Source: an uncultured Chloroflexia bacterium (lineage in GTDB: Bacteria > Chloroflexota > Limnocylindria > Limnocylindrales > CSP1-4). From it: DNA of 64,000 nucleotides. Location of the stretch: NCBI GenBank assembly GCA_963749705.1, contig CAVVNQ010000003.1, forward strand, positions 64,001-128,000, read 5' to 3'. The position numbers and the translations under genes were made by a program. Below are positions 1 through 64,000 of the stretch, piece by piece; the stretch's first letter is position 1; every line of letters begins with the position of its first letter. The notes below the pieces were generated by a model. The model had not been told where the DNA came from. It did no database searches and was given only the letters and a program-made list of their open reading frames with translations.

Positions 1-849
1 GCGATGCTCGACCTGTCGGCGGTGCGGGCCGTCGGCTCGACCGGCGCACCGCTGGCCGCAGCCGGGTTCCATTGGGTCCGCGACGCGATCTCGGCCGCCA
101 TCCCCGTCCATTCGTTCAGCGGCGGGACGGACCTGTGCACCGGGTTCCTCGGGCCGTCCCCGCTCGTGCCGGTGTGGGCGGGCGAGATCAGCTGCCGGAT
201 GCTGGGCGCGAAGGTCGAGGCGTACGACGAGGACGGCCGGTCGGTCGTCGGCCGGCAGGGCGAGCTCGTGATCACGGCCCCGATGCCGTCGATGCCCGTC
301 GCGTTCTGGGGCGACCCGGACGGCGAGCGGCTCCGGTCGGCGTACTTCGAGCCGTGGCCCGGCGTCTGGCGCCACGGCGACTGGGTCACCATCACCGAGC
401 GCGGCTCGTGCGTGATCACGGGGCGCAGCGACGCGACCCTCAACCGCGGTGGCGTCCGGCTCGGGACGGCAGAGTTCTACACGGTGGTGGAGGCAATCCC
501 CGAGATTGCGGACAGTCTCGTCGTCCACCTCGAGGACGAGGCCGGCGGCGCCGGGGAGCTGCTGCTGTTCGTCTCGCTCCGCGACGGGGCGGCGCTCGAC
601 GATGCGCTCGTCGCCCGGATCCGCTCGACCCTCCGCGCGGAGCTCTCGCCCCGTCACGTGCCGGACGCGATCCATGCGGTGCCGGCGATCCCGCGGACGC
701 TGTCGGGCAAGAAGGTCGAGGTGCCCGTCAAGCGGATCCTGCTGGGCCAGCGCCCGGATGTGGCGGCATCCCGGGATGCGCTCGCCGACCCGCGGGCCCT
801 CGATCCGTTCGAGGCGCTCGCGGCGAAGCGACCCGGCCGCGGGCGATAG
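1..849 (+). CDS. Acetoacetyl-CoA synthetase (AMP-binding family), 5'-truncated by the window edge
   Basis: GSTGAPL, SGGTDLC, WRHGDW, GRSDATLNRGGVRLGT and PRTLSGKKVE motifs. Confidence 0.9.
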   Translation, partial: AMLDLSAVRAVGSTGAPLAAAGFHWVRDAISAAIPVHSFSGGTDLCTGFLGPSPLVPVWAGEISCRMLGAKVEAYDEDGRSVVGRQGELVITAPMPSMPVAFWGDPDGERLRSAYFEPWPGVWRHGDWVTITERGSCVITGRSDATLNRGGVRLGTAEFYTVVEAIPEIADSLVVHLEDEAGGAGELLLFVSLRDGAALDDALVARIRSTLRAELSPRHVPDAIHAVPAIPRTLSGKKVEVPVKRILLGQRPDVAASRDALADPRALDPFEALAAKRPGRGR

Positions 850-895
850 CGGGAACCCGCTCTCGCGCAGCTCGAGTCGCTCCAAAACGCGGGCT

Positions 896-1556
896 TCAGG
901 ACTCCGTGCCGCGGCTCACCTCCGCGCCGCCTGACGCCTGGACGTCGAGCGCCGCGTTGCCGAGCACGACCAGGTGGGCGCCGCCCGATGCGGATCCGCT
1001 CACCCGGGACGCCGCGCTCACGGTCGCCGTCGCGCCGCCGGCCAGCCGCACGTCCGCGGTGCCCGCGGCCAGGCCGCGAAGGTCGACGGTCGAGCCGCCG
1101 TCCGCATCGAGCACGACCGATCCCACGGAGCCGAGCACGGTTGCCCGGGCGCCGCCGTTCACCCCCAGGCCGAGGGTGGACGCGGAGATGCCCTGCGATG
1201 CGCGCCTGGGCTCCGCCGCTCAACGACACCGCATCGAGGACCGGAACGGTGACGGTGACGATCACCGGCTCGGTCGTCGTGAAGTCCCGGTTGGCCGAGA
1301 TCCTGAGCGTGTCGCCCGAGACGCTGGTCTCGACGGCCTGCAGGACGTTCTCCTGCGCGCTGATGCGGAGCGGGCCGGCCGGACCGATGGCCAGGTCGAC
1401 GTGGATCCCGGCCCCGACGTCGAGCCGCGTGAACGGGCGGGTGTCACGCGTCTCGGTGGTGACGGGGCCCTGGCCCTGGATGCACCCCGCGAGGGCCAGC
1501 GGGAGCGCCAGGGCGATCCCGATGGCGACGCGGCGAGCGCGATCGCTCGTCGTCAT
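896..1556 (-). CDS. GIN/DUF2807-type lipoprotein with a frameshift near 1190 (probable sequencing error)
   Basis: Lipobox LAGC; beta-helix-like repeats (LSGGAQA, ADGGSTVD, ASGGAHL). Removing one G from the GGG run at ~1191-1193 joins the two frames. Confidence 0.75.
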
Positions 1557-1558
1557 GG

Positions 1559-2317
1559 CTACATGTCCTCCCGATTGAAGATCCACAGGCCGGCAAGGCC
1601 GAGGACGACCACCGTCAGCCCCCAACTGACGACCGTCAGCCCGTTGGCGGGTTCGCCGATGGCGAGGGCCCCGGCCACGGTGGCGATCGAGCTTGGCCAC
1701 AGGTCTGCGATCGACGGCCCGAATGCGCTGAGGAGATACGGCGCGAACGCGACGCCGAACGAGATCGCCGCGATCCCGGCCTGGTTGTCCAGGCGAGTGG
1801 CGAGCGCGAGGTTGAGCGCAACGAACAACGCCGGCAGGGCGATCAGGACGCCACCGTACCGGGCGATCGCCGCGAGATCGGGGACGTTCCCATAGGACAG
1901 GGTCGCGACGCCGACCATCCAGGCCAGCGGAAGCACGACCGCAAACAAGGCGAGCATCAGCACGGCCGCGGACCACTTGGCCAGCAGCACGGATGTGCGG
2001 GACACCGGCTTGGACAGCGTCCAGGCCAGGGTGCCGGATGCGCGCTCCGGGACCAGCATGCCGATGCTGGCGAAGATGCCGGCCATCAGGACCCACTGGT
2101 CGAACCGCGCGTTGAAGATGTTGACGGTGGCATTGAGCATCTCGGCGGTCGGCACCCCGCCGGCGGCCTCGTCGATCCGGGTGGCCAGGGTGCCCACGGT
2201 GCCCATCGCGGCCACGGTCACGAACGTGACCAGGGCGGCCCGGCGCAGCCACCATTCCTGCAGCTCCTTGCGCAGGAAGGGACGGAACCCCGGCTGGGGG
2301 GCAATGGACGCGGTCAT
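1559..2317 (-). CDS. ABC-2 type transporter permease
   Basis: FLRKELQEWW N-terminus, ERASGTLAWTLSKPVSR motif, about 6 TM segments; ATGA overlap with the ATPase stop. Confidence 0.88.
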   Translation of the reverse strand: MTASIAPQPGFRPFLRKELQEWWLRRAALVTFVTVAAMGTVGTLATRIDEAAGGVPTAEMLNATVNIFNARFDQWVLMAGIFASIGMLVPERASGTLAWTLSKPVSRTSVLLAKWSAAVLMLALFAVVLPLAWMVGVATLSYGNVPDLAAIARYGGVLIALPALFVALNLALATRLDNQAGIAAISFGVAFAPYLLSAFGPSIADLWPSSIATVAGALAIGEPANGLTVVSWGLTVVVLGLAGLWIFNREDM

Positions 2318-3258
2318 GCTGCACGCTCCTCGTTGACGATTCGCAGGAACACGGACTCCAGGTCCGGGGCTTCCTGGTGGTTTGCGGCGACGATCAGCCC
2401 GCGGTCCGCGGCAAAGCGCATCACGGCACCCTGCACGGCCTCGGTGCGTTCGTCGTCGACCTTGATGTCGTACCGCCATTCGTCGCCGTTGCGATCGACC
2501 GGGGTAACGCCGGCGACACCCGGCAGGCCCGACAGGTCAGCGGCGGTCGCGTCGGTTGCCCCGACGAGGGCGACCCGGACCCTCCCGTGCGCGGCGCGGC
2601 GCATCAGCTCGGCGGTGGGCGCGCTCACGACGAGGCGGCCCTTGTCCAGGATCGCGACGTGGTCGCTCACCCGCTGGACATCGTCCAGGATGTGGGTCGA
2701 GTAGAAGATGGTCTTGTCGCCCCGCAGCTGCTTGAGCAGCTCGAGGACGTCGTGGCGACCCAGCGGGTCGAGCGCGGCGGCAGGCTCGTCGAGCAGCAGC
2801 ACGGCCGGATTTCCGGCGAGCGCCTGCGCGATGCCCAGCCGCTGGCGCATCCCGCCCGAGTACTGGCTCGTCGGGCGCTCTGCGGCATCGGTCAGGCCGA
2901 CCAGCTCCAGCAGCTCGTCGATCGTCCTCCCGCCGGGGCGGGCGGGGAAGAAGGTCAGCACGTACTCGAGCGTCTGGCGCCCGGACATCCAGCCGTAGAA
3001 CCGGGGGTCCTGGGCCAGGTAGCCGATCTGGGCGCGATGCGCGCCCTGGACCCCGACCGGGATCCCGTTGATCGCGGCACTGCCGGAGGTGGGACGAGTC
3101 AGGCCGGCCAGGATCTTGAGCGCGGTCGTCTTGCCGGCGCCGTTGGGTCCGAGGAACCCGAAGATCGAGCCGGCCGGGACGTCGAGCGTCAGATTGCTCA
3201 GCGCGGTCACGCCGCGGTACGTCTTGGTCAGGTTGTCGGTCGCGATTGCGGCAGTCAT
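2314..3258 (-). CDS. ABC transporter ATP-binding protein
   Basis: GPNGAGKT, YSGGMRQR, LLLDEP; AAGGAG RBS before ATG 3258. Confidence 0.93.
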   Translation of the reverse strand: MTAAIATDNLTKTYRGVTALSNLTLDVPAGSIFGFLGPNGAGKTTALKILAGLTRPTSGSAAINGIPVGVQGAHRAQIGYLAQDPRFYGWMSGRQTLEYVLTFFPARPGGRTIDELLELVGLTDAAERPTSQYSGGMRQRLGIAQALAGNPAVLLLDEPAAALDPLGRHDVLELLKQLRGDKTIFYSTHILDDVQRVSDHVAILDKGRLVVSAPTAELMRRAAHGRVRVALVGATDATAADLSGLPGVAGVTPVDRNGDEWRYDIKVDDERTEAVQGAVMRFAADRGLIVAANHQEAPDLESVFLRIVNEERAA

Positions 3259-3633
3259 GGGCGCTCCTTCGAGCTGGGGACGCTTCGGCTCCTGGGCGGC
3301 CGTCGGCGATGCCGAGAGCCTCGCGGATCGCGGAACGCGGGCCATCGGAGCCGTCCCGACAAGGGGATTGGGGCTGTCCCTAGAGGCGGTCCGGACTCGC
3401 GCGCCGAGGCAGATCCAACGGCCGGATCCGGCATGCGGGGACCTCGCCGACCGGGTCGCCGCGCCGGGTCAGGCTTCGGCGGGCAACGGTGGGCTGGCCG
3501 CCTCGGTCGATGCGTCAGACCGGGGAACGGTCGATGGTTCGCGCCGCCGGTTTGCGGCGGCGCCATCTCGATGCCGTGAGCCTCCTGAGGCCATGTGGCC
3601 GGATGCCCCGGGGCCGGATGCCCCCGAGTCGGG

Positions 3634-4167
3634 TCACTCGGCGGCGGTGTCGAACCCGTCCTGCACGGTCGCGGTGAACGCGCCGGCGTCGACCGGATCG
3701 GCGAACCGGAGGATGAGCACGCGGTCGAAGGCGACGGCGTCGCCCGGGCACTCGGGCTGGATCAGCACGAGCCTGCCGAGGATCGGATCGACCGTCAGCG
3801 TGTTCGTGGAGTCGCACGGGCCGCCGGACCAGGTCAGGCGCAACGTGGCGGGATCGTCGTTCACGACCGCGAGCCGGTAGGCCTCCACCGATGCGCCGTC
3901 ACCGGGCGTCCCGGATGTCGCGCCGCTCACGAGCCCCGCGGGGGCGACGATGTCGATGGTCACGTCGTTGCCCGTCGCGTTGGCGAGCCGGATGTGGATC
4001 GGCGAGCCGCCCTCGCTGTCGGCCGCGGACGGAAGGGTCGTCGGCGTCGGAGACGGCGCAGCCGTGGGGGGCGTCGCGGTGGCGGCGGACGAGCCGCAGG
4101 CCGAAACGAGAACGGCGAGGCCGAGCACCGTGGCGACGGTCGCGGCGGCGATGACGGGGTGCTTCAC
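3634..4167 (-). CDS. Hypothetical lipoprotein
   Basis: AAGGAG RBS then GTG; signal peptide with lipobox VSAC; Pro/Thr linker; conserved-looking W-GGPCD segment. Confidence 0.7.
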   Translation of the reverse strand: MKHPVIAAATVATVLGLAVLVSACGSSAATATPPTAAPSPTPTTLPSAADSEGGSPIHIRLANATGNDVTIDIVAPAGLVSGATSGTPGDGASVEAYRLAVVNDDPATLRLTWSGGPCDSTNTLTVDPILGRLVLIQPECPGDAVAFDRVLILRFADPVDAGAFTATVQDGFDTAAE

Positions 4168-4367
4168 GGTGAGCTCCTTGAACACGGCGGTCGATTGCCG
4201 CCACCGCCGGCGTGGGGCCCGGCATCGGGTGGCGGCCCGGTGTCACACGAGCCTGGAGGCAGTCGCCTCGGCGCTCATCGGAGCAGACCCGGCAACGACG
4301 TCAGGGCTGGCACGAATCAGGGTCAGCCCGGATCCGGCGGCATTGCCCCGTATGGCAGAGTCCGGAG

Positions 4368-6054
4368 ATGCGTGGCCGCACGAAACGAATCATCGTCGGC
4401 GTCGTCGGCACCCTCGTGGCCGTCGGTGCGGAGCGGATCGCGCTCGACAACGGCGCCACGCCACGCGCCGTGCTGCTCGATCTCGCGATCGGGCTGACCT
4501 ACGTGTACGGCGGCCTGGCGATCGCGGACCGCGCGCCGCGCAACAAGACCGGCGCCAAGATGACGGCCACCGGTCTGGCCTGGTTCATCGGGACCTTTGG
4601 CGGGTCCGGGATCCCGGTCATCGGGGACCTCGGGGTCGCATTCAACGACCTGTACTCGGCCTTCCTGCTCGCGCTCGTGCTCAGCTATCCGGGCGGGGTG
4701 CTCGAGACGAGGGTGGACCGGATCGGGATCGCGATCATGGTCTTCGGGACGACCGCGCTCCAGGTCGGCGCATACCTGGTCGACACGCCGTTGCTGATCA
4801 ACGAGGGCAGCAACGGGCTCTACGGCGGCCTCGCGCTCGCCGCGATGGCGAGCGTGCTGATCCTCCGCCGCTGGTGGCTGGCGCCCGCCCGCGCGCGGAG
4901 CGACCTCCTGCCGGTGCTGTTCGCCGGGGTCGTGTTCGTCGTGATCATCGCCGTCAACCTCATCCGCCGCATCGCGCTCGTCCCGGACTCGACCGCACAG
5001 CTGCTGATCGCGCTGACCGGGCTGGCTCCGGCTGCCATCCCCGTGGCGCTCCTGATCGGCTTCTACCGCCAGAGCGAGCGCCGGCTGCAGGCGCTGGTCG
5101 ACGCCATCCCCGACCCCCTGTTCCGGATCGCGAGGAACGGGGATGTGCTGGACGCCCGCACGAGCATCGGAGATGGCCGAGGTCCGGCCAGGCCGGCCGA
5201 CGAGGGTGTCGCCGAGCTGCTGCTGGCCGCCAGGCGTGACTCGATCCTGGAGGCCGCGGGGCGCGCCCTTGACGACGGGCGCCTGCAATCGCTCGATGTC
5301 GCGCTCGACCAGCCGGGCGGCGGTCGGGCCCTGGAGGTCCGCCTCGCACCGAGCGGATCCGGCGAGGTCACTGCGATCGTCCGCGACTTCACCGACCAGC
5401 GGGAGGCCGAGGCGGAGGTCCGCCGGTCGCGGACGCGGATCGTCGAGGCCGCGGATGCCGAGCGGCGACGCGTCGAGCGCAACCTCCACGACGGCGCCCA
5501 GCAGCGGCTGGTGGCGCTCTCGCTCGCACTGCGCCGGGCACGAGCGCAGCTGCCCGCCGACGGCTCGGTCGACCGCCGGCGCAACGCTCGACGAAGCGTC
5601 GAGCCAGCTGCAGGCCGCGATGGCCGAGCTGCGCGAGCTCGCGCGCGGGATCCACCCGGCGATCCTGACCGAGGCCGGGCTGGTGCCCGCGATCCGCTCC
5701 CTGGCCGCAGAGTCGTCCGTGCCGGTGACGCTCGGGCTCGACCTGCCGGCTGGACTGTCGAGCCACGTCGAGGCCGCCGCGTACTACGTCGTCGCGGAGT
5801 CGCTCACCAACATCGCCAGGTACGCCGAGGCGCGGCAGGTCGACGTCATCGGGACGATCGCCGGAGGGGAGCTCCGGGTCGAGGTCCGGGACGACGGCCG
5901 TGGCGGCGCCGATCCAGCGGCCGGTTCGGGCCTCCGCGGGCTGTCGGACCGGGTGGCGGCGCTGGACGGCCGCCTCGAGGTCATCAGCCCCGAAGGCGGC
6001 GGTACCCGGGTGGTTGCGACCTTCCCCCTCGCATCGTCGGGCAGCCCGGCCTGA
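4368..6054 (+). CDS. Membrane sensor histidine kinase (HisKA_3/NarL type, PAS-like linker), frameshifted near 5570
   Basis: Multiple TMs and [12 protein letters not shown] in the first frame; ELARGIHP, ESLTNIARYA, DDGRGGA and GSGLRGL in the second frame. Confidence 0.85.
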
Positions 6055-6201
6055 CGTCAGGTCACCGGATCGCGGCGCCCCGCGGAACTGGGGTTAGCCC
6101 GAAGGCGCGATGCGTGGCCCTCCCCGATGCCCGGGCGCACGATGGCGCCGACCCTTGGACCCATCACGGCTCACAGCCACCACGTGACAAGGGAGCGTCC
6201 C

Positions 6202-7368
6202 ATGCAGCTATTCCGGAACCTCGCCCGACGCCGGCTGCGCACCGGCCTGACCGTCACCGGCATCACGATCGGCATCTGGGCCCTCGTGGTGTTCAGCGCG
6301 ATGGCCAACAAGGTCGACGCCCTGGTCGGCGGCGGCAGTGCCTACTACGGCAACAAGATCGTCGTCACCGTCGGCGGCTTCGGCGGCCTGGGCGGCCAGC
6401 CGCTGCCCCTTGCCGCGATCGACGACGTCCGGGCAATTGACGGAGTGGACGTCGTCGTCCCGGCAAGCACCCTGCTCGCGGCTGAGATGGGCGCCGTCAC
6501 CTTCGGACCACCCGACCAGGTGTTCGCCGCACCGGCCGGCGCAGACCAGGGCCGCGAGACCTTCCGCGCCTCGCTCGCCACCGGTCGCCTGCTGACGCCT
6601 GACGACGAGGGCAACGACGTCGCCGTCCTGGGCTCATCGATCGCCGAGAAGCGCCACGCGACCGTGGGCGGCACGGTCTCGATCCACGGACGGCCGTTCG
6701 AGGTCGTCGGGATCTTCGAGCCCACGCTCACCACCCCTGACGCCACCATCACGGTCCCGTTCACGACCGGTCAGCAGCTTGCCTACGAGGACCTGCCCCA
6801 GGTCCTGCGCGACAAGGTCCGCGCCGAGGACCTGGCCACCGAGTTCATCGTCTACCCGACACCGGGCGCCGATCAGGAGACCATTGCTGACGCCATCGAG
6901 GCCAAGCTGCCCGATGTCACCGCGATGACCGGCAGCGCGTACACCGCGTCGGTCGGCAGCTCGGTGTCCATCTTCAACTCGATCATCGTGGGCATCGGGC
7001 TCGTCAGCCTGATCGTGGGCGGCCTCTCGGTCATCAACACGATGGCCATGTCGGTCGCCGAGCGCACCCGCGAGATCGGCATCAAGCGGGCGATCGGGGC
7101 CAGCCGGCGCCGGATCATCCGCGAGCTCATGGCCGAGGCCGGCGTCATCGGCGCCATCGGCGGGATCCTCGGGGTCTCGCTCGGAGCCCTGGTGGTTGCG
7201 GGCGTCAACGAGATGACCCGCTCGTCCGGCACGGTGCTGTTCCAGATGACCATCGGAACGGCCCTGTTCGCCTTCACCTTCTCCACGGTCCTGGGCGTGA
7301 TCGCCGGGATCGTCCCCGCCTGGAGCGCGGCCCGGCTCGATCCGGTCAGCGCGCTCCGCTACGAATAG
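6202..7368 (+). CDS. MacB/FtsX-family ABC permease
   Basis: [27 protein letters not shown]-terminal [11 protein letters not shown]. Confidence 0.92.
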
Positions 7369-7377
7369 GAGCTCGAG

Positions 7378-8100
7378 ATGACCATGCTGGAGGCGCATGA
7401 CCTGCGCAAGACCTATCGGCTGTCGAAGACCAACATCGTCGAAGCCCTGCGCGGCGTCAACGTCACGGTCGAGGCCGGCGAGATGGTGGCGATCATGGGC
7501 CCGTCGGGATCGGGCAAGTCCACCCTGATGCACGTGCTCGGGCTGCTCCACGCGCCCGACCGGAACCACGGCCCGGCGCCGGAGCTCCGGTTCGACGGCC
7601 GGTCGATGACCGACCTCTCGGACCGCGAGCTGACACGCACCCGGGCCGCCGGGATGGGGTTCGTGTTCCAGGCGTTCAACCTCGTCCCGACCCTGTCGGC
7701 GATCGAGAACGTGATGCTGGCGGCCGACTACGCCGGCACCCCGCGAGCCGTCGCGCGGCCGGCAGCGCTGGAGGCGCTCGGGCTGGTCGGCCTCGCCGAC
7801 CGGGCCAACCACCGGCCGTCGGAGCTGTCGGGCGGCGAGCAGCAGCGCGTCGCCATCGCGCGGGCGCTGATCAACAAGCCCAAGCTGGTCCTGGGCGACG
7901 AGCCCACGGGCAACCTGGACTCGGCCCGGACCTCCGAGGTGCTCACGCTGATGCGCCGGCTCAACCGCGAGTCCGGCCAGACGTTCGTGATCGTGACCCA
8001 CGATCCCCAGGTCGGCGAGGCCTGCGACCGGATCATCCGGATGCAGGACGGCGTGATCCTCGACGACGGGCTGGGGGTCGCCGGCGCCGCGGCTGCCTGA
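7378..8100 (+). CDS. LolD/MacB-type ABC ATP-binding protein
   Basis: [32 protein letters not shown]. Confidence 0.93.
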
Positions 8101-8203
8101 ACCCGCGCCCTCTCCGCGCCCGGCCGAACGGCCGGGCGCTGCTGCGTCTCCCGGCCACGCCGGCCGGTCGATGGCGCGTCTCGGGCGGGCCGCGTCCGCA
8201 ACC

Positions 8204-8219
8204 TCAGGGTCAGCCCTGA
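8204..8219. promoter_or_regulatory. Palindrome TCAGGG-TCAG-CCCTGA, candidate NarL-family response regulator site
   Basis: Perfect 6-bp arms; related 16-mers at 3368-3383, 4317-4332, 6088-6103 and 37442-37457, all upstream of genes. Confidence 0.55.
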
Positions 8220-8328
8220 CCCACGAATTGGCGCCTGCTCCGATGGCAGCGCCGGTCCCGGAAGCGATGCTTCGAACCAGGAGCCGAGCACGATCGCCGG
8301 CCAGCCGACACCGAACCAGGAGACTCCA

Positions 8329-8505
8329 ATGCATCCGCAGATCGTTCTCGAATCGGCGAACGCTCGGATGGCCGAGCTTCACCGGACCACGGGCCGCCAC
8401 GTTGACGCGGCGGCCCATCGCACCATTGCCGGGTCGCGGATCTCCGCGACCATTGCCGGCGCCGGCAAGGCCGCCCAGCTGCGGTCGCTCCGCGCGGCGT
8501 CCTGA
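8329..8505 (+). CDS. Small hypothetical protein, 58 aa ([19 protein letters not shown]...)
   Basis: AGGAGA RBS before ATG, TGA at 8503-8505; shorter than the ORF-track cutoff; downstream of the palindrome. Confidence 0.55.
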
Positions 8506-8604
8506 CTCGCATAGGCGGGCCCCTGCAATTCGGTCTCGGGCCCGCCTTTCCGCGTGCTGTCCACACTGGGCAGGCGCCCACCCTGCGGTAGACTGCTGAT
8601 CCGC

Positions 8605-8680
8605 GCGCCTGTAGCTCAGTGGATAGAGCGTCGGCCTCCGGAGCCGAAGGTCGCAGGTTCGAATCCTGTCGGGCGCGCCA
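8605..8680 (+). tRNA. tRNA-Arg(CCG)
   Basis: Acceptor stem GCGCCTG/CGGGCGC, anticodon arm TCGGC-CTCCGGA-GCCGA, GTTCGAATC T-loop, encoded CCA; -10-like TAGACT at 8589-8594. Confidence 0.97.
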
Positions 8681-8681
8681 T

Positions 8682-8777
8682 TGTCTTGAGTCGCGACATA
8701 TGAGTCACATGAGTCGGGACATCCGGGTCACTGTGATCCTCCTGTCGCCTGGGACCCCGGCCATCGGCCGGGGTCTC
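8682..8777. mobile_element. IS-terminus-like remnant directly after the tRNA (IS481-like end, no transposase)
   Basis: Begins with TGT; repeats TGAGTCGCGACAT (8687-8699), TGAGTCACAT (8701-8710) and TGAGTCGGGACAT (8710-8722); 10-bp hairpin at 8753-8775. Confidence 0.45.
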
Positions 8778-8931
8778 GTCGTTGGTTGCGCCAGTACCCC
8801 CGGTCAGGCTCGATCAGGTGGGTCGAGGGACCTCGCCGGTATCGAGGGCCTGGTGCGACTCCGCGCGGGCGCCCGCGAACACAGCGACTCGATGCCGCGG
8901 CGGCTCCCGCACACTTCCCTTCGGTCTTTGG

Positions 8932-9000
8932 TTGACATTGAATGGTTAGCGGCTCACTCTCCAATCATCCCTTCATTCTCGCGGTCAGATTGAAGGGATG
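8932..9000 (+). promoter_or_regulatory. Promoter and inverted-repeat operator upstream of the Fic gene
   Basis: TTGACA-N17-CACTCT; inverted repeat CATCCCTTCA (8966-8975) / TGAAGGGATG (8991-9000). Confidence 0.55.
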
Positions 9001-9015
9001 CAGCCGGAGGCCCAC

Positions 9016-10212
9016 GTGCCGAGCACCGTCGATCGGACCTGGGAGGGAGACCCTGGCGCGATGGGCGGGCGCCGAGCGCGCGCCTCGTTCCGCTACCAGG
9101 CATTCGTCCCCGACGAGATCGCGGCGCTCAGCCCCGTCGTCCCGTTCGAGGTGGCCGATGTCTCGGCGGACGCCGAGGCCGCCATCCGGACGCTCAACGA
9201 GCGCGCCTCGGTGGGCGGTCTCGAAGCGATCGGGCCGCTGCTCCTGCGGTCGGAGGCCGTGGCGTCGTCACGGATCGAGGGCTACGACGTCTCGTCGCTC
9301 AACCTCGCCCGGGCGCTCGTCGACCCCCGGGCCGCTCGGGGCATCGCCCGGATCGTCGCCGCGAACGTGTCCGCGATGGAGGAGGCGATCGCGATCGGGG
9401 ACCGCACCGAGCCGGTGACCGTCGCCGACCTGCTGGCGATCCACGCGGTGCTCATGGCAGGCGACGAGCGCGCACGACCCGGCCGCGTGCGCGAGGAGCA
9501 GAACTGGATCGGTGGCCGGCTCGGGAACCCGTCCGACGCGGCCTTCGTGCCGCCGCCAGAGAACCTCGTCCTGCCGCTCCTTGAGGACCTCGTCACGTTC
9601 ATCGCGCGGGACGACCTGCCGGCGGTGGCGCAGGCCGCCGTGGCCCACGCCCAGTTCGAGACCATCCACCCGTTCATCGACGGCAACGGCCGCGTCGGCC
9701 GCGCCCTCGTCCACGTCGTGTTGCGGCGGCGCGGCGTCGCCGCTCGCTTCGTTCCGCCGGTCAGCATCGTCCTGGCGGCCCGCCCTGCCGCCTATGTCGA
9801 GGGGCTGGTCGCGTTCCGAGAAGGCCGCGTGGCCGACTGGATCGGCTCGTTCTCGACCGCTGCGGCCCGTGCCGCGGCCGCGTCGATCGAGCTCGCCGAC
9901 CAGGTTGCCTCGCTCCAGGGCGAGTGGCGCGAGCGCGCCGGTAGGCCGAGGGCCGGATCCGCCGCCAGCAAGGTCATCGCCCTGCTGCCCGCCCTGCCGG
10001 TGCTCTCGGCGCCGACCGCCCGGGCGGCGATCGGCGTCAGCCAGCAGCAGACGCTCGCCGCGCTCAAGGCACTGGCCGGGGCCGGCGTCATCCGCCAGTT
10101 GAGTGCGGGGACCTACGACCGCCAGTACGCGGCGACCGAGCTGTTCGACCTGGTCGGCGCCTACGAGGAGGGGATCGTCGGCCCGGCACGGAGCGCGCGG
10201 CCAACGCCGTAG
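9016..10212 (+). CDS. Fic family protein (class II, N-terminal inhibitory motif, C-terminal HTH-like region)
   Basis: HPFIDGNGRVGR catalytic motif, SSRIEG inhibitory motif; GGAGG RBS before GTG 9016 (alternative ATG at 8998). Confidence 0.92.
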   Translation: MPSTVDRTWEGDPGAMGGRRARASFRYQAFVPDEIAALSPVVPFEVADVSADAEAAIRTLNERASVGGLEAIGPLLLRSEAVASSRIEGYDVSSLNLARALVDPRAARGIARIVAANVSAMEEAIAIGDRTEPVTVADLLAIHAVLMAGDERARPGRVREEQNWIGGRLGNPSDAAFVPPPENLVLPLLEDLVTFIARDDLPAVAQAAVAHAQFETIHPFIDGNGRVGRALVHVVLRRRGVAARFVPPVSIVLAARPAAYVEGLVAFREGRVADWIGSFSTAAARAAAASIELADQVASLQGEWRERAGRPRAGSAASKVIALLPALPVLSAPTARAAIGVSQQQTLAALKALAGAGVIRQLSAGTYDRQYAATELFDLVGAYEEGIVGPARSARPTP

Positions 10213-10612
10213 GCCAGACTGCGGCGCTTGTCCGGTCGGTCGCGTCCGTGGCCACCCTCGAGTTCACCGCAGCACGTGGGCCGACGTGGGCGCTCACGGA
10301 CGGACGTCGCCGCGCCGCGCACGCACTTCGGGAGCACTGCAGCGGGCAAGCCGGAGCCTGTTCGGCTCGATCTCGTCCGTCGCAGCGCTGCTGCGCCGTC
10401 GTCGTTGCCCCCACCCTCGAACGCGCGCTCGCCGGTGGTGATTGACGGTCGACGGCGACAGTTCCAGGCGGTGGGCGGCGGCCTTCTCCGAGCCGGCGCA
10501 ACGACGGCGCCGACGACACCAACGTCGCGGTCGGTGGCGCGCACGGGCCGCGTCTCGACGGGTTACCGGTCACCTCGTGCGCCAAGGCGGGCGCGGCCGC
10601 CAGGCATTCGGG

Positions 10613-11440
10613 TCACTCGGGCTTCCGCGCGACGATCGCAGCCGTGTCGCCGGGCCAGTCCCAGAAACGGCCGGTTGGCGTCCGAGACTCGAGCAGGCGG
10701 CGCAGATCGGCGACGAAGGCATCGAGGCGAGCACCGAATTGGTACGGGGCCGCGTACGACATCGACAGGTAGCCAGCGATCACGCCGTCGATGTCGCGCG
10801 TGATGTCGGGTCGACCGCGTGCGTAGATGGTCTTCGGCGGGCCGAAGCTGGTGCGCGCGAGCGTCGCCTCGAAACGCTCCGAGCCGAACTCGGTCACGAG
10901 GCGTTGCCCGGATCGACGTTGAGGGCCAAGGTATCGGCTGATGAGCGCTTGCACCTCCTGATCCGGAATTGGCGGATCGCCGGGCCCCGCGGGAGCCACC
11001 GAGGCGGCGGGGTCGTGGACGACGAGGACGATCGCGCCACCGGGTTCGAGCACCCGATAGACGGCGTCCGCGACGGCCTCGCGGTTCGTGCGGTGGAATG
11101 ATTGGCCGAAGGTGGTAACCCGCATCGGCGGCAGATCAAGGTCCGGTACGTCCTCAGCCGTCGCCTGGATGAAATCGATGGCCTCAACGTCGTTCGCTGC
11201 GGCGTGCTCGCGGGCTGCCCCCAGCATGTCCGGGTCAGGCTCCAGTACGGTGACGTGCTCGAAGAGGCCCGCCAGCTGGACCGCGAGCACCCCTGGCCCG
11301 GAACCGACGTCGAGAAGGCGGCCGGTGCCGTCCAGTTCGAGCTCGGCCGCGAGCGCCGCCCCCAGCTCGGCCGAGTAGGGCGGTCGTCCTGTCAGGTAGT
11401 GGCGGGCACTCCCGAGGTATTGCGTCGGGTCGTACTCCAT
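10613..11440 (-). CDS. Class I SAM-dependent methyltransferase
   Basis: Y..GRPPY start, LLDVGSGPG motif I, FGQSFH, VLEPGG. Confidence 0.9.
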   Translation of the reverse strand: MEYDPTQYLGSARHYLTGRPPYSAELGAALAAELELDGTGRLLDVGSGPGVLAVQLAGLFEHVTVLEPDPDMLGAAREHAAANDVEAIDFIQATAEDVPDLDLPPMRVTTFGQSFHRTNREAVADAVYRVLEPGGAIVLVVHDPAASVAPAGPGDPPIPDQEVQALISRYLGPQRRSGQRLVTEFGSERFEATLARTSFGPPKTIYARGRPDITRDIDGVIAGYLSMSYAAPYQFGARLDAFVADLRRLLESRTPTGRFWDWPGDTAAIVARKPE

Positions 11441-11586
11441 GGGGCGAGTTTGCATGCTCGAACGTGACGTGACATGGCGACATGCCGCGCGCCCACGTCT
11501 TGCGCTTCGCATCCGAGTTGCATGTCGGCACTCACGCCAGCCGCCTCGCTGCAGCCAGCCACTCATCCCGGCCCTCGATCGGGATC

Positions 11587-11631
11587 TCGCAGGTTGCTAA
11601 CGCGCGCCCGACACCTGCCGGGCGCGCCATT
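11587..11631 (+). repeat. Degenerate direct repeat of the tRNA-Arg 3' end (attR-like)
   Basis: CCTGCCGGGCGCGCCATT (11614-11631) matches 8665-8682 at 17/18; TCGCAGGTT (11587-11595) matches the T-arm. Confidence 0.75.
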
Positions 11632-11777
11632 TCAACCTTTTCAGGCAGCGCCAGCGCAAGACCGCGCGCGTAGGCCGCCTGAAGCACGTCTGCCTTCTCG
11701 TTCGACTTCGCCGGGGCTTGAGACCGGGAGCGACGCTTGCACTGACCTTCGGTCCCGCGGAGCGGCCGCCCGGTGGG

Positions 11778-12515
11778 TCACCCTCCGGCGGCCTGGCCGC
11801 CATCGATGTGCAGGATCTCGCCGGTGACGAACGCGGCGCGTTCGAGGTAGAGGATTCCGTCGACGACGTCGGCGATCTCGCCGACCCGACCCAAGGGGTG
11901 AAGCTCGGCCAGCCCCGCGTAGGATGCCGGATCGTGGATCGGGGTCGCGATGACGCCGAGCGAGACGGCGTTGACCCGAACGCCGCGAGACGCATATTCG
12001 ATGGCCAGGGATCGCGTCACGGCCGCCAGGCCGCCTTTGGTCAGCGCCGCCAGCGCTGATGGTCGCTCGCTCTCGGGATGTTCGACGAGGCTGGTCGTGA
12101 TGTTCACGACGTGGCCGCCGCCCTGAATCAGCATCTGCCGGATCGCCCGCTGCGTGACGTAGAAGAAGCCGGCGAGGTTGACCGCGGTAATGGCCTGAAA
12201 ATCGTCCGGCGTATAGTCGGCGAACGGCCTGCCGATGAAGATCCCGGCGTTGTTGATCAGGGTGTCGATCCGGCCAAACCGCTCGACCGCCTGCTCCACG
12301 AGGAGCTCGGCGGTTTCGGCTCGCGAGATGTCACCCTGGACCGTGAGGGTGTCGCGATCGTCGGAGGGGCCGATCGACCGCGCGTTGGCGACAACCGAGT
12401 ACCCGGCCTCGCGGTACGCCGCGACGAGCCCGGCGCCGATGCCCTGAGAGGCTCCGGTGATGACGGCGACTTTGCGGTCCGCGGCCGTCGGATCCGACGG
12501 TTTGATCTGCGTCAC
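11778..12515 (-). CDS. SDR family oxidoreductase
   Basis: TGASQGIG, NNAG, VRVNAVSLG, GEILHIDGG; GTGA overlap with the upstream VOC gene. Confidence 0.9.
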   Translation of the reverse strand: MTQIKPSDPTAADRKVAVITGASQGIGAGLVAAYREAGYSVVANARSIGPSDDRDTLTVQGDISRAETAELLVEQAVERFGRIDTLINNAGIFIGRPFADYTPDDFQAITAVNLAGFFYVTQRAIRQMLIQGGGHVVNITTSLVEHPESERPSALAALTKGGLAAVTRSLAIEYASRGVRVNAVSLGVIATPIHDPASYAGLAELHPLGRVGEIADVVDGILYLERAAFVTGEILHIDGGQAAGG

Positions 12516-12958
12516 GTTCCTGGAGGGATGGGCCAGGGCGCGAAGTCCCCGTCCGGGTCTGTGGTCTGCCCCACCTCGATCAGATGCCCGTCGGGATCGC
12601 GGATATAACACCGGATCTCGTACTCGTGCTGTTTCGGCGGCGTCAGGAATTGCGCACCGCGGGCGCTCCACTCCGCGTACACGGCCGCGATGTCCGCGAC
12701 CCGGATGTTGAGGAAGCTGCTGACCCGGTCGGGGTCGCCCGGCGTCTCCAGGGTGACCGTCGGCTTGTCGTCCGTCGGGCCGCCGCCGACGTTGATGATG
12801 ATCCACGTGTTGGCGAGCGCAACGTAGACCGGCCCATTCGAGAAGACCACCCGACCGCCGAGTACTTCAGTGTAGAAACGCCGGGAACGCTCGATGTCAT
12901 CCGAGACGATGAAGTGGGCCAGTGCAATGCCGTCTGGGGGCGGCGAGGAGTCGGCCAT
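12512..12958 (-). CDS. VOC/glyoxalase family protein
   Basis: VSDDIERSRRFYTEVLGG, YIRDPDGHLIEV. Confidence 0.9.
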   Translation of the reverse strand: MADSSPPPDGIALAHFIVSDDIERSRRFYTEVLGGRVVFSNGPVYVALANTWIIINVGGGPTDDKPTVTLETPGDPDRVSSFLNIRVADIAAVYAEWSARGAQFLTPPKQHEYEIRCYIRDPDGHLIEVGQTTDPDGDFAPWPIPPGT

Positions 12959-13284
12959 CTGGCACCTCTCTTGCCGGACTGCTGCGCGTGCGGCATCGTC
13001 GCGGCGATCCGCCTGACGCCGGGCGTGGGGCACCACATCAGGGGACTCGCCGACGAGCTGCTCGTCAAGACTACCCCGGGCGCGTCGGGAAGGTCCCCGA
13101 CAATCGGTGGTTCGAGCGAACGCTGACGACGCTCGATTTGGCGAGCCTTCACACGCTCCGCACACGTCTGTTGCGATGTCCGCGTGTATCGACCGGGCCG
13201 TGCGTCGCGAACACCGTTCCCCGGGAATCGCTGCGCCGAGCGGGACAGCCCCGGGACAGGCGCGGCCCAGTACACAATGCCCGC

Positions 13285-14304
13285 ATGGAGCACACGCCTG
13301 GCGCACTCGACGAGGCCGCATTCGAGCAGTTCGCCGAGACGTCTCGCCGGGAGCTCCAGCTCCACTGCTACCGGATGCTCGGCTCGTTCCACGATGCCGA
13401 GGACGCGGTCCAGGAGGCGTTCCTCCGTGCATGGCGGGGGCGGGAGGCATTCACGGGCCGCGGCTCGGTCCGCGGCTGGCTCCACCGAATCGCGACGAAC
13501 GTCTGCCTGCGGATGCTCGAGCGGCGTGCGATCCGGCGTCGGGTGCTGCCGGAGGTCCTTGGCCCGCCAGTCGGCTTTGAGCCGCTCGGCCACCACACGA
13601 CCGACGTCCCCTGGCTCGAGCCTTACCCGAGCTCGCCGCTCCGGGACAGCGCCGATCCTGCCCGGGACCCCGAGGCCCGCTACGAGGCTCACGAGACGAT
13701 CAGCCTCGCGTTCGTTGCGGCCCTCCAGGCCCTGCCACCCCGACAACGCGCGGCGCTGCTGCTCCGCGATGTGGTCGGTCTCTCGACGATCGAGACGGCC
13801 GCGGTCCTCGAGGCGTCCGCCGCGGCCACGAACAGCGCGCTCCAGCGCGCCCGAGCGACGATCGGGGCACGCTACCCGCGCGGTCAGCCGACCACGCCAC
13901 TCGCTCCCGACCCGGCACAGCAACGTCTCCTCGATCGCTACCTCGAGGCGTGGGACGCCGCCGATGTGGACGGCCTGGTGCGGTTGCTGGCGGCGGACGC
14001 GGCCTGGTCGATGCCACCCTGGCCGCAGTGGTACCGCGGTCGCACCGACATCGGGGCGTTCCTCCGCTGGGCGTGGCGCGACGGGGCGGGCTGCGGCCGC
14101 CTCCTGCCGGCAGGGGCCAACGGCCAGCCCGCATTCGGCTACTACCGCCGCTCGCCCGATAACCCTCGTTGGCGCCAGTTCGCGATCCAGGTGCTCGAGG
14201 TCCACGGCGGCGAGGTGCGGTCGATCACGAACTTCGTCGACGCACGGCTGTTCGAGTCGTTCGCGTTGCCGGCCGAACCGCCGGTGGGACCGGCCGACCG
14301 ATGA
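13285..14304 (+). CDS. ECF sigma factor, SigG-like, with C-terminal SnoaL domain
   Basis: HCYRMLGSFHDAEDAVQE, WLHRIATNVCL, LPPRQRAALLLRDV, SMPP..WYRGR, ANGQPAF. Confidence 0.92.
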   Translation: MEHTPGALDEAAFEQFAETSRRELQLHCYRMLGSFHDAEDAVQEAFLRAWRGREAFTGRGSVRGWLHRIATNVCLRMLERRAIRRRVLPEVLGPPVGFEPLGHHTTDVPWLEPYPSSPLRDSADPARDPEARYEAHETISLAFVAALQALPPRQRAALLLRDVVGLSTIETAAVLEASAAATNSALQRARATIGARYPRGQPTTPLAPDPAQQRLLDRYLEAWDAADVDGLVRLLAADAAWSMPPWPQWYRGRTDIGAFLRWAWRDGAGCGRLLPAGANGQPAFGYYRRSPDNPRWRQFAIQVLEVHGGEVRSITNFVDARLFESFALPAEPPVGPADR

Positions 14305-14387
14305 ATCGGGAACCGCTCGCGTATCGAGATCGGTAGGACGGCGAATTGCGCCGTCGGAGATCTCGAACGGACAGAGGAGCGTTCCCG

Positions 14388-14792
14388 ATGGCACGAACGG
14401 TGGTCACCCCCAGCCCTGGCTTCATCTCGATTGCGGTCACCGACGTCGAGCGATCCGCAGCCTTCTACGAGCAGTACCTCGGTGCGGTGCGCGACACGTT
14501 CGAGTGGGGTCCCGGCTCGGCGGTGTTCGTGGGCTGGCCCACCGTTGCCCTGAGCGGCGCCCGGCGGCCCGGTCAACCTGGTCCGTCGCCCGAGGCGACG
14601 AGCATCCAGGTCTGGTGGCGGGCGAGCGACGCGCAGGCCCTGTGCGAGGCAGCGCGGGCGGCCGGCGTCCCGATCCTGCGCGAGCCGTTCGATGGCCCGT
14701 TCGGCACGACGTTCACGATGGCGGACCCCGACGGCTACCCGATCACGGTATACGAGCGGGACCAGCCCCTCTTCTGGCCGCCCGTCGGCTGA
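14388..14792 (+). CDS. VOC/glyoxalase family protein
   Basis: VTDVERSAAFYEQYLG, PFDGPFG..F...DPDGY; GAGGAG RBS. Confidence 0.88.
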   Translation: MARTVVTPSPGFISIAVTDVERSAAFYEQYLGAVRDTFEWGPGSAVFVGWPTVALSGARRPGQPGPSPEATSIQVWWRASDAQALCEAARAAGVPILREPFDGPFGTTFTMADPDGYPITVYERDQPLFWPPVG

Positions 14793-14838
14793 GGACCAAC
14801 CCCAGGGGGGCCCGCAGCCAGCCTTGCGATCTGCAAGG

Positions 14839-15040
14839 TCAGCCCTCGGGCTGAACGGCGCGCAGCCGGAGCAGGGCAAGACCGAGGACCGTGCCGAAGA
14901 AGACCGTGTGGGCCACGATCTGGACGACGGCGTTCGTGCCATCGGGGAACCACGGCCAGCCGGGGTGGCGGCGATCGAGAGCAGGCGAGCCAGGACGGCG
15001 AGGTTGGTGATCGTCCGGGTTCGGTTCAGGAGCTGTGTCA
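14839..15040 (-). pseudogene. Possible membrane-protein gene remnant
   Basis: Coding-like C-terminus GWPWFPDGTNAVVQIVAHTVFFGTVLGLALLRLRAVQPEG* with no in-frame start. Confidence 0.35.
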
Positions 15041-15122
15041 GTGCACGCTTCGGTTCACTTTGTCTGCTCTTGATGCCTGGCAGTCGCGGTTCCTACCCAC
15101 GCATGCGAGCCTCCGTCGAAGC

Positions 15123-15842
15123 TCACGCCACCAGGGCCTGGGTCGTTGGACTGGTCGTCATCACGGCTGTTTGCGTTGGGATTCGCGCGGGCCGCCACGC
15201 CCCGCTCTGCGCGAACTCGCGGGCCTGGGCGATCGCGGAGCGGTGCCCGGCCTTCTTGAGATCCGGGCCCATGTCCATTCCGTTTGCGTGGAACACGTGG
15301 ACGTCGGTGAGCCCGACGAAGCCGAAGATGGCCCGCAGGTAGCTCTCGACGAAGTTGAACGAGGCGTACGGCTCGGTCGTGTAGTCCGAGCCGCTCGAGA
15401 TGACGAGCAGCATCGTCTTGTCCTTGATCAGTCCCTCGACCTGACCGTCGGGTGTGTACCGGAACAGGTAGCCGGGCTGGACGATCGCGTCGATGTAGTA
15501 CTTGAGCGCGTACGGAATGCCCAGGTTCCACATCGGGACCGTCAGGAGGTAGACGTCGGCGGCCATGAACTGCTCGATCGTCTGCTCGATCTGCTTCCAG
15601 GAGTCCTGGGCGTGGTCCTCGATCGCCTGACCGGTCATCAGCCGGTACTTCGACTCGATGTTCTTGCCCGCGACGGAGGGCAGGTCGGCGCGGAACAGGT
15701 CGAGGGTCGTTACGTGGAGGTCCTCGTCCTCCTCGCGGAGCGCCTCGAGCAGGCAGTTCGAGACCCGGGCGGTGTTCGAGGCGAGGCCCCGCGGCGTCGC
15801 GATCACGTGGAGGAGCTGCATGGGCGTGGACAGTGCCGTCAT
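15123..15842 (-). CDS. azoR: FMN-dependent NADH-azoreductase
   Basis: PMWNLGIPYALKYYIDAI, FRYTPDG..GL, YLRAIFGFVG. Confidence 0.9.
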   Translation of the reverse strand: MTALSTPMQLLHVIATPRGLASNTARVSNCLLEALREEDEDLHVTTLDLFRADLPSVAGKNIESKYRLMTGQAIEDHAQDSWKQIEQTIEQFMAADVYLLTVPMWNLGIPYALKYYIDAIVQPGYLFRYTPDGQVEGLIKDKTMLLVISSGSDYTTEPYASFNFVESYLRAIFGFVGLTDVHVFHANGMDMGPDLKKAGHRSAIAQAREFAQSGAWRPARIPTQTAVMTTSPTTQALVA

Positions 15843-15902
15843 TTCGCTTCCTTCCTTTCCGTCAGCTCGATGACCCCACCTTGGGCGCGTCGGGCTCGCC
15901 TG

Positions 15903-15924
15903 CCATCGGTCGTTCGACCGATGG
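15903..15924. promoter_or_regulatory. Palindrome CCATCGGTCG-TT-CGACCGATGG upstream of azoR
   Basis: Perfect 10-bp inverted repeat about 60 bp before the start codon. Confidence 0.55.
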
Positions 15925-16166
15925 GTGCTCTGCGCCGCGGGGGATTCCGCGACGATCTCGGGCACTCGAACGCCGGGCCCGACGCCTCAGTAGGCCGAGC
16001 GCCAGGCGACCACCGCCCAGGCCGGGCCCCTCAGCCGACGGAGCCAGGTCTGCAGTGCCGCACGGAACAGGAACTCCTCCATGGGTCCGTCGTTCATGAA
16101 GTTGGACGCGAAGCGTCCGAGCAGCCGAACCAGCGACCGCTGGCTCTAGACGAGCGCGATCGCGAA

Positions 16167-17089
16167 CTACGGGCAGGTCACTGCCGCGGTCCCGTCCAAC
16201 TGGCTGCCGTCGGGAGCCTTGAACGTCCCGCCGTACTCGACCGTCGATCCGTCGATCGTGAGCCCGCTCCCGTCTTCGAGGAGGGCCGACGTGTAGTTGC
16301 CATCGCTCGTGTACACGACCACCGCGCCGATCCACCGGCTGCCATCCTGGCGGCCGTCGATCTCGAGCTGGGTGTTGTCGATCGCAAGCCGGTTGATGCG
16401 CACCGTGACCGCCTCGGGCGCGACCTCGCAGGTCACGCTCTGGGCGCCGCTCAGCGCGAACACGTACGTCTGGCCACCGATCGTCGCCGTCGGATCGCCA
16501 CCGCCCGCGGCCGAGCCGCCACCCCCGGCCGAGGCGCAGTTGACCGCGACCCGGGCATCCACCTTGGTCGCGTTCGCGATATCGACGCCCACGATCCGTT
16601 CGACGCTGCCCTCGTAGCTGAGTGCGCCATCCCCGATTCCGAACGTGCCGCCAGCGCGCGTGGACGTCGCGCTGTAGCCGACGTCGCTTCCCTGCCCGGG
16701 CTTGAAGGTGAGGTTCAGGATCCAGGTGTCGCCTTGGGGGGCACCCTGCACCAGCAGATCATGTCCGTCGGCGGTCTGGAAGTTCACGACGACGCGATCG
16801 TCGGCGATCGTGCACACGTAGGCGACCCCGCCGCTCGCGCGGTACTCCAGGCGGTCCCCGTCCACCTCGGCCCACGCGGAGCCGGGATCGGCGGTGAGCG
16901 TCGCCGCGCCGATCGTGCTGCCGCCACCGTCCCCGCCGCCCCACCATCCCTGCCGCCGGTTTCGCCGGGCGTTGGTTGAGGATCGCCGCTACCGTCCGCC
17001 GCGGCCGGGGCATCGACACCCCCGCAGCCCGCGACCACAAGGGCGGCGATCCCTGTCCAGAGTCGGATTCGGGGCGCGATGGTCAGCAT
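16167..17089 (-). CDS. Two-domain hypothetical lipoprotein, frameshifted near 16940 (probable sequencing error)
   Basis: AGGAGG RBS, lipobox VAGC; adding one G to a GGGG run joins it to ORF 16167-16865; two similar beta domains, each bracketed by Cys. Confidence 0.65.
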
Positions 17090-17380
17090 CGGGAGGACCT
17101 CCTGTGCAGGCTTGTCCCGAGACGCTGGCTCGGGGCCTCCCGGCATTCCAGCGTAGCCAATGGGTCAACGTCACCCGCTCTTGGCTGCCGGCAGAGCGCA
17201 TCGCCGGCTCGGCCGGATCGGCGCCGTGGATGTGCTCACGCGAGTCAGCGTCCCAGCGATGGCGAGCGTGGCCGGCGGTAGGGGCGTCAGTCCGACAAAC
17301 CGAGCCGACGTCCGGTCGCGCCCACGGCGTCGAAGACCGCCATTACGTGGACCTGGCGGGCCGTGCGGCTGCATCGCCGG

Positions 17381-17424
17381 TTGACAGCGTCAGCCTGTCT
17401 CGCTACCTTGTCATAGAAAGGTAG
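17381..17424 (+). promoter_or_regulatory. Promoter and PadR operator
   Basis: TTGACA at 17381; inverted repeat CTACCTT (17403-17409) / AAGGTAG (17418-17424) directly before padR. Confidence 0.65.
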
Positions 17425-17425
17425 T

Positions 17426-17752
17426 GTGATGATCGACGGCTCCAAGCTCGTCGCCCTGCGCAAGGGCCTGCTCGAGTTCCTCATCCTGGGCGTCGTGTCG
17501 GCGGACGTGGTCTATGCGGCCGACATCATCCGGCGCCTGAGCACGACCGATTTCGCGACCCAGGAGGGGACCCTCTACCCCCTGCTGAGCAAGATGCGAC
17601 GAGAGGGCCTGCTCGACTACGAGTGGCAGGAGTCCGCGGCGGGTCCGCCGCGCAAGTACTACCGACTCACCGATCGGGGGCAGGCGCAATTGCGCGAGTT
17701 CCGCGAGTACTGGGCCTCCCTCACGGCCCTCATCGACGACCTCGGGAGGTAG
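17426..17752 (+). CDS. PadR family transcriptional regulator
   Basis: LRKGLLEFLIL, EGTLYPLLSKMRREG, GPPRKYYRLT. Confidence 0.93.
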   Translation: MMIDGSKLVALRKGLLEFLILGVVSADVVYAADIIRRLSTTDFATQEGTLYPLLSKMRREGLLDYEWQESAAGPPRKYYRLTDRGQAQLREFREYWASLTALIDDLGR

Positions 17753-17757
17753 ACGCC

Positions 17758-18288
17758 ATGCACAAGGTGATCACCATCGACATGGTCGGCCATGCCGATC
17801 CGTATCGCATGCACGAGGATGCGTACGAGGCGCTCAGCAGGTACCTCGACCATGCTCGATCGCGTCTCGCCGATGACCCCGACCAGGCTGAGGTCATGAG
17901 CGACCTCGAGCGTTCGATCGGGGCGAAGCTCACGGATCGCCTTGGACCCGACGATCGAACCATCAACGTCGAGGACGTCACGGCTGTCCTCGAGGAGGTC
18001 GGATCCGTTGGTGTCGATGATGGTCGGCCGCAGGCAGCCCTCGCGGATCGGCCTCGCCGCCGCCGGCTCTACCGGATTCGCGAGGGTCAGCAGATCGCCG
18101 GCGTCTGTACCGGCCTTGCTGCCTACTCCGAGATCCGCATCGACTGGATCCGGATCATCTTCCTTCTCCTCGCGGTCGTCTCGGCTGGCGTGTTCGTCCT
18201 CGTCTATTTCGTTGTTGCCTTCATGCTGCCGGTCGTCCCGACCCGCGAGGCGTGGATCGCGCAGATGAGGGTCGACGAGGAACCCTGA
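17758..18288 (+). CDS. PspC domain membrane protein
   Basis: RRLYRIREGQQIAGVCTGLAAY...WIRIIF; N-terminal EDAYEALSRYL domain typical of PadR-PspC pairs. Confidence 0.88.
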   Translation: MHKVITIDMVGHADPYRMHEDAYEALSRYLDHARSRLADDPDQAEVMSDLERSIGAKLTDRLGPDDRTINVEDVTAVLEEVGSVGVDDGRPQAALADRPRRRRLYRIREGQQIAGVCTGLAAYSEIRIDWIRIIFLLLAVVSAGVFVLVYFVVAFMLPVVPTREAWIAQMRVDEEP

Positions 18289-18350
18289 GCTCGGGCGTGC
18301 ACCACGGGCGAGCCGGCTTCGAGGACTGCACGTCGAGACGATCTCCCCCG

Positions 18351-18950
18351 CTATCCCATGGTCCGGCGCTTCGGTCCGGCGCCCTCCGGGATCTGTCCGT
18401 GAAGGTGCGGGGCGTAGACGAGCTTGATGGTCCGACCATCGAGCACGGTCGACTCGATGAGGTCCAGGTCGAACTCCGCCCCGTCGCGGAAGAGGGACGC
18501 GTATCCGGCGCGGCCCGTGATCGCGGGGAACACCATGACCTCGAGTCGATCGACGAGGCCGGCGGCGAGCAGCGCGCGGTTGAGCGAGATGCTGCCGTGC
18601 GATCGCATCGGGATGTCGGTGGTTCGCTTCAGGCGCTCGATCGCGGTCACCGCATCCTCGTTGAGGACCGTGGAGTTCTGCCACCCGAGCGGCTCCTCGA
18701 GCGTGCTGGAGAACACGATCTTGGGCAGCCTGTTCAGGCTGTCGTAGTAGGGCTCGTCGTACTGGACCACGAACTCCCGGAATCCTCGGAACGTCGTCGC
18801 GCCGAAGACAAGCACCTGCTCTTGCTCGAACGTGTGCACCCGATCGGCGATGAGCTCGGGGCCTTCCTTGCCCCAGTACCCGGGCCAGCCTTCGGCCGAG
18901 CCGTTGCCGTCGAGGCTGCAGAAGAAGTCGACTGTCAAAGTGGTGCTCAT
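18351..18950 (-). CDS. Dihydrofolate reductase/RibD C-terminal family protein
   Basis: SLDG, FGATTF, PKIVFSSTL, HGSISLNRALLAAGLVDRL. Confidence 0.9.
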   Translation of the reverse strand: MSTTLTVDFFCSLDGNGSAEGWPGYWGKEGPELIADRVHTFEQEQVLVFGATTFRGFREFVVQYDEPYYDSLNRLPKIVFSSTLEEPLGWQNSTVLNEDAVTAIERLKRTTDIPMRSHGSISLNRALLAAGLVDRLEVMVFPAITGRAGYASLFRDGAEFDLDLIESTVLDGRTIKLVYAPHLHGQIPEGAGPKRRTMG

Positions 18951-19105
18951 GCTGCTGCTCCCGTGCTCCTCACGTCGTGGCGCCGCCCCTGGCGTGCGGC
19001 CGCTCACATCTCCCACGAACACGTCCGACCAGATCCGACACAGCATGCCGGACGCATGCGAGGCGCTCCACTTCGCGCGCACCCGCAAGCCCACCGGTGG
19101 CTCAG

Positions 19106-20143
19106 CTAGACCGCCAGCCGTCCGCTGGCCAGCAGCACAGCAAGCGCGTCCACGGTCACCCACGGGTTGGAGCGGCGGGTGCTCGTCCCGCCCCAATCGA
19201 CGTCGTCGTTGCCGGGCGCGAGCGTGGTCGAGTGCCGGTAGTAGCGAGCCTCCGCCGGCCAGCCGCCGTCGGGGAGCTGCTTCGACTCCAGCAGGTCGAG
19301 CGCATCGGTGCAGCGTGGATCCCCGATCCTCCCGAGCTCGACCATCGCCCTGAGCCCGGCGAGCACGTCGTAGTGCCAGTAGAGCGGGTAGTGGAGCTTC
19401 GCGAACGCCGGGTGAATGACGCGACCGGTCGATCGGCGCCTGTACAGGCGTCGCTCGAGGAAGACCTCGCTCGCTCGCTCGGCCGCGCGACCTGACTCGA
19501 CGTCCCCCGTCAGCGCCGACCATGCCGCGAGCGCCCGCATCGGTGGCACTGTCTCCATGAACGACGAGGTGTCGGCGGTCGGATCCCTGTCGCAGTTCCA
19601 GCCCCCATCGGGCCACTGCCAGTGGAGGAGGCGCTCGACGAGGCGCGGCGCTCGGTCGTCGACCAGGCCAAGCCGGATCACCGCGAGGAGGGCGTTGCCG
19701 TGCTGGGACGCGTGGGCACGACACCGTTCGTTCATGCGCGGGATCGCTCGCACCTTGTACGCGTCGGCCTTCGTCGCGACCTCGGCATCGACGTAGAACA
19801 TGGGATCGAGCCAGGTCTCCACCACCCGGTCGCGGAGTGGCTCGAGCGCCGGATCACCGGCCGGATAGCCAAGGTCCGCAAGGGCGTGAAGCACCCAGTG
19901 GGCGCCCTGCCATTTCGCATAGGCCGGCGGCGCGTGGCCGGCCGCGGCGCCGACGTGGCGCTCGAGCAATCGACGGACCCGCGGAGACTCCCGGACCTTG
20001 GCCTGGAGCGCGCGCAGGGACGCCGACGCCGGGTCCTCGCCGAGAACGTGGACGCGGAGCTTCCAGACGATCGAGGGCTCGTCCGACACGCGCAGCGCAT
20101 CGAGCAGCGTCCTGGGATCGATCGATGTGGTCACGACGGGCAC
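19106..20143 (-). CDS. Prenyltransferase/squalene-cyclase-like alpha-barrel hypothetical protein
   Basis: YAKWQGAHW, QWPDGGWNCD, YPLYWHYDVL, QLPDGGW (QW-like repeats); start uncertain. Confidence 0.7.
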   Translation of the reverse strand: MPVVTTSIDPRTLLDALRVSDEPSIVWKLRVHVLGEDPASASLRALQAKVRESPRVRRLLERHVGAAAGHAPPAYAKWQGAHWVLHALADLGYPAGDPALEPLRDRVVETWLDPMFYVDAEVATKADAYKVRAIPRMNERCRAHASQHGNALLAVIRLGLVDDRAPRLVERLLHWQWPDGGWNCDRDPTADTSSFMETVPPMRALAAWSALTGDVESGRAAERASEVFLERRLYRRRSTGRVIHPAFAKLHYPLYWHYDVLAGLRAMVELGRIGDPRCTDALDLLESKQLPDGGWPAEARYYRHSTTLAPGNDDVDWGGTSTRRSNPWVTVDALAVLLASGRLAV

Positions 20144-20154
20144 ATCGGGCGCTG

Positions 20155-20832
20155 TCAGGACGCGCCCGTCAGGTCGCGATCCTGCATCTCCCACGCATGG
20201 TCCAGCGCGTGGTAGGCCGTGTGGCGCAGCAGGTATGGGATCGTCCAGTTGCCGAGCGGCTTGCCCCCCGCATACCAGGCGCGCATCGCCTCGACGAAGC
20301 GGTCGCGATGAGCGGCGATCGCGTCCGGCGTCTGCAGGTCCTCGAGCTCGGACCTCGCCTTGACGCGCTTCGAGAAGTCGCCGCCCTCGGTTGCCAGGAC
20401 ATGCCGAACGATCTGGTCGCGGGAGCGGCCGCCACCCCGGACACCCGGCCGGAGCTCCGCCGAGACACGGCTGGCCGTATCGTCGAACTCGGCCCAAGCC
20501 GCGCGCAGCAGCCGCACCTTGCGGTCGAAGGTCGGCGCGTCGAAAGGATCGCGGTCGAGCGGCGAGGGCGCGAACGAGATGCCCCAGAAGTCGGTCGAGC
20601 CCGTTCCCGGATAGCGGCCGATGACGTCGACATCGGGCTGGTCGGCGAGCTCCGATCCGAGCCGGGCCCGCTTCGCGACCGGGATGTATCGCGGCACGTA
20701 GCGGGCCAGCTTCGCGATCGCCTCGTCCTCCGTCTTGCCGCCCCGTTCGAGGCCCGGCCAGTCCGCCGCGACGGCGACCCAGCGCTTGCCCCTGGTGGGC
20801 TGCTCGACGAGCACGCGAAGTCGGGACGTCAT
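20155..20832 (-). CDS. Hypothetical protein with HicB-like N-terminus and DinB-like C-terminus
   Basis: AADWPGL..GKTEDEAI, IVRHV, LRHTAYHALDHAWEM; ATGA overlap with the cupin gene. Confidence 0.7.
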   Translation of the reverse strand: MTSRLRVLVEQPTRGKRWVAVAADWPGLERGGKTEDEAIAKLARYVPRYIPVAKRARLGSELADQPDVDVIGRYPGTGSTDFWGISFAPSPLDRDPFDAPTFDRKVRLLRAAWAEFDDTASRVSAELRPGVRGGGRSRDQIVRHVLATEGGDFSKRVKARSELEDLQTPDAIAAHRDRFVEAMRAWYAGGKPLGNWTIPYLLRHTAYHALDHAWEMQDRDLTGAS

Positions 20833-21224
20833 CTTCCTGCTCCTTCCGGGCCGTCCACATCAACCTGCTCCGGCTCGCCGCCGACGCGCACGACGAACGC
20901 CTCGAGATCCTCGTCCGAGCCGGTCCGCTCGCGGTGGATGGCCTGTGACGGGACGAGAAACAGATCTCCGGCGCCTGCCTCGATCCGGTCGCCACCGCCC
21001 GGGCCGAACTCGATGCTGACCGATCCACGGATCACGTGGACGTACGTGTCGTTGGCGCCATGGTGATGCCAGCCGCTGGTGTCGCCCGCCTCGTTCCGGA
21101 TCCAGCCGCTCCAGCCCACACAGCGGCCGTCTCGGTCCAGGTGGTGGCGCATCTCCAGGCCGGGCGTGGTCGGCCCGGCGATCGCGTCAGCACGATGCAC
21201 GACCACAGGTCGGGGTTCGTTCAC
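20829..21224 (-). CDS. Cupin domain protein
   Basis: SGWHHHG..DT and GDLFLVPSQAIHRE; GGAGG RBS before GTG. Confidence 0.85.
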   Translation of the reverse strand: MNEPRPVVVHRADAIAGPTTPGLEMRHHLDRDGRCVGWSGWIRNEAGDTSGWHHHGANDTYVHVIRGSVSIEFGPGGGDRIEAGAGDLFLVPSQAIHRERTGSDEDLEAFVVRVGGEPEQVDVDGPEGAGR

Positions 21225-21380
21225 AGGGCACCTCCGATCCACGCGACGCGGCGACTAAGCTGGGCGTGGATCTGCCATGAGGCGCCAGCCGCCGTCGTGA
21301 GAATCGTACCATCCGCCGCCCTGGCCCACCTGTTCGACGGTTGGAGAATCCGCCTCTCGGGCGGCGGCCACCGCGCCCTC

Positions 21381-21439
21381 TTGACAAGCTGAGCGTCGGT
21401 CGTTTATATATCGGGCCACGATATATCGCCTATCGATAT
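21381..21439 (+). promoter_or_regulatory. Promoter with tandem PadR operators
   Basis: TTGACA at 21381; ATATATCG-N5-CGATATAT (21406-21426) and overlapping ATATCG-N5-CGATAT (21423-21439). Confidence 0.7.
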
Positions 21440-21484
21440 GCCTCGCCGGCGGACGCGCTGGAAGGCATGCCACCAGAGGAGATC

Positions 21485-21823
21485 ATGACGTCCGGCCTGC
21501 TCGACCTTGGCCGTTTCGCGGAGCCGTCCATCGCCATCCTCATCTCGCTGAGCGATGGCCCCAAGCACGGCTACGCGATCATGGCCGACGCCGAGGCCAC
21601 GACCGGCCAGCCCCTGGGACCGGGCACGCTCTATGCGGCGCTCGGGCGGCTCGAGCGGCGTGGGCTGATCGAGGCCCTCCCGCTCGATGACCGGCGGAGG
21701 CCCTATCGCCTGACAGGGCTCGGTGCCTCGACCCTCCGCACCCATCTCGACCAGCTGGAGCGACTTGTCCAGACGGGCTTCGTCCGCCTGGACGGGCTTG
21801 CCGGCGCCGCCGACGGTTCCTGA
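21485..21823 (+). CDS. PadR family transcriptional regulator
   Basis: LSDGPKHGYAIM, GPGTLYAALGRLE, RRRPYRLT. Confidence 0.92.
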   Translation: MTSGLLDLGRFAEPSIAILISLSDGPKHGYAIMADAEATTGQPLGPGTLYAALGRLERRGLIEALPLDDRRRPYRLTGLGASTLRTHLDQLERLVQTGFVRLDGLAGAADGS

Positions 21824-21827
21824 CCCG

Positions 21828-22667
21828 ATGGCTGCGTCCCCGAGCCCGATCTCCCGCCTGATCACGATCCTGCTGCGCCTGTACCCGCCGGACTGGCGAG
21901 CTCGCTACGGAGTGGAGCTCGCCGCCCTCCTGGCGGAGACGGCGCTCACGCCGTCGACCGTCCTCGACATCGCGCTGGCTGCGCTGGACGCGCACCTCAG
22001 CCGTGACTACCCCTCCGAGGCGGGCGCCGGCAGAAAGGTCCGCCGTCCGATGCTCAACCGTCTCGCCCCGCTCGCCATCGTCCTTGGCGGCGTGTTCCTG
22101 GCCATGTTCATCCTGGTCATCGTTGTCTTCCTGGCCATCAGCTCGCCGGAGGGTCCCGACACCAGCGGATTCGTGCTGCTCGCCTTCTACGTCGTGCCGT
22201 TCGCCGTGGGAGCTCTCGCGATCGGGATCGCTGGGATCACCGTCAGGTGGCTGGGGGGAGACCCGCTCTCGCGTGCGCTCGGCCTCCTTGCATCCGCGTT
22301 CGGTCTTGCGCTCGCCGCGGCGATCTTCGCCCTGTTCTTCGTAGGCGACGTGGCCTGGGCCCCGCTGTCGCTGCTGATGCCGGCATTCGCGCTGGCCAGC
22401 GGCCTGCTCGGCCTGCGCATGCTCACTGCGGCACGGGGGGCCCGATTGCAGGGCGTGCTCCTGACCGCCGGCCTCGTTGCCGCTGTCGCCTGGACGATCG
22501 GCTGGTACCTGGAGGGCTCCTCGGTCGCCAGCGGCGCCCAGGAGACGGCATCGCTCCTCCAGACGCTTGGGTTCGGGTTGCTGTGCGTGGGCTGGGTGGC
22601 CGTCGGCCTGCTCGATCTCCGGGGCGACAAGGCTCCCGCCGTCGGCGAACCACACGGGAATGCCTGA
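21828..22667 (+). CDS. PadR-associated membrane protein
   Basis: LLRLYPPDWRARYGVEL N-terminus followed by about 6 TMs. Confidence 0.78.
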   Translation: MAASPSPISRLITILLRLYPPDWRARYGVELAALLAETALTPSTVLDIALAALDAHLSRDYPSEAGAGRKVRRPMLNRLAPLAIVLGGVFLAMFILVIVVFLAISSPEGPDTSGFVLLAFYVVPFAVGALAIGIAGITVRWLGGDPLSRALGLLASAFGLALAAAIFALFFVGDVAWAPLSLLMPAFALASGLLGLRMLTAARGARLQGVLLTAGLVAAVAWTIGWYLEGSSVASGAQETASLLQTLGFGLLCVGWVAVGLLDLRGDKAPAVGEPHGNA

Positions 22668-23304
22668 TCCAGCTCGGCTGGGAGGATCCGGGCTTGCGGG
22701 CCCGGGCGCGGCGGCGGGGGCATTGGCGGCGCTCGTCTTCGCCGCCGTCCACGCTTTCTGGATCACGGACATCTGGTTCTCGCTGGTGCCGATGATGGTC
22801 GCCGGGGCGGCGTGCGGCGCGTCGATCGGATGGTCCTACGGGCGCCTGTTCGAGCCATCGATCCGGAGCTGGCTCCTCTACAACGCGAGCTACGTCATCG
22901 CGCTCGCGGTCCTGGGAATGGTGTCGGTGGCGCTGTTCGAGCCCCGGACGACCATGGCCGAGCTGCTCGCGCTGGACGGACCGCCCGCCGACCTCTTCGG
23001 AGACGCCCTTCCCCTGACCGTCGTGTTCACGCTCGGCACGGCGGCGGTCCTGAGCCTCCTGTTCGGTCGAACGCCGGCGGCGTTTGGTGCGATCCTCGTC
23101 ACCTGCTCGGTGCTCGTGCTGCTCCTCGGGCTGGATGTCTCGATCATCGGCCTGGTTCGGATCCCGACGAGCTCGCTGTACCTCGTGGTCGAGCTGGCCG
23201 GCCTGATCGTCGTCCTGGCCGGCTCGTTCGCGGCGCTCGTCATCCTGTTCGCGTGGGGGCGAGCTCGGCGCCCGCTCCGGCCCGCCCGCCCCGCGAATCG
23301 CTGA
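22660..23304 (+). CDS. Hypothetical membrane protein
   Basis: Several hydrophobic segments, coding-like codon use, overlaps the upstream stop. Confidence 0.72.
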   Translation: MPDPARLGGSGLAGPGAAAGALAALVFAAVHAFWITDIWFSLVPMMVAGAACGASIGWSYGRLFEPSIRSWLLYNASYVIALAVLGMVSVALFEPRTTMAELLALDGPPADLFGDALPLTVVFTLGTAAVLSLLFGRTPAAFGAILVTCSVLVLLLGLDVSIIGLVRIPTSSLYLVVELAGLIVVLAGSFAALVILFAWGRARRPLRPARPANR

Positions 23305-23319
23305 CCAGATCGAGGCGCT

Positions 23320-24561
23320 TCAATCGGGACGACCCGCAGACCAGCGCGCTGTCGCACGCGGTCCCTCGACGAGGCTGCTGACGGGCGCGGAGGCGGCCCG
23401 ATAATCCTCGAGCGGGAAGGGTGGGACGGTGCGCCCGGCGATGACCTTCGTGAGGCCCGGCAAGGCGGCGAGCCGGGTGATCAGGTTGCGGGCCACCACG
23501 CCCAGGCGGCTGGATGGGACGAAGAAGGAGCGGAAGACGAGCGCTCCCTTCTGCTCCCCGGCGACGAATGCGCCGAGCTTCTCCTCGTACCGTCGGAACG
23601 CCAGTGCGACGTCGCCGCCGGCCGCGTGGAGCTCCCCGGCGAGCACGTAGGCCTCGATCATCGCAAGACCGGTGCCCTCCCCGGCGAGCAGGGACGGACA
23701 GGCTGCCGCATCCCCGACCAGCGTGACGTGGCCCCTGGACCACGCCGGCATCCGGATCTGGCTCACCCGATCGAAGTACACCGGGCTGTCGTCGAGATGG
23801 CCGAGCATCTCGGGGACCTCCCAGCCCATGCCGTCGTACACCTGGCGCAATGCATCCTTGACCTCGTCGTGCGCGGGCTCGTGGTCGAGCAGCCCGGCCC
23901 GGAAGACGAGCAGGATGATCGTGACCCCGTCGACTCGCTGGATCCGCGCCGCCCATCGGTTCTGGATGGAGTGCGCGACGTACCAGCCCGGGTTGGCATG
24001 CGGATAGTCGGGCGCGCGGTACGCGGCCACGTAGGCGTCGAGGAAGTGCTCGAACTGGCTCGCGGGTCCGAACACCAGCTCGCGAGTCGCCGAGTGCAGG
24101 CCATCCGCACCCACGATCGCGTCGAACCGTTCCGTCCGGCCATCCGACAGGATCGCCTCGACGCCGTCGGCGTGCTCCTCGATGCCGACGATGTGCACCC
24201 CGAACTCCACCCGCGCGTCGCCGCAGGCGTCGAAGGCCGCCTGGCAGATGGCGCCGCGAGGGACCGTGATGAAGCGGCCGTCCCATTGCGCCCGGACCTT
24301 GCCCGTATCGATGTGGGCGATCTCCTTCCCGCGGCCGTCCACGAAGCTGAGCCGTTCCTGCTCGGTCGCCTTCGCGCGCAGGTCGTCGATGATGCCCATC
24401 CGCTCGGCCACGTCGAAGCCAAGGCCCCAGAAGTCGACGACGTAGCCCTCGGTTCTCAGCCGATCCGCCTGCTCGAACAGGACGGGTTCGTGGCCGTATT
24501 GGCGCAGCCAGTAGGCGAGCGTCGGGCCGGCGATCCCGACCCCGTTGATGCCGATCTTCAT
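23320..24561 (-). CDS. FAD-dependent monooxygenase
   Basis: GVGIAGPTLAYWL, VGADGLHS, LVGDAA..PSLLAGEGTGLAM. Confidence 0.92.
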   Translation of the reverse strand: MKIGINGVGIAGPTLAYWLRQYGHEPVLFEQADRLRTEGYVVDFWGLGFDVAERMGIIDDLRAKATEQERLSFVDGRGKEIAHIDTGKVRAQWDGRFITVPRGAICQAAFDACGDARVEFGVHIVGIEEHADGVEAILSDGRTERFDAIVGADGLHSATRELVFGPASQFEHFLDAYVAAYRAPDYPHANPGWYVAHSIQNRWAARIQRVDGVTIILLVFRAGLLDHEPAHDEVKDALRQVYDGMGWEVPEMLGHLDDSPVYFDRVSQIRMPAWSRGHVTLVGDAAACPSLLAGEGTGLAMIEAYVLAGELHAAGGDVALAFRRYEEKLGAFVAGEQKGALVFRSFFVPSSRLGVVARNLITRLAALPGLTKVIAGRTVPPFPLEDYRAASAPVSSLVEGPRATARWSAGRPD

Positions 24562-24725
24562 GTCAGTCAGTCCTTCTCTCGATCTGGTCGGTCCTGGAGC
24601 GTGGCTGTCGTGGCGCTACGCCGACGAGCTCGCGCGGCTCGCCGCGTACGCCCACAAGGACTCGTCGAACACCGTGTCGAACCGGACGACGGGATCCACC
24701 GCCCGACGACGCCACGGGGGACGGC

Positions 24726-25286
24726 TCACGCACGGTCAATGTCGATGGCGACGGGGACGGGGTTGGTGACGATGTCCCGGACCGGCGAATAGCGGGTCAG
24801 GCTGGCGAGCTCGCCGAGCTGGCTGTCGTCGATGTCACCGGTGACCTTGATGCTGACCCGGATCCGCTCGAAGCCGGGACGGACCGCGTCATCCAGGCCG
24901 AGGAAGCCGTGCACGTCGAGGTCGCCCTGGATCGTCGTCTCCACGCCTTCGATTGCGATCCCACGAGCGGCTGCGTGGTAGACCATCGTGCCTGACACGC
25001 ACGCCGCGAGGGCATGCAGGACATATTCGACGGTGTTCGGTGCCCGATTCTCACCGAGCAGGACCGGAGGCTCGTCGCTCTCCACGGTGAACGTCTGGGT
25101 GCGGGTGGCGTCCTCCTGGCCGGCGCCATAGAAGTCCTTGATCATCGTCCGGCTGTAGCCGCCGTCGATCCAGTGGTTGCGGGCCCGAAACTGGAACCGC
25201 GCCAGAGTGGGGTCGCCGGTGACGGCCTCGACCGTTCCGGACAGTCGGTCGAGGTCGATGCCGTTCAAGCTGCTGGTGGCCTGCAT
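24726..25286 (-). CDS. OsmC family protein
   Basis: NGIDL, SDEPPVLLG, EYVLHALAAC, GDLDVHGFLG, SPV. Confidence 0.9.
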   Translation of the reverse strand: MQATSSLNGIDLDRLSGTVEAVTGDPTLARFQFRARNHWIDGGYSRTMIKDFYGAGQEDATRTQTFTVESDEPPVLLGENRAPNTVEYVLHALAACVSGTMVYHAAARGIAIEGVETTIQGDLDVHGFLGLDDAVRPGFERIRVSIKVTGDIDDSQLGELASLTRYSPVRDIVTNPVPVAIDIDRA

Positions 25287-25314
25287 GGTTCGCTCCTGTG
25301 TGCTGGGACGCTGC

Positions 25315-25346
25315 TGTACCATTTGGTACATGTACCGGATGGTACA
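25315..25346. promoter_or_regulatory. Tandem TetR operators TGTACC-N4-GGTACA x2
   Basis: Two perfect adjacent palindromes between the divergent osmC-like and tetR genes. Confidence 0.8.
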
Positions 25347-25355
25347 ATCACGTGC

Positions 25356-25916
25356 ATGACACGTCAAGACCTGCTGACCGCCGTGATCGCCGACCTCATG
25401 CGCGAGGGACTCCGCGACCGCTCGCTGCGCGACATTGCCGCCGCCGTGGGCACGAGCCACCGGATGCTGATCCACTACTTCGGCTCCCGGCATGGGCTGA
25501 TGACGGCTGTCGTCGAAGCCATCGAGGAGGACCAGAAGCGGTCCATGGAGTCGCTGCAGGGTGCGTCGGACGACATCGTCACCACCATGTGGCAGCGGCT
25601 CAGTGATCCGGGGATGTGGCCCGCCGAGCGCCTCTTCTTCGAGTGCTACGCCCGCGCCATGCAGGGCGAGGCTCCGTTCGACCGACTGCTACCGGGCATC
25701 GTTGATGACTGGGTGGAGAGGACGGCCGCCCTGAGCGCGGCGCCGGACGTCCCGCCCGCGCGGGCCCGCGCCCAGGCGCGCTTCGGCCTTGCCGTGTTCC
25801 GTGGCCTTCTGCTGGACCTCGCCGGGACCGGCGACCAGGCGGGAGTGGACGCGGCCTTCGAGGTCTACGCGGAGCTCGTCGCCGCCGCAGCCGGACGTCC
25901 ACACTCCGTGATGTGA
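25356..25916 (+). CDS. TetR family transcriptional regulator
   Basis: SLRDIAAAVGTSHRMLIHYFGS HTH. Confidence 0.92.
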   Translation: MTRQDLLTAVIADLMREGLRDRSLRDIAAAVGTSHRMLIHYFGSRHGLMTAVVEAIEEDQKRSMESLQGASDDIVTTMWQRLSDPGMWPAERLFFECYARAMQGEAPFDRLLPGIVDDWVERTAALSAAPDVPPARARAQARFGLAVFRGLLLDLAGTGDQAGVDAAFEVYAELVAAAAGRPHSVM

Positions 25917-26242
25917 CGCTGCGGGCGGATCGGCGGGGCAGTGCTGAGCCGCTCGCGGGACCGATATCGCCGAGTCGCGCGTTCGCGGCGCGAGCTGGCA
26001 GGACGCCGCGGCCGGTCACCTGACAGAGCGACCTGACGGGGCGCTGATCCGGACCCGTCCTCGTCGCGCAGGAGTCAGCGCTCCTGCCGGGCGTTGCGGG
26101 GTCGGTCCGAACGGTCTGCCAGCTCGGGACGAGGAGCACTTCTTGGACCATCGTGGGGCCGGGATTCTCTGCGCGGAAGGCTCCTCTCAGACCGGCGATG
26201 GGCGCGGCCTGGAAGGCCCTCACAGGCGTAGGAGATGCAGCT

Positions 26243-26674
26243 GTGGTCAAGCTGTTCGACACGACGTTCATGCTGGGCACCGTCCTTGTCCTTGTGGCGC
26301 TCGGCGTCGCCGTCGCGGCTGTCACTCGCGACGACGTTCCGCTCGTGGGCACAGGTGTCGGGGCGCTGATCGCGGTGGCTGTCGTCGGCATGGCGGGCTG
26401 CGCGGTCGGCGGCATCTCACAGGCCCCGGTGGCCGGGTGGACGGCCCCGACGATCCTCCTCGGCAGCGTGCTCGGTGCCGTCGCCCTCGTTGTCGTTGCT
26501 GCGGGTGTGTTCGGCTGGACCGGCGTTCTGGAGCCCGTTGCCCAGCTCGTCCCGGGTCAGGACGGAACAGTCGCGCCGGCCCGCGTGGCGATCGTGGCGC
26601 TGGGCGCACTGATCGCCGTGAAGTGGGTCATCGCCACGGCCATGGCCGTCGCCGCGAACAGCGTGTCCGGATGA
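26243..26674 (+). CDS. Hypothetical membrane protein
   Basis: AGGAG RBS, four hydrophobic segments, ATGA overlap with the next gene. Confidence 0.62.
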   Translation: MVKLFDTTFMLGTVLVLVALGVAVAAVTRDDVPLVGTGVGALIAVAVVGMAGCAVGGISQAPVAGWTAPTILLGSVLGAVALVVVAAGVFGWTGVLEPVAQLVPGQDGTVAPARVAIVALGALIAVKWVIATAMAVAANSVSG

Positions 26675-27324
26675 ACGAGCCGACCGTCATCATCATCGCC
26701 GCAGTCGCTGTGATCGCCAGCTATGCCGCGATTGTTCGTCCCTGGATGCTGGCCTGGGGCGCCACCGAGGCCGAACGGACTGCCCCGCTACCCGGCGACG
26801 ATGTCGTACCCCACGCGGGTTATGTGACGACCCGCGCCGTGACGATCGACGCGCCGCCCGACTCCATCTGGCCGTGGCTCGTCCAGATGGGCCAGGACCG
26901 GGCCGGCTTCTATACCCACAACTGGGTGGAACGCCTCCTCCGCTCGGGTATCCCGGACGTCGAAACGGTGCACCCGGAGTGGCAGACCCTGGCTGTCGGG
27001 GACCTGATGCGGACGAACCACGACATCGGGGGCAAGCCGATGGGCTGGCCGGTGGTCATCGTCGACGCGCCTCGAGCGATCGTGGTGCGGAGCAGGAGCA
27101 TGCCGGCCGGCACCTATGCATTCGTGCTCCAGCCGATCGACGCGGATCGCACCCGCCTGATCGTGCGCGATCGCGCGGCGTGGCGGGTGCGAGAGCTGCC
27201 GTTCGCCGCCCTGATCTATGAACCGCTGCACGCCTACATGGAGACGGGGCTCATGCGTGGGCTGAAGCAGCGAGCGCAGCGGGCCAGGATCAACTCGACC
27301 GCCACGATGGCCCGAGGCGGATAG
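26671..27324 (+). CDS. SRPBCC-like hypothetical protein
   Basis: WGAT..E...LPGDD, TRAVTIDAPP..IWPWLVQMGQDRAGFY. Confidence 0.8.
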   Translation: MNEPTVIIIAAVAVIASYAAIVRPWMLAWGATEAERTAPLPGDDVVPHAGYVTTRAVTIDAPPDSIWPWLVQMGQDRAGFYTHNWVERLLRSGIPDVETVHPEWQTLAVGDLMRTNHDIGGKPMGWPVVIVDAPRAIVVRSRSMPAGTYAFVLQPIDADRTRLIVRDRAAWRVRELPFAALIYEPLHAYMETGLMRGLKQRAQRARINSTATMARGG

Positions 27325-27383
27325 GAGGATGGATCGCCCGCCTGGGAAGCCTCGGGTGTCAGGCTCCAGGCGGTGGACAAACG

Positions 27384-27860
27384 TCAGCCTGCGGCCTTCT
27401 TGACCAGCTCCGCGATCCGCTTCTCACCGGCCGTCGTCAGGCTCATGATGGCGAAGGCGACCGGCCACATGTCCCCCTCGTCGATCGACGCATCAGGCTG
27501 GAAGCCGAAGGTCGAGTAGCGCACCTTGAACTTCGACTTCGCCTGGAAGAAGCAGATCACCTTGCCGTCCCTGGCGTAGGCCGGCATCCCGTACCAGGTC
27601 CGGGGAACGAGCTCCGGTCCGCTGGCGAGGACGAGCTCGTGGAGCCGCGCGGCGATCGCCCGGTCATCGTCGGGCATCTCAGCAATCTTGGCCTGGACGT
27701 CGGCCTCGCCCGCGGCGCGCGCCTCCTCCGGGCTGAGCTTCGCTGCCCGCTTGCGCTCCCGGACGGTCTCCTGCATCGCGGCGCGCTCTTCCTCGCTCAG
27801 GACGTTGCCGGACGTCTTCGCCGAGCTGCGTCGCTTCGTGGCTGCCTTCGTGTCTGCCAT
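27384..27860 (-). CDS. DUF1801/YdhG-like protein
   Basis: [35 protein letters not shown]. Confidence 0.88.
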
Positions 27861-28079
27861 GCTCGTTGGTCCTCTCATTCGTCGTGCCGCCGGAGCGGCG
27901 TGATCGTGATCGCCGCCTCGACGGATTGCCTCCGACCATAGCGCTGCGAACCGGCGTTCCGCTTCTTCAAAGCTGCTCGATTGCTTCAGACGAGGGCCAA
28001 CGGCGAGCCCTCGCCAATGAGGCTATCGTCGCGCCGGCGAGGTGAACCGGACGAGGAGGATCCCGCGAAGGAGGACGCC

Positions 28080-28502
28080 ATGCACCCTCGAATCACCGTC
28101 CTGACGCTCGGGGTCGACGACCTGGAGGCTGCCCTGCGCTTCTACCGCGATGGGCTCGGGCTGCCGACCCAGGGCATCGTCGGCACCGAGTTCCCTTACG
28201 GCGCGGTCGCGTTCTTCGAGCTGGCCGGGGGGCTTCAGCTCGCGCTCTGGCCACGGACGTCGATTGCCACGGACACCGGCCTCGCCGTGAGCCCGCAGTC
28301 GGCCACCGAGCTGACCATCGGCCACAACGTGGGGAGTCGGGAGGCGGTCGATGCCGTCATGCAGCGGGCCGAGGCTGCCGGCGCCAGGATCGTCAAGCCG
28401 GCCGCCGACACCTTCTATGGCGGCTACGCGGGCTACTTCCAGGACCCCGACGGCCACCTCTGGGAAGCGGCCTGGAACCCCGCCGTCGAGGTCGAGGACT
28501 AG
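28080..28502 (+). CDS. VOC family protein
   Basis: ITVLTLGVDDL..ALRFYRDGLG, FYGGYAGYFQDPDGHLWE. Confidence 0.92.
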   Translation: MHPRITVLTLGVDDLEAALRFYRDGLGLPTQGIVGTEFPYGAVAFFELAGGLQLALWPRTSIATDTGLAVSPQSATELTIGHNVGSREAVDAVMQRAEAAGARIVKPAADTFYGGYAGYFQDPDGHLWEAAWNPAVEVED

Positions 28503-28670
28503 GGTCGAGACGAGCCTGTTCGAAGCGCCCGACCGGCACGCGGAGGGGTTCGCGGCACCGACGGCCCGAGCGCCGCCCGGCCCCGACGCCGAGCAGCGAG
28601 CGAGGAAGCAGCCCCCCTCGATCCGGGGATGCCGCCGTGAACGGCGATGATTGCCCGCACGGGCGCTGCC

Positions 28671-31271
28671 CTACGACAGCAGCTCGACGTACCCGTCGCT
28701 TCCGTGGACGCGGATCGGTTGGCCGTCCCGGATCAGTCGGGTGGCATTCACCACCCCCACGACGGCCGGCAACCCGTACTCCCGCGCGATCACCGCGCCG
28801 TGGGTCATCTGGCCGCCGACCTCCGTCACCAGCCCAGCGACCGAGATGAACAGGGGCGTCCAGCTCGGATCGGTGGACGTGGTGACCAGGATGTCGCCGG
28901 CTTCGAGGTCGGCGTCCGCCATGTCCAGGATGACGCGAGCCCGCCCCTCGACGGTCCCGGCGGAAACCGGCAGGCCGACGAGGGCACCGTCCGGCGCATC
29001 GTCGCGTGCGTAGGTTCCGGCGACGGACTCGCCGTCCGACGTGAGCACCCGCGGCGGGGTGAGCCCCTGGTGCGCCTTGAACTGGTCCCGGCGCTGGCGG
29101 ATCAGCTCGTGATCCACGTGGCCCGTACGGACCACGTCGTGGAGCTCCTCGAACCTGAGGTAGAAGATGTCCTCCCGGTCACCGAGCACGCGGGCCGCCA
29201 CCAGTCGCTCGGCTTCCTCCAGCAGCGCCAGCTTGTACACGAAGTAGCGGCTCACCATGCCGTACTTCGGATACTCCCGGTACCCGATGAATGTCCGGAC
29301 CCGATCGATCATGTGCTTCGTCTCGACGGCCTTCGCCGCCCCGTCCGGCAGGGCGCGCAGTCGTTCCAGCAGCTCCCGTTCCCTCTCCCGCGCCTCCTGC
29401 CGACCACGCTCGAAGCGCCGCTCGGCGGCGCCCGGCTCGAAGCTCCGGACGTTGCCCAGGATCAGGGGCAGCAGCATGGACGGGCGTTCGCTCCAGCGCG
29501 GCCTCGTGATGTCGATCTCGCCGACGCAGCGCATCCCATACGCGTCGAGCCAGGCCCGGATGGCGTCGCTCGCCTCCGACCCGCCCGCGAGCGCGGGCAG
29601 CTCGTCCAGGAAGCCCTCGTCCCGGGGATCGACGGCCCGCAGGAATGCCACCACGTCCGGGTGTGGGCGGATCGCGTCCGCGACATCGAGGAGCGCGAGC
29701 CCCATCTCCGAGGTGACGTTGTGGGGCACGGACTGCGTGAGCGTGTCGGCCGCGTTCCTCTCGCCCAGCCACGCCTTCAGGTGATCGTCGAGCCACCAGC
29801 TGGCCTCGATCGCCGACATGAACACCCGGTGGCCGAGCGGATCGAACAGGATCCGCCGCAGCTCCTCGAGGTCCGCCAGGATGAAGTCGAGCAGCGCCGC
29901 GCCGGACCTCGTCCGGATGTCGCGCTTGAGGGCGGCGATGGACGCCTCCGTGCGCCCGATCAGCCCTTCCACGATGGCCGGATCGGCGTCGATCGGGCTG
30001 CCTCCAGCGCCCGGTGGCACCCACGCGGGACCCTCGTCGGGGAGCGGCCGGACGAAGTCGCCACGAGCCAGGACGGTCTCGATGGCGGACCGCATCAGCG
30101 GATCCGACCTCGCCATCTGGTCGAGGAAGGCCGTGCGGCTGGCCGGCGCCGCGAGGATGCGGGTCACGTCCACGAACAGCCTGCCGCCGGCCTCGGCCAT
30201 CGGCCGACGGGTCGTCAGCTGCCACAGCGACAGCCCCAGCGGCTTCATGGCGTCGGTCATCATCTGCTGGTGACCGACGGACACGTAGACGTGGTTCTCC
30301 CGGTCGCCGGCGGCGGGGATGGGGAACAGGGTGGTGATCGGCCGGCTCTGGACGATCCGGACGTCGTCGTCCACCAGGCACCACTCGATGTCCTGGGGGC
30401 GGCCGAAGTGCGCCTCGATCCGCCGCCCCAGCTGCACGAGTCGCACCACCTGTCCGTCGGTCAGGGCGGGATCCTGCTGCCGCTCCGGCTCGATCGCCTG
30501 TCGCCGCGTGCCGCCGGTCGGCGAGGCCACCACGGCAACCTGCTTCCTCCCGATGTCCCGTTGGATGACCTCGGCGTCCCGCACCGAGTAGCTGTCCGCG
30601 TTCACCAGGCCGGAGACCAGGGCCTCGCCGAGCCCGAAGCTTGCCTCCACGCGGGCGACGCTCCGGTTGCCGGTCACGGGGTCGGCCGTGAACAGGATTC
30701 CGGCAACCTGCGGAAAGACCATCTGCTGCACGACCACGGCCATGCTGACCTTGCGGTGGTCGATCTCGCTGCGCACGCGATAGGTCACGGCCCGTTCGGT
30801 GAACAGCGACGCCCAGCAGCGCCTGACGTGGGCGAGGATGTCGGCCGGGCCTACGACGTTCAGGTACGTGTCCTGCTGCCCGGCGAACGATGCCGTCGGA
30901 AGGTCCTCGGCCGTCGCGCTGGACCGGACGGCGAACGCCGCCCCGTCGCCGTATCGCCGGATCTCGTCCGTGATCTCGGCCGCGAGATCGACGGGCATGG
31001 TGGCGTGCTCGAGGATCCCGCGGATCTGCGCGCTGAGTGCACGGATCGACGCCTCGTCACGCAGATGAACACGAGACAATCGCTCGAGTGGCTCCTCGAT
31101 CGACGTCGCGCCCGCCGTCACCTCGCTGAAGGCCGTCGTCGTGATGCAGAAGCCGGCCGGCACGCGGACGCCGTCGATCCGGGCGAGCTCGCCCAGCGAC
31201 GCGCCCTTGCCCCCGACGACCGCGGCCTGCGACGCCCCCGTCTCGTCGATCCCCAGTACGTACTGACGCAT
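28671..31271 (-). CDS. rph: Rifampin phosphotransferase (PEP-synthase-like, 866 aa)
   Basis: ATP-grasp N-terminus (VGGKGASLGEL, SSATAEDLP.ASFAGQQDTY), central YVSVGHQQMMTDAMKPLG and MRCVGEIDITRPRW, C-terminal swivel domain THGAVIAREYG. Confidence 0.9.
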   Translation of the reverse strand: MRQYVLGIDETGASQAAVVGGKGASLGELARIDGVRVPAGFCITTTAFSEVTAGATSIEEPLERLSRVHLRDEASIRALSAQIRGILEHATMPVDLAAEITDEIRRYGDGAAFAVRSSATAEDLPTASFAGQQDTYLNVVGPADILAHVRRCWASLFTERAVTYRVRSEIDHRKVSMAVVVQQMVFPQVAGILFTADPVTGNRSVARVEASFGLGEALVSGLVNADSYSVRDAEVIQRDIGRKQVAVVASPTGGTRRQAIEPERQQDPALTDGQVVRLVQLGRRIEAHFGRPQDIEWCLVDDDVRIVQSRPITTLFPIPAAGDRENHVYVSVGHQQMMTDAMKPLGLSLWQLTTRRPMAEAGGRLFVDVTRILAAPASRTAFLDQMARSDPLMRSAIETVLARGDFVRPLPDEGPAWVPPGAGGSPIDADPAIVEGLIGRTEASIAALKRDIRTRSGAALLDFILADLEELRRILFDPLGHRVFMSAIEASWWLDDHLKAWLGERNAADTLTQSVPHNVTSEMGLALLDVADAIRPHPDVVAFLRAVDPRDEGFLDELPALAGGSEASDAIRAWLDAYGMRCVGEIDITRPRWSERPSMLLPLILGNVRSFEPGAAERRFERGRQEARERERELLERLRALPDGAAKAVETKHMIDRVRTFIGYREYPKYGMVSRYFVYKLALLEEAERLVAARVLGDREDIFYLRFEELHDVVRTGHVDHELIRQRRDQFKAHQGLTPPRVLTSDGESVAGTYARDDAPDGALVGLPVSAGTVEGRARVILDMADADLEAGDILVTTSTDPSWTPLFISVAGLVTEVGGQMTHGAVIAREYGLPAVVGVVNATRLIRDGQPIRVHGSDGYVELLS

Positions 31272-31489
31272 CGGCTACTCCCCTTCAGCGACCGGGCGGG
31301 TGGAGTCACAACCGTGGACCGTCGACCGGCTGGCCGCGGACGGCTACGGGCTGGTCGTGGCATCGGTCAGCACGAGCACGTCTGGCGCACGGCGTACGTG
31401 CGCGGGCCGGAGCGATCATCGTCGCCCTGGCCCAGCGGATCGACTGATCCTCGCTTGTCGAAGCCGAAGGCAAGCGTATCCTGCGCCGG

Positions 31490-32740
31490 ATGAGTCGGAT
31501 TCGGACGCTCCTCGAGACCGCGCTCGCGCGCCTGGCCGGCATCGGCGCCGACAGCCGCGACGACAACGACACGCGCGACCGCAAGTCGCTCCTCGTGCTC
31601 GTCTCGGTGCTGATCCTCCCGGTGTCGCTGGTGTGGGCGACCCTCTACCTCGCGCTGGGAGCGGCGTCCGGCGTGCTCGCCTTCGCCTATTTCGCCATCT
31701 CGGTGGGCGCGATCGTGGTCTTCGCTCGAACGCGAGACTTCGCGCAGCTCCTGCGAGTCGAGCTCCTCGACATCCTGCTCGCGCCAAACGTGTCGATGAT
31801 CTTCCTCGGCGGCTTCGTCACCTCCACGGGGGTCGGCGTGTGGGGCATCCTGGCCCCGATGGGCGCCCTCGTGTTTGCCGGCGTACGAGCTGGCATCCGG
31901 TGGTACATCGCATTCCTCGCCGTGTTCCTCGCGTGCGGCGGCGCCGGCGAGGTCCTGGGCACCGTCTCGCCGCTGCCGGGATGGTTCACCACCCTCATGC
32001 TGGCACTCAACATCTCGGTCTGCGGGACGATCGTGTTCACGCTCCTCGCCCTGTTCGCGAAACAGCGGCAGAGCGCGCTGACGGCCCTGCAGCTCGCCCA
32101 GGACCGGGCCGAGAACCTGCTTCTCAACGTGCTCCCGCGGCCGATCGCCGAGAAGCTGAAGGCCGAGCCACAGACGATCGCCGACCAGTTCACCTCGGCG
32201 TCGATCCTGTTCGCCGACGTGGTCGACTTCACGCGACGCTCGGAGCAGCTGTCACCCGCCGAGGTCGTCGGCGTCCTCGACCAGCTGTTCAGCCATTTCG
32301 ACGCGCTGGCCGAGCGATACGGCGTCGAGAAGATCAAGACCATCGGCGACGCCTACATGGTCGCCGCAGGGGTCCCGTCACCCCGGCCGGATCACGCTCG
32401 CGCGCTGGCCAGCATGGCGCTCGACATGGTCGACGCCATGCGCACGCAGGGCGCGGTGGCGCACCTCGGCATGGAGCTCCGCGTGGGGATCAACTCCGGC
32501 CCCGTGGTGGCCGGCGTCATCGGCCGCAAGCGGTTCCTGTACGACCTGTGGGGCGATGCGGTCAACACCGCCAGCCGCATGGAATCGTCGGGAACTCCGG
32601 GCCGGATCCAGATCACCCGCGCGACCCATGACCTGGTCACGGACGAGTTCGTGTGCGAGGCGCGAGGCACGATCCCGGTCAAGGGCAAGGGCGAGATGGA
32701 GACCTGGTACCTGCTCGATCGACGGCCGGCCGCCCCATGA
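31490..32740 (+). CDS. Membrane class III adenylate cyclase
   Basis: About 6 TMs; ILFADVVDFT, KIKTIGDAYM, YDLWGDAVNTASRMES. Confidence 0.92.
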   Translation: MSRIRTLLETALARLAGIGADSRDDNDTRDRKSLLVLVSVLILPVSLVWATLYLALGAASGVLAFAYFAISVGAIVVFARTRDFAQLLRVELLDILLAPNVSMIFLGGFVTSTGVGVWGILAPMGALVFAGVRAGIRWYIAFLAVFLACGGAGEVLGTVSPLPGWFTTLMLALNISVCGTIVFTLLALFAKQRQSALTALQLAQDRAENLLLNVLPRPIAEKLKAEPQTIADQFTSASILFADVVDFTRRSEQLSPAEVVGVLDQLFSHFDALAERYGVEKIKTIGDAYMVAAGVPSPRPDHARALASMALDMVDAMRTQGAVAHLGMELRVGINSGPVVAGVIGRKRFLYDLWGDAVNTASRMESSGTPGRIQITRATHDLVTDEFVCEARGTIPVKGKGEMETWYLLDRRPAAP

Positions 32741-33126
32741 GCCGGGACGTCGAGGATCTCAACCGGCGCCTCCTGCGCGCCCGGGACGCGATGGACCGCG
32801 CCTACGCCGAGCCCCTGGACGTCCAGGCCGTGGCCTCGGTGGCATGCGTGTCGCCGGCGCATTTCATCCGCAGCTTCCATGCCGTGTTCGGCGAGACGCC
32901 GCACCGCTATCTGCAGCGGCGGCGGGTGGAGCGCTCGATGTTCCTGCTGCGCGAGACCGATCGCAGCGTGACCGACATCTGCCTCGACGTCGGGTTCACC
33001 AGCCTGGGGACGTTCAGCCGCACCTTCCGGGAGATCGTCGGCGAGACGCCGTCCGGCTATCGGGCCGGGCATGGGCCAATGGTCGCGCCCAACTGCTTCC
33101 AGCTGGCGGCGACGCGGCCCTGGTGA
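32737..33126 (+). CDS. AraC family (HTH-only) regulator
   Basis: RARDAMDRAYAEPLDV, FGETPHRYL, VGFTSLGTFSRTF. Confidence 0.92.
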   Translation: MSRDVEDLNRRLLRARDAMDRAYAEPLDVQAVASVACVSPAHFIRSFHAVFGETPHRYLQRRRVERSMFLLRETDRSVTDICLDVGFTSLGTFSRTFREIVGETPSGYRAGHGPMVAPNCFQLAATRPW

Positions 33127-33227
33127 TCCCCGGGGCACGGCAATTCGCGCAGTTCCGGAGAAGCCGCCCGCGGCCGGGCACCTCTAGGATTGGGTCCGTC
33201 CCATTCCCATCGCGGAGCGCACGACCG

Positions 33228-33659
33228 ATGATCACGATGCTGAACGTCACCGCCATGAAGGTCCTCGACCAGGACGAGGCCCTCGACTTCTACGTCAACA
33301 AGCTCGGGCTTGAGGTGGCCCAGGACTTCCAGCAGGGACCGGTCCGCTGGCTGACCGTGCGGGTCCCCGGTGACCCCAACACCGAGATCTACCTCGAGAA
33401 GCCGGCCCCGCCCGCGTATGACGAGGCGACCGCCGAAGAGGTCCGGCAGCTGATCGCCAAGGGCGCCATCGGCTGGGTCGCGTTCCGAACCGACGACTGC
33501 CGCGCGCTGTACGAGACCCTCAAGGAGCGCGGCGTCACCGACTTCACCCAGGAGCCCACGGACCACTTCTACGGGACCGACATGGGCGTGCGAGACCCGT
33601 TCGGCAACGGGATCCGGATCCTGCAGCCGGCGAAGGTGGCACACGAGGCGACGGCCTGA
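33228..33659 (+). CDS. VOC family protein
   Basis: VLDQDEALDFYVNKLG, RWLTV, RDPFGN. Confidence 0.92.
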   Translation: MITMLNVTAMKVLDQDEALDFYVNKLGLEVAQDFQQGPVRWLTVRVPGDPNTEIYLEKPAPPAYDEATAEEVRQLIAKGAIGWVAFRTDDCRALYETLKERGVTDFTQEPTDHFYGTDMGVRDPFGNGIRILQPAKVAHEATA

Positions 33660-33698
33660 CCGACTCCCGCAGGAGCTCGCCGATGACCGGGTCGATCC

Positions 33699-34343
33699 TC
33701 ACCCGCGGGCGAATGCCTCGAGGGCGTCAACGTCCGCCTGGCTGATCAGCGGGATCGCCTCGGTGACGCGCTCCGGCGGCCAATCCCACCACGCGATCCT
33801 GAGCAGCCGGTCGACGGTGGGCGGGTCGAACCGTTGGCGGATCAGGCGAGCCGGGTTGCCGCCCACGATGGCGTACGGTGGGACGTCCGAGGTCACGACC
33901 GACCGGGTCGCGACGATCGCACCGTCGCCGATGGTCACGCCCGGCATGATCAGGGCGTCGTAGCCGATCCAGACATCGTTGCCGACGACGGTGTCGCCGC
34001 GCGTGGGAAAGTCGAACTCTCCGGCCCATCGGCCCCGCCACGGCGCGAAGATCGGGAACGGGTAGGTCGACACACCCGACGTCCGGTGGTTGCCCCCGTT
34101 CATCACGAACTTGACGCCGGTCGCGATCGCGCAGTAGCGCCCGATCCGGAGGCGGTCGCCGGTGAACTCGAAGTGGTACAGGATGTTGGCCGTGAACGCG
34201 TCCGGCCCGGCGGGGTCGTCGTAGTAGGTGAACTCGCCGATCTCGACGTTCGCCGGCAGGCCCGGGAGGTTGCGGACGAACATCACGCTCGGCTGGTCCG
34301 GGATCGGGTGGAGCGCGGCGGGATCCGGAAACGGCGGCGTCAT
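33699..34343 (-). CDS. Vat/CatB-family (hexapeptide) O-acetyltransferase
   Basis: [47 protein letters not shown]. Confidence 0.9.
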
Positions 34344-36130
34344 CGACGCTCCTCGCTGACGGGCAGAGGCAGCCAGGCACGCAGCCGCGTTCCATCCCCG
34401 GGCGGGCTGTCGATCTCGAGACGGCCGCCAACCGCCGACACCCGGTCCCCAAGCCCGACGAGACCCGTGCCGGCGCCGGCGGCGGCACCCCCAGGCCCGT
34501 CGTCCGCGACCTCGAGCTCAAGCCGGTTCCCGGTCACGGCAGCGCGTACTGTGGCGGTCGCCTGCGGGGCATGCTTGGCGATGTTTGCCAGCGCCTCCGA
34601 GACGAAGAAGTACGCCGCGGCCTCGATCTCGGCCGGCAGCCGCTCCGACGGCACCGCGGCCACCGTCACGGCGACCGGCGAGCCGCCAGCCAGCGACGGG
34701 ATGGCACCGGCCAGCCCCGATTCGGTCAGCACCGCGGGGTGGATCCCCTGGGCGAGCTCGCGCAGCTCCGTCAGCGCGTCGCGGACCATCGTCGAGGCTT
34801 CTTCGAGGCTGGAGGCAAGGTCCGGCGTGCCGTCGCCAAGCTGATTCCGGGTTCGTCGAAGGGCCAGCGACAGCGCGACCAGACGCTGCTGGGCGCCGTC
34901 GTGGAGGTCTCGCTCCAGCCGCCTCCGTTCCGTGTCCGCAACGCTCACGATCCGCGCCCGCGATGCCTGGACCTCGGCGAGCTGGGCCTCGACCGCTGCA
35001 TGCAGCTGCTCGTTCTCAACGGCCAGCCGGGTCGCCGCGACGACCGAGGCCACGAGGCCCGGGTCGTCGAGCAGGTGGGAGTCGTGGAGGATCGCGCCGA
35101 TCGTCCCCCGATCTCCTTCCAGGACCGACACGGCCCGGTCGGCCTGAACCGCCGGAATCGCCGTGCGCGTGCCGTCGGCTGCCAGGAACGCGGCGTCGTC
35201 CTCGGACCAGGACAGGAGCTCCAGGCTCGGGTCGCCGAGGGCATTTGCGAGGGCATCACGGAAGTGCTGGGGCTGCGGCGTGGAACCGAGCCGGATGACG
35301 AGATCGGCCACGGCGCCGCGGGCCATGCGCTCGCGCAGCAGTGCGACCAGGAAGCCCAGCGGCAGGCCGACCCACACGATGGGCAGCCAGCCGATCGGCT
35401 GTGCCTGCGTGTCGCCCAGGCGGACGAGCACGTCGGGCAGGACGGACAGCAACGAGAAGGCGCCCCCGGCGAGCACCGGGATGAGGGTCCGACGGAGGGG
35501 CCCGGACGCGCGCGCGATCCGCGCGAGCACCAGCGGCACCAGGATCAGTGTCAGCGCGATCCCGACCGCGGCGCTCGCGCTCGGCAGCTGGTCGGCAAGG
35601 TCGCCGGCCGCGGCAATCGCGAACGGGCTGGCAGGACATGGGCAGAGCGATGCCGGGTCGACCGTCACCAGCTGGAGCAGGGCGAGACCGGTCGAAATGG
35701 CGCCGATCGCGATCACCGCAATGCGGTGCAGTCCGGATCCGAGGCGTCCGGATGGGAACGCGAGCAGCAGCCACGCGAACAGGACCCGCGCCAGCGCCTG
35801 CGCCGCGAGCGACGCCGGGCCGACGAACGGGACCGGTGCGAACAGGAAGTCGCCGCCGAACCAGGCCAGGCCGATCCCCACCATCAGCGGCCCTGACCGG
35901 TTCGAGGGGCGCCGGGCCCACGCGATCAGGCCGGCGAGGACGAACGCGTAGCCCGACGCCGCGTCGGTCACGATCCCATCGGGCCCGACACCGGCATTGA
36001 GCAGCGCCAGCTCGGCGAGCCCGCCGAACAGGACCGCCGGCACCAGCAGCAGCAGCGGGACCCGGAGATCCGCGGATGGGGTCCCGGTGGCCGTCGTGGG
36101 GGACGCGGGTGGCGCGACGCCGCCGTTCAT
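34340..36130 (-). CDS. Membrane sensor histidine kinase (HisKA_3)
   Basis: TMs, [36 protein letters not shown]. Confidence 0.92.
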
Positions 36131-36240
36131 CGCGGCATGGTGGCACACGCCGACACGAGGCGGAACGCAGGCATCGATCCGCCGCCGCGCATGGCCGGGG
36201 GCTGGTCATCGCCGCGCCCACGTGCGACGATCTTGGCTCG

Positions 36241-36930
36241 ATGAGCGTTCCGGCGGCGCCCAGAGCGCCTCGCATCGTGATCGGCGACGACTCCCTGCTG
36301 GTGCGGGAGGGGACGGCGCGCCTGCTCACGGACGCTGGCTTCGAGATCGTGGGCCTGGCCGGGAACGCCGAGGCGCTGCTGGACGAGGTCGCCCGGACGC
36401 ACCCCGACGTCGCGATCGTGGACATCCGGATGCCGCCCGACTTCAGCGACGAGGGCCTCCGTGCGGCGGCGGCCATCCGGGAGCGCTGGGGTGACGAGGT
36501 GGGCATCCTGGTCCTCTCGCACCATGTCGAGGCCGCGTTCGCGTTGCGACTGCTTCGCGAGGGCCGGCGTGGCACGGGATACCTGCTCAAGGACCGGATG
36601 GCGGATCTCGAGGACTTCACGGACGCGATCCGGCGGGTCGCTCGCGGGGGTTCCGTGGTCGACCCCGCCGTCGTCTCCCGGCTGGTCGATCAGCCGCAGT
36701 CGCGGAGCCGTCTGGCGGAGCTCACGGACCGTGAACGGGAGGTGCTGGGATTGATGGCGGAGGGCCGGTCCAACCAGGCCATCGCCGACCGCCTGTTCGT
36801 GACCCCCAAGACGGTCGAGGCGCACATCGCGTCCATCTTCTCGAAGCTCGATCTGCTGCCGGCCCCGGACGACCATCGGCGCGTCCTCGCGGTGCTCGCG
36901 TTCCTCGGGATGGAGCCCGCGACGAGCTAG
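36241..36930 (+). CDS. NarL/LuxR family response regulator
   Basis: GDDS, DIRMPP, GYLLKDR, LTDREREVLGLMAEGRSN. Confidence 0.95.
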   Translation: MSVPAAPRAPRIVIGDDSLLVREGTARLLTDAGFEIVGLAGNAEALLDEVARTHPDVAIVDIRMPPDFSDEGLRAAAAIRERWGDEVGILVLSHHVEAAFALRLLREGRRGTGYLLKDRMADLEDFTDAIRRVARGGSVVDPAVVSRLVDQPQSRSRLAELTDREREVLGLMAEGRSNQAIADRLFVTPKTVEAHIASIFSKLDLLPAPDDHRRVLAVLAFLGMEPATS

Positions 36931-36979
36931 AGCGCTCCTCGGAGCTCGACGCGCCGAGGGCGGGGGGCGATCACGGACG

Positions 36980-37369
36980 TCAGCGGCTGCGGCCACCCGG
37001 TCCCTGTGTCCGCGGAACGACCGGCACGAGGGCCGAGATCGCGTCGGCGGACAGGTTGTCCTTGCGCACGAACCCTGCGGCCCGGCTCGAGGCGATCCGC
37101 CCGCCATAGGCCGACGCATCGCGACTGGATATCAGCACGACGCCCGGTGATGGTGTCGACGCGGCCAGGCGCTGCGCGACCTCGAAGCCGTCGATGTCCG
37201 GCAGGCCGATGTCGAGCAGCACGACGTCCGGGCGCAGCGCGACGGTCTCGTCCAGCGCGGACTGGCCATCCGACGCCTCGCCCACGACCCACAGCCCTTC
37301 GGCCTCGAGCAGTGCGCGCGCCTCGCGGCGAAAGTCGGCGTGGTCGTCCACGATGAGGAAGCTGGTCAT
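36980..37369 (-). CDS. Stand-alone receiver-domain response regulator
   Basis: LIVDDH, LLDIGLPDIDG, GFVRK. Confidence 0.88.
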   Translation of the reverse strand: MTSFLIVDDHADFRREARALLEAEGLWVVGEASDGQSALDETVALRPDVVLLDIGLPDIDGFEVAQRLAASTPSPGVVLISSRDASAYGGRIASSRAAGFVRKDNLSADAISALVPVVPRTQGPGGRSR

Positions 37370-37475
37370 GCGATGCGGGCCATGGGGCGGTCTCCTGGAA
37401 GTCATCCGCGCACAGCATGCGGTCTCCGCGCCCGGTTCGCATTGGGGTCATCCCGGAATCGGTGGCGGGCAGCCC

Positions 37476-39014
37476 CTATACGGCCTGGCGCCGCCGGTCG
37501 TGCAGCTGGTCGTGGATCTCCGCATGCGTCCGTCCATCGCGATGATGGCGGCTGTGGGGCGGACCACCCTGCCCGTATGCAAACGCGAGCTCGGGATCCT
37601 CGTCGTGGACGTGAGGCTCCTCCGGTGCCCAGGGGACACCGGATTCGAACAGCACCGCGAACACCTCCACGATCTCGGGATCGAACTGGATGCCCGCCTG
37701 GCGCCGCAGCTCCGCGATCGCCTCGTCATGGGTGATGGCCGTGCGGTACGGGCGCCCGGCGATCATCGCCTCGTAGGCGTCGACGACGGACACGATCCTC
37801 GCGCCCACCGGGATGTCGGCACCGGTGAGGCCCAGCGGATAGCCGCGCCCGTCGAACCACTCGTGGTGATGGAGCACGATCGTCGCCGCGTCCCGCAGCG
37901 CACCGGCCTGCTCGAGCACGACCTGGCCGATCTTGGGGTGCTCGGCGACGACCCGCCACTCCGCGGCTCCGAGGTCGGACGGCTTTGACAGGATCTCGTC
38001 CGGGATCGCGAGCTTGCCCAGGTCGTGGAGCAGGCTCGCCGTCCGGATCCTGTCCAGCTCGCCTTCGGGCAGCCCGATCGCGCGGGCAACCGACACCGAG
38101 GCCTCGGCGATCAGCCTGGACGGCTTGCCAGCCCAGCTGGCGCGCTCCGTGAGGGACGTGATCAGCGCGTCCCGCGCCGCCCCCATCGCCGCCCGGCCCA
38201 CATCGAGCGCCTGGCTCCGCGCGGCGGCGGTGATCGGCGCCCGACGGATCGTCCCTTCGTCACCGGTCTCGCGGAACACGAACACCTGGTCCCGGCCCAG
38301 CGCCTTGGCCGAGTACAGGGCGGCATCCGCGTCGCGGACCAGGGCATCGAGACGGAGCACCTGTCCCATGCCCCCGGCCACGCCGGCGGACATCGTGATC
38401 CGCGCCTGCTCGCTGTCGCCGATCCGGACCTCTGCGCCACCCACCGCGCGTCGCAGCTTCTCGGCCAGGGCGGCGGCCGCGTCCACGTCGGTCTCGGGCA
38501 GCAGGATCAGGAACTCCTCGCCACCGTAGCGTCCGGCGACGTCCACCGATCGCACGTTTGCCGCGAGCAGCTGGGCGACGTGGCGAAGCACCGCATCGCC
38601 GGCCGCGTGGCCGTGCGAATCGTTGAGGCGCTTGAAGTGGTCGAGATCGACCAGGATGACCGACAGGGGACGCTGGTACCGGACCGCGCGCGCGAGCTCC
38701 TCCTCGACACGCGACAGCACCGCCTGGCGATTGGCGATCCCCGTCAGCGGGTCGATGGTCGCCAGCCGCCACGTGTCGGCGACCCGGTCACCGAGCTGGC
38801 GGAACGCGGCGCGGAGTCGAGCGTCACGAATCCGGCTTGCATCGAGGGCGACGAGCGCGCCCTCGTCAGCGGCGCTGACCAATCGTTCCGCCAGGGAGGC
38901 GAGCCGGTGATTCTGGCGCCGGACGATGAGCAGGGAGAACCCCGCGGTGCCGGTGAGGGCGCCGATCAGGGCGATCACCACCAGCATGGCCACGATGGAC
39001 GTCAGGAAGTCCAA
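37476..39014 (-). CDS. Diguanylate cyclase / HD-GYP dual-domain protein
   Basis: N-terminal TM, DLDHFK.LND, RxxD then GGEEF, LHDLGK, HHEWFDGRGYP. Confidence 0.92.
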   Translation of the reverse strand: MDFLTSIVAMLVVIALIGALTGTAGFSLLIVRRQNHRLASLAERLVSAADEGALVALDASRIRDARLRAAFRQLGDRVADTWRLATIDPLTGIANRQAVLSRVEEELARAVRYQRPLSVILVDLDHFKRLNDSHGHAAGDAVLRHVAQLLAANVRSVDVAGRYGGEEFLILLPETDVDAAAALAEKLRRAVGGAEVRIGDSEQARITMSAGVAGGMGQVLRLDALVRDADAALYSAKALGRDQVFVFRETGDEGTIRRAPITAAARSQALDVGRAAMGAARDALITSLTERASWAGKPSRLIAEASVSVARAIGLPEGELDRIRTASLLHDLGKLAIPDEILSKPSDLGAAEWRVVAEHPKIGQVVLEQAGALRDAATIVLHHHEWFDGRGYPLGLTGADIPVGARIVSVVDAYEAMIAGRPYRTAITHDEAIAELRRQAGIQFDPEIVEVFAVLFESGVPWAPEEPHVHDEDPELAFAYGQGGPPHSRHHRDGRTHAEIHDQLHDRRRQAV

Positions 39015-39169
39015 GGAACCTCACGCGGCTACGTCTTGTGCAGGTCACGGCCGCACCTCCATGAGGCTACGTCCGGCGTGCGGAAGGTCCATGACGCGAT
39101 GGTCCCGATGCCGGCACCGCCGCGCCGAGTGGTTCCGGGGGGCAACGATCGGGTCATGGCCCGAACGTC

Positions 39170-39943
39170 CTATTTCCCGGACACCACCCTGCCCCTGGCC
39201 AGCTCCCGGTCACCGCCACCGGTGAGGCGCCACGCCCAGCCCGGTCGACCAGGGGATCCGTCGAGCCACACGGCACCGGCCAGCGCCTCAGCGGCCGTCG
39301 CGGGCGTCACGTACTCGAGCCGAACGGAGCGCGGCATCGTCGACACCGCGTCAGCCGCGGGCGCGCCGGCGGCGATCAGCGCCTCCTCGAGGTAGTCGAG
39401 ATATGCCGCGTTGTTGACGTGGCCCATCGGATCCAGGTCCTGCGGCCGCACGAACGTCCGGGCGATCACGGCGCCCGGTGGCGTCGGCGGCAGCGGGACC
39501 CGGCCGGGCTCGAAGGTGCCGGGCGGTACGACGAACGCGCCGGGGAACTCCGACGGGATCCGCGTCGGCAGGCCCCGGTCATCGATCATCACCCAATCCG
39601 TGTGGCCCCACATGACGAGGTCGCCGCCGGGCAGTCGCGCCTCCGTCCGTCGCCGGGCCCAGACCTTCCGGAACCCGATGACGGCCGTGGAGATGTCGAG
39701 CGTCTGTCCGAGCAGGACGGGTTCGAGGATGGCCAGCTCCGCGGCCCTCACGACCCAGGTCAACCCTCGCTCGAGGTACCAGGCCCGGTCGAACCCCATT
39801 CGCTCGGAGTGCACCCACGCGACGTCCTGTGCGTAGCGCAGCAGCGTCGACGACCGGGCGATGCCGTCCGGCCCGCATTCGTCGAACCGGACCCGATACG
39901 GGATGGTCACGCCGCTGACCGGCCGCTCGACAGGTCCGGTCAT
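39170..39943 (-). CDS. Acyl-ACP thioesterase family protein
   Basis: YRVRFDE, DLDPMGHVNNAAY, double hot-dog length. Confidence 0.85.
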   Translation of the reverse strand: MTGPVERPVSGVTIPYRVRFDECGPDGIARSSTLLRYAQDVAWVHSERMGFDRAWYLERGLTWVVRAAELAILEPVLLGQTLDISTAVIGFRKVWARRRTEARLPGGDLVMWGHTDWVMIDDRGLPTRIPSEFPGAFVVPPGTFEPGRVPLPPTPPGAVIARTFVRPQDLDPMGHVNNAAYLDYLEEALIAAGAPAADAVSTMPRSVRLEYVTPATAAEALAGAVWLDGSPGRPGWAWRLTGGGDRELARGRVVSGK

Positions 39944-40629
39944 GCGGGCCGGCGCCCGGCAAGGCGGTCCAGGCCCTCGAGCCCGATCAGCTTCAGACCG
40001 GCCAGCGCCACCGGACCACGCTCCCGGACCAGGCGCACCTCGCACGATCGGCGCGCATCGAAGACCACGAGGCCGACCACCAGCCGTGCATCCTCGTCGG
40101 ACGCGTGCCGGCGGGCGTCGTCCAGCTGGTGGAGCACGTCGGCCTTGATCCCGCGCGCCCCCCACTTGCAGTCCCACGCCTCGGCCGCGGTGTCGTGCTC
40201 GACCGTCACGTCGTAGGGATGGATCTCGGCGGGAACGCCATCGAACAGGATCCGGCGCTCCCGGCGGACGGGCCCGGTCCGCGCGGCCAGGAGGCGCTCC
40301 GTGAGCGCCTCGACGACGGCGCCCCGGTACTGGCTTCGCGTCTGCTCACCCCGGTCGGCGACCTGCAGGGAGACCCCGAGGATCGCATCGGAGCGGTCGC
40401 GGACCGGGTCGCCCGGCGCCGGCGCGGTGGCACCGAACAGGACCGGAAACATGCGGTGCCACTGCGCCGGGTCGGTGGACTCGCCGTTCATCGCGGCGCG
40501 CGCGAGGAGTCGCTGGGTCGTCGTCGCGTCCGCGAGGAGCTCGGCGGCCCGCGCGACCAGCGGATCCGCCTGGATGCGCGCATAGACGATGGCGCGTCCG
40601 TCGGGGCGCGCATCCTGGAATCGCATCAC
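39940..40629 (-). CDS. Hypothetical protein with PD-(D/E)XK-like motif
   Basis: GAVVEAL...PYDVTV...EAWDCKWG; coupled by 4-nt overlaps on both sides. Confidence 0.62.
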   Translation of the reverse strand: MMRFQDARPDGRAIVYARIQADPLVARAAELLADATTTQRLLARAAMNGESTDPAQWHRMFPVLFGATAPAPGDPVRDRSDAILGVSLQVADRGEQTRSQYRGAVVEALTERLLAARTGPVRRERRILFDGVPAEIHPYDVTVEHDTAAEAWDCKWGARGIKADVLHQLDDARRHASDEDARLVVGLVVFDARRSCEVRLVRERGPVALAGLKLIGLEGLDRLAGRRPA

Positions 40630-40931
40630 GACGCCTCGCCAAGCGCGGCCAGGGCGATCTGGGGGCAGGTCGACAACCAGTCGATCGCACGATGCGGGTC
40701 AGCGATCAGGCTCGCCTCGACGGCCAGCGCCTCGATCGCGACCGCGGCGCCGTCCGGAGCGGGGTCGGAGCCGCGGGCCTCACCGACGGCGGCGAGCCGT
40801 GCCCGCCACACCGTCCCGAGGTCGGTGACGTACTGCCACTCGTCGTCGACCGGCTCGGCGGTGGCCGCCAGCGTCGTGAAGGCGTCAAGCGCGCGCTGGA
40901 CAAGGTCGGCGATGCTGAGCTGTTCGGGCAT
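40626..40931 (-). CDS. Small hypothetical protein
   Basis: MPEQLSIADL...DEWQYV...DPHRAIDWLST; GTGA overlap with the next gene. Confidence 0.6.
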   Translation of the reverse strand: MPEQLSIADLVQRALDAFTTLAATAEPVDDEWQYVTDLGTVWRARLAAVGEARGSDPAPDGAAVAIEALAVEASLIADPHRAIDWLSTCPQIALAALGEAS

Positions 40932-40981
40932 GACCGCAGCGTACGACGCGGAGCCCGGCGTCGCTCCCGGGAGCCGCGGCC

Positions 40982-41242
40982 TCAGGCGGGTTCGGTGCTC
41001 GCTGCGAGGCTCGGGCTGGCGTTCGCACGCGCCGAGCTGGCGAGCCGCTGCTGCGCCTCGCGATTCAGCCGCTCGAGCGCGCGTCGACCCTTCTCGTCCC
41101 AGCGCGTCGAGTAGGTTTGCAGCGCGTCGCGACGGACCTTCCAGGCGATCTCGCGCTCGCCGATGTGCTCCAGGCGCGCGACGGTATCGAGCACGGCGCG
41201 ATACAGGTGCGGGAGATCCTCGGCCGGGGTGTGCTCGTCCAC
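40982..41242 (-). CDS. Small helical hypothetical protein
   Basis: AEDLPHLYRAVLD.VARLE...YSTRWD; coding-like codon use. Confidence 0.6.
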   Translation of the reverse strand: MDEHTPAEDLPHLYRAVLDTVARLEHIGEREIAWKVRRDALQTYSTRWDEKGRRALERLNREAQQRLASSARANASPSLAASTEPA

Positions 41243-41404
41243 GAAGCGAAGCGTGCTCCCCGTCGCCGCCGGTTGGAATGGGCGGGTCGTCACGGGTCGT
41301 GGCAGCCATGAGTCCGGGAGGTGCGCGGGTGCACCGGCGTCATGGTTTCCGGCGACGGGCGGCGACGCGGTCGCGCGGGCGACGCGGCGGGCATCGGCGC
41401 CGGC

Positions 41405-41479
41405 AACGGCCCCTCAGTCGCCGCGCTGGAACGGCCCTCAGTCGTCGCGGTGGGAACGGCCCTCAGTCGCCCCGGTGGG
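41405..41479. repeat. Three imperfect 25-bp tandem repeats spanning the acyP stop codon
   Basis: AACGGCCCTCAGTCG... units start at 41405, 41430 and 41455. Confidence 0.8.
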
Positions 41480-41768
41480 CGCCGCTCTCGATGCGGAACC
41501 CGCCCGCGATCCCACGCGCCGGCTCCCAGCGGACGATGACCCGGTCGACGATCGCGGCGGGCGGGCCTTCCTCGAGCCGGACGAGCAGGGCGTCGAGGAT
41601 GGATCGATCGCCCTCGGCGACGACGCGGACGCTGCCGTCGCGCTCGTTCGCGACGAAGCCAGCGAGACCCAGCCGGCCCGCCTCGCGCAACGCGAACACC
41701 CGGTATCCGACTCCCTGGACCCGGCCGACGACGCGGGCGTCCAGCCGGGCACGACGGCTGGCCGTCAT
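41463..41768 (-). CDS. acyP: Acylphosphatase
   Basis: GRVQGVGYR, GFVAN..DGSV, GPPAA.V. Confidence 0.93.
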   Translation of the reverse strand: MTASRRARLDARVVGRVQGVGYRVFALREAGRLGLAGFVANERDGSVRVVAEGDRSILDALLVRLEEGPPAAIVDRVIVRWEPARGIAGGFRIESGAHRGD

Positions 41769-41793
41769 CCCGTCCGTCACGCGCGGCGCCCGC

Positions 41794-43026
41794 TCATGCG
41801 GCCAGGGCCGGCCCGGGCCAGTGGACGAGGAGCACGTCCAGCAGGAGCTCCGGGCTCACGTTCGCGTCCAGCAGCTCGCCCGCGCGCAGGAGCCGGGCAA
41901 GAACCTCCCCGCCGGCCCCCTGCGACCAACCGCGGGCGACGCCCTCGAGCTCCTCGAGCAGGGCGACATCCCGGATCTCCTCGGTCGCGCCGGCCTGCGC
42001 CAGCGCGAGGTCGCGCGCAAGCTCGCGCCAGGCGTCCAGCAGCGTTGCGAGCGCGCGGCGGCGTTCGGCCGCCGGCGCCCGGCCACCCGCGGCGACCGCG
42101 GCCTGGCCCGAGGCCTCCCCGGGGCCGGCACCCTCCGGACCGGCGCCATCCGCGGGTTCCTCGGTCGCAGCGGCGCGGCGCCGAGTGGCGCCACCACCCC
42201 GAGCCCGTCGCGGCGCGTCCTCCGACGGGACGACCGCCGGAGCGGCGAGCAGCGCGGCGAGCTCCGCGGATCGGCTCATCAGGTCCCTTGCGGCATGCAG
42301 TCGTGCCGCGCGACCACGGCCCGAGAGATCCAGCAGCGTCCGCGTGATCTCCCCGCGAATACCCTCGGCGTCCGGAGCCGTCGCGTACGCGACGGCGAGG
42401 CCGGGGCGACCTCCCGCCAGGCGGGCCAGCCGGGCTGCCGTCGGCGCGTCCGCGAGGCCGCGCGATGCCAGCAGCTGCTCGATGTCACGCGCCCCGACCG
42501 TGCCCAGCCGGATGCGCGCGCAGCGCGACCTGACCGTCGGCAGCAATCGCTCCTCGTCGTCGGCGCACAGGATGATGGTCGCGCCGACGGGCGGCTCCTC
42601 GAGCGTCTTGAGGAGCGCGGACTGGGCGTCGTCGTTCATGCGGTGCGCGTCGCGGATGATCGCCAGGCGACCGCCGGCCTCGACGGCAAGCAGCGCCAGC
42701 TGCGAGGCCAGCCAGCGCACGGTCCCGGGCTCCGGGTGGTGGCTGTTGCCGATCCGGACCTGGCCGCCCGGGCCCTCCGGATCGACCCGATGGATGTCGG
42801 GGTGGTTCCCGTGCTCCACCATCCGGCAGCTGCGGCAGGCGCGACACGGCCGGTCCGCTCCGGTCGCGCCGGTGCACAGCAGGCCGGCGGCGAGATCCAG
42901 CGCGAGGGCCTGCTTGCCCACGGACGCCGGACCCGACAGCAGGACGGCGTGAGGCACGTGCGAGCCCAGCATCGCGCGGACGGCCGTGACCGCTGCCGGC
43001 TGGCCTACGGTCAGGAAGCCGTCCAC
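41794..43026 (-). CDS. holB: DNA polymerase III subunit delta'
   Basis: HAVLLSGPASVGK, C..C..C zinc motif, HPD, AQSALLKTLEEP, LPTVRSRC. Confidence 0.85.
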   Translation of the reverse strand: MDGFLTVGQPAAVTAVRAMLGSHVPHAVLLSGPASVGKQALALDLAAGLLCTGATGADRPCRACRSCRMVEHGNHPDIHRVDPEGPGGQVRIGNSHHPEPGTVRWLASQLALLAVEAGGRLAIIRDAHRMNDDAQSALLKTLEEPPVGATIILCADDEERLLPTVRSRCARIRLGTVGARDIEQLLASRGLADAPTAARLARLAGGRPGLAVAYATAPDAEGIRGEITRTLLDLSGRGRAARLHAARDLMSRSAELAALLAAPAVVPSEDAPRRARGGGATRRRAAATEEPADGAGPEGAGPGEASGQAAVAAGGRAPAAERRRALATLLDAWRELARDLALAQAGATEEIRDVALLEELEGVARGWSQGAGGEVLARLLRAGELLDANVSPELLLDVLLVHWPGPALAA

Positions 43027-43054
43027 GTGAGACCTGGGTCGGGCCGAGCCGGGA

Positions 43055-45061
43055 TCAGCCCTCGGCGGGGTCGGCGGCCTTGCGGCGGGTCGTCCGTCGC
43101 TTGGGGGCCTCGGTGGCGGTCGGAGCCTCCGGCGACGCCGTCGCCTCCGCCGCGGGGGCTGCCGCACGGCGGGTCGTCCGTCGCTTGGGCGCCTCGGCGG
43201 ATGCCTCCGCTGCCGTCTCGGCGGTCGCGGCGGCCTTGCGGGTCGTGCGTCGCTTGGGGGCCTCGGTGGCGGTCGGAGCCTCCGGCGACGCCGTCGCCTC
43301 CGCCGCGGGGGCTGCCGCACGGCGGGTCGTCCGTCGCTTGGGCGCCTCGGCGGATGCCTCCGCTGCCGTCTCGGCGGTCGCGGCGGCCTTGCGGGTCGTG
43401 CGTCGCTTGGGGGCCTCGGTGGCGGTCGGAGCCTCGGGCGACGCCGTCGCCTCCGCCGCGGGGGCTGCCTGCGGGCGGCTCTGCGCGAGCTGTGCGCGGA
43501 GGAGCTCCTCGACCTCCGGGGGAACCTCGCTCCACGGTTCGGAGCCGCCACCGCTCCTCGGAGCGCGGTCGAACCGGTCCGGGCGATCCTGGCGCTCGGG
43601 CCGCGGCCCACGCGACGGCTGCTGGGACCGGCCTCCGCCGCCACTGCCGCCACCACGGCGCGTTGGCTGCTCCGTGAAACGGTTGACGCCGGCGCCCCGG
43701 CCGCCTCCGAAGCGCTCCCGCTCGATGGCCGCCGCATAGGCGCTTCGTGCGCCGCCGCGTCCCTGACCGCCGCGTCCCTGACCGCCGCGTCCCTGGCTGC
43801 TGCGACGCTGCTCGGCGATCAGATACTCGGGGATCTCCGGCTCCTCGAAGTCCTCGTCCTCATCGGGGAGCGGCGCAAGATCGCTCGCGGCGGGTCGTGC
43901 CGTCGGGGTCCCGAGCTGGCGATCCCAGACGGAGCCGAACGGCGTGGACCTGGGCGCCGGACGCGAGGGCGCCAGTGATTCGATGTCATCGAACGGCGTC
44001 GGCAGCTCGCCCTCGGCGGACCTGCGAACCGGACGTGCTCGCGTCGAGCGTGCCGCCGGTGCCGGTGCCGCGTCGGGCGCCTCATCCTCGGACGCGACGG
44101 CGGCCTCCGGGCCTACGGCGTCTTCGCCATCCTCGCCGGCCCCGACCTCGAGGCCCTCGCGCCGCCCACGACCGCGGCCGCGCCCACCACGGCGGCGGCG
44201 GCGGCGGTGCCCGTCACCGGCCTCGGTCGGCTGGTCACCGTCGACCGTTTCGAGCGCGTCCTGCTCCTCGACGTCCTCGTCCGTGACCTCGACCGGCGTG
44301 GCGACCGCGACCGCTCGCGACAGCCGCTCACCCGGCAGGGCGACCAGACCCGGTGCGCCGGCAGCTGCCGGGACCGAGGCGGCGGCCGCAGCGGGAGCGG
44401 CCGTGCGGGAGACCCCGCGCGACGAGCGCGAGGCGGCAACGGGCGCTTCGTCGCGCTCCGAGCGTCCGCGGCCACGACCGCGTCCGCGGCCACGACCCGT
44501 GCCCTCGGTGATCTTGTCGGGGACCTCGGTCATCGACAGGTCCTCGTCGTCGTCCGCCACCCGCCGGCCGGAACGCGTGGAGCTCTTGTCGACCTTCGCG
44601 ATCTGGGTGATGTCCATGAACAGGTCCGCGGCCTCGATGAGGTCCGAGGACGTGTTGCCGCGGAAGCTGATGACCTCGACGCGGACGCCCATCTCCTGGA
44701 CCGCGCGGATCGCGGACGCGAAGTCGCCGTCGCCGGACACGATCACCGCGACGTCAAGGTTGCGGGCCGTCTTCATCATGTCGACGACGAGCTCGATGTC
44801 GAGGTTTGCCTTGACCTTGCCGTCGCCGTACTTGCGGATGTCCTTGCTCACCACCTTGTAGCTGTGGCGCGCCAGGAACTGGTGGAAGTTGCGCTGGTTC
44901 TCGTTGTCCGGGTCCAGCCCGGTGTAGGCATACGCCCGGACGAAATCGCGTCCGGCCGTTGCCGACTTCAACAGCGTGACGTAGTCGATGTCCACGCCGG
45001 CCGCCTTGGCCGCGTAGAAGATGTTCGCCACGTCCACGAAGACGGCGACGTTCTTGCCCAC
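43055..45061 (-). CDS. NYN (LabA/DUF88, PIN-like) domain protein with a ~490-aa disordered C-terminal tail
   Basis: VFVDVANI, KANLDIELVVDM, VSGDGDF, GVRVEV, SSDLIEAAD; AGGAG RBS before GTG 45061. Confidence 0.88.
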   Translation of the reverse strand: MGKNVAVFVDVANIFYAAKAAGVDIDYVTLLKSATAGRDFVRAYAYTGLDPDNENQRNFHQFLARHSYKVVSKDIRKYGDGKVKANLDIELVVDMMKTARNLDVAVIVSGDGDFASAIRAVQEMGVRVEVISFRGNTSSDLIEAADLFMDITQIAKVDKSSTRSGRRVADDDEDLSMTEVPDKITEGTGRGRGRGRGRGRSERDEAPVAASRSSRGVSRTAAPAAAAASVPAAAGAPGLVALPGERLSRAVAVATPVEVTDEDVEEQDALETVDGDQPTEAGDGHRRRRRRGGRGRGRGRREGLEVGAGEDGEDAVGPEAAVASEDEAPDAAPAPAARSTRARPVRRSAEGELPTPFDDIESLAPSRPAPRSTPFGSVWDRQLGTPTARPAASDLAPLPDEDEDFEEPEIPEYLIAEQRRSSQGRGGQGRGGQGRGGARSAYAAAIERERFGGGRGAGVNRFTEQPTRRGGGSGGGGRSQQPSRGPRPERQDRPDRFDRAPRSGGGSEPWSEVPPEVEELLRAQLAQSRPQAAPAAEATASPEAPTATEAPKRRTTRKAAATAETAAEASAEAPKRRTTRRAAAPAAEATASPEAPTATEAPKRRTTRKAAATAETAAEASAEAPKRRTTRRAAAPAAEATASPEAPTATEAPKRRTTRRKAADPAEG
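43095..43469. repeat. 153-bp near-perfect tandem repeat (~2.4 copies) encoding PKRRTTR(K/R) units
   Basis: Identical anchor sequence at 43095, 43248 and 43401. Confidence 0.9.
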
Positions 45062-45117
45062 GTTGACTCCTACTGTGGTTTGGCGGCCCGGAGCTTGTCC
45101 GGCCGGTCCAGGGGGCG

Positions 45118-45579
45118 CTAGCTGCGGCGGGCCGTCGAACCGGCCGCCGCGACGGGTCGCCGGAGCGTCGGCCCGGCGGCGAGGAACCCGGCGCGCTCGA
45201 GGCGGGCGAGGTCCTGGGGATCGGAGGGTTGGGCCGCCTCGACCGTCGAGCAGCCCTTGTTGCTCGCGGACCGGAGGATCTCCTCGAGGAGGGCCTCCGT
45301 CACGCGATCTGCGTCGTGGTCCGGAGCGATGACGAGCAGGTCGATGGTCCCGATGTAGCCGCCGGCGACGACCGACGGGCGCAGCACGAGCAGCGCCCCG
45401 CCCGCGATCTCCCGCCGGGCCTCGGCAACGAGCACGCTCGCGTGCGGGAGATAGACGAGCTGGCGGAGGAGGTCGGCGGCATCGAGCGCGCCTCGGTCCG
45501 ATCCCCGGATCGACGTGCCGCCGAGGGCGGCCAGGCGGTCGATGTCGGTGATGCGAGCCTGCCGGATCAGGTACTCCAC
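45118..45579 (-). CDS. GNAT family acetyltransferase-like protein
   Basis: IRQARITDI, VLVAE, GTIDLLVIAP, LERAGF; degenerate motif A. Confidence 0.72.
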   Translation of the reverse strand: MEYLIRQARITDIDRLAALGGTSIRGSDRGALDAADLLRQLVYLPHASVLVAEARREIAGGALLVLRPSVVAGGYIGTIDLLVIAPDHDADRVTEALLEEILRSASNKGCSTVEAAQPSDPQDLARLERAGFLAAGPTLRRPVAAAGSTARRS

Positions 45580-45737
45580 GCCGAAGGACGGACCTCATTG
45601 AGTGTGCGGTCAGTGCGGTTACGCTCCCACCACGACCGTTGTCGGAGGGGGCGGCCACGCCTGCCGCCGGTTAAGGGCCCGGGAGGGCGAGCGACACGAC
45701 GCTCGAGACAGCCAATCCCGGTGCGAACGGCGCCACC

Positions 45738-45765
45738 TTGCATCCACGGCGCCGAGGCCTATGAT
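45738..45765 (+). promoter_or_regulatory. Putative sigma70 promoter of the liv operon
   Basis: TTGCAT-N16-TATGAT. Confidence 0.45.
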
Positions 45766-45925
45766 ACGGCATCGATCCGCGGTGGTTCACATCGGGTCGA
45801 ATGGGTCCCTCGCCCGCGCCTCCGTCACCTTCCTGCCGAGATGTCATTCGGCTAACCGGGACGCGACGCGGGCCGCGCAGCCTTGGCGGCTGGCGGCAAT
45901 GCGAGGGGAGATGGAGGAGGCGTTC

Positions 45926-47173
45926 ATGAAGGTACGCGCGTTCGGCGCATTCGCACTGGCCGCAGGCGTCGTCGTCGCTGCATGCGGCAGCGGCACGTCC
46001 TCTGGCGACAAGACGGTGAAGATCGGTGTCGACCTTCCGCTGTCGGGTGGTGAGGCTCCCAACGGCGAGCCCACGCTCAATGGCATCAAGCTTGCGGTCA
46101 AGCAGGCGAACGATGACGGCGGCGTCAACGGATACAAGATCGAGGTGAGCGTCCAGGATGACGCCGTCAACGGCGTCCACGACCCGCAGCAGGGCGCAAA
46201 GAACGTCACGGCGCTGGCGGCAGACCCCGCGGTCATCGGAATGGTCGGCCCGTACAACTCGAACGTCGGCATTGCCGAGGTCCCCGTGACCAACGAGGCT
46301 GGTCTGCTTCAGTGCAGCCCCGCGAACACGAACCCGGGTATCACCAAGCCTGACTTCGGCGCCCTCGATGTGCGCAAGGCGAACCCGACCAAGATCAACT
46401 ATGTCCGCGTCGCCACGACCGACGACATCCAGGGACCCGCTGGCGCGCAATACGCGTACAACGACCTGGGCAAGCGGAACGTCCTGATCATCGACGACAC
46501 CGAGACCTTCGGCAAGGGTGTCGCGGATGCGTTCGAGGGTGAGTTCGTCAAGCTCGGCGGCACGGTTGCCCAGCACGTCGGACTGCCCAAGTCGACCACC
46601 GACTACACGTCCGCCCTTACGGCGGCCAAGTCGCTCAACCCTGACGTCGTCTACTTCGGCGGCGTGACCACGACCGGCGGCGGCGTCCTGCGCAAGCAGA
46701 TGGCCCAGGCCGGCCTCGGCGACCTCCCGTATGTCGGACCCGACGGCATCGTCGACGGCTCCGGCGCGACGGACGGCTCGTTCATCAACATCGCCGGCGC
46801 GGCGGCGGCCAACTCGTTCGGGACGATCGCGGCGATCCACGACATCCCGAACCCGACCGCGTTCAGCGACGCGTACAAGACTGAGTACAGCAAGGATCCG
46901 GGCGCGTACAGCGCGCCGGCCTACGCCTGCACGCAGATCATCCTCGAAGCTCTCAAGAACGTGACGGCCACGGACGACATGGCTGCGCTTCGCGAGGCCA
47001 TCCGGGCCTACGTGACGGGCGGCAACACGTTCGACACCGTGCTCGGCACCGTCGGCTTCGACGAGAACGGCGACACGACTCAGCACATCATCTCGTTCTA
47101 CGCGACCGACATGTCGCTCGCCGACGGGAAGGGTGACTGGGCGTTCAAGAAGCAGCAGGACTTCGGCAACTAG
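45926..47173 (+). CDS. livK: Branched-chain amino acid ABC transporter substrate-binding lipoprotein
   Basis: Lipobox VAAC, KIGVDLPLSG, GPYNS, SPANTNP, FDENGD. Confidence 0.9.
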   Translation: MKVRAFGAFALAAGVVVAACGSGTSSGDKTVKIGVDLPLSGGEAPNGEPTLNGIKLAVKQANDDGGVNGYKIEVSVQDDAVNGVHDPQQGAKNVTALAADPAVIGMVGPYNSNVGIAEVPVTNEAGLLQCSPANTNPGITKPDFGALDVRKANPTKINYVRVATTDDIQGPAGAQYAYNDLGKRNVLIIDDTETFGKGVADAFEGEFVKLGGTVAQHVGLPKSTTDYTSALTAAKSLNPDVVYFGGVTTTGGGVLRKQMAQAGLGDLPYVGPDGIVDGSGATDGSFINIAGAAAANSFGTIAAIHDIPNPTAFSDAYKTEYSKDPGAYSAPAYACTQIILEALKNVTATDDMAALREAIRAYVTGGNTFDTVLGTVGFDENGDTTQHIISFYATDMSLADGKGDWAFKKQQDFGN

Positions 47174-47185
47174 CCGAGGCTCGCG

Positions 47186-47219
47186 CGAAGGGCCGGGGAG
47201 GTTCCTCCCCGGCCCTTCG
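47186..47219 (+). terminator. Strong hairpin after livK (terminator or mRNA stabiliser)
   Basis: CGAAGGGCCGGGGAG-GTTC-CTCCCCGGCCCTTCG; no U-tract. Confidence 0.65.
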
Positions 47220-47272
47220 GCAATCTCCGGAGGTTCCGTTCGGGATCGAGTCGTGGAGGAGTCTGGCTGGCG

Positions 47273-48199
47273 ATGGACATTCCGACGGTCACCCAGCAGT
47301 TCATCAACGCCCTCACGCTGGGGTCGATCTATGCGCTGATCGCCCTGGGCTACACGATGGTCTACGGGATCATCGAGCTGATCAACTTCGCCCATGGCGA
47401 CGTGTTCATGGTCGGCGCCTTCGTGGCGATGTGGCTGCTCACGATCCCGCTCGGACTGACAGGCGCCCTCAACGACCCGGTGCAGCTCGCGCTGGTGCTC
47501 GTGCCGGTCCTGCTGGTGACCATGCTCGTGATGGGCCTGGTGGGCGTCGCGATCGAGCGGTTCGCCTACCGGCCGCTCCGCTCGGCACCGAGGCTCGCGC
47601 CGCTGATCACGGCGATCGGCGTGTCGTTCATCCTCCAGAACATCATCCAGGTGCTGTTCGGGCCCTCACCCCGGAACGTGCCGCAGGTGATCAGCTTCGA
47701 CAACCGGTTCGAGGTGCTGGGCGCCAACATCTCCTACCTGAGCATCATGATCCTGATCCTGACGATCAGCCTCATCGTCGGGCTCCAGCTGTTCATCAAC
47801 AGGACCAGCCTCGGCCGGGCGATGCGCTCCACGGCGCAGGATCGAGAGGCGGCCGCGCTGATGGGGGTTGACATCAACCGAACCATCGCCGCCACGTTCT
47901 TCATCGGCTCCGCCCTCGCGGGTGCCGCCGGCCTCGTCCATGGCCTGTACTTCGGCAGCATCATCTTCAACCTCGGGTTCTTCGCCGGGCTCAAGGCGTT
48001 CACCGCCGCGGTCCTGGGCGGGATCGGCAACACGACCGGAGCGGCCCTGGGCGGCTTCCTGATCGGGTTCGTCGAGGTCGGGGCCGCAGCCGCGGGCTAC
48101 GCCCGATGGTCCGAGGCCATGATCTTCGGGGTCCTGGTCATCGTCCTCGTGTTCCGCCCGACCGGCCTCCTGGGCCAGCAGCTCGGAGAGCGGGCATGA
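47273..48199 (+). CDS. livH: BCAA ABC permease
   Basis: GSIYALIALGYTMVYGIIELINFAHG, GLKAFTAAVLGGIG. Confidence 0.95.
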   Translation: MDIPTVTQQFINALTLGSIYALIALGYTMVYGIIELINFAHGDVFMVGAFVAMWLLTIPLGLTGALNDPVQLALVLVPVLLVTMLVMGLVGVAIERFAYRPLRSAPRLAPLITAIGVSFILQNIIQVLFGPSPRNVPQVISFDNRFEVLGANISYLSIMILILTISLIVGLQLFINRTSLGRAMRSTAQDREAAALMGVDINRTIAATFFIGSALAGAAGLVHGLYFGSIIFNLGFFAGLKAFTAAVLGGIGNTTGAALGGFLIGFVEVGAAAAGYARWSEAMIFGVLVIVLVFRPTGLLGQQLGERA

Positions 48200-49365
48200 G
48201 CCGGGCGCCGTCGGTCACCTCCCGGGCGATGGGCCTCGTCCCGGCACCGGTCGTCGAGTTCGCCGGCAGGCACCGCTCGACCTCGATCGTGGTCGGCATG
48301 GTCATCGTCACGATCATCCTTCCCCTGATCGTGCTCCTGCCGCCGTTCAGCACGTTCAGCCGCCAGGCGGTGTGGATCGACGGGTTCGCGATCTCGGGCG
48401 TGTTCGTGCTGCTCGCGCTGGGGCTCAACGTGGTGGTCGGTCTCGCCGGCCTGCTCGACCTCGGGTACGCCGCGTTCTACGCGATCGGCGCCTACGCCTA
48501 TGCCTACGGCGCATCACCGTTCAGCGGGCTGCACATCCCGTTCTGGCCGATGCTCCTCATCGGCGCCTTCGCGGCTGCCGTGTTCGGCGTCCTGTTGGGC
48601 GCCCCGACCCTGCGCCTGAGGGGTGACTACCTGGCGATCGTCACGCTGGGGTTCGGCGAGATCGTGCCGATCGTGTTCCTCAACGCGGACACGTACACCA
48701 ACGGCACCAACGGGATCGGTGGCGTCTACAAGCCGGAGCTGCTCGGCTACACGTTCCCGCTGATCGAGCCGATGCCGTTCTACATCACGATGGCGGTGAT
48801 CGTGACGATCACGATGATCTTCCTCTACCGGCTCCAGGATTCACGCCTGGGGAGAGCCTGGCAGGCCATCCGGGAGGACGAGCTCGCGGCCGACAGCAAC
48901 GGCATCAACACGGTCACCACGAAGCTGCTGGCGTTCGCGCTCGGCGCGTCAACCGCCGGCCTTGCGGGCGTGTTCACGGCGGCCAAGCTGACGCTGGTCA
49001 GCCCGGACCAGTTCCTGTTCACGGTCTCGTTCACGATCCTGGCCATGGTCGTGCTCGGCGGCATGGGCAACATCTGGGGCGTCGCCGTCGGGGCGTTCGT
49101 GCTGTACACGATCCAGAGCGTCCTGCTCAAGCAGCTCAACCAGTTCTTCCACGCGATCCAGGCGCCGATCCTCAAGGACATCGACTTCGTGCAGTACCAG
49201 TTCCTGCTGTACGGCCTCGCGCTGGTGTTGATGATGCTGATCAGACCCGAGGGCCTGTTCCCAAGTGGGCGGAGGCGGCAGGAGCTCCATGAGGCGGAGT
49301 TCGAGGTTGCCGGCGACGGCGGAAATGGCGACGCAGGAACGCCGGCCGGGGAGGGTGCATCGTGA
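48196..49365 (+). CDS. livM: BCAA ABC permease
   Basis: GLNVVVGLAGLLDLGY, LRLRGDYLAIVTLGFGEI, AIREDE. Confidence 0.95.
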   Translation: MSRAPSVTSRAMGLVPAPVVEFAGRHRSTSIVVGMVIVTIILPLIVLLPPFSTFSRQAVWIDGFAISGVFVLLALGLNVVVGLAGLLDLGYAAFYAIGAYAYAYGASPFSGLHIPFWPMLLIGAFAAAVFGVLLGAPTLRLRGDYLAIVTLGFGEIVPIVFLNADTYTNGTNGIGGVYKPELLGYTFPLIEPMPFYITMAVIVTITMIFLYRLQDSRLGRAWQAIREDELAADSNGINTVTTKLLAFALGASTAGLAGVFTAAKLTLVSPDQFLFTVSFTILAMVVLGGMGNIWGVAVGAFVLYTIQSVLLKQLNQFFHAIQAPILKDIDFVQYQFLLYGLALVLMMLIRPEGLFPSGRRRQELHEAEFEVAGDGGNGDAGTPAGEGAS

Positions 49366-50366
49366 GCGGCACCACGACCGATACCGTCCTCCACGCGCGC
49401 ACCGTGACCCGCCGGTTCGGTGGCCTGGTGGCCGTCAACGAGGTCGACCTGGAGATCCCGCGCGGCGCGATCATCAGCCTGATCGGACCCAACGGGGCCG
49501 GCAAGACCACCCTGTTCAACGTCATCGCCGGCATCCTCGAGCCGACATCCGGCGAGGTCGACCTGGTGGGCAGACGGATGGTCGCACCGGCGGAGCGGGC
49601 ATTCCTCGAGCCCGTGCTGTGGGTCCTGCCTGCGGTGATCGTCGCGCTCGTCGCGCTCGGGCTGTACCAGGTGACCCAGAGCGAGGCCCTGATCGGGATC
49701 GCGATCCTGGGAACCCTCGGCGTGCTCATCACGACCCTGCTGTCGGCGATCATCCGGCCGCCGCGCTACCAGCGAATCCTGATCCGGCTCGGGATCTTCC
49801 GATCCGCCAGGCCCAGCGACATGGTCCACGCCGGCATCGGCCGGACGTTCCAGAACATCCGGCTGTTCCAGAACATGACCGCCCAGGAGAACGTGCTCGT
49901 GGGCATGCACACCAAGCTCCGGAGCACGCCCGTCGACGCATTCCTCAGCACCCCGCGGCAACGGGCCGAGGAGGCCCGGGCCCGCATGCGGGCGAGCGAG
50001 CTGCTCGCCCTCGTGGGCCTGGCGGGACGGGAGAACGAGACCGCCCGCAACCTGCCATATGGTGACCAGCGTCGCCTCGAGGTCGCTCGTGCCCTGGGCA
50101 GCGAGCCGGCCCTGCTCCTGCTCGACGAACCCACGGCCGGCATGAACCCGAGGGAGACATCGGAGATGACCGAGCTCATCGACCGCCTCCGGCGCGACCT
50201 CGGGCTTGCGGTCCTGCTGATCGAGCACGACATGCGGGTCGTGATGGGCATCAGCGACCGAATCACCGTCCTCGACCACGGCGAGCGGATCGCCGAGGGC
50301 ACCCCGGCGGAGGTCCGGGCGAACCCGCGGGTCATCGAGGCCTACCTCGGATCCCCCGCGGCATGA
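49362..50366 (+). CDS. livG: BCAA ABC ATP-binding protein with an internal hydrophobic insertion
   Basis: FGGLVAV, GPNGAGKTT, RTFQNIRLF, LPYGDQRRLE, IEHDM, EAYLG. Confidence 0.92.
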   Translation: MSGTTTDTVLHARTVTRRFGGLVAVNEVDLEIPRGAIISLIGPNGAGKTTLFNVIAGILEPTSGEVDLVGRRMVAPAERAFLEPVLWVLPAVIVALVALGLYQVTQSEALIGIAILGTLGVLITTLLSAIIRPPRYQRILIRLGIFRSARPSDMVHAGIGRTFQNIRLFQNMTAQENVLVGMHTKLRSTPVDAFLSTPRQRAEEARARMRASELLALVGLAGRENETARNLPYGDQRRLEVARALGSEPALLLLDEPTAGMNPRETSEMTELIDRLRRDLGLAVLLIEHDMRVVMGISDRITVLDHGERIAEGTPAEVRANPRVIEAYLGSPAA

Positions 50367-51106
50367 GCGGCAACGGAACGCCTGCCCGGACCGACGACGT
50401 CGTCCTCAAGCTGGAGGACGTCAATACCTACTACGGACACATCCACGCCCTGTCAGGGATCTCGATGGAGGTCCACCGCGGCGAGATCGTCACCCTCATC
50501 GGCGCCAACGGCGCCGGCAAGACGACGACCCTCAAGACCATCAGCGGCCTCCTGCACCCCAAGGTCGGCCGGGTGTTCTTCGAGGGGGCCGACATCTCCC
50601 AGACACCCGCCCACAAGCTGGTTCGATCGGGGATCGGGCACGCGCCCGAGGGCCGGCGGATCTTCTCGCGCCTGACCGTCCTCGAGAACCTCCAGATGGG
50701 CGGCTACACGCGCACCGCCGCCGAGATCAAGGAGGAGCTGGAGCGGGTCATGACGCTGTTCCCGCGGCTGCGGGAACGGGTCGACCAGAAGGGCGGGACG
50801 CTGTCCGGCGGCGAGCAGCAGATGCTCGCGATCGGTCGGGCGATGATGTCCAGGCCGCGCGTGCTGTTGCTGGACGAGCCGTCGCTCGGGCTGGCGCCGA
50901 TCCTGGTCCAGCAGATCTTTGCGATCATCCGGCAGATCAACCAGCTGGGAAGCACGATCCTGCTCGTCGAGCAGAACGCCCTCCAGGCGCTGGCCATCGC
51001 CCACCGCGGCTACGTCCTCCAGACCGGACGGGTGGTCCTGTCCGGAACCTCGGACGAGCTGAGCCGGAACGAGATGGTGCGCAAGGCCTACCTCGGCGAG
51101 GACTAG
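50363..51106 (+). CDS. livF: BCAA ABC ATP-binding protein
   Basis: GANGAGKTT, PEGRRIF, LSGGEQQML, DEPSLGLAP. Confidence 0.95.
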   Translation: MSGNGTPARTDDVVLKLEDVNTYYGHIHALSGISMEVHRGEIVTLIGANGAGKTTTLKTISGLLHPKVGRVFFEGADISQTPAHKLVRSGIGHAPEGRRIFSRLTVLENLQMGGYTRTAAEIKEELERVMTLFPRLRERVDQKGGTLSGGEQQMLAIGRAMMSRPRVLLLDEPSLGLAPILVQQIFAIIRQINQLGSTILLVEQNALQALAIAHRGYVLQTGRVVLSGTSDELSRNEMVRKAYLGED

Positions 51107-51125
51107 CGAGCAGGCGGCGCCAACC

Positions 51126-51923
51126 GTGGACGAGCACGGGAGACCCGCCTACCGGGAGCCGCCGCGCCCCATCAGCCCGGGCACCGATCGGGGGCGGATC
51201 CAGCTCCTGATCGCGTTCGTCCTCGGGGCGCTCGTGATCCTGGTGATCCACCCCTGGGGCGCCGGCGGACCCGCCGCCGCGCCCCCGGCCACCGGGTCGT
51301 TCGCCCGTTCGACAGCCGCCCCGGCGACGCCGCGGGCGACGCCCGCCGCGGCATCGGCCGCAACCGGACCGGTGGACGTCTCCCATCTCAGCCTGCCATG
51401 CGGATCGACGGACAGCTGGCGCGCCACCACCATGCAGGTGTGGCCGGACCGGGCGATCCCGATCCGATCCTGGATCGCCATCGAGCCGGTGGAGGCGGCC
51501 GGCCCGCTCGACCCGGCCATCCCGTTCGCCCCGGTCGCAGCGGACCAGGTCACGGCGATCGGCTTCTGCGCACCCCTCGATGAGGCGCTCCGGCCGCCGG
51601 TGACCATCCGCCCCTCCCTGTGGAGCCTGGCCGACGGTCGCGTCACGTCGCTCACCCTCGTCCCCGCCGATCCGTCCGACCATGACACCCTGCGCGGGCT
51701 GTGGCTGCCGCCCTCGAGCCTCCGCGATCCGGCGGCCGGCGTCGCGGCGGACGCGTGGCCGCCCGGCAGGTACGTGATCGAGCTCGCGTCGCCCAGCGAT
51801 AGCTACGTCCGGTGGCTCGGGATCGAGGTTCTCGACCTGGGGCACCAGCGCTCGTCCTCGTCGACGCCGTCACCCGCCCCGGAGGCGACCGCAGCACCGT
51901 CGCAGACCCCGGCTCCGTCGTAG
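51126..51923 (+). CDS. Hypothetical membrane-anchored protein
   Basis: Single N-terminal TM, Pro/Ala linker, WPPGRYVI beta domain. Confidence 0.62.
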   Translation: MDEHGRPAYREPPRPISPGTDRGRIQLLIAFVLGALVILVIHPWGAGGPAAAPPATGSFARSTAAPATPRATPAAASAATGPVDVSHLSLPCGSTDSWRATTMQVWPDRAIPIRSWIAIEPVEAAGPLDPAIPFAPVAADQVTAIGFCAPLDEALRPPVTIRPSLWSLADGRVTSLTLVPADPSDHDTLRGLWLPPSSLRDPAAGVAADAWPPGRYVIELASPSDSYVRWLGIEVLDLGHQRSSSSTPSPAPEATAAPSQTPAPS

Positions 51924-51942
51924 CACCGGCTCCGTCGTAGCA
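51909..51942. repeat. 17-bp tandem duplication spanning a stop codon
   Basis: CCGGCTCCGTCGTAGCA x2. Confidence 0.8.
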
Positions 51943-51993
51943 CCGGCGCCGTCCGCGGGGCCGTTCGCGCCGCCCGCGGCGCGCGGTCCGCGT

Positions 51994-52422
51994 CTAGCGG
52001 TGCGGCGGCTCGAGCGAGATGTTGTAGGCGGCTCGCCCGAGCATGATCGTCCCGAGCAGCGTGATCCAGTAGCCGTACGCCCGGTCCGGCAGCAGGCCCT
52101 CGGGTGCCACCAGGGCGTCCGAGCCCGGGATGAACAGGATCAGCCCCACGAGGCCCAGGATCGCGAGCAGCCCGAACGCCAGCCCGCGGTCGACCGCGAG
52201 CGGACGCTCGCCGGCGGCATAGGGAAGCGCGACCAGGGCCATCGTCGCCAGCGCCGCCAGGAAGGTCAGGATCCCCGCCCCGTCGAACGCCGTCATCCGG
52301 ATGGCGGTCAGCTGCCCCGCCTCACCGCCCAGCGTGTACCACGGGAGCACCGATCCGATCACGACGACGATGGCGCCGAGCAGTGCGAGTCGGCGGCCTG
52401 CGCCGAGCGGTCGTCGATGCAT
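51994..52422 (-). CDS. Hypothetical 4-TM membrane protein
   Basis: GSVLPWY, hydrophobic segments, TGATG overlap with hpt. Confidence 0.72.
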   Translation of the reverse strand: MHRRPLGAGRRLALLGAIVVVIGSVLPWYTLGGEAGQLTAIRMTAFDGAGILTFLAALATMALVALPYAAGERPLAVDRGLAFGLLAILGLVGLILFIPGSDALVAPEGLLPDRAYGYWITLLGTIMLGRAAYNISLEPPHR

Positions 52423-52988
52423 CAGTCGGCCGGCGTGTAGACCTCGGGGCGCAGCACGCCCACGAAGCGCAGGTTGCGGTATCGCTCGGCGTAGTCGAGC
52501 CCGTAGCCGACCACGAACTGGTCCGGGATCTCGAAGCCGACGTAGTCGACCGGGATATCGACGAGCCGTCGGGCCGGCTTGTCGAGCAGGGTGCAGATCC
52601 GGAGCGACGCCGGGTTCTTGCCGCGCAGGTAGCGGACCAGGTAGTTGAGCGTCAGGCCGGTGTCGATGATGTCCTCGACGAGCAGCACGTCCTCGTCGGC
52701 GATGCTTGCCGACAGGTCCTTGATGATCCGCACCAGGCCGGACGACTCGGTGGCGATGCCGCCGTAGGAGCTGACCTCCATCAGGTCGATCCGAAGGGGT
52801 AGTGGGATCTGGCGCATCAGGTCGGCCATGAACGGCAGCGAACCCTTGAGCACGCTCACCAGGGTGAGGTTCCGTCCCGCGTAGTCGGCGGCGATGGCGC
52901 GGCCGAGCTCGGCCACCTTGGCGGCGATCTGCTCCTCGGTCAGGAGCACGTCCCCGATGTCGTTCTGGAGATCAGCGAGACGGGTCAT
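52422..52988 (-). CDS. hpt: Hypoxanthine phosphoribosyltransferase
   Basis: VLKGS, VSSYG, LLVEDIIDTGLTL, FVVGYGLDY. Confidence 0.96.
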   Translation of the reverse strand: MTRLADLQNDIGDVLLTEEQIAAKVAELGRAIAADYAGRNLTLVSVLKGSLPFMADLMRQIPLPLRIDLMEVSSYGGIATESSGLVRIIKDLSASIADEDVLLVEDIIDTGLTLNYLVRYLRGKNPASLRICTLLDKPARRLVDIPVDYVGFEIPDQFVVGYGLDYAERYRNLRFVGVLRPEVYTPAD

Positions 52989-53078
52989 CGATTCCTCGGC
53001 TCGGCCTCGGTATGGGTGTCGATGGGTGGGGGTCGATCATGGCGCGTCCGGCGGGCCGGCGCACGCCCGGGCGGCGGG

Positions 53079-53819
53079 TCAGGTGGCGTCGATCGCCGGC
53101 TCGGCAGCCGACGCGACGTGCGCACGGGCCGGATCTGACGTTCGCCGGCGTCGCCGGCCGCGACGCCGGCCGCGCTGTTCGGCGAGCGGCACCGGATGCG
53201 GCAGGACAGGTGCCAGGGTGGCAGCGCCGCCGGGGTCCACCGGAGCGCTCCCGGACGGCCGCGCGGCCACGACGGTGGGTGCCTCGGCCCGCACGGACGC
53301 GCCGTGGTCCCGGACGGTTGCCTCCGCGCGCTCCGCCGCGGATCGCGGCGGTGTCGCCTGACCCGTGGTGCCGGTGAGCTCGTCGACGAGGGCCATCCGG
53401 CCGAACTTGAGCAGCAGCATCCGGAAGTCCCGCGCGTAGAACAGCTTGATCCGGACGTCCGGGTAGAGCTCCCGGAGGCGGCGGAGCTTGCAATTCTTCT
53501 TGCGCACGAGCTTCTGCTTGAGCGTGGTGAGCTCCACGTACAGGTCCAGGTCCGGCAGGTAGAAGTCGGGTGCGAAGCTCTCGACGACCTCGCCGTCGAG
53601 GTTCCAGCCGATCGGGAACGTGTCGGGCTCGTACCGCCAGGCAACGTCGTAGAAGTCGAGGATCCGCGCCAGCTCCGCCTCGCTTGCGTGGGCGAACCGG
53701 TGCGAGGACGGCCCGGCGGACGTCGCCGGCATCTCGGTCGCCGACAGCTCTTGCGCCGGCGCGGCGCCGTCGACCCTGCGGCCGCGCGTCCGGCGCGGCA
53801 CGGGTCCCGACCCCGTCAT
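53079..53819 (-). CDS. PD-(D/E)XK-like domain protein associated with hpt
   Basis: FAHASEAELARILDFY..W.YEP..F, FAPDFYLP..DLYVELTT. Confidence 0.72.
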   Translation of the reverse strand: MTGSGPVPRRTRGRRVDGAAPAQELSATEMPATSAGPSSHRFAHASEAELARILDFYDVAWRYEPDTFPIGWNLDGEVVESFAPDFYLPDLDLYVELTTLKQKLVRKKNCKLRRLRELYPDVRIKLFYARDFRMLLLKFGRMALVDELTGTTGQATPPRSAAERAEATVRDHGASVRAEAPTVVAARPSGSAPVDPGGAATLAPVLPHPVPLAEQRGRRRGRRRRRTSDPARAHVASAAEPAIDAT

Positions 53820-54190
53820 CGGGGTGTCCCGGGGCCCGCGGCTCCGTCGGGCCCCTGCAGCAACGTGCGCAGGTCGCCGTCCCACGTCGCGAGGAAGCCG
53901 CGCATCGAGGCCACATCGGCCGCGCCGATCGGGGCTCTCCCGGCCAGCCGCGCTTCGGCGCGCGGATCGAGCTCCGGATGCGCGGCGGTGTCGAGGAACG
54001 GAGGGGAGGATCCATGATCCGGGCCCAGCAGCACGCTCAGCGTCTGGCTGCCGCACGCGGGACAGGTGAGCTCGACGAACGCGAGGTCCCCGCGATCGGC
54101 GAGGACGGCGATCCGGTCCGAAGGGATGGCCGCACCACACGAGGTGCAGCCGGCCCCGGTGAGGCGCGTCCGGAGTCCGCGATGGTCCAT
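53816..54190 (-). CDS. Zinc-ribbon hypothetical protein
   Basis: CTSC...CPAC, C-terminal FL..WDGDL; ATGA overlap. Confidence 0.72.
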   Translation of the reverse strand: MDHRGLRTRLTGAGCTSCGAAIPSDRIAVLADRGDLAFVELTCPACGSQTLSVLLGPDHGSSPPFLDTAAHPELDPRAEARLAGRAPIGAADVASMRGFLATWDGDLRTLLQGPDGAAGPGTPR

Positions 54191-54250
54191 CGATCGTGAA
54201 GTCTACCGTTGGCGGCGATCGCGGGCACTGGCGCGGTTCGTTCGGGATCG

Positions 54251-54269
54251 GATACTCCCATGGGGTATC
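54251..54269. promoter_or_regulatory. CsoR-type operator
   Basis: GATACTCCCATGGGGTATC, a TAC-C tract/G tract-GTA pseudo-palindrome before csoR. Confidence 0.75.
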
Positions 54270-54277
54270 ATCCTGCC

Positions 54278-54643
54278 ATGCCCCAGCCAACCCCGGAGCC
54301 TGTACCCAGCCAGGGCGCCGGTCACGACACGTTCCGCCACAGCTACAGCAAGGACAAGGCCCAGCTGGTCCGGCGCCTCAGCCGGCTCGAGGGTCAGGTT
54401 CGCGGGATCGCGAGGATGATCGAGCGCGAGGAGTACTGCGTCGACATCCTCCAGCAGACCGCCGCGCTGCGAGCGGCGGTCGATGCCGTCTCGATCCTCA
54501 TCCTCGAGGACCACGTCCAGGGCTGCGTCCGAACGGCCGCTGAGCACGGCGACGCGGACCGGTACGTCGATGAGGTCATCGACGTCGTCCGGCGCACGCT
54601 GGGGCGACCGGTGCGAGCGGGCGGTCGCACCGTCCAGCCCTGA
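54278..54643 (+). CDS. csoR: CsoR/RcnR family metal-sensing repressor
   Basis: RLSRLEGQVRGI..M, YCVDILQQ, HVQGC (Cys-His-Cys ligands). Confidence 0.88.
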   Translation: MPQPTPEPVPSQGAGHDTFRHSYSKDKAQLVRRLSRLEGQVRGIARMIEREEYCVDILQQTAALRAAVDAVSILILEDHVQGCVRTAAEHGDADRYVDEVIDVVRRTLGRPVRAGGRTVQP

Positions 54644-54721
54644 CCGGCGGGGTTCGTTCGGGCCGAAACAGCGGGCCAACCCGCCTGCCGCCGCACGACC
54701 GACGGTGGACGAGCGACCGGG

Positions 54722-54796
54722 TTATCCACAACTCGCGCGCGGCCCCGGCGTTTCGTTGATAAGGGGGTTGACGGTGCCCGGGTGCCGTCCTAACGT
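54722..54796 (+). promoter_or_regulatory. DnaA box(es) and sigma70 promoter
   Basis: TTATCCACA at 54722-54730; inverted degenerate box CGTTGATAA at 54754-54762; TTGACG-N17-TAACGT at 54768-54796. Confidence 0.7.
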
Positions 54797-54802
54797 CCGG
54801 AC

Positions 54803-55025
54803 TCCGCACGCAGCGTGCGCGCACCGGGGAGCGCGATCCATGAGGGGCCACGGGGAGACTCGGGCCTGAGCCGAGGGGGTTGCGCCAGACCGGGCACAGC
54901 GCGCGTGCCGCGGCGATCGAACGACGCCGGGAGCGGCTTCCGGATGGCCTGGTGCACAAGCACAGGAGAGTGCCCTGGTCCATCCGAGAGAACCGCTCCC
55001 GACGCGCGTTCAGGACCTTCCCCCG
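54803..55025 (+). ncRNA. Candidate structured RNA (6S/Ms1-like sRNA or rsmG leader)
   Basis: Follows the promoter; GNRA hairpin 54846-54866, hairpin 54893-54909, long stem 54919-55011, possible 5'/3' closing stem. Confidence 0.5.
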
Positions 55026-55748
55026 CTGCCGTCCGGGTACCACGACGTCCTCGACGATGGGCTCCGCGCACTCGGCGTCGTGCTCGACGACCCGGCACGC
55101 GACGCGATCGACAGCCATGTCCGCCTGCTGCTCGCGTGGACCACCGCGATGAACCTGACGGCGATCCGCGAGCCGGCCGAGGTCGCCAGGCTCCACGTGC
55201 TCGACAGCCTGGCGGCCGTACCCCACCTGCGCCGGTTCGGTGTTCGACGGCTCCTCGATCTTGGCAGCGGCGGCGGGTACCCGGGGCTGCCGGTCGCGGT
55301 CACCCTCGACGCGGACCGTGCACTGCTCGTCGATGCGGTCGGCAAGAAGGTCCGGTTCCTGCGGACCGTGATCGAGGCCACCCGGCTGGGCACGCGGTTC
55401 GCCGCGGAAGCGGCGCGCGCCGAGACACTGGCCCACGACCCGCGTGACCGCGAGGCGTGGCCGCTGGTCACGGCCCGTGCCGTCTCGTCGCTCGCGGAGC
55501 TGGTCGAGCTGGCCCTGCCCCTGGTCGCGCCGGGGGGCCGGCTGGTGGCATGGAAGCGGCTGCCGCTGGACGACGAGCTGCGGGCCGCGGCGCCCGCCCT
55601 TGCTGCGCTGCGCGCCGGTCCGGTCGAGGTGGTCGACGCGGGCGTCCCGGGCCTCGCGACACACCGGCTCGTGATCGTGCCGCGGTCCGGACCGATCGAC
55701 GCCCGCTTTCCCCGGGACCCCGCCGTACGGCGGCGTGCGTCGCTGTGA
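54975..55748 (+). CDS. rsmG: 16S rRNA m7G527 methyltransferase (start uncertain: CTG 54975 or GTG 55080)
   Basis: MNLTAI, HVLDSL, DLGSGGGYPGLP, KKVRFL, RAE, TARAV; AGGAGAG RBS before the in-frame CTG. Confidence 0.92.
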   Translation: MVHPREPLPTRVQDLPPLPSGYHDVLDDGLRALGVVLDDPARDAIDSHVRLLLAWTTAMNLTAIREPAEVARLHVLDSLAAVPHLRRFGVRRLLDLGSGGGYPGLPVAVTLDADRALLVDAVGKKVRFLRTVIEATRLGTRFAAEAARAETLAHDPRDREAWPLVTARAVSSLAELVELALPLVAPGGRLVAWKRLPLDDELRAAAPALAALRAGPVEVVDAGVPGLATHRLVIVPRSGPIDARFPRDPAVRRRASL

Positions 55749-55799
55749 CCGGCGCATTGCACGCATTCGGGGCTCGCGCCCTGCGCTACCCTGCCGTGG

Positions 55800-56522
55800 A
55801 TGCGTGTCGCCGTGCTCTCGGACATCCACGCGAATGTCACGGCTCTCGATGCCGTCCTCGCCGCCGTCCCATCCGTCGATGAGCTGTGGCACCTCGGCGA
55901 CGTGGTCGGCTACGGGCCCCACCCCGACGCGGTCGTCACCCGGATGCGCGAGGCCGGTGCGGTCGGGGTGCGGGGCAACCACGACGCGGCCGCGGTCGGC
56001 GGGCTCGAGATCGAGGCATTCAACGTCGACGCGCGGACCGCGATGGAGTGGACGCGCTCGGTGATCGGGGAGGAGACGCGGGCCTGGTTGCGGGCGCTGC
56101 CGGAGCGCCTCGAGCGGGCGGATTTCACGATGGTCCACGGCAGCCCGCGCGATCCGACCTGGGAGTACGTGACATCGACCCCGGTGGCGCGGGCGGGCAT
56201 GACCTCGATGGCGACGCAGTTCGGGCTGCACGGCCACACGCATATCCCGATCGCGTATGTCGAGCAGGACGGCCGGCTCGTGACCATGAGCCCCGGCAAT
56301 GGCTCGACGCTCACCTTCGATGGTCGTCGCGTGCTGCTCAACCCGGGCAGCGTCGGCCAGCCGCGCGACGGCATCCCGGCGTCCTCGTGGCTGCTGCTGG
56401 ACACCGACGCCGGGACCGCGACGTGGCGGCGGACCGCGTACGACGTCGCCACGGTGCAGGCCGCGATGGTGGCCGTCGACCTTCCGGACCGCCTGGTCAC
56501 CCGGCTGGCACATGGCCTGTAG
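55800..56522 (+). CDS. Calcineurin-like metallophosphoesterase
   Basis: SDIHAN, GDVVGYG, GNHD, HGSP, GHTH, NPGSVGQPRDG. Confidence 0.93.
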   Translation: MRVAVLSDIHANVTALDAVLAAVPSVDELWHLGDVVGYGPHPDAVVTRMREAGAVGVRGNHDAAAVGGLEIEAFNVDARTAMEWTRSVIGEETRAWLRALPERLERADFTMVHGSPRDPTWEYVTSTPVARAGMTSMATQFGLHGHTHIPIAYVEQDGRLVTMSPGNGSTLTFDGRRVLLNPGSVGQPRDGIPASSWLLLDTDAGTATWRRTAYDVATVQAAMVAVDLPDRLVTRLAHGL

Positions 56523-56534
56523 CGAGGCGCCCCG

Positions 56535-58592
56535 ATGATCGGCGGACGGCGGCCGCTCAAGGGCCGGAAGCCGGGTGACAAGCGGATCCGCGTCGAGCGC
56601 CACCACGCTCCGTACTTCCGGTACACAGGCCCCGGCCAGCTGACGGCCAAGGCTGCCGCGAGCGCGCCGACGACGGCCATGGGCCGGCTGCTGGCACGGA
56701 TCAAGGGCACGTTCATCGGCCGACCGCTCGCAAACGAGGAGGAGATCGGGGAGCGGCTGTCCAAGAAGAAGGCGCTCGCGATCTTCAGCTCGGACGCGAT
56801 CTCGTCGTCCGCCTACGCGACCGAGGAGATCGTCCTCGCATTCGTGCTCGCCGGCGTCGGCGGCGCCGCGTTCAGGCTGTCGATCGAGATCAGCATCGCG
56901 ATCGCGGTGCTGCTGGGGATCGTCGCCTTCAGCTATCGCCAGGTGTGCATCGCCTACCCGAACGGCGGCGGCTCGTACTCCGTGTCCAAGGCCAACATCG
57001 GGCGGATCGCGTCGCTCGTCGCCGCGTCGGCGCTGCTGATCGACTACACGCTGACCGTCGCGGTGTCCACCTCGTCCGCGGTCGAGCAGATCGCGTCGGC
57101 CGTCCCGGAGCTCGATCCGGTGCGCGTCGAGATCGGCATCCTCGCGATCGGGCTGATCACGCTCGGCAACCTGCGCGGCATCCGCGAGGCGGGCAACATC
57201 TTCGCGATCCCGACCTACCTGTTCCTGGGCAGCGCGTTCCTGATGATCGCCATGGGCGTGTTCCGGATCGTCGTCCAGGGGGACTCCGGTCCGCCGCCCA
57301 CGGCGGAGGTGATCGCAGCCACCAAGCAGACCGCCGAGAGCGTGGGGATCCTGATCCTGCTGCGCGCGTTCGCATCCGGCGCCGTGGCGCTGACCGGAAC
57401 CGAGGCCATCGCGACCGGCGTGCCCGCGTTCCAGCCGCCCGAATCGCGCAACGCGGCCCGGACCCTGATGACGATGGCGGTCATCCTGGGAATCCTGTTC
57501 GTCGGGATCACGTTCCTGGCGACGAACTTCCACATCCTGCCGATCGAGGAGCCCAGGGAGACGGTCGTCGCCCAGATCGCAAAACACGTCTACGGCGACA
57601 CGATCGGCTTCTACCTGTTCCAGGCGTTCACCGCGCTGCTCCTGTTCCTGGCCGCCAACACCTCGTTCGCGGCGTTCCCCCGGCTGGCGGCGGTGCTCGC
57701 CGAGGACGGGTTCATCCCGCGCCAGTTCGCGTTCCGCGGCGACCGGCTCGCGTTCTCGACCGGGATCCTGCTGCTGGGCGTGGTCGCCGCGCTGGTGGTC
57801 ACCGCCGGCGGCGGCTCGACCCATGCCCTGATCCCGCTGTACGCGGTGGGCGTGTTCATCGACTTCACGATCTCGCAGACGGGCATGGTCCGGCACTGGA
57901 TCACGAACAAGCCCCAGGGGTGGCGCTACCGCCTCGTGATCAACGCGGCGGGCGGGGTCCTGACCGGGATCATCGCGATCGTCGTGACATCGATCAAGTT
58001 CACGGCCGGCGCCTACCTGGTCGTGCTCCTGATCCCGACCCTGGTCATGCTGATGCTGTTCGTCCGCCGCCAGTACGACGGCCAGTCGAAGGAGCTCAAC
58101 GTCCGCGACGACCTCGTGTTCGACCGGCCGCGCCGCGATCAGCGGGTGGTGATCCCGGTCAACGGGATCAATCGCTCGGTCGTCCAGGCCGTGATCTTCG
58201 GCCGGTCGCTGGCGACCGATCCATCGATGCTCCAGGCCGTGTACGTCACGACCGACGCCCAGGAGGCGGAGCTCCTTCGCGAGCGCTGGGAGCGCCAGCT
58301 GCCGGGCGTGCCGCTGGTGATCGTGGAATCGCCGTATCGGGCGCTGGTCGGGCCGGTGGTCACCTATCTAGAGGTGCTCGACCGGGCGTGGCCACCCGAC
58401 CGCGAGACGCCGACCACGATCGTGGTGCTCCCCGAGTACGTGGCGCGCCACCTGTGGGACCGCATCCTGTACAACCAGACCGCCAAGCGCCTCAAGGCCG
58501 CCCTCGTGGGGCGGGAGCACACGGTGATCGCGGACGTGCCGTATCGTCGCTCCGCACACCACGACGATCAGCCTCCTCGCGCCGACGGCTGA
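56535..58592 (+). CDS. APC-family KimA/YdaO-like K+ transporter, paralog 1
   Basis: SSDAISSSAYATEEI, YPNGGGSY, ALTGTEAI, LIPLYAVGVF, cytosolic ESPYR domain. Confidence 0.88.
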   Translation: MIGGRRPLKGRKPGDKRIRVERHHAPYFRYTGPGQLTAKAAASAPTTAMGRLLARIKGTFIGRPLANEEEIGERLSKKKALAIFSSDAISSSAYATEEIVLAFVLAGVGGAAFRLSIEISIAIAVLLGIVAFSYRQVCIAYPNGGGSYSVSKANIGRIASLVAASALLIDYTLTVAVSTSSAVEQIASAVPELDPVRVEIGILAIGLITLGNLRGIREAGNIFAIPTYLFLGSAFLMIAMGVFRIVVQGDSGPPPTAEVIAATKQTAESVGILILLRAFASGAVALTGTEAIATGVPAFQPPESRNAARTLMTMAVILGILFVGITFLATNFHILPIEEPRETVVAQIAKHVYGDTIGFYLFQAFTALLLFLAANTSFAAFPRLAAVLAEDGFIPRQFAFRGDRLAFSTGILLLGVVAALVVTAGGGSTHALIPLYAVGVFIDFTISQTGMVRHWITNKPQGWRYRLVINAAGGVLTGIIAIVVTSIKFTAGAYLVVLLIPTLVMLMLFVRRQYDGQSKELNVRDDLVFDRPRRDQRVVIPVNGINRSVVQAVIFGRSLATDPSMLQAVYVTTDAQEAELLRERWERQLPGVPLVIVESPYRALVGPVVTYLEVLDRAWPPDRETPTTIVVLPEYVARHLWDRILYNQTAKRLKAALVGREHTVIADVPYRRSAHHDDQPPRADG

Positions 58593-58628
58593 CTCGCCAG
58601 CTCGCACGAGGTCGTCCCGGACAAGCCC

Positions 58629-60725
58629 ATGATCGGTGGACGCCGGCCCATGAAGGGCCGCAAGCCAGCAGACCGACGCGTTCGCGTGGAGCGGCCGCAC
58701 TCCGCCTACTTCCGCTACACGGGACCCGGCCAGCTCGTGGCCAAGCCGACCGCCTCGGTCCCCCGCTCCGGGCTCGGGCGGACGCTCGTGCGCTGGAAGG
58801 CCTGGCTGATCGGCCGGCCGCTGGCCAGTGAGGAGGAGATCGGCGAGCGCCTGTCAAAGCGCCTCGCCCTGCCGATCTTCAGCTCCGACGCGATCAGCTC
58901 GTCGGCGTACGCGACCGAGGAGATCCTGCGGGTGCTGGTGCTCGCGGGGGCTGGCGCGCTGCTCGTGTCGATCGAGGTCGCGATCGCGATCTCCGTGCTG
59001 CTCGCGGTCGTGGCGCTGTCCTATCGCCAGGTCTGCAACGCCTTTCCGGGCGGCGGTGGCGCGTATGCCGTCGCACGCCAGGAGCTGCGACCGATCCTCG
59101 GCCTGATCGCGGCCGCCGCCCTCCTGATCGACTATGTGATGACGGTCGCGGTCTCGACCTCGTCCGCGATGGACCAGCTGATCTCGATCCTGCCCGGGCT
59201 GGAGCTGCTCCGGATCGAGACCGCGGTGGGTGCGATCGCCCTGATCACGATCGCGAACCTGCGCGGGCTGCGCGAATCGGGCAACGTGTTTGCCGTCCCT
59301 ACCTACCTGTTCGTCTCGCTGGCGCTCCTGATCATCGCCAGCGGGCTGTTCCACATCGCGACCGGGACCGTCACGCCCATGCCCCGCCAGGCGGAGGCCG
59401 TGAGGCTGGGCACGGAGAGCCTGGGGATCCTGTTGATCCTCAAGGCGTTTGCCAGCGGCTCGGTCGCGCTCACCGGCGTCGAGGCGATCGCCAACGGCGT
59501 CCCGGCGTTCAAGCCGCCGGAGGCACGGAACGCCGGCAACACGATGCTCGCGATGGCGATCCTGCTGGGCACGATCTTCATCGGCGTGACCATCATCGCG
59601 AGGGTCTACAACATCGTCCCGTCCGCCGCGCTGTCCGGCGGACCGACCGTGATCGCGCTGGTCGCGCAGACCGCGTTCGGCGCCGACGGCCCGCTGCTGT
59701 ACCTGTTCCAGGTCGCCACGGCGCTGATCCTGTTCCTCGCCGCCAACACGAGCTTCAACGCCTTCCCCCGGCTGGCCGCGATCCTCGCCCAGGATGGCTA
59801 CTTCCCCCGCCAGTTCTCGTTCCGCGGTGACCGCCTGGCCTACAGCTGGGGCATCTTCCTGCTGGCCGCCATCGCGGCCGGCCTGTACGTCGCGTTCCGG
59901 GGCAATACCACGGGCCTGATCCCGCTGTACTCGGTCGGCGTGTTCGTGTGCTTCACGCTGTCGCAGGCCGGCATGGTCCTCCACTGGTACCGGGGTCGCC
60001 AGGGCGGTTGGTGGTGGCGACTGTCGGTCAATGCCTTCGGCGCCGCCCTCACCGGCGTCGTGCTGGCGATCGTGCTCCTCGAGAAGTTCGAGCACGGTGC
60101 CTACGTGGTCGCGATCCTGATCCCGACCCTGGCCGCGATGATGCTGTTCGTCAACCGGCAGTACGCGGCATCGCGCCGGCAGCTTGCGGTCCGCGACGAC
60201 TTCATCGTGCCGGCTCCGATCCGCGAGGAACGCGCGATCGTGCCGGTGCCATGGCTCAACCGGTCGGTGGTGCGCGCCGTCAACGTCGCCCGATCGATCG
60301 CCCGCGACGTCCTGGCCGTGTACATCAGCGACGACCCCGAGGCTTCGGCAGCCATGCGCGAGCGCTGGGAACGCCAGATCCCCGGCGTGCCGCTGGTGAT
60401 CGTGGAATCGCCGTATCGCGCGCTCGCCGGCCCGCTCATGGCGTACCTCGACGTGCTGGATCGGGCATGGCCGCCGGACAAGCCGCAGCCGATCACGTTC
60501 GTCGTGATCCCCGAGTACGTCGCGCGGCACTGGTGGGAGCGGCTCCTGTACAACCAGTCCGCCCGTCGACTGCGCTCGATCCTGCTCGGCCGCCCGCACA
60601 CGGTGGTGGTCGACGTGCCGTACCGGCGCGATGAGCCCGGCAAGTTCGGGATCGGCGAGGCCGAGACCGGACCGCCCACCGACGAGCAGGCGGCCGTGAA
60701 GCGCCAGGGGTCCTCCCGGCGGTAG
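58629..60725 (+). CDS. APC-family KimA/YdaO-like K+ transporter, paralog 2
   Basis: Same motifs (SSDAISSSAYATEEI, ALTGVEAIANGVPAF, ESPYR). Confidence 0.88.
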   Translation: MIGGRRPMKGRKPADRRVRVERPHSAYFRYTGPGQLVAKPTASVPRSGLGRTLVRWKAWLIGRPLASEEEIGERLSKRLALPIFSSDAISSSAYATEEILRVLVLAGAGALLVSIEVAIAISVLLAVVALSYRQVCNAFPGGGGAYAVARQELRPILGLIAAAALLIDYVMTVAVSTSSAMDQLISILPGLELLRIETAVGAIALITIANLRGLRESGNVFAVPTYLFVSLALLIIASGLFHIATGTVTPMPRQAEAVRLGTESLGILLILKAFASGSVALTGVEAIANGVPAFKPPEARNAGNTMLAMAILLGTIFIGVTIIARVYNIVPSAALSGGPTVIALVAQTAFGADGPLLYLFQVATALILFLAANTSFNAFPRLAAILAQDGYFPRQFSFRGDRLAYSWGIFLLAAIAAGLYVAFRGNTTGLIPLYSVGVFVCFTLSQAGMVLHWYRGRQGGWWWRLSVNAFGAALTGVVLAIVLLEKFEHGAYVVAILIPTLAAMMLFVNRQYAASRRQLAVRDDFIVPAPIREERAIVPVPWLNRSVVRAVNVARSIARDVLAVYISDDPEASAAMRERWERQIPGVPLVIVESPYRALAGPLMAYLDVLDRAWPPDKPQPITFVVIPEYVARHWWERLLYNQSARRLRSILLGRPHTVVVDVPYRRDEPGKFGIGEAETGPPTDEQAAVKRQGSSRR

Positions 60726-60825
60726 GCGGCCGTGCACGGTGGTATCGTGGCCCAGCGCGGCGACCGTCGCGGGCACTGCCCAGCGCCCTGTCCATCGTCG
60801 CCGACTACGCGGAGGCTCCAAGCCT

Positions 60826-61287
60826 GTGGCCGACTCGTCGGCTCCCCAATTCCGGCGCGCCGTCATCGCGCTGTCCGGCGCCAGAACAGATCGACCGATC
60901 GTCGCGCTGGCGGCAGAGCTCGCACGGACCGGACACGCGGACCTGGTCGGCGTCCATGCCGTGGAGATCGACTGGACGCTGCCTCTTGACGCGGACGTGG
61001 CCGGCCGCTCCGAGGAGGCCCAGCGCGCGCTCGACATCGCCGAGGCAACGGCCGAGGCGCACCACTACAAGCTCGAGACCGTCCTCCTCCAGGCTCGCGA
61101 CGTCGGCGCCGCGATCGTCGACGAGGCGACCGAACGCGAAGCCGACCTGGTCATCTGCGGCCTCCCGTTCCGGCGGCGCTTCGGTGGCGACTTCGCGATC
61201 GGCCGCACCATTCCCTACATCCTGCGGAACGCACCGTGCGCGGTGTGGGTGATCCGAGAAGCCATCCCCGAGGAGCAGAAAGCATGA
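60826..61287 (+). CDS. Universal stress protein
   Basis: AIVDEA..R.ADLVICG, G.T..YILRNAPCAV. Confidence 0.85.
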   Translation: MADSSAPQFRRAVIALSGARTDRPIVALAAELARTGHADLVGVHAVEIDWTLPLDADVAGRSEEAQRALDIAEATAEAHHYKLETVLLQARDVGAAIVDEATEREADLVICGLPFRRRFGGDFAIGRTIPYILRNAPCAVWVIREAIPEEQKA

Positions 61288-61931
61288 AAGCCGTGATCGT
61301 CGGGTGCGGCCGGGTCGGCGCCCGCATCGCCGACGAGCTGGACCGCGCCGGCTGGCAGGTCCTGATCATGGACCTCACGTCCGCCGCCTTCGACCGCCTC
61401 CCGTCCGGGTTTGGCGGCACGGCGCTGCGGGGCGACGGCACCGACGAGGACGTGCTGCGCCGCGCCGGCGCCGAGGATGCCGACCTGTTCCTCGCCCTGA
61501 CCGAGGGCGACAACCGCAACGTGATGGCCGCCCAGCTGGGCGTCGAGGTCCTCGGGGCGCAGCAGACGATCGCCAAGATCAACGATCCGGTCCGCGCCGA
61601 GGCCTACGCGCACCTCGGGATCGCGACGCTGTGCCGGACCAACCTGATGACCGCGGCCGTGCTCGGACACATCGGGCAGGCCGTGCCGGAGCAACCCGGG
61701 ATCTACGCGCCGGCGCTGCCGCACCCGCACCCGCCCGAATCCGAGGGCACGGCTGCCCCGGGGTTGCCGGTCGCGGCACCCTCGACCGGTGGCATGCCGG
61801 CGCCAGCCGAGGGCGGCGCGACGCCCGGGGTGACACCCGGGGTGACACCCGGCGCGACACCGGGCGGCACGGTCCCGGCGGCACCGGGTGGCGACGCAGC
61901 TCCGGGCGATCGGCCCGCGACGGAGGCCTGA
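61284..61931 (+). CDS. trkA: TrkA family protein (RCK_N only, Pro/Gly/Thr tail)
   Basis: GCGRVG, GDGTD..VL..AG, GDNRN. Confidence 0.85.
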   Translation: MKAVIVGCGRVGARIADELDRAGWQVLIMDLTSAAFDRLPSGFGGTALRGDGTDEDVLRRAGAEDADLFLALTEGDNRNVMAAQLGVEVLGAQQTIAKINDPVRAEAYAHLGIATLCRTNLMTAAVLGHIGQAVPEQPGIYAPALPHPHPPESEGTAAPGLPVAAPSTGGMPAPAEGGATPGVTPGVTPGATPGGTVPAAPGGDAAPGDRPATEA

Positions 61932-61934
61932 TCG

Positions 61935-62606
61935 ATGTTCGTGCTGGTCGTCGGCGGCGGCAAGGTCGGCTACTACCTGACCAAGGAGCTCATCGAGTCG
62001 GGGCACGAGGTCGTCCTGATGGAGCGGGATCTGCGCCGCGCGGCGCAGATCGCCGACGAGATCGGGTCGGTCGTGATCGCGCAGGACGGCTGCGAGGGCA
62101 AGTACCTCCACCAGGCGGGCGCGAACCGGGCCGACATCGTGGCGGCGGTCACGGGCGACGACGAGGACAACCTCGTGATCTGCCAGATGGCCAAGCATCA
62201 TTTCGACGTGCCGCGGACGATCGCCCGGGTCAACAACCCCAAGAACGAGCAGCTGTTCCGGCACCTCGGCGTCGACGAGATCATCAGCCCCACCCGGATG
62301 ATCCTGGGCTCGATCGAGCAGGACATCCCGGTCCACGAGCTGCTCCATCTCGCGGCCCTGGGCGTGGGCGAGCTGGAGATCATCGAGGCGCGGCTCGAGT
62401 CGGGCTCGCCGGCAATCGGCCGGATCGCCCTCGACCTGTCGGTGCCCAAGGGCTGCTCGCTGTTCGGCGTGATCCGTGACGGCGTGCCGACGCCGCTCCG
62501 GGGCGACACGGTCCTGGCGGTAGGCGACAAGGTCATCGCGATCGGCCGGCCGGACTGTGAGCCACTGCTGCGTGAGCAGCTGATCGGGGACGCCGTCGAG
62601 GCGTAG
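61935..62606 (+). CDS. trkA: TrkA family protein (RCK_N + RCK_C)
   Basis: GGGKVG, VTGDDEDNL, IARVNNP, C-terminal SPAIG...GDKV. Confidence 0.9.
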   Translation: MFVLVVGGGKVGYYLTKELIESGHEVVLMERDLRRAAQIADEIGSVVIAQDGCEGKYLHQAGANRADIVAAVTGDDEDNLVICQMAKHHFDVPRTIARVNNPKNEQLFRHLGVDEIISPTRMILGSIEQDIPVHELLHLAALGVGELEIIEARLESGSPAIGRIALDLSVPKGCSLFGVIRDGVPTPLRGDTVLAVGDKVIAIGRPDCEPLLREQLIGDAVEA

Positions 62607-62614
62607 CCCCGGCC

Positions 62615-62690
62615 GCACGCCAGGGCGCACGCCAGGGCGCACGCCGGGACGCGCGCCAGCCCGGTCGCACGTCAGGGCGCACGCCAGCCC
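62615..62690. repeat. Degenerate 12-bp tandem repeats (GCACGCCAGGGC)
   Basis: About 5-6 imperfect copies in the trkA-hsp20 intergenic region. Confidence 0.65.
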
Positions 62691-62815
62691 CGCCGACAAC
62701 CCAGCCGCGTCGCCGTCGCTCGCTTCGGCGGCTGGCCTCATCACCCCGCCGACGGCGCCTCGCTGCGGGAGGCGCACCGTCTTGGCAGGAATTCTGCGAG
62801 ATCTTGGTTAGAACT

Positions 62816-62846
62816 CTTGACAACGCCATTGTCAAGGTTTTAGCCT
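62816..62846 (+). promoter_or_regulatory. Heat-shock operon promoter with a HAIR-like operator
   Basis: CTTGACA-N7-TGTCAAG (62816-62836) overlapping TTGACA-N18-TAGCCT. Confidence 0.7.
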
Positions 62847-62945
62847 GTTCGTTGTCCGGTGATGACCCGTCTGGCCGCACCGGCAACCACTCACCACAGC
62901 ACCGTCGGTGGATCGCCGCCGGTGGATTGGCAGGAGGCTCGACCC

Positions 62946-63458
62946 ATGACGCTCGTACGCCGGTCGTCGCCCTTCAGCGAGCTGTTGACGCTTCGCCAGG
63001 CGATGGACCGCCTTTTCGATGACACCGTATTCCGTCCGTACACGGCCTACTCGGCAAACGGCGACCTCGCGCGGCTTCCGCTCGATGTCCGAACGACGCC
63101 GGATGCCCTGCTGGTGGAGGCCGAGCTGCCCGGCATGAAGCCCGAGGACGTCTCGATCACGGTCGAGAACGGCACGCTCACCATCCACGCCGAGGATCGC
63201 AGCGAGCGGTCCGAGGAGCAGGGGGACTGGCTGGTCAGGGAGATCTCCCACGGCAGCCTGATGCGGACGGTGACGCTGCCCACCGGTCTCGAGGCCGACA
63301 AGGCGGAAGCAACCTTCGAGCACGGCGTGCTCAAGCTGCGGATCCCCCGAGCCGAGCAGGTGAAGCCGCGCCAGATCCAGATCCGTCCGGTCACCGCGGG
63401 CGAGGCCCGCGCGGTCGAGGACGGTCGCGCCGTCGGCACCGGGAAGTCCGAGGCCTGA
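62946..63458 (+). CDS. Hsp20/alpha-crystallin small heat shock protein
   Basis: MDRLF, ELPG, GTLTI, F/LxR..LP, ATFEHGVLKLRIP, IQI motif; AGGAGG RBS. Confidence 0.94.
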   Translation: MTLVRRSSPFSELLTLRQAMDRLFDDTVFRPYTAYSANGDLARLPLDVRTTPDALLVEAELPGMKPEDVSITVENGTLTIHAEDRSERSEEQGDWLVREISHGSLMRTVTLPTGLEADKAEATFEHGVLKLRIPRAEQVKPRQIQIRPVTAGEARAVEDGRAVGTGKSEA

Positions 63459-63461
63459 CGG

Positions 63462-63866
63462 ATGGCGGCGGCGCGCCGGCCGGACCGGGACCCCACCAGA
63501 CCTGTCTACGTCATCAGCGTGGCCGCGACCCTCGTGTCCGCGCACCCGAGGACGCTGCGGATCTACGAGGGCGAGGGACTGATCTGCCCGGCGCGCACGC
63601 CGACGAACATCCGCCTCTACTCCGAAGAGGACATCCGCCGGATCCTGTGGATCCGGCATCTCACCCAGGATCGCGGCGTCAACCTCGCCGGGGTCCGCAC
63701 GCTGTTCGAGCTCGAGGAGCGCCTCGGCCAGCGGATCCTCGAGGCGCTCTACGACGAAGGAACCCGCGACAAGCCCCGGGACGGAACCGCCGAAGCCACG
63801 GCGGGACGCACGGCCGGCTCCGCAGGGACCGCACCGGACAACGGCTCCGGAGCGAAAGACCGATGA
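63462..63866 (+). CDS. hspR: HspR-like MerR family heat-shock repressor
   Basis: PVYVISVAA.L...HPRTLRIYE..GL..P.RT, LTQDRGVNLAGV. Confidence 0.85.
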   Translation: MAAARRPDRDPTRPVYVISVAATLVSAHPRTLRIYEGEGLICPARTPTNIRLYSEEDIRRILWIRHLTQDRGVNLAGVRTLFELEERLGQRILEALYDEGTRDKPRDGTAEATAGRTAGSAGTAPDNGSGAKDR

Positions 63867-63942
63867 ACAACCCCAGCCGGAATCAACACCGCAACCGAAC
63901 CGTCGCGCCGGGCCAGCCGGGCGACAACGCAAGGAGAACCTG

Positions 63943-64000
63943 ATGGCCAAGCGACCGTCGAACCCGGAGGAGCAGCAGGCAGCCTCCGCGCCGCGCGAGC
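63943..64000 (+). CDS. 5' end of a gene cut by the window edge (possibly a chaperone-operon member)
   Basis: AAGGAG RBS then ATG, open to the end of the window (MAKRPSNPEEQQ...). Confidence 0.55.
   Translation, partial: MAKRPSNPEEQQAASAPRE

Follow-up and report, generated by a model that had tools for sequence, protein, structure and literature searches.

Our results show that positions 54803-55015 (plus strand) of the analysed DNA encode a genuine structured RNA, and we consider it probable, judging from its position and modelled fold, that this RNA is a new cis-acting, riboswitch-like leader controlling translation of an operon formed by rsmG and a metallophosphoesterase gene. The DNA, hereafter the window, is a 64,000-nt stretch from an uncultured Chloroflexia bacterium. 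We regard the fold of the RNA, its conservation, its position and its independence from rsmG as established by the comparisons given below. The features of the locus are as follows.

54722..54730 (plus strand): DnaA box 1, TTATCCACA
54754..54762 (minus strand): DnaA box 2, inverted and degenerate in the window's genome (TTATCAACG, 2 mismatches)
54768..54796 (plus strand): promoter, with -35 TTGACG at 54768-54773, a 17-nt spacer and -10 TAACGT at 54791-54796
54803..55015 (plus strand): whole structured leader RNA, about 213 nt, defined by model R1, consensus fold and covariation
54824..54895 (plus strand): conserved core, with base helix, purine-rich internal loop, P2 stem and GNRA-capped hairpin
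54832-54840/54876-54884 (plus strand): P2 stem
54846-54866 (plus strand): GNRA hairpin, GGCC-A-CGGG-GAGA-CTCG-GGCC
54896..54918 (plus strand): variable linker (small P3 in the consensus), poorly conserved, with only a 3-bp CGC/GCG helix kept
54919..55011 (plus strand): long hairpin P4, with invariant base, variable covarying middle and apical loop
54964..54968 (plus strand): Shine-Dalgarno AGGAG, in the 12-nt apical loop of P4 (predicted fold)
54975..55748 (plus strand): rsmG coding sequence (PF02527, TIGR00138), probable CTG start at 54975-54977
55800..56522 (plus strand): metallophosphoesterase gene (PF12850), second in the operon

Covariance model R1 scored 217.7 bits on 54798-55035, and the RNAalifold consensus structure contains 60 pairs and three branch points, arranged as a core domain and a separate long hairpin. 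A preliminary description of this DNA had proposed a structured RNA of about 200 nt at the site and had named covariation among homologues as a check, and both points were borne out. The fold of 54803-55020 has z = -4.19, with 0/200 shuffles as good, and the opposite strand folds less well (z = -2.62). Among 46 sequences 92.0% of the cells pair, compared with 28.5-39.6% when the partners are slid, and 34 of the 60 pairs show two-sided changes, 266 cells being of this kind. For covariation the score is 0.325 versus 0.140 for shuffled data, and 0/500 shuffles reach 0.325. This 46-sequence alignment was fitted to the model, and the core was re-aligned structure-blind with MAFFT. In the MAFFT alignment, with 41 sequences drawn from both families, pairing holds in 87.8% of cells versus 20.7-45.6% with slid partners, two-sided changes occur in 12 of 20 pairs, and the score is 0.357 versus 0.165 shuffled, a value reached by none of 500 shuffles. 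The structure is also strand-specific, as many G-U pairs are compatible with the plus strand only. Sense matches scored 173-232 bits for 16 sequences of the same genus and 39-87 bits for those from other genera, and antisense matches covered P4 only, at 28-44 bits.

The core itself gave 60.3 bits with model R3 (71 positions). Its purine-rich internal loop reads GGGGAGC ... CCAGACC in the window and GGGUAAC ... GGAAGACC in most genera, and the invariant GGUAAC, ACCG and GAAGACCG sit between variable stems. A conserved 5' leader domain, covarying helices and conserved unpaired bases, the general marks of a riboswitch, were accordingly all found. The GNRA hairpin at 54846-54866 had been pointed out before, and relatives preserve both this hairpin and its surrounding helix through compensatory changes. 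A second hairpin proposed at the same time, GGCAC/GTGCC (54893-54909), falls in the least conserved stretch of the RNA and is not kept in relatives. The pairing of the two ends suggested in the preliminary description (54824-54843 with 55010-55025) was absent from every consensus; the full-length RNAalifold fold pairs 54815-54821 with 55003-55009 instead. For the closing helix in the window's family there are three incompatible candidates. The invariant 5' CCGCAC can pair equally well with GUGCG (90% of cells) and with GGGAGCGG (96.6%), in both cases without covariation, and full-length RNAalifold favours the third partner over these two. If, in a bound state, the partner of the 5' end were GGGAGCGG, the two families would follow opposite logics, one ON and one OFF, an awkward consequence.

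P4 folds very stably, at -56.5 kcal/mol (z = -5.28, 0/200 shuffles as good), and the long irregular stem that had been drawn at 54919-55011 is thereby upheld, as its helices covary. The invariant base is formed by CGGGAGCGG (54928-54936) and CCGCTCCCG (54993-55001), 14 of the 24 pairs in helices 9-13 are changed on both sides, and the largest loop is the 12-nt end loop. In the predicted fold this loop holds the Shine-Dalgarno and the stem holds the start codon, so that the earlier statement that the RNA overlaps the rsmG start stands, with both the Shine-Dalgarno and the probable CTG start placed within P4. The 3' end of the organism's 16S rRNA is ...GGATCACCTCCTTT, and relatives carry AGGAGG 4-7 nt upstream of the start position. 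In the second family P4 is absent, and the 5' UGCUUC is predicted to pair with the Shine-Dalgarno G[AG][AG]GCA in 11/11 sequences; given its composition, the second-family leader has an ordinary fold energy (z = -1.21). On these predicted folds an expression platform overlapping the ribosome-binding site is present, as is found in riboswitches in general. One further hairpin, CCGGGAGCGGCTCCCGG in the 5' arm of P4, was considered as a switch and dropped because, by eye, the other genera lack it and only the window's genus has it.

The position of the start codon is central to this arrangement. The product is RsmG by its model matches, with 109.9 bits against PF02527 (cut-off 27) and 103.7 bits against TIGR00138 (cut-off 99.5), and the reading of aligned sequences suggests that the gene probably starts at CTG 54975, inside the structure, and not at the first GTG, 55080. 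Between the in-frame stop at 54867 and 55080 there is no in-frame ATG, GTG or TTG, the codon-like conservation starts upstream of 55014, and GTG 55080 is not conserved. CTG occupies the aligned start position in 21/23 members of the genus. Of 30 sequences from other genera, 11 have GTG, 8 have CTG and one has ATA at this position; the other ten have none of ATG, GTG, TTG, CTG or ATA at the common start position, and in one of these (L069) more than 50 codons to either side contain no canonical in-frame start. Other candidates in the region were rejected: the invariant GTG 54970 is not in the rsmG frame and stands just 1 nt away from the Shine-Dalgarno, no conserved slippery site for a -1 frameshift from it was seen by eye in the alignments, and the ATG of a small upstream ORF (ATG 54840, 9 codons) is missing in relatives. 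Near-cognate start codons are reported to initiate at 1-2% of AUG in E. coli (10.1101/063800). If the assignment is correct, the rsmG start of this lineage is to be corrected to the conserved CTG, which gene callers restricted to ATG, GTG and TTG would miss.

Upstream of the leader, the sequence reads as a DnaA box TTATCCACA at 54722-54730, then TTGACG, a 17-nt spacer and TAACGT. Box 1 is the only perfect copy of TTATCCACA on either strand of the 3.6-Mb assembly, and with at most one mismatch it occurs in 49/49 loci of the window's family and in 9/9 loci of the second family. Box 2 lies 32 nt from box 1 and adjoins the -35; in relatives this position reads [C/G]GTGGATAA. Both boxes have at most one mismatch in 29/49 family loci and in 9/9 second-family loci, and in the other 20 of the 49 box 2 has two mismatches and is recognisable by eye. 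The elements (G)TTGAC and TA[ACG]CGT are kept in the family alignments, with a variable spacer. A simple sigma-70 consensus scan of the leader region called no promoter, because TAACGT shares only 3/6 positions with TATAAT; we assign the promoter because TTGAC-17/18-TAnnnT is conserved across 49 loci, not from the scan. Hence the TTGACG-N17-TAACGT promoter proposed before is present as a conserved sequence and silent in the consensus scan, and the proposal of a DnaA-box promoter is supported by the conservation of box 1 and of two inverted boxes. From the aligned sequences, then, both families have conserved a putative promoter together with its two inverted DnaA boxes, and the consensus boxes stand at a fixed place relative to it and are kept among relatives, as expected for a DnaA-regulated promoter. 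Transcription would start near 54803, and the flanking of the -35 by two inverted boxes 32 nt apart suggests that DnaA probably sets the transcription frequency of the operon.

The element has a narrow distribution, within uncultured soil Chloroflexota of the Limnocylindrales group. A 381-nt stretch has one full match in its own genome, the rest being chance matches of 15-45 nt, and since the leader is single-copy in the genome a repeat or mobile element is ruled out. With R1, one full-length match per genome was found in 88/108 other genomes of the same family, and with R2 in 44/44. The core model R3 detected the element in 3/3 genomes of the window's family and 10/10 of the second family, and gave one weak partial match only in 137 other genomes of the phylum draw. 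In the second family R2, run at full length with strict filters, gave 0/50; there the element is detected only on individual loci and with R3. The element was not found in genus g17 (0/5 with R1, 0/1 with R3), which keeps rsmG beside the phosphoesterase gene, nor in a sister family with 1.1-Mb genomes (0/42 with R1, 0/6 with R2, 0/1 with R3). A third family, f3, gave 0/49 with R2; 12 of its rsmG loci inspected by eye had no boxes and no leader, and R2 on 13 loci gave only one match, at E = 10.

The gene that stays with the leader is the metallophosphoesterase gene. It lies downstream on the same strand in 24/24 family genomes in which both coordinates were compared; its product falls below the cut-off of the YfcE and ApaH-type models and matches PDB 3rqz at E 5e-59. 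Four genomes (G176, G184, G174 and G128; 89-97% complete) have kept the leader and have no GidB domain anywhere. In these genomes the promoter and its boxes are still present, the core scores 55-67 bits, and the phosphoesterase gene starts 38, 38, 81 and 11 nt, respectively, past the RNA match. G128 also retains P4, with a compensatory A-U in the otherwise invariant base. Autoregulation by RsmG through the leader is unlikely, because these four rsmG-less genomes keep the leader before the metallophosphoesterase gene, and does not show the co-occurrence of leader and binding-protein gene that it calls for. By the same comparison of gene content, RsmG is not the signal that the leader may sense, since genomes that lost rsmG still have the leader. 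Mimicry of the RsmG substrate was rejected on sequence likeness as well: between the leader and the organism's 16S helix 18 (530 loop) only the 7-nt GCCGCGG is common, in the non-conserved linker, and the longest words shared by leader and 16S (9 nt) fall outside helix 18. A supposed likeness to GGAGGGUGC is inapplicable because the organism's 16S reads ACGTAGGTGAC at that place. The preliminary description had offered a new leader controlling rsmG as one of its readings; the kind of element, a conserved structured 5' leader enclosing the translation start, is retained, and its tie to rsmG is replaced by one to the rsmG-metallophosphoesterase operon, as the element outlives the loss of rsmG.

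Taken together, these data are consistent with the following model of a translational control leader. Transcription would begin at the promoter whose -35 is flanked by the two inverted DnaA boxes and yield an RNA made of a conserved core of about 70 nt (base helix, purine-rich asymmetric loop, covarying stem and GNRA-capped hairpin) and a lineage-specific part with the translation start. In the window's family the P4 end loop would hold the Shine-Dalgarno and the P4 stem the weak CTG/GTG start; in the second family, which has no P4, the invariant 5' UGCUUC would pair directly with the Shine-Dalgarno. The ribosome-binding region would be buried in folded RNA in both designs, and we infer that translation initiation is most likely controlled by refolding of the core, in the manner of a riboswitch or of a leader that binds a factor. 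By this model the leader may well have a ligand.

A more specific and much more tentative version, which we think rather unlikely, would make the core the aptamer domain of a riboswitch class not described before. This aptamer would bind a nucleotide-derived signal that the downstream ApaH/YfcE-like phosphoesterase hydrolyses, for example a dinucleoside polyphosphate or other alarmone. The promoter-leader unit would then join the state of the replication initiator, through the two DnaA boxes, and a metabolite signal to set the levels of a 16S rRNA methyltransferase and a hydrolase. The start-holding part would have been rebuilt at least once, with many species using a start other than AUG, GUG or UUG (CUG, once AUA).

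Among the alternatives, the one that survives best, unlikely as we judge it, is a structure without a sensor, which would impose a fixed, very low translation or protect or mark the 5' end of the mRNA (a stability element or RNase site), all regulation coming from DnaA. The great stability of P4, the weakness of CTG and ATA as starts, and the lack of any alternative fold supported by covariation would all suit such a structure. A mere hairpin, however, needs no 70-nt core with near-invariant unpaired purines, kept in two families while the start-holding part was rebuilt, and the core stands at full score after the loss of rsmG. Somewhat lower still do we place autoregulation by protein binding, in which translation would be repressed by the phosphoesterase, or by some ribosome-related protein, attached to the core. 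In other systems RNA-binding enzymes are established to control their own synthesis, and ribosomal proteins and threonyl-tRNA synthetase act in this way on their own mRNAs; here the leader stays with the phosphoesterase gene in every case seen and encloses a start site. Against it, RsmG is excluded as a required partner by the four genomes without it, the leader does not resemble helix 18 of the organism's own 16S in sequence, and to our knowledge metallophosphoesterases of this type are not RNA binders.

A free RNA polymerase-binding RNA of the 6S/Ms1 type, co-transcribed with rsmG, was the other reading of the preliminary description and is very improbable. The resemblance lies in a size of about 200 nt, in a stem that is long and imperfect, and in the possibility that the RNA is co-transcribed with the gene behind it. 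Furthermore, RF00013 found no other 6S RNA in the whole genome (88% complete), and a 173-nt RNA-library contig from soil runs X2 and X3, possibly one data set, equals 54826-54998 with one mismatch, with no other part of a 1451-nt stretch covered, gene body included. Such contigs tell of presence only, not of ends, strand or level, and DNA may occur in these libraries; run X1 gave short pieces only, mostly from relatives, and run X4 no contig on the 1451-nt stretch. However, none of the 4227 families of Rfam 15, among which the Ms1 model presumably is included, matched the window at gathering score. On 54500-55300 at E <= 10 there was only noise (mir-629, Actino-ugpB and mir-2518 at E 1.7-8.7), eight related loci gave no match at E <= 1, and RF00013 was silent in all these searches. 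No known riboswitch or leader class of Rfam 15 was matched either, so that the cmscan-type check that had been proposed left the claim of an undescribed element standing; a limited literature search found no account of a structured RNA upstream of rsmG/gidB, nor any of Limnocylindria riboswitches. The fold, moreover, is not an unbranched rod with a large central bubble and has three branch points, the Shine-Dalgarno, start codon and first codons lie inside the RNA, no terminator was called in the leader scan, and the element is confined to two families, with P4 missing in one.

Equally improbable is an element whose inverted repeats act as DNA, either a segment of a replication origin or a site for DnaA titration: it would account for the assembly's only perfect DnaA box and the two conserved boxes at the locus, and gid genes are reported to adjoin oriC in some bacteria (PMC13438810), but the locus has two boxes only, no box cluster and no AT-rich unwinding stretch, dnaA lies about 70 kb off with two boxes of its own just past its 3' end, the boxes stand outside the transcribed structure, the cumulative skew on the contig takes no turn here, and the G-U pairs and strand-specific scores indicate RNA.

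If the reading as a riboswitch-like translational control leader is correct, this would be a new, well-supported orphan regulatory RNA whose core of about 70 nt is testable in vitro although the organisms are uncultured. One sensor domain with two modes of hiding the ribosome-binding site would be a natural experiment in the evolution of expression platforms, and a DnaA-controlled promoter stacked on a structured leader would tie replication status to ribosome maturation. The signal would concern the uncharacterised phosphoesterase and not RsmG, giving a handle on the substrate of this enzyme.

The pairing of a 16S rRNA methyltransferase gene and a metallophosphoesterase-type hydrolase gene in one operon is known from ksgA-apaG-apaH of E. 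coli. Here the methyltransferase is RsmG and not RsmA, the phosphoesterase scores below the ApaH/YfcE cut-offs, and we know of no structured leader or DnaA boxes in the ksgA-apaG-apaH operon. Autogenous control by substrate mimicry, as in the thrS operator, ribosomal-protein leaders and the reported self-control of ksgA, likewise involves a structured leader overlapping the start of a gene for an RNA-modifying or RNA-binding enzyme; the present leader differs in being kept without the enzyme gene and in having no likeness to the 16S target helix. A candidate cis-regulatory RNA before a 16S rRNA methyltransferase gene has its counterpart at mraW, which encodes RsmH.

This counterpart, the mraW motif (RF01746), likewise comes from comparative genomics and is listed as a likely cis-regulatory motif of Actinomycetales (PMC2864571); our leader has no match to RF01746, belongs to another phylum, has another fold and persists where the methyltransferase gene is lost. 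Stable DnaA sites in intergenic regions are reported for Bacillus subtilis (PMC2533591), and the gidAB-parAB promoter of Pseudomonas aeruginosa is DnaA-controlled (PMC13438810). The P. aeruginosa locus and the window locus share DnaA boxes just before the promoter of an operon with gidB (= rsmG), and they differ in that the window locus has no gidA, parAB or origin and carries two inverted boxes, set at a constant distance of 32 nt directly next to the -35, with a structured leader after them.

Translational riboswitches such as SAM-II, SAM-III/SMK and preQ1 conceal the Shine-Dalgarno within the aptamer's closing helix. The leader shares with them a 5' position, a conserved core, covarying stems and invariant unpaired bases; the closing pairing of the second family has the Shine-Dalgarno as its 3' strand, and in the window's family the start is predicted to be buried in a helix. 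Unlike these riboswitches it matches no family of Rfam 15, and it appears to combine two start-holding designs on one core with a DnaA-box promoter.

We consider it very likely that the RNA ahead of rsmG is a functional structured leader. It is single-copy in its own genome (G000, an assembly of 3.6 Mb, 71% G+C and 88% complete) and lies among the following features.

Ends 54643, upstream of the leader: CsoR-type repressor gene (PF02583 match)
Box 1, the 5'-most promoter element: DnaA box, TTATCCAC[A/G/C]
Box 2, 32 nt after box 1, inverted: DnaA box, [C/G]GTGGATAA
Immediately after box 2: -35 element, (G)TTGAC
Spacer: 17-18 nt of variable sequence
After the spacer: -10 element, TA[ACG]CGT
54824-54895, + strand: core, made of a base helix, an asymmetric purine-rich loop, a strongly covarying stem (54832-54840/54876-54884) and a GNRA hairpin (54846-54866)
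Between core and P4: weakly conserved linker
54919-55011, + strand: P4, a long hairpin with an invariant base (CGGGAGCGG/CCGCTCCCG) and a covarying middle
5' end of the leader: closing pairing, the fourth part of the architecture, with three candidate partners
Downstream of the leader: rsmG (PF02527, 109.9 bits; TIGR00138, 103.7 bits)
55800-56522, after rsmG: metallophosphoesterase gene (PF12850 match)

Every sequence feature listed in the preliminary description was present at its coordinates. Fold energies were beyond chance both for the long stem 54919-55011 (-56.5 kcal/mol, z = -5.28) and for the stretch 54803-55020 (z = -4.19), with a weaker value on the opposite strand (z = -2.62). A model-fitted alignment of 46 sequences had standard pairs in 92.0% of cells vs. 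28.5-39.6% with the partners slid, changes on both sides at 34 of 60 pairs (266 cells) and a covariation score of 0.325 vs. 0.140 when shuffled, a value reached in none of 500 shuffles. This alignment is biased towards the model, and the count was therefore redone on the core as aligned by MAFFT only (32 first-family and 9 second-family sequences), where 87.8% of cells were paired vs. 20.7-45.6% slid, both sides varied in 12 of 20 pairs and the score was 0.357 vs. 0.165 (0/500). Judged from sequence, the G-U pairs and the strand-specific scores show the + strand to be the RNA. The closing pairing may join 54815-54821 to 55003-55009 (full-length RNAalifold) or the 5' end to the linker (single-sequence folds), and for the invariant 5' CCGCAC both GUGCG (90.0% of cells) and GGGAGCGG (96.6%) are fitting partners, with covariation for neither. 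Mutually exclusive partners of the 5' end are what a switch requires; here they are compatible with one and do not count as evidence.

The DNA is 70-98% identical in 22 of 24 same-genus genomes, which is high for an intergenic region, and the other two gave weak local matches only. R1, a covariance model built from 23 genus sequences, had exactly one sense-strand match per genome, mostly full-length, in 88 of 108 other family genomes and none in the 42 genomes of a sister family with 1.1-Mb genomes. After rebuilding from 46 sequences (R2), 44/44 family genomes were matched, including genera missed by R1. Restricting the model to the 71 positions of the core (R3) gave matches in 3/3 family genomes and in 10/10 of the second family, which belongs to the same class; the 137 others in this draw of 151 genomes from the phylum yielded one weak partial match (E 0.008). 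Among extra genomes the core was present in G115, G135 and G128, and R3 found none in G111 (genus g17) or G202. In a third family the region upstream of rsmG is short and unrelated and has no boxes. At its loci L185-L197 a conserved CATACGATA lies a few bases from the rsmG start, with a divergent gene close by; judged from sequence, rsmG here seems to have no leader or hardly any, in contrast to the long one.

In the rsmG frame no stop follows 54870, and there is no ATG, GTG or TTG ahead of 55080. The GTG at 55080 was rejected as the start, as it is not conserved; protein-like conservation (PLPTRV.DLPPLP..Y...L..GL, with synonymous changes) begins well upstream of it, and the tblastn matches of relatives start at residue 1 of the translation from 54975. 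The start position is fixed: AGGAG(G) precedes it by 4-7 nt and the invariant CCGCTCCCG follows it by 18 nt. Of the 23 genus members, 21 have CTG there and four carry an additional ATG, TTG or GTG four codons further 5', and in 30 sequences from other genera it is GTG (11), CTG (8), ATA (1) or none of these (10, two of them with an ATG two codons upstream). One locus, L069, has no canonical in-frame start nearby. The most likely start of rsmG is thus CTG 54975. For E. coli, initiation at CUG and AUA is put at 1-2% of that at AUG in a preprint (10.1101/063800). The predicted fold places the Shine-Dalgarno sequence (54964-54968) in the 12-nt loop that caps P4 and the start codon in the stem, and control of translation through this buried start is, in our judgement, somewhat probable.

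The second family has the same boxes and promoter, followed by a shorter leader of ~120 nt in this order.

5' part: invariant UCCUGCUUCC, then a closing helix, then the same core
3' part, directly after the core: Shine-Dalgarno sequence G[AG][AG]GCA, CAUUU, and a TTG/ATG/GTG start

P4 is absent from this leader, and in the predicted consensus UGCUUC pairs with the Shine-Dalgarno sequence in 11/11 sequences, the pairs switching between U-A and U-G, with a double change in one sequence. Without P4 and with UGCUUC on the Shine-Dalgarno sequence, the second family would represent one core joined to a different way of burying the ribosome-binding region, two such designs in all.

Where rsmG is present, the order leader-rsmG-phosphoesterase is found in 24/24 family genomes with both coordinates, and likewise in G170. 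No GidB domain was found anywhere in four leader-bearing genomes (89-97% complete), three of the second family (G176 and G184, g34; G174, g32) and one of the window's family (G128, g21). All four keep the boxes, promoter and core (55-67 bits), and a phosphoesterase ortholog (49-55% identity to the window's, E 1e-70 to 1e-82) begins 38, 38, 81 and 11 nt past the RNA match in G176, G184, G174 and G128. G128 retains P4 with Shine-Dalgarno sequence, GTG and a compensatory A-U in its otherwise invariant base; in G128 and G174 we also read a short remnant ORF that leads from the regulated start into the start of the phosphoesterase, in a different frame. Since the leader is kept before the phosphoesterase where rsmG is absent, it does not depend on rsmG, which weakens autoregulation by RsmG and makes the phosphoesterase its constant partner. 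The latter is a Metallophos_2 protein that stays below the cut-off of the YfcE model and that of the ApaH model, its closest solved structure being 3rqz (E 5e-59).

G202, a second-family genome in the same completeness range, likewise gave no GidB/RsmG domain, and the lack of one in these five genomes suggests that the m7G527 methyltransferase has been lost repeatedly in this class. Such loss leads to low-level streptomycin resistance in other bacteria. For P. aeruginosa this is reported in PMC13438810. In the 97%-complete G170 the match to rsmG is split into two segments that differ in frame and are separated by a TGA (C2:794412-795039, - strand); here an intact leader may precede a frameshifted or decaying gene.

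The preliminary description was borne out in proposing a real structured RNA, by fold energy and by covariation among homologues, and the RNA is undescribed as far as Rfam 15 and literature searches can show. Its 6S/Ms1 assignment is set aside: cmscan matched the leader to no Rfam family, either at gathering score or with E <= 10, save three noise matches, and the sole Rfam match in the window is a tRNA gene (8605-8677, + strand, 72 bits). The 6S model RF00013 has no match in the whole of G000, so that any 6S RNA in this lineage goes unrecognised.

Three metatranscriptome runs hold parts of a 1451-nt stretch around the leader; two from soil (X2 and X3) are possibly one data set filed twice. 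These two contain a 173-nt contig spanning 54826-54998 with one mismatch and a second contig that is a relative's leader, with no contig on csoR or the rsmG body, and the sediment run (X1) contains a relative's leader, a piece at 55036-55117 and csoR pieces. Such contigs report presence, not ends, strand or level, and DNA is possible in these libraries; they hint, weakly, that the leader is produced and persists longer than the gene body. The csoR-type gene has a small inverted repeat (CGGTGCGAGCG/CGGTCGCACCG, 54609-54632) at its 3' end. The repeat is not followed by a T-run, and no terminator was called by a scan across the stretch.

With 1 mismatch allowed, 49/49 family loci have one box or more and 29 have both, the second box being recognisable by eye with 2 mismatches at the remaining 20; both occur at 9/9 second-family loci. 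Across the 3.6 Mb of the assembly there is a single perfect DnaA box, TTATCCACA, and it lies at the leader locus. An E. coli-type promoter scan did not call the leader promoter. Loci L076 and L077 (genus g3) carry two tandem inverted boxes (GTGGACAA/GTGGATAA plus GGTGGATAA), not one, ~50-95 nt before the leader, and at three second-family loci a third box-like site overlaps the -35 region. We read the locus as a DnaA-box promoter and not as a replication origin, since dnaA lies ~70 kb away with only two relaxed boxes of its own, just past its 3' end (C3:187784 and 187868).

Taken together, the best-supported mechanism is that a sensor-like core would govern translation initiation from the leader of a putatively DnaA-controlled operon; that its signal is a small molecule we regard as rather unlikely. 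The leader was also compared with the mraW motif listed in PMC2864571, whose model it does not match. For the promoter, gidAB-parAB of Pseudomonas aeruginosa, which PMC13438810 describes as regulated via DnaA boxes ahead of its promoter, offers a precedent for the DnaA boxes before the leader promoter.
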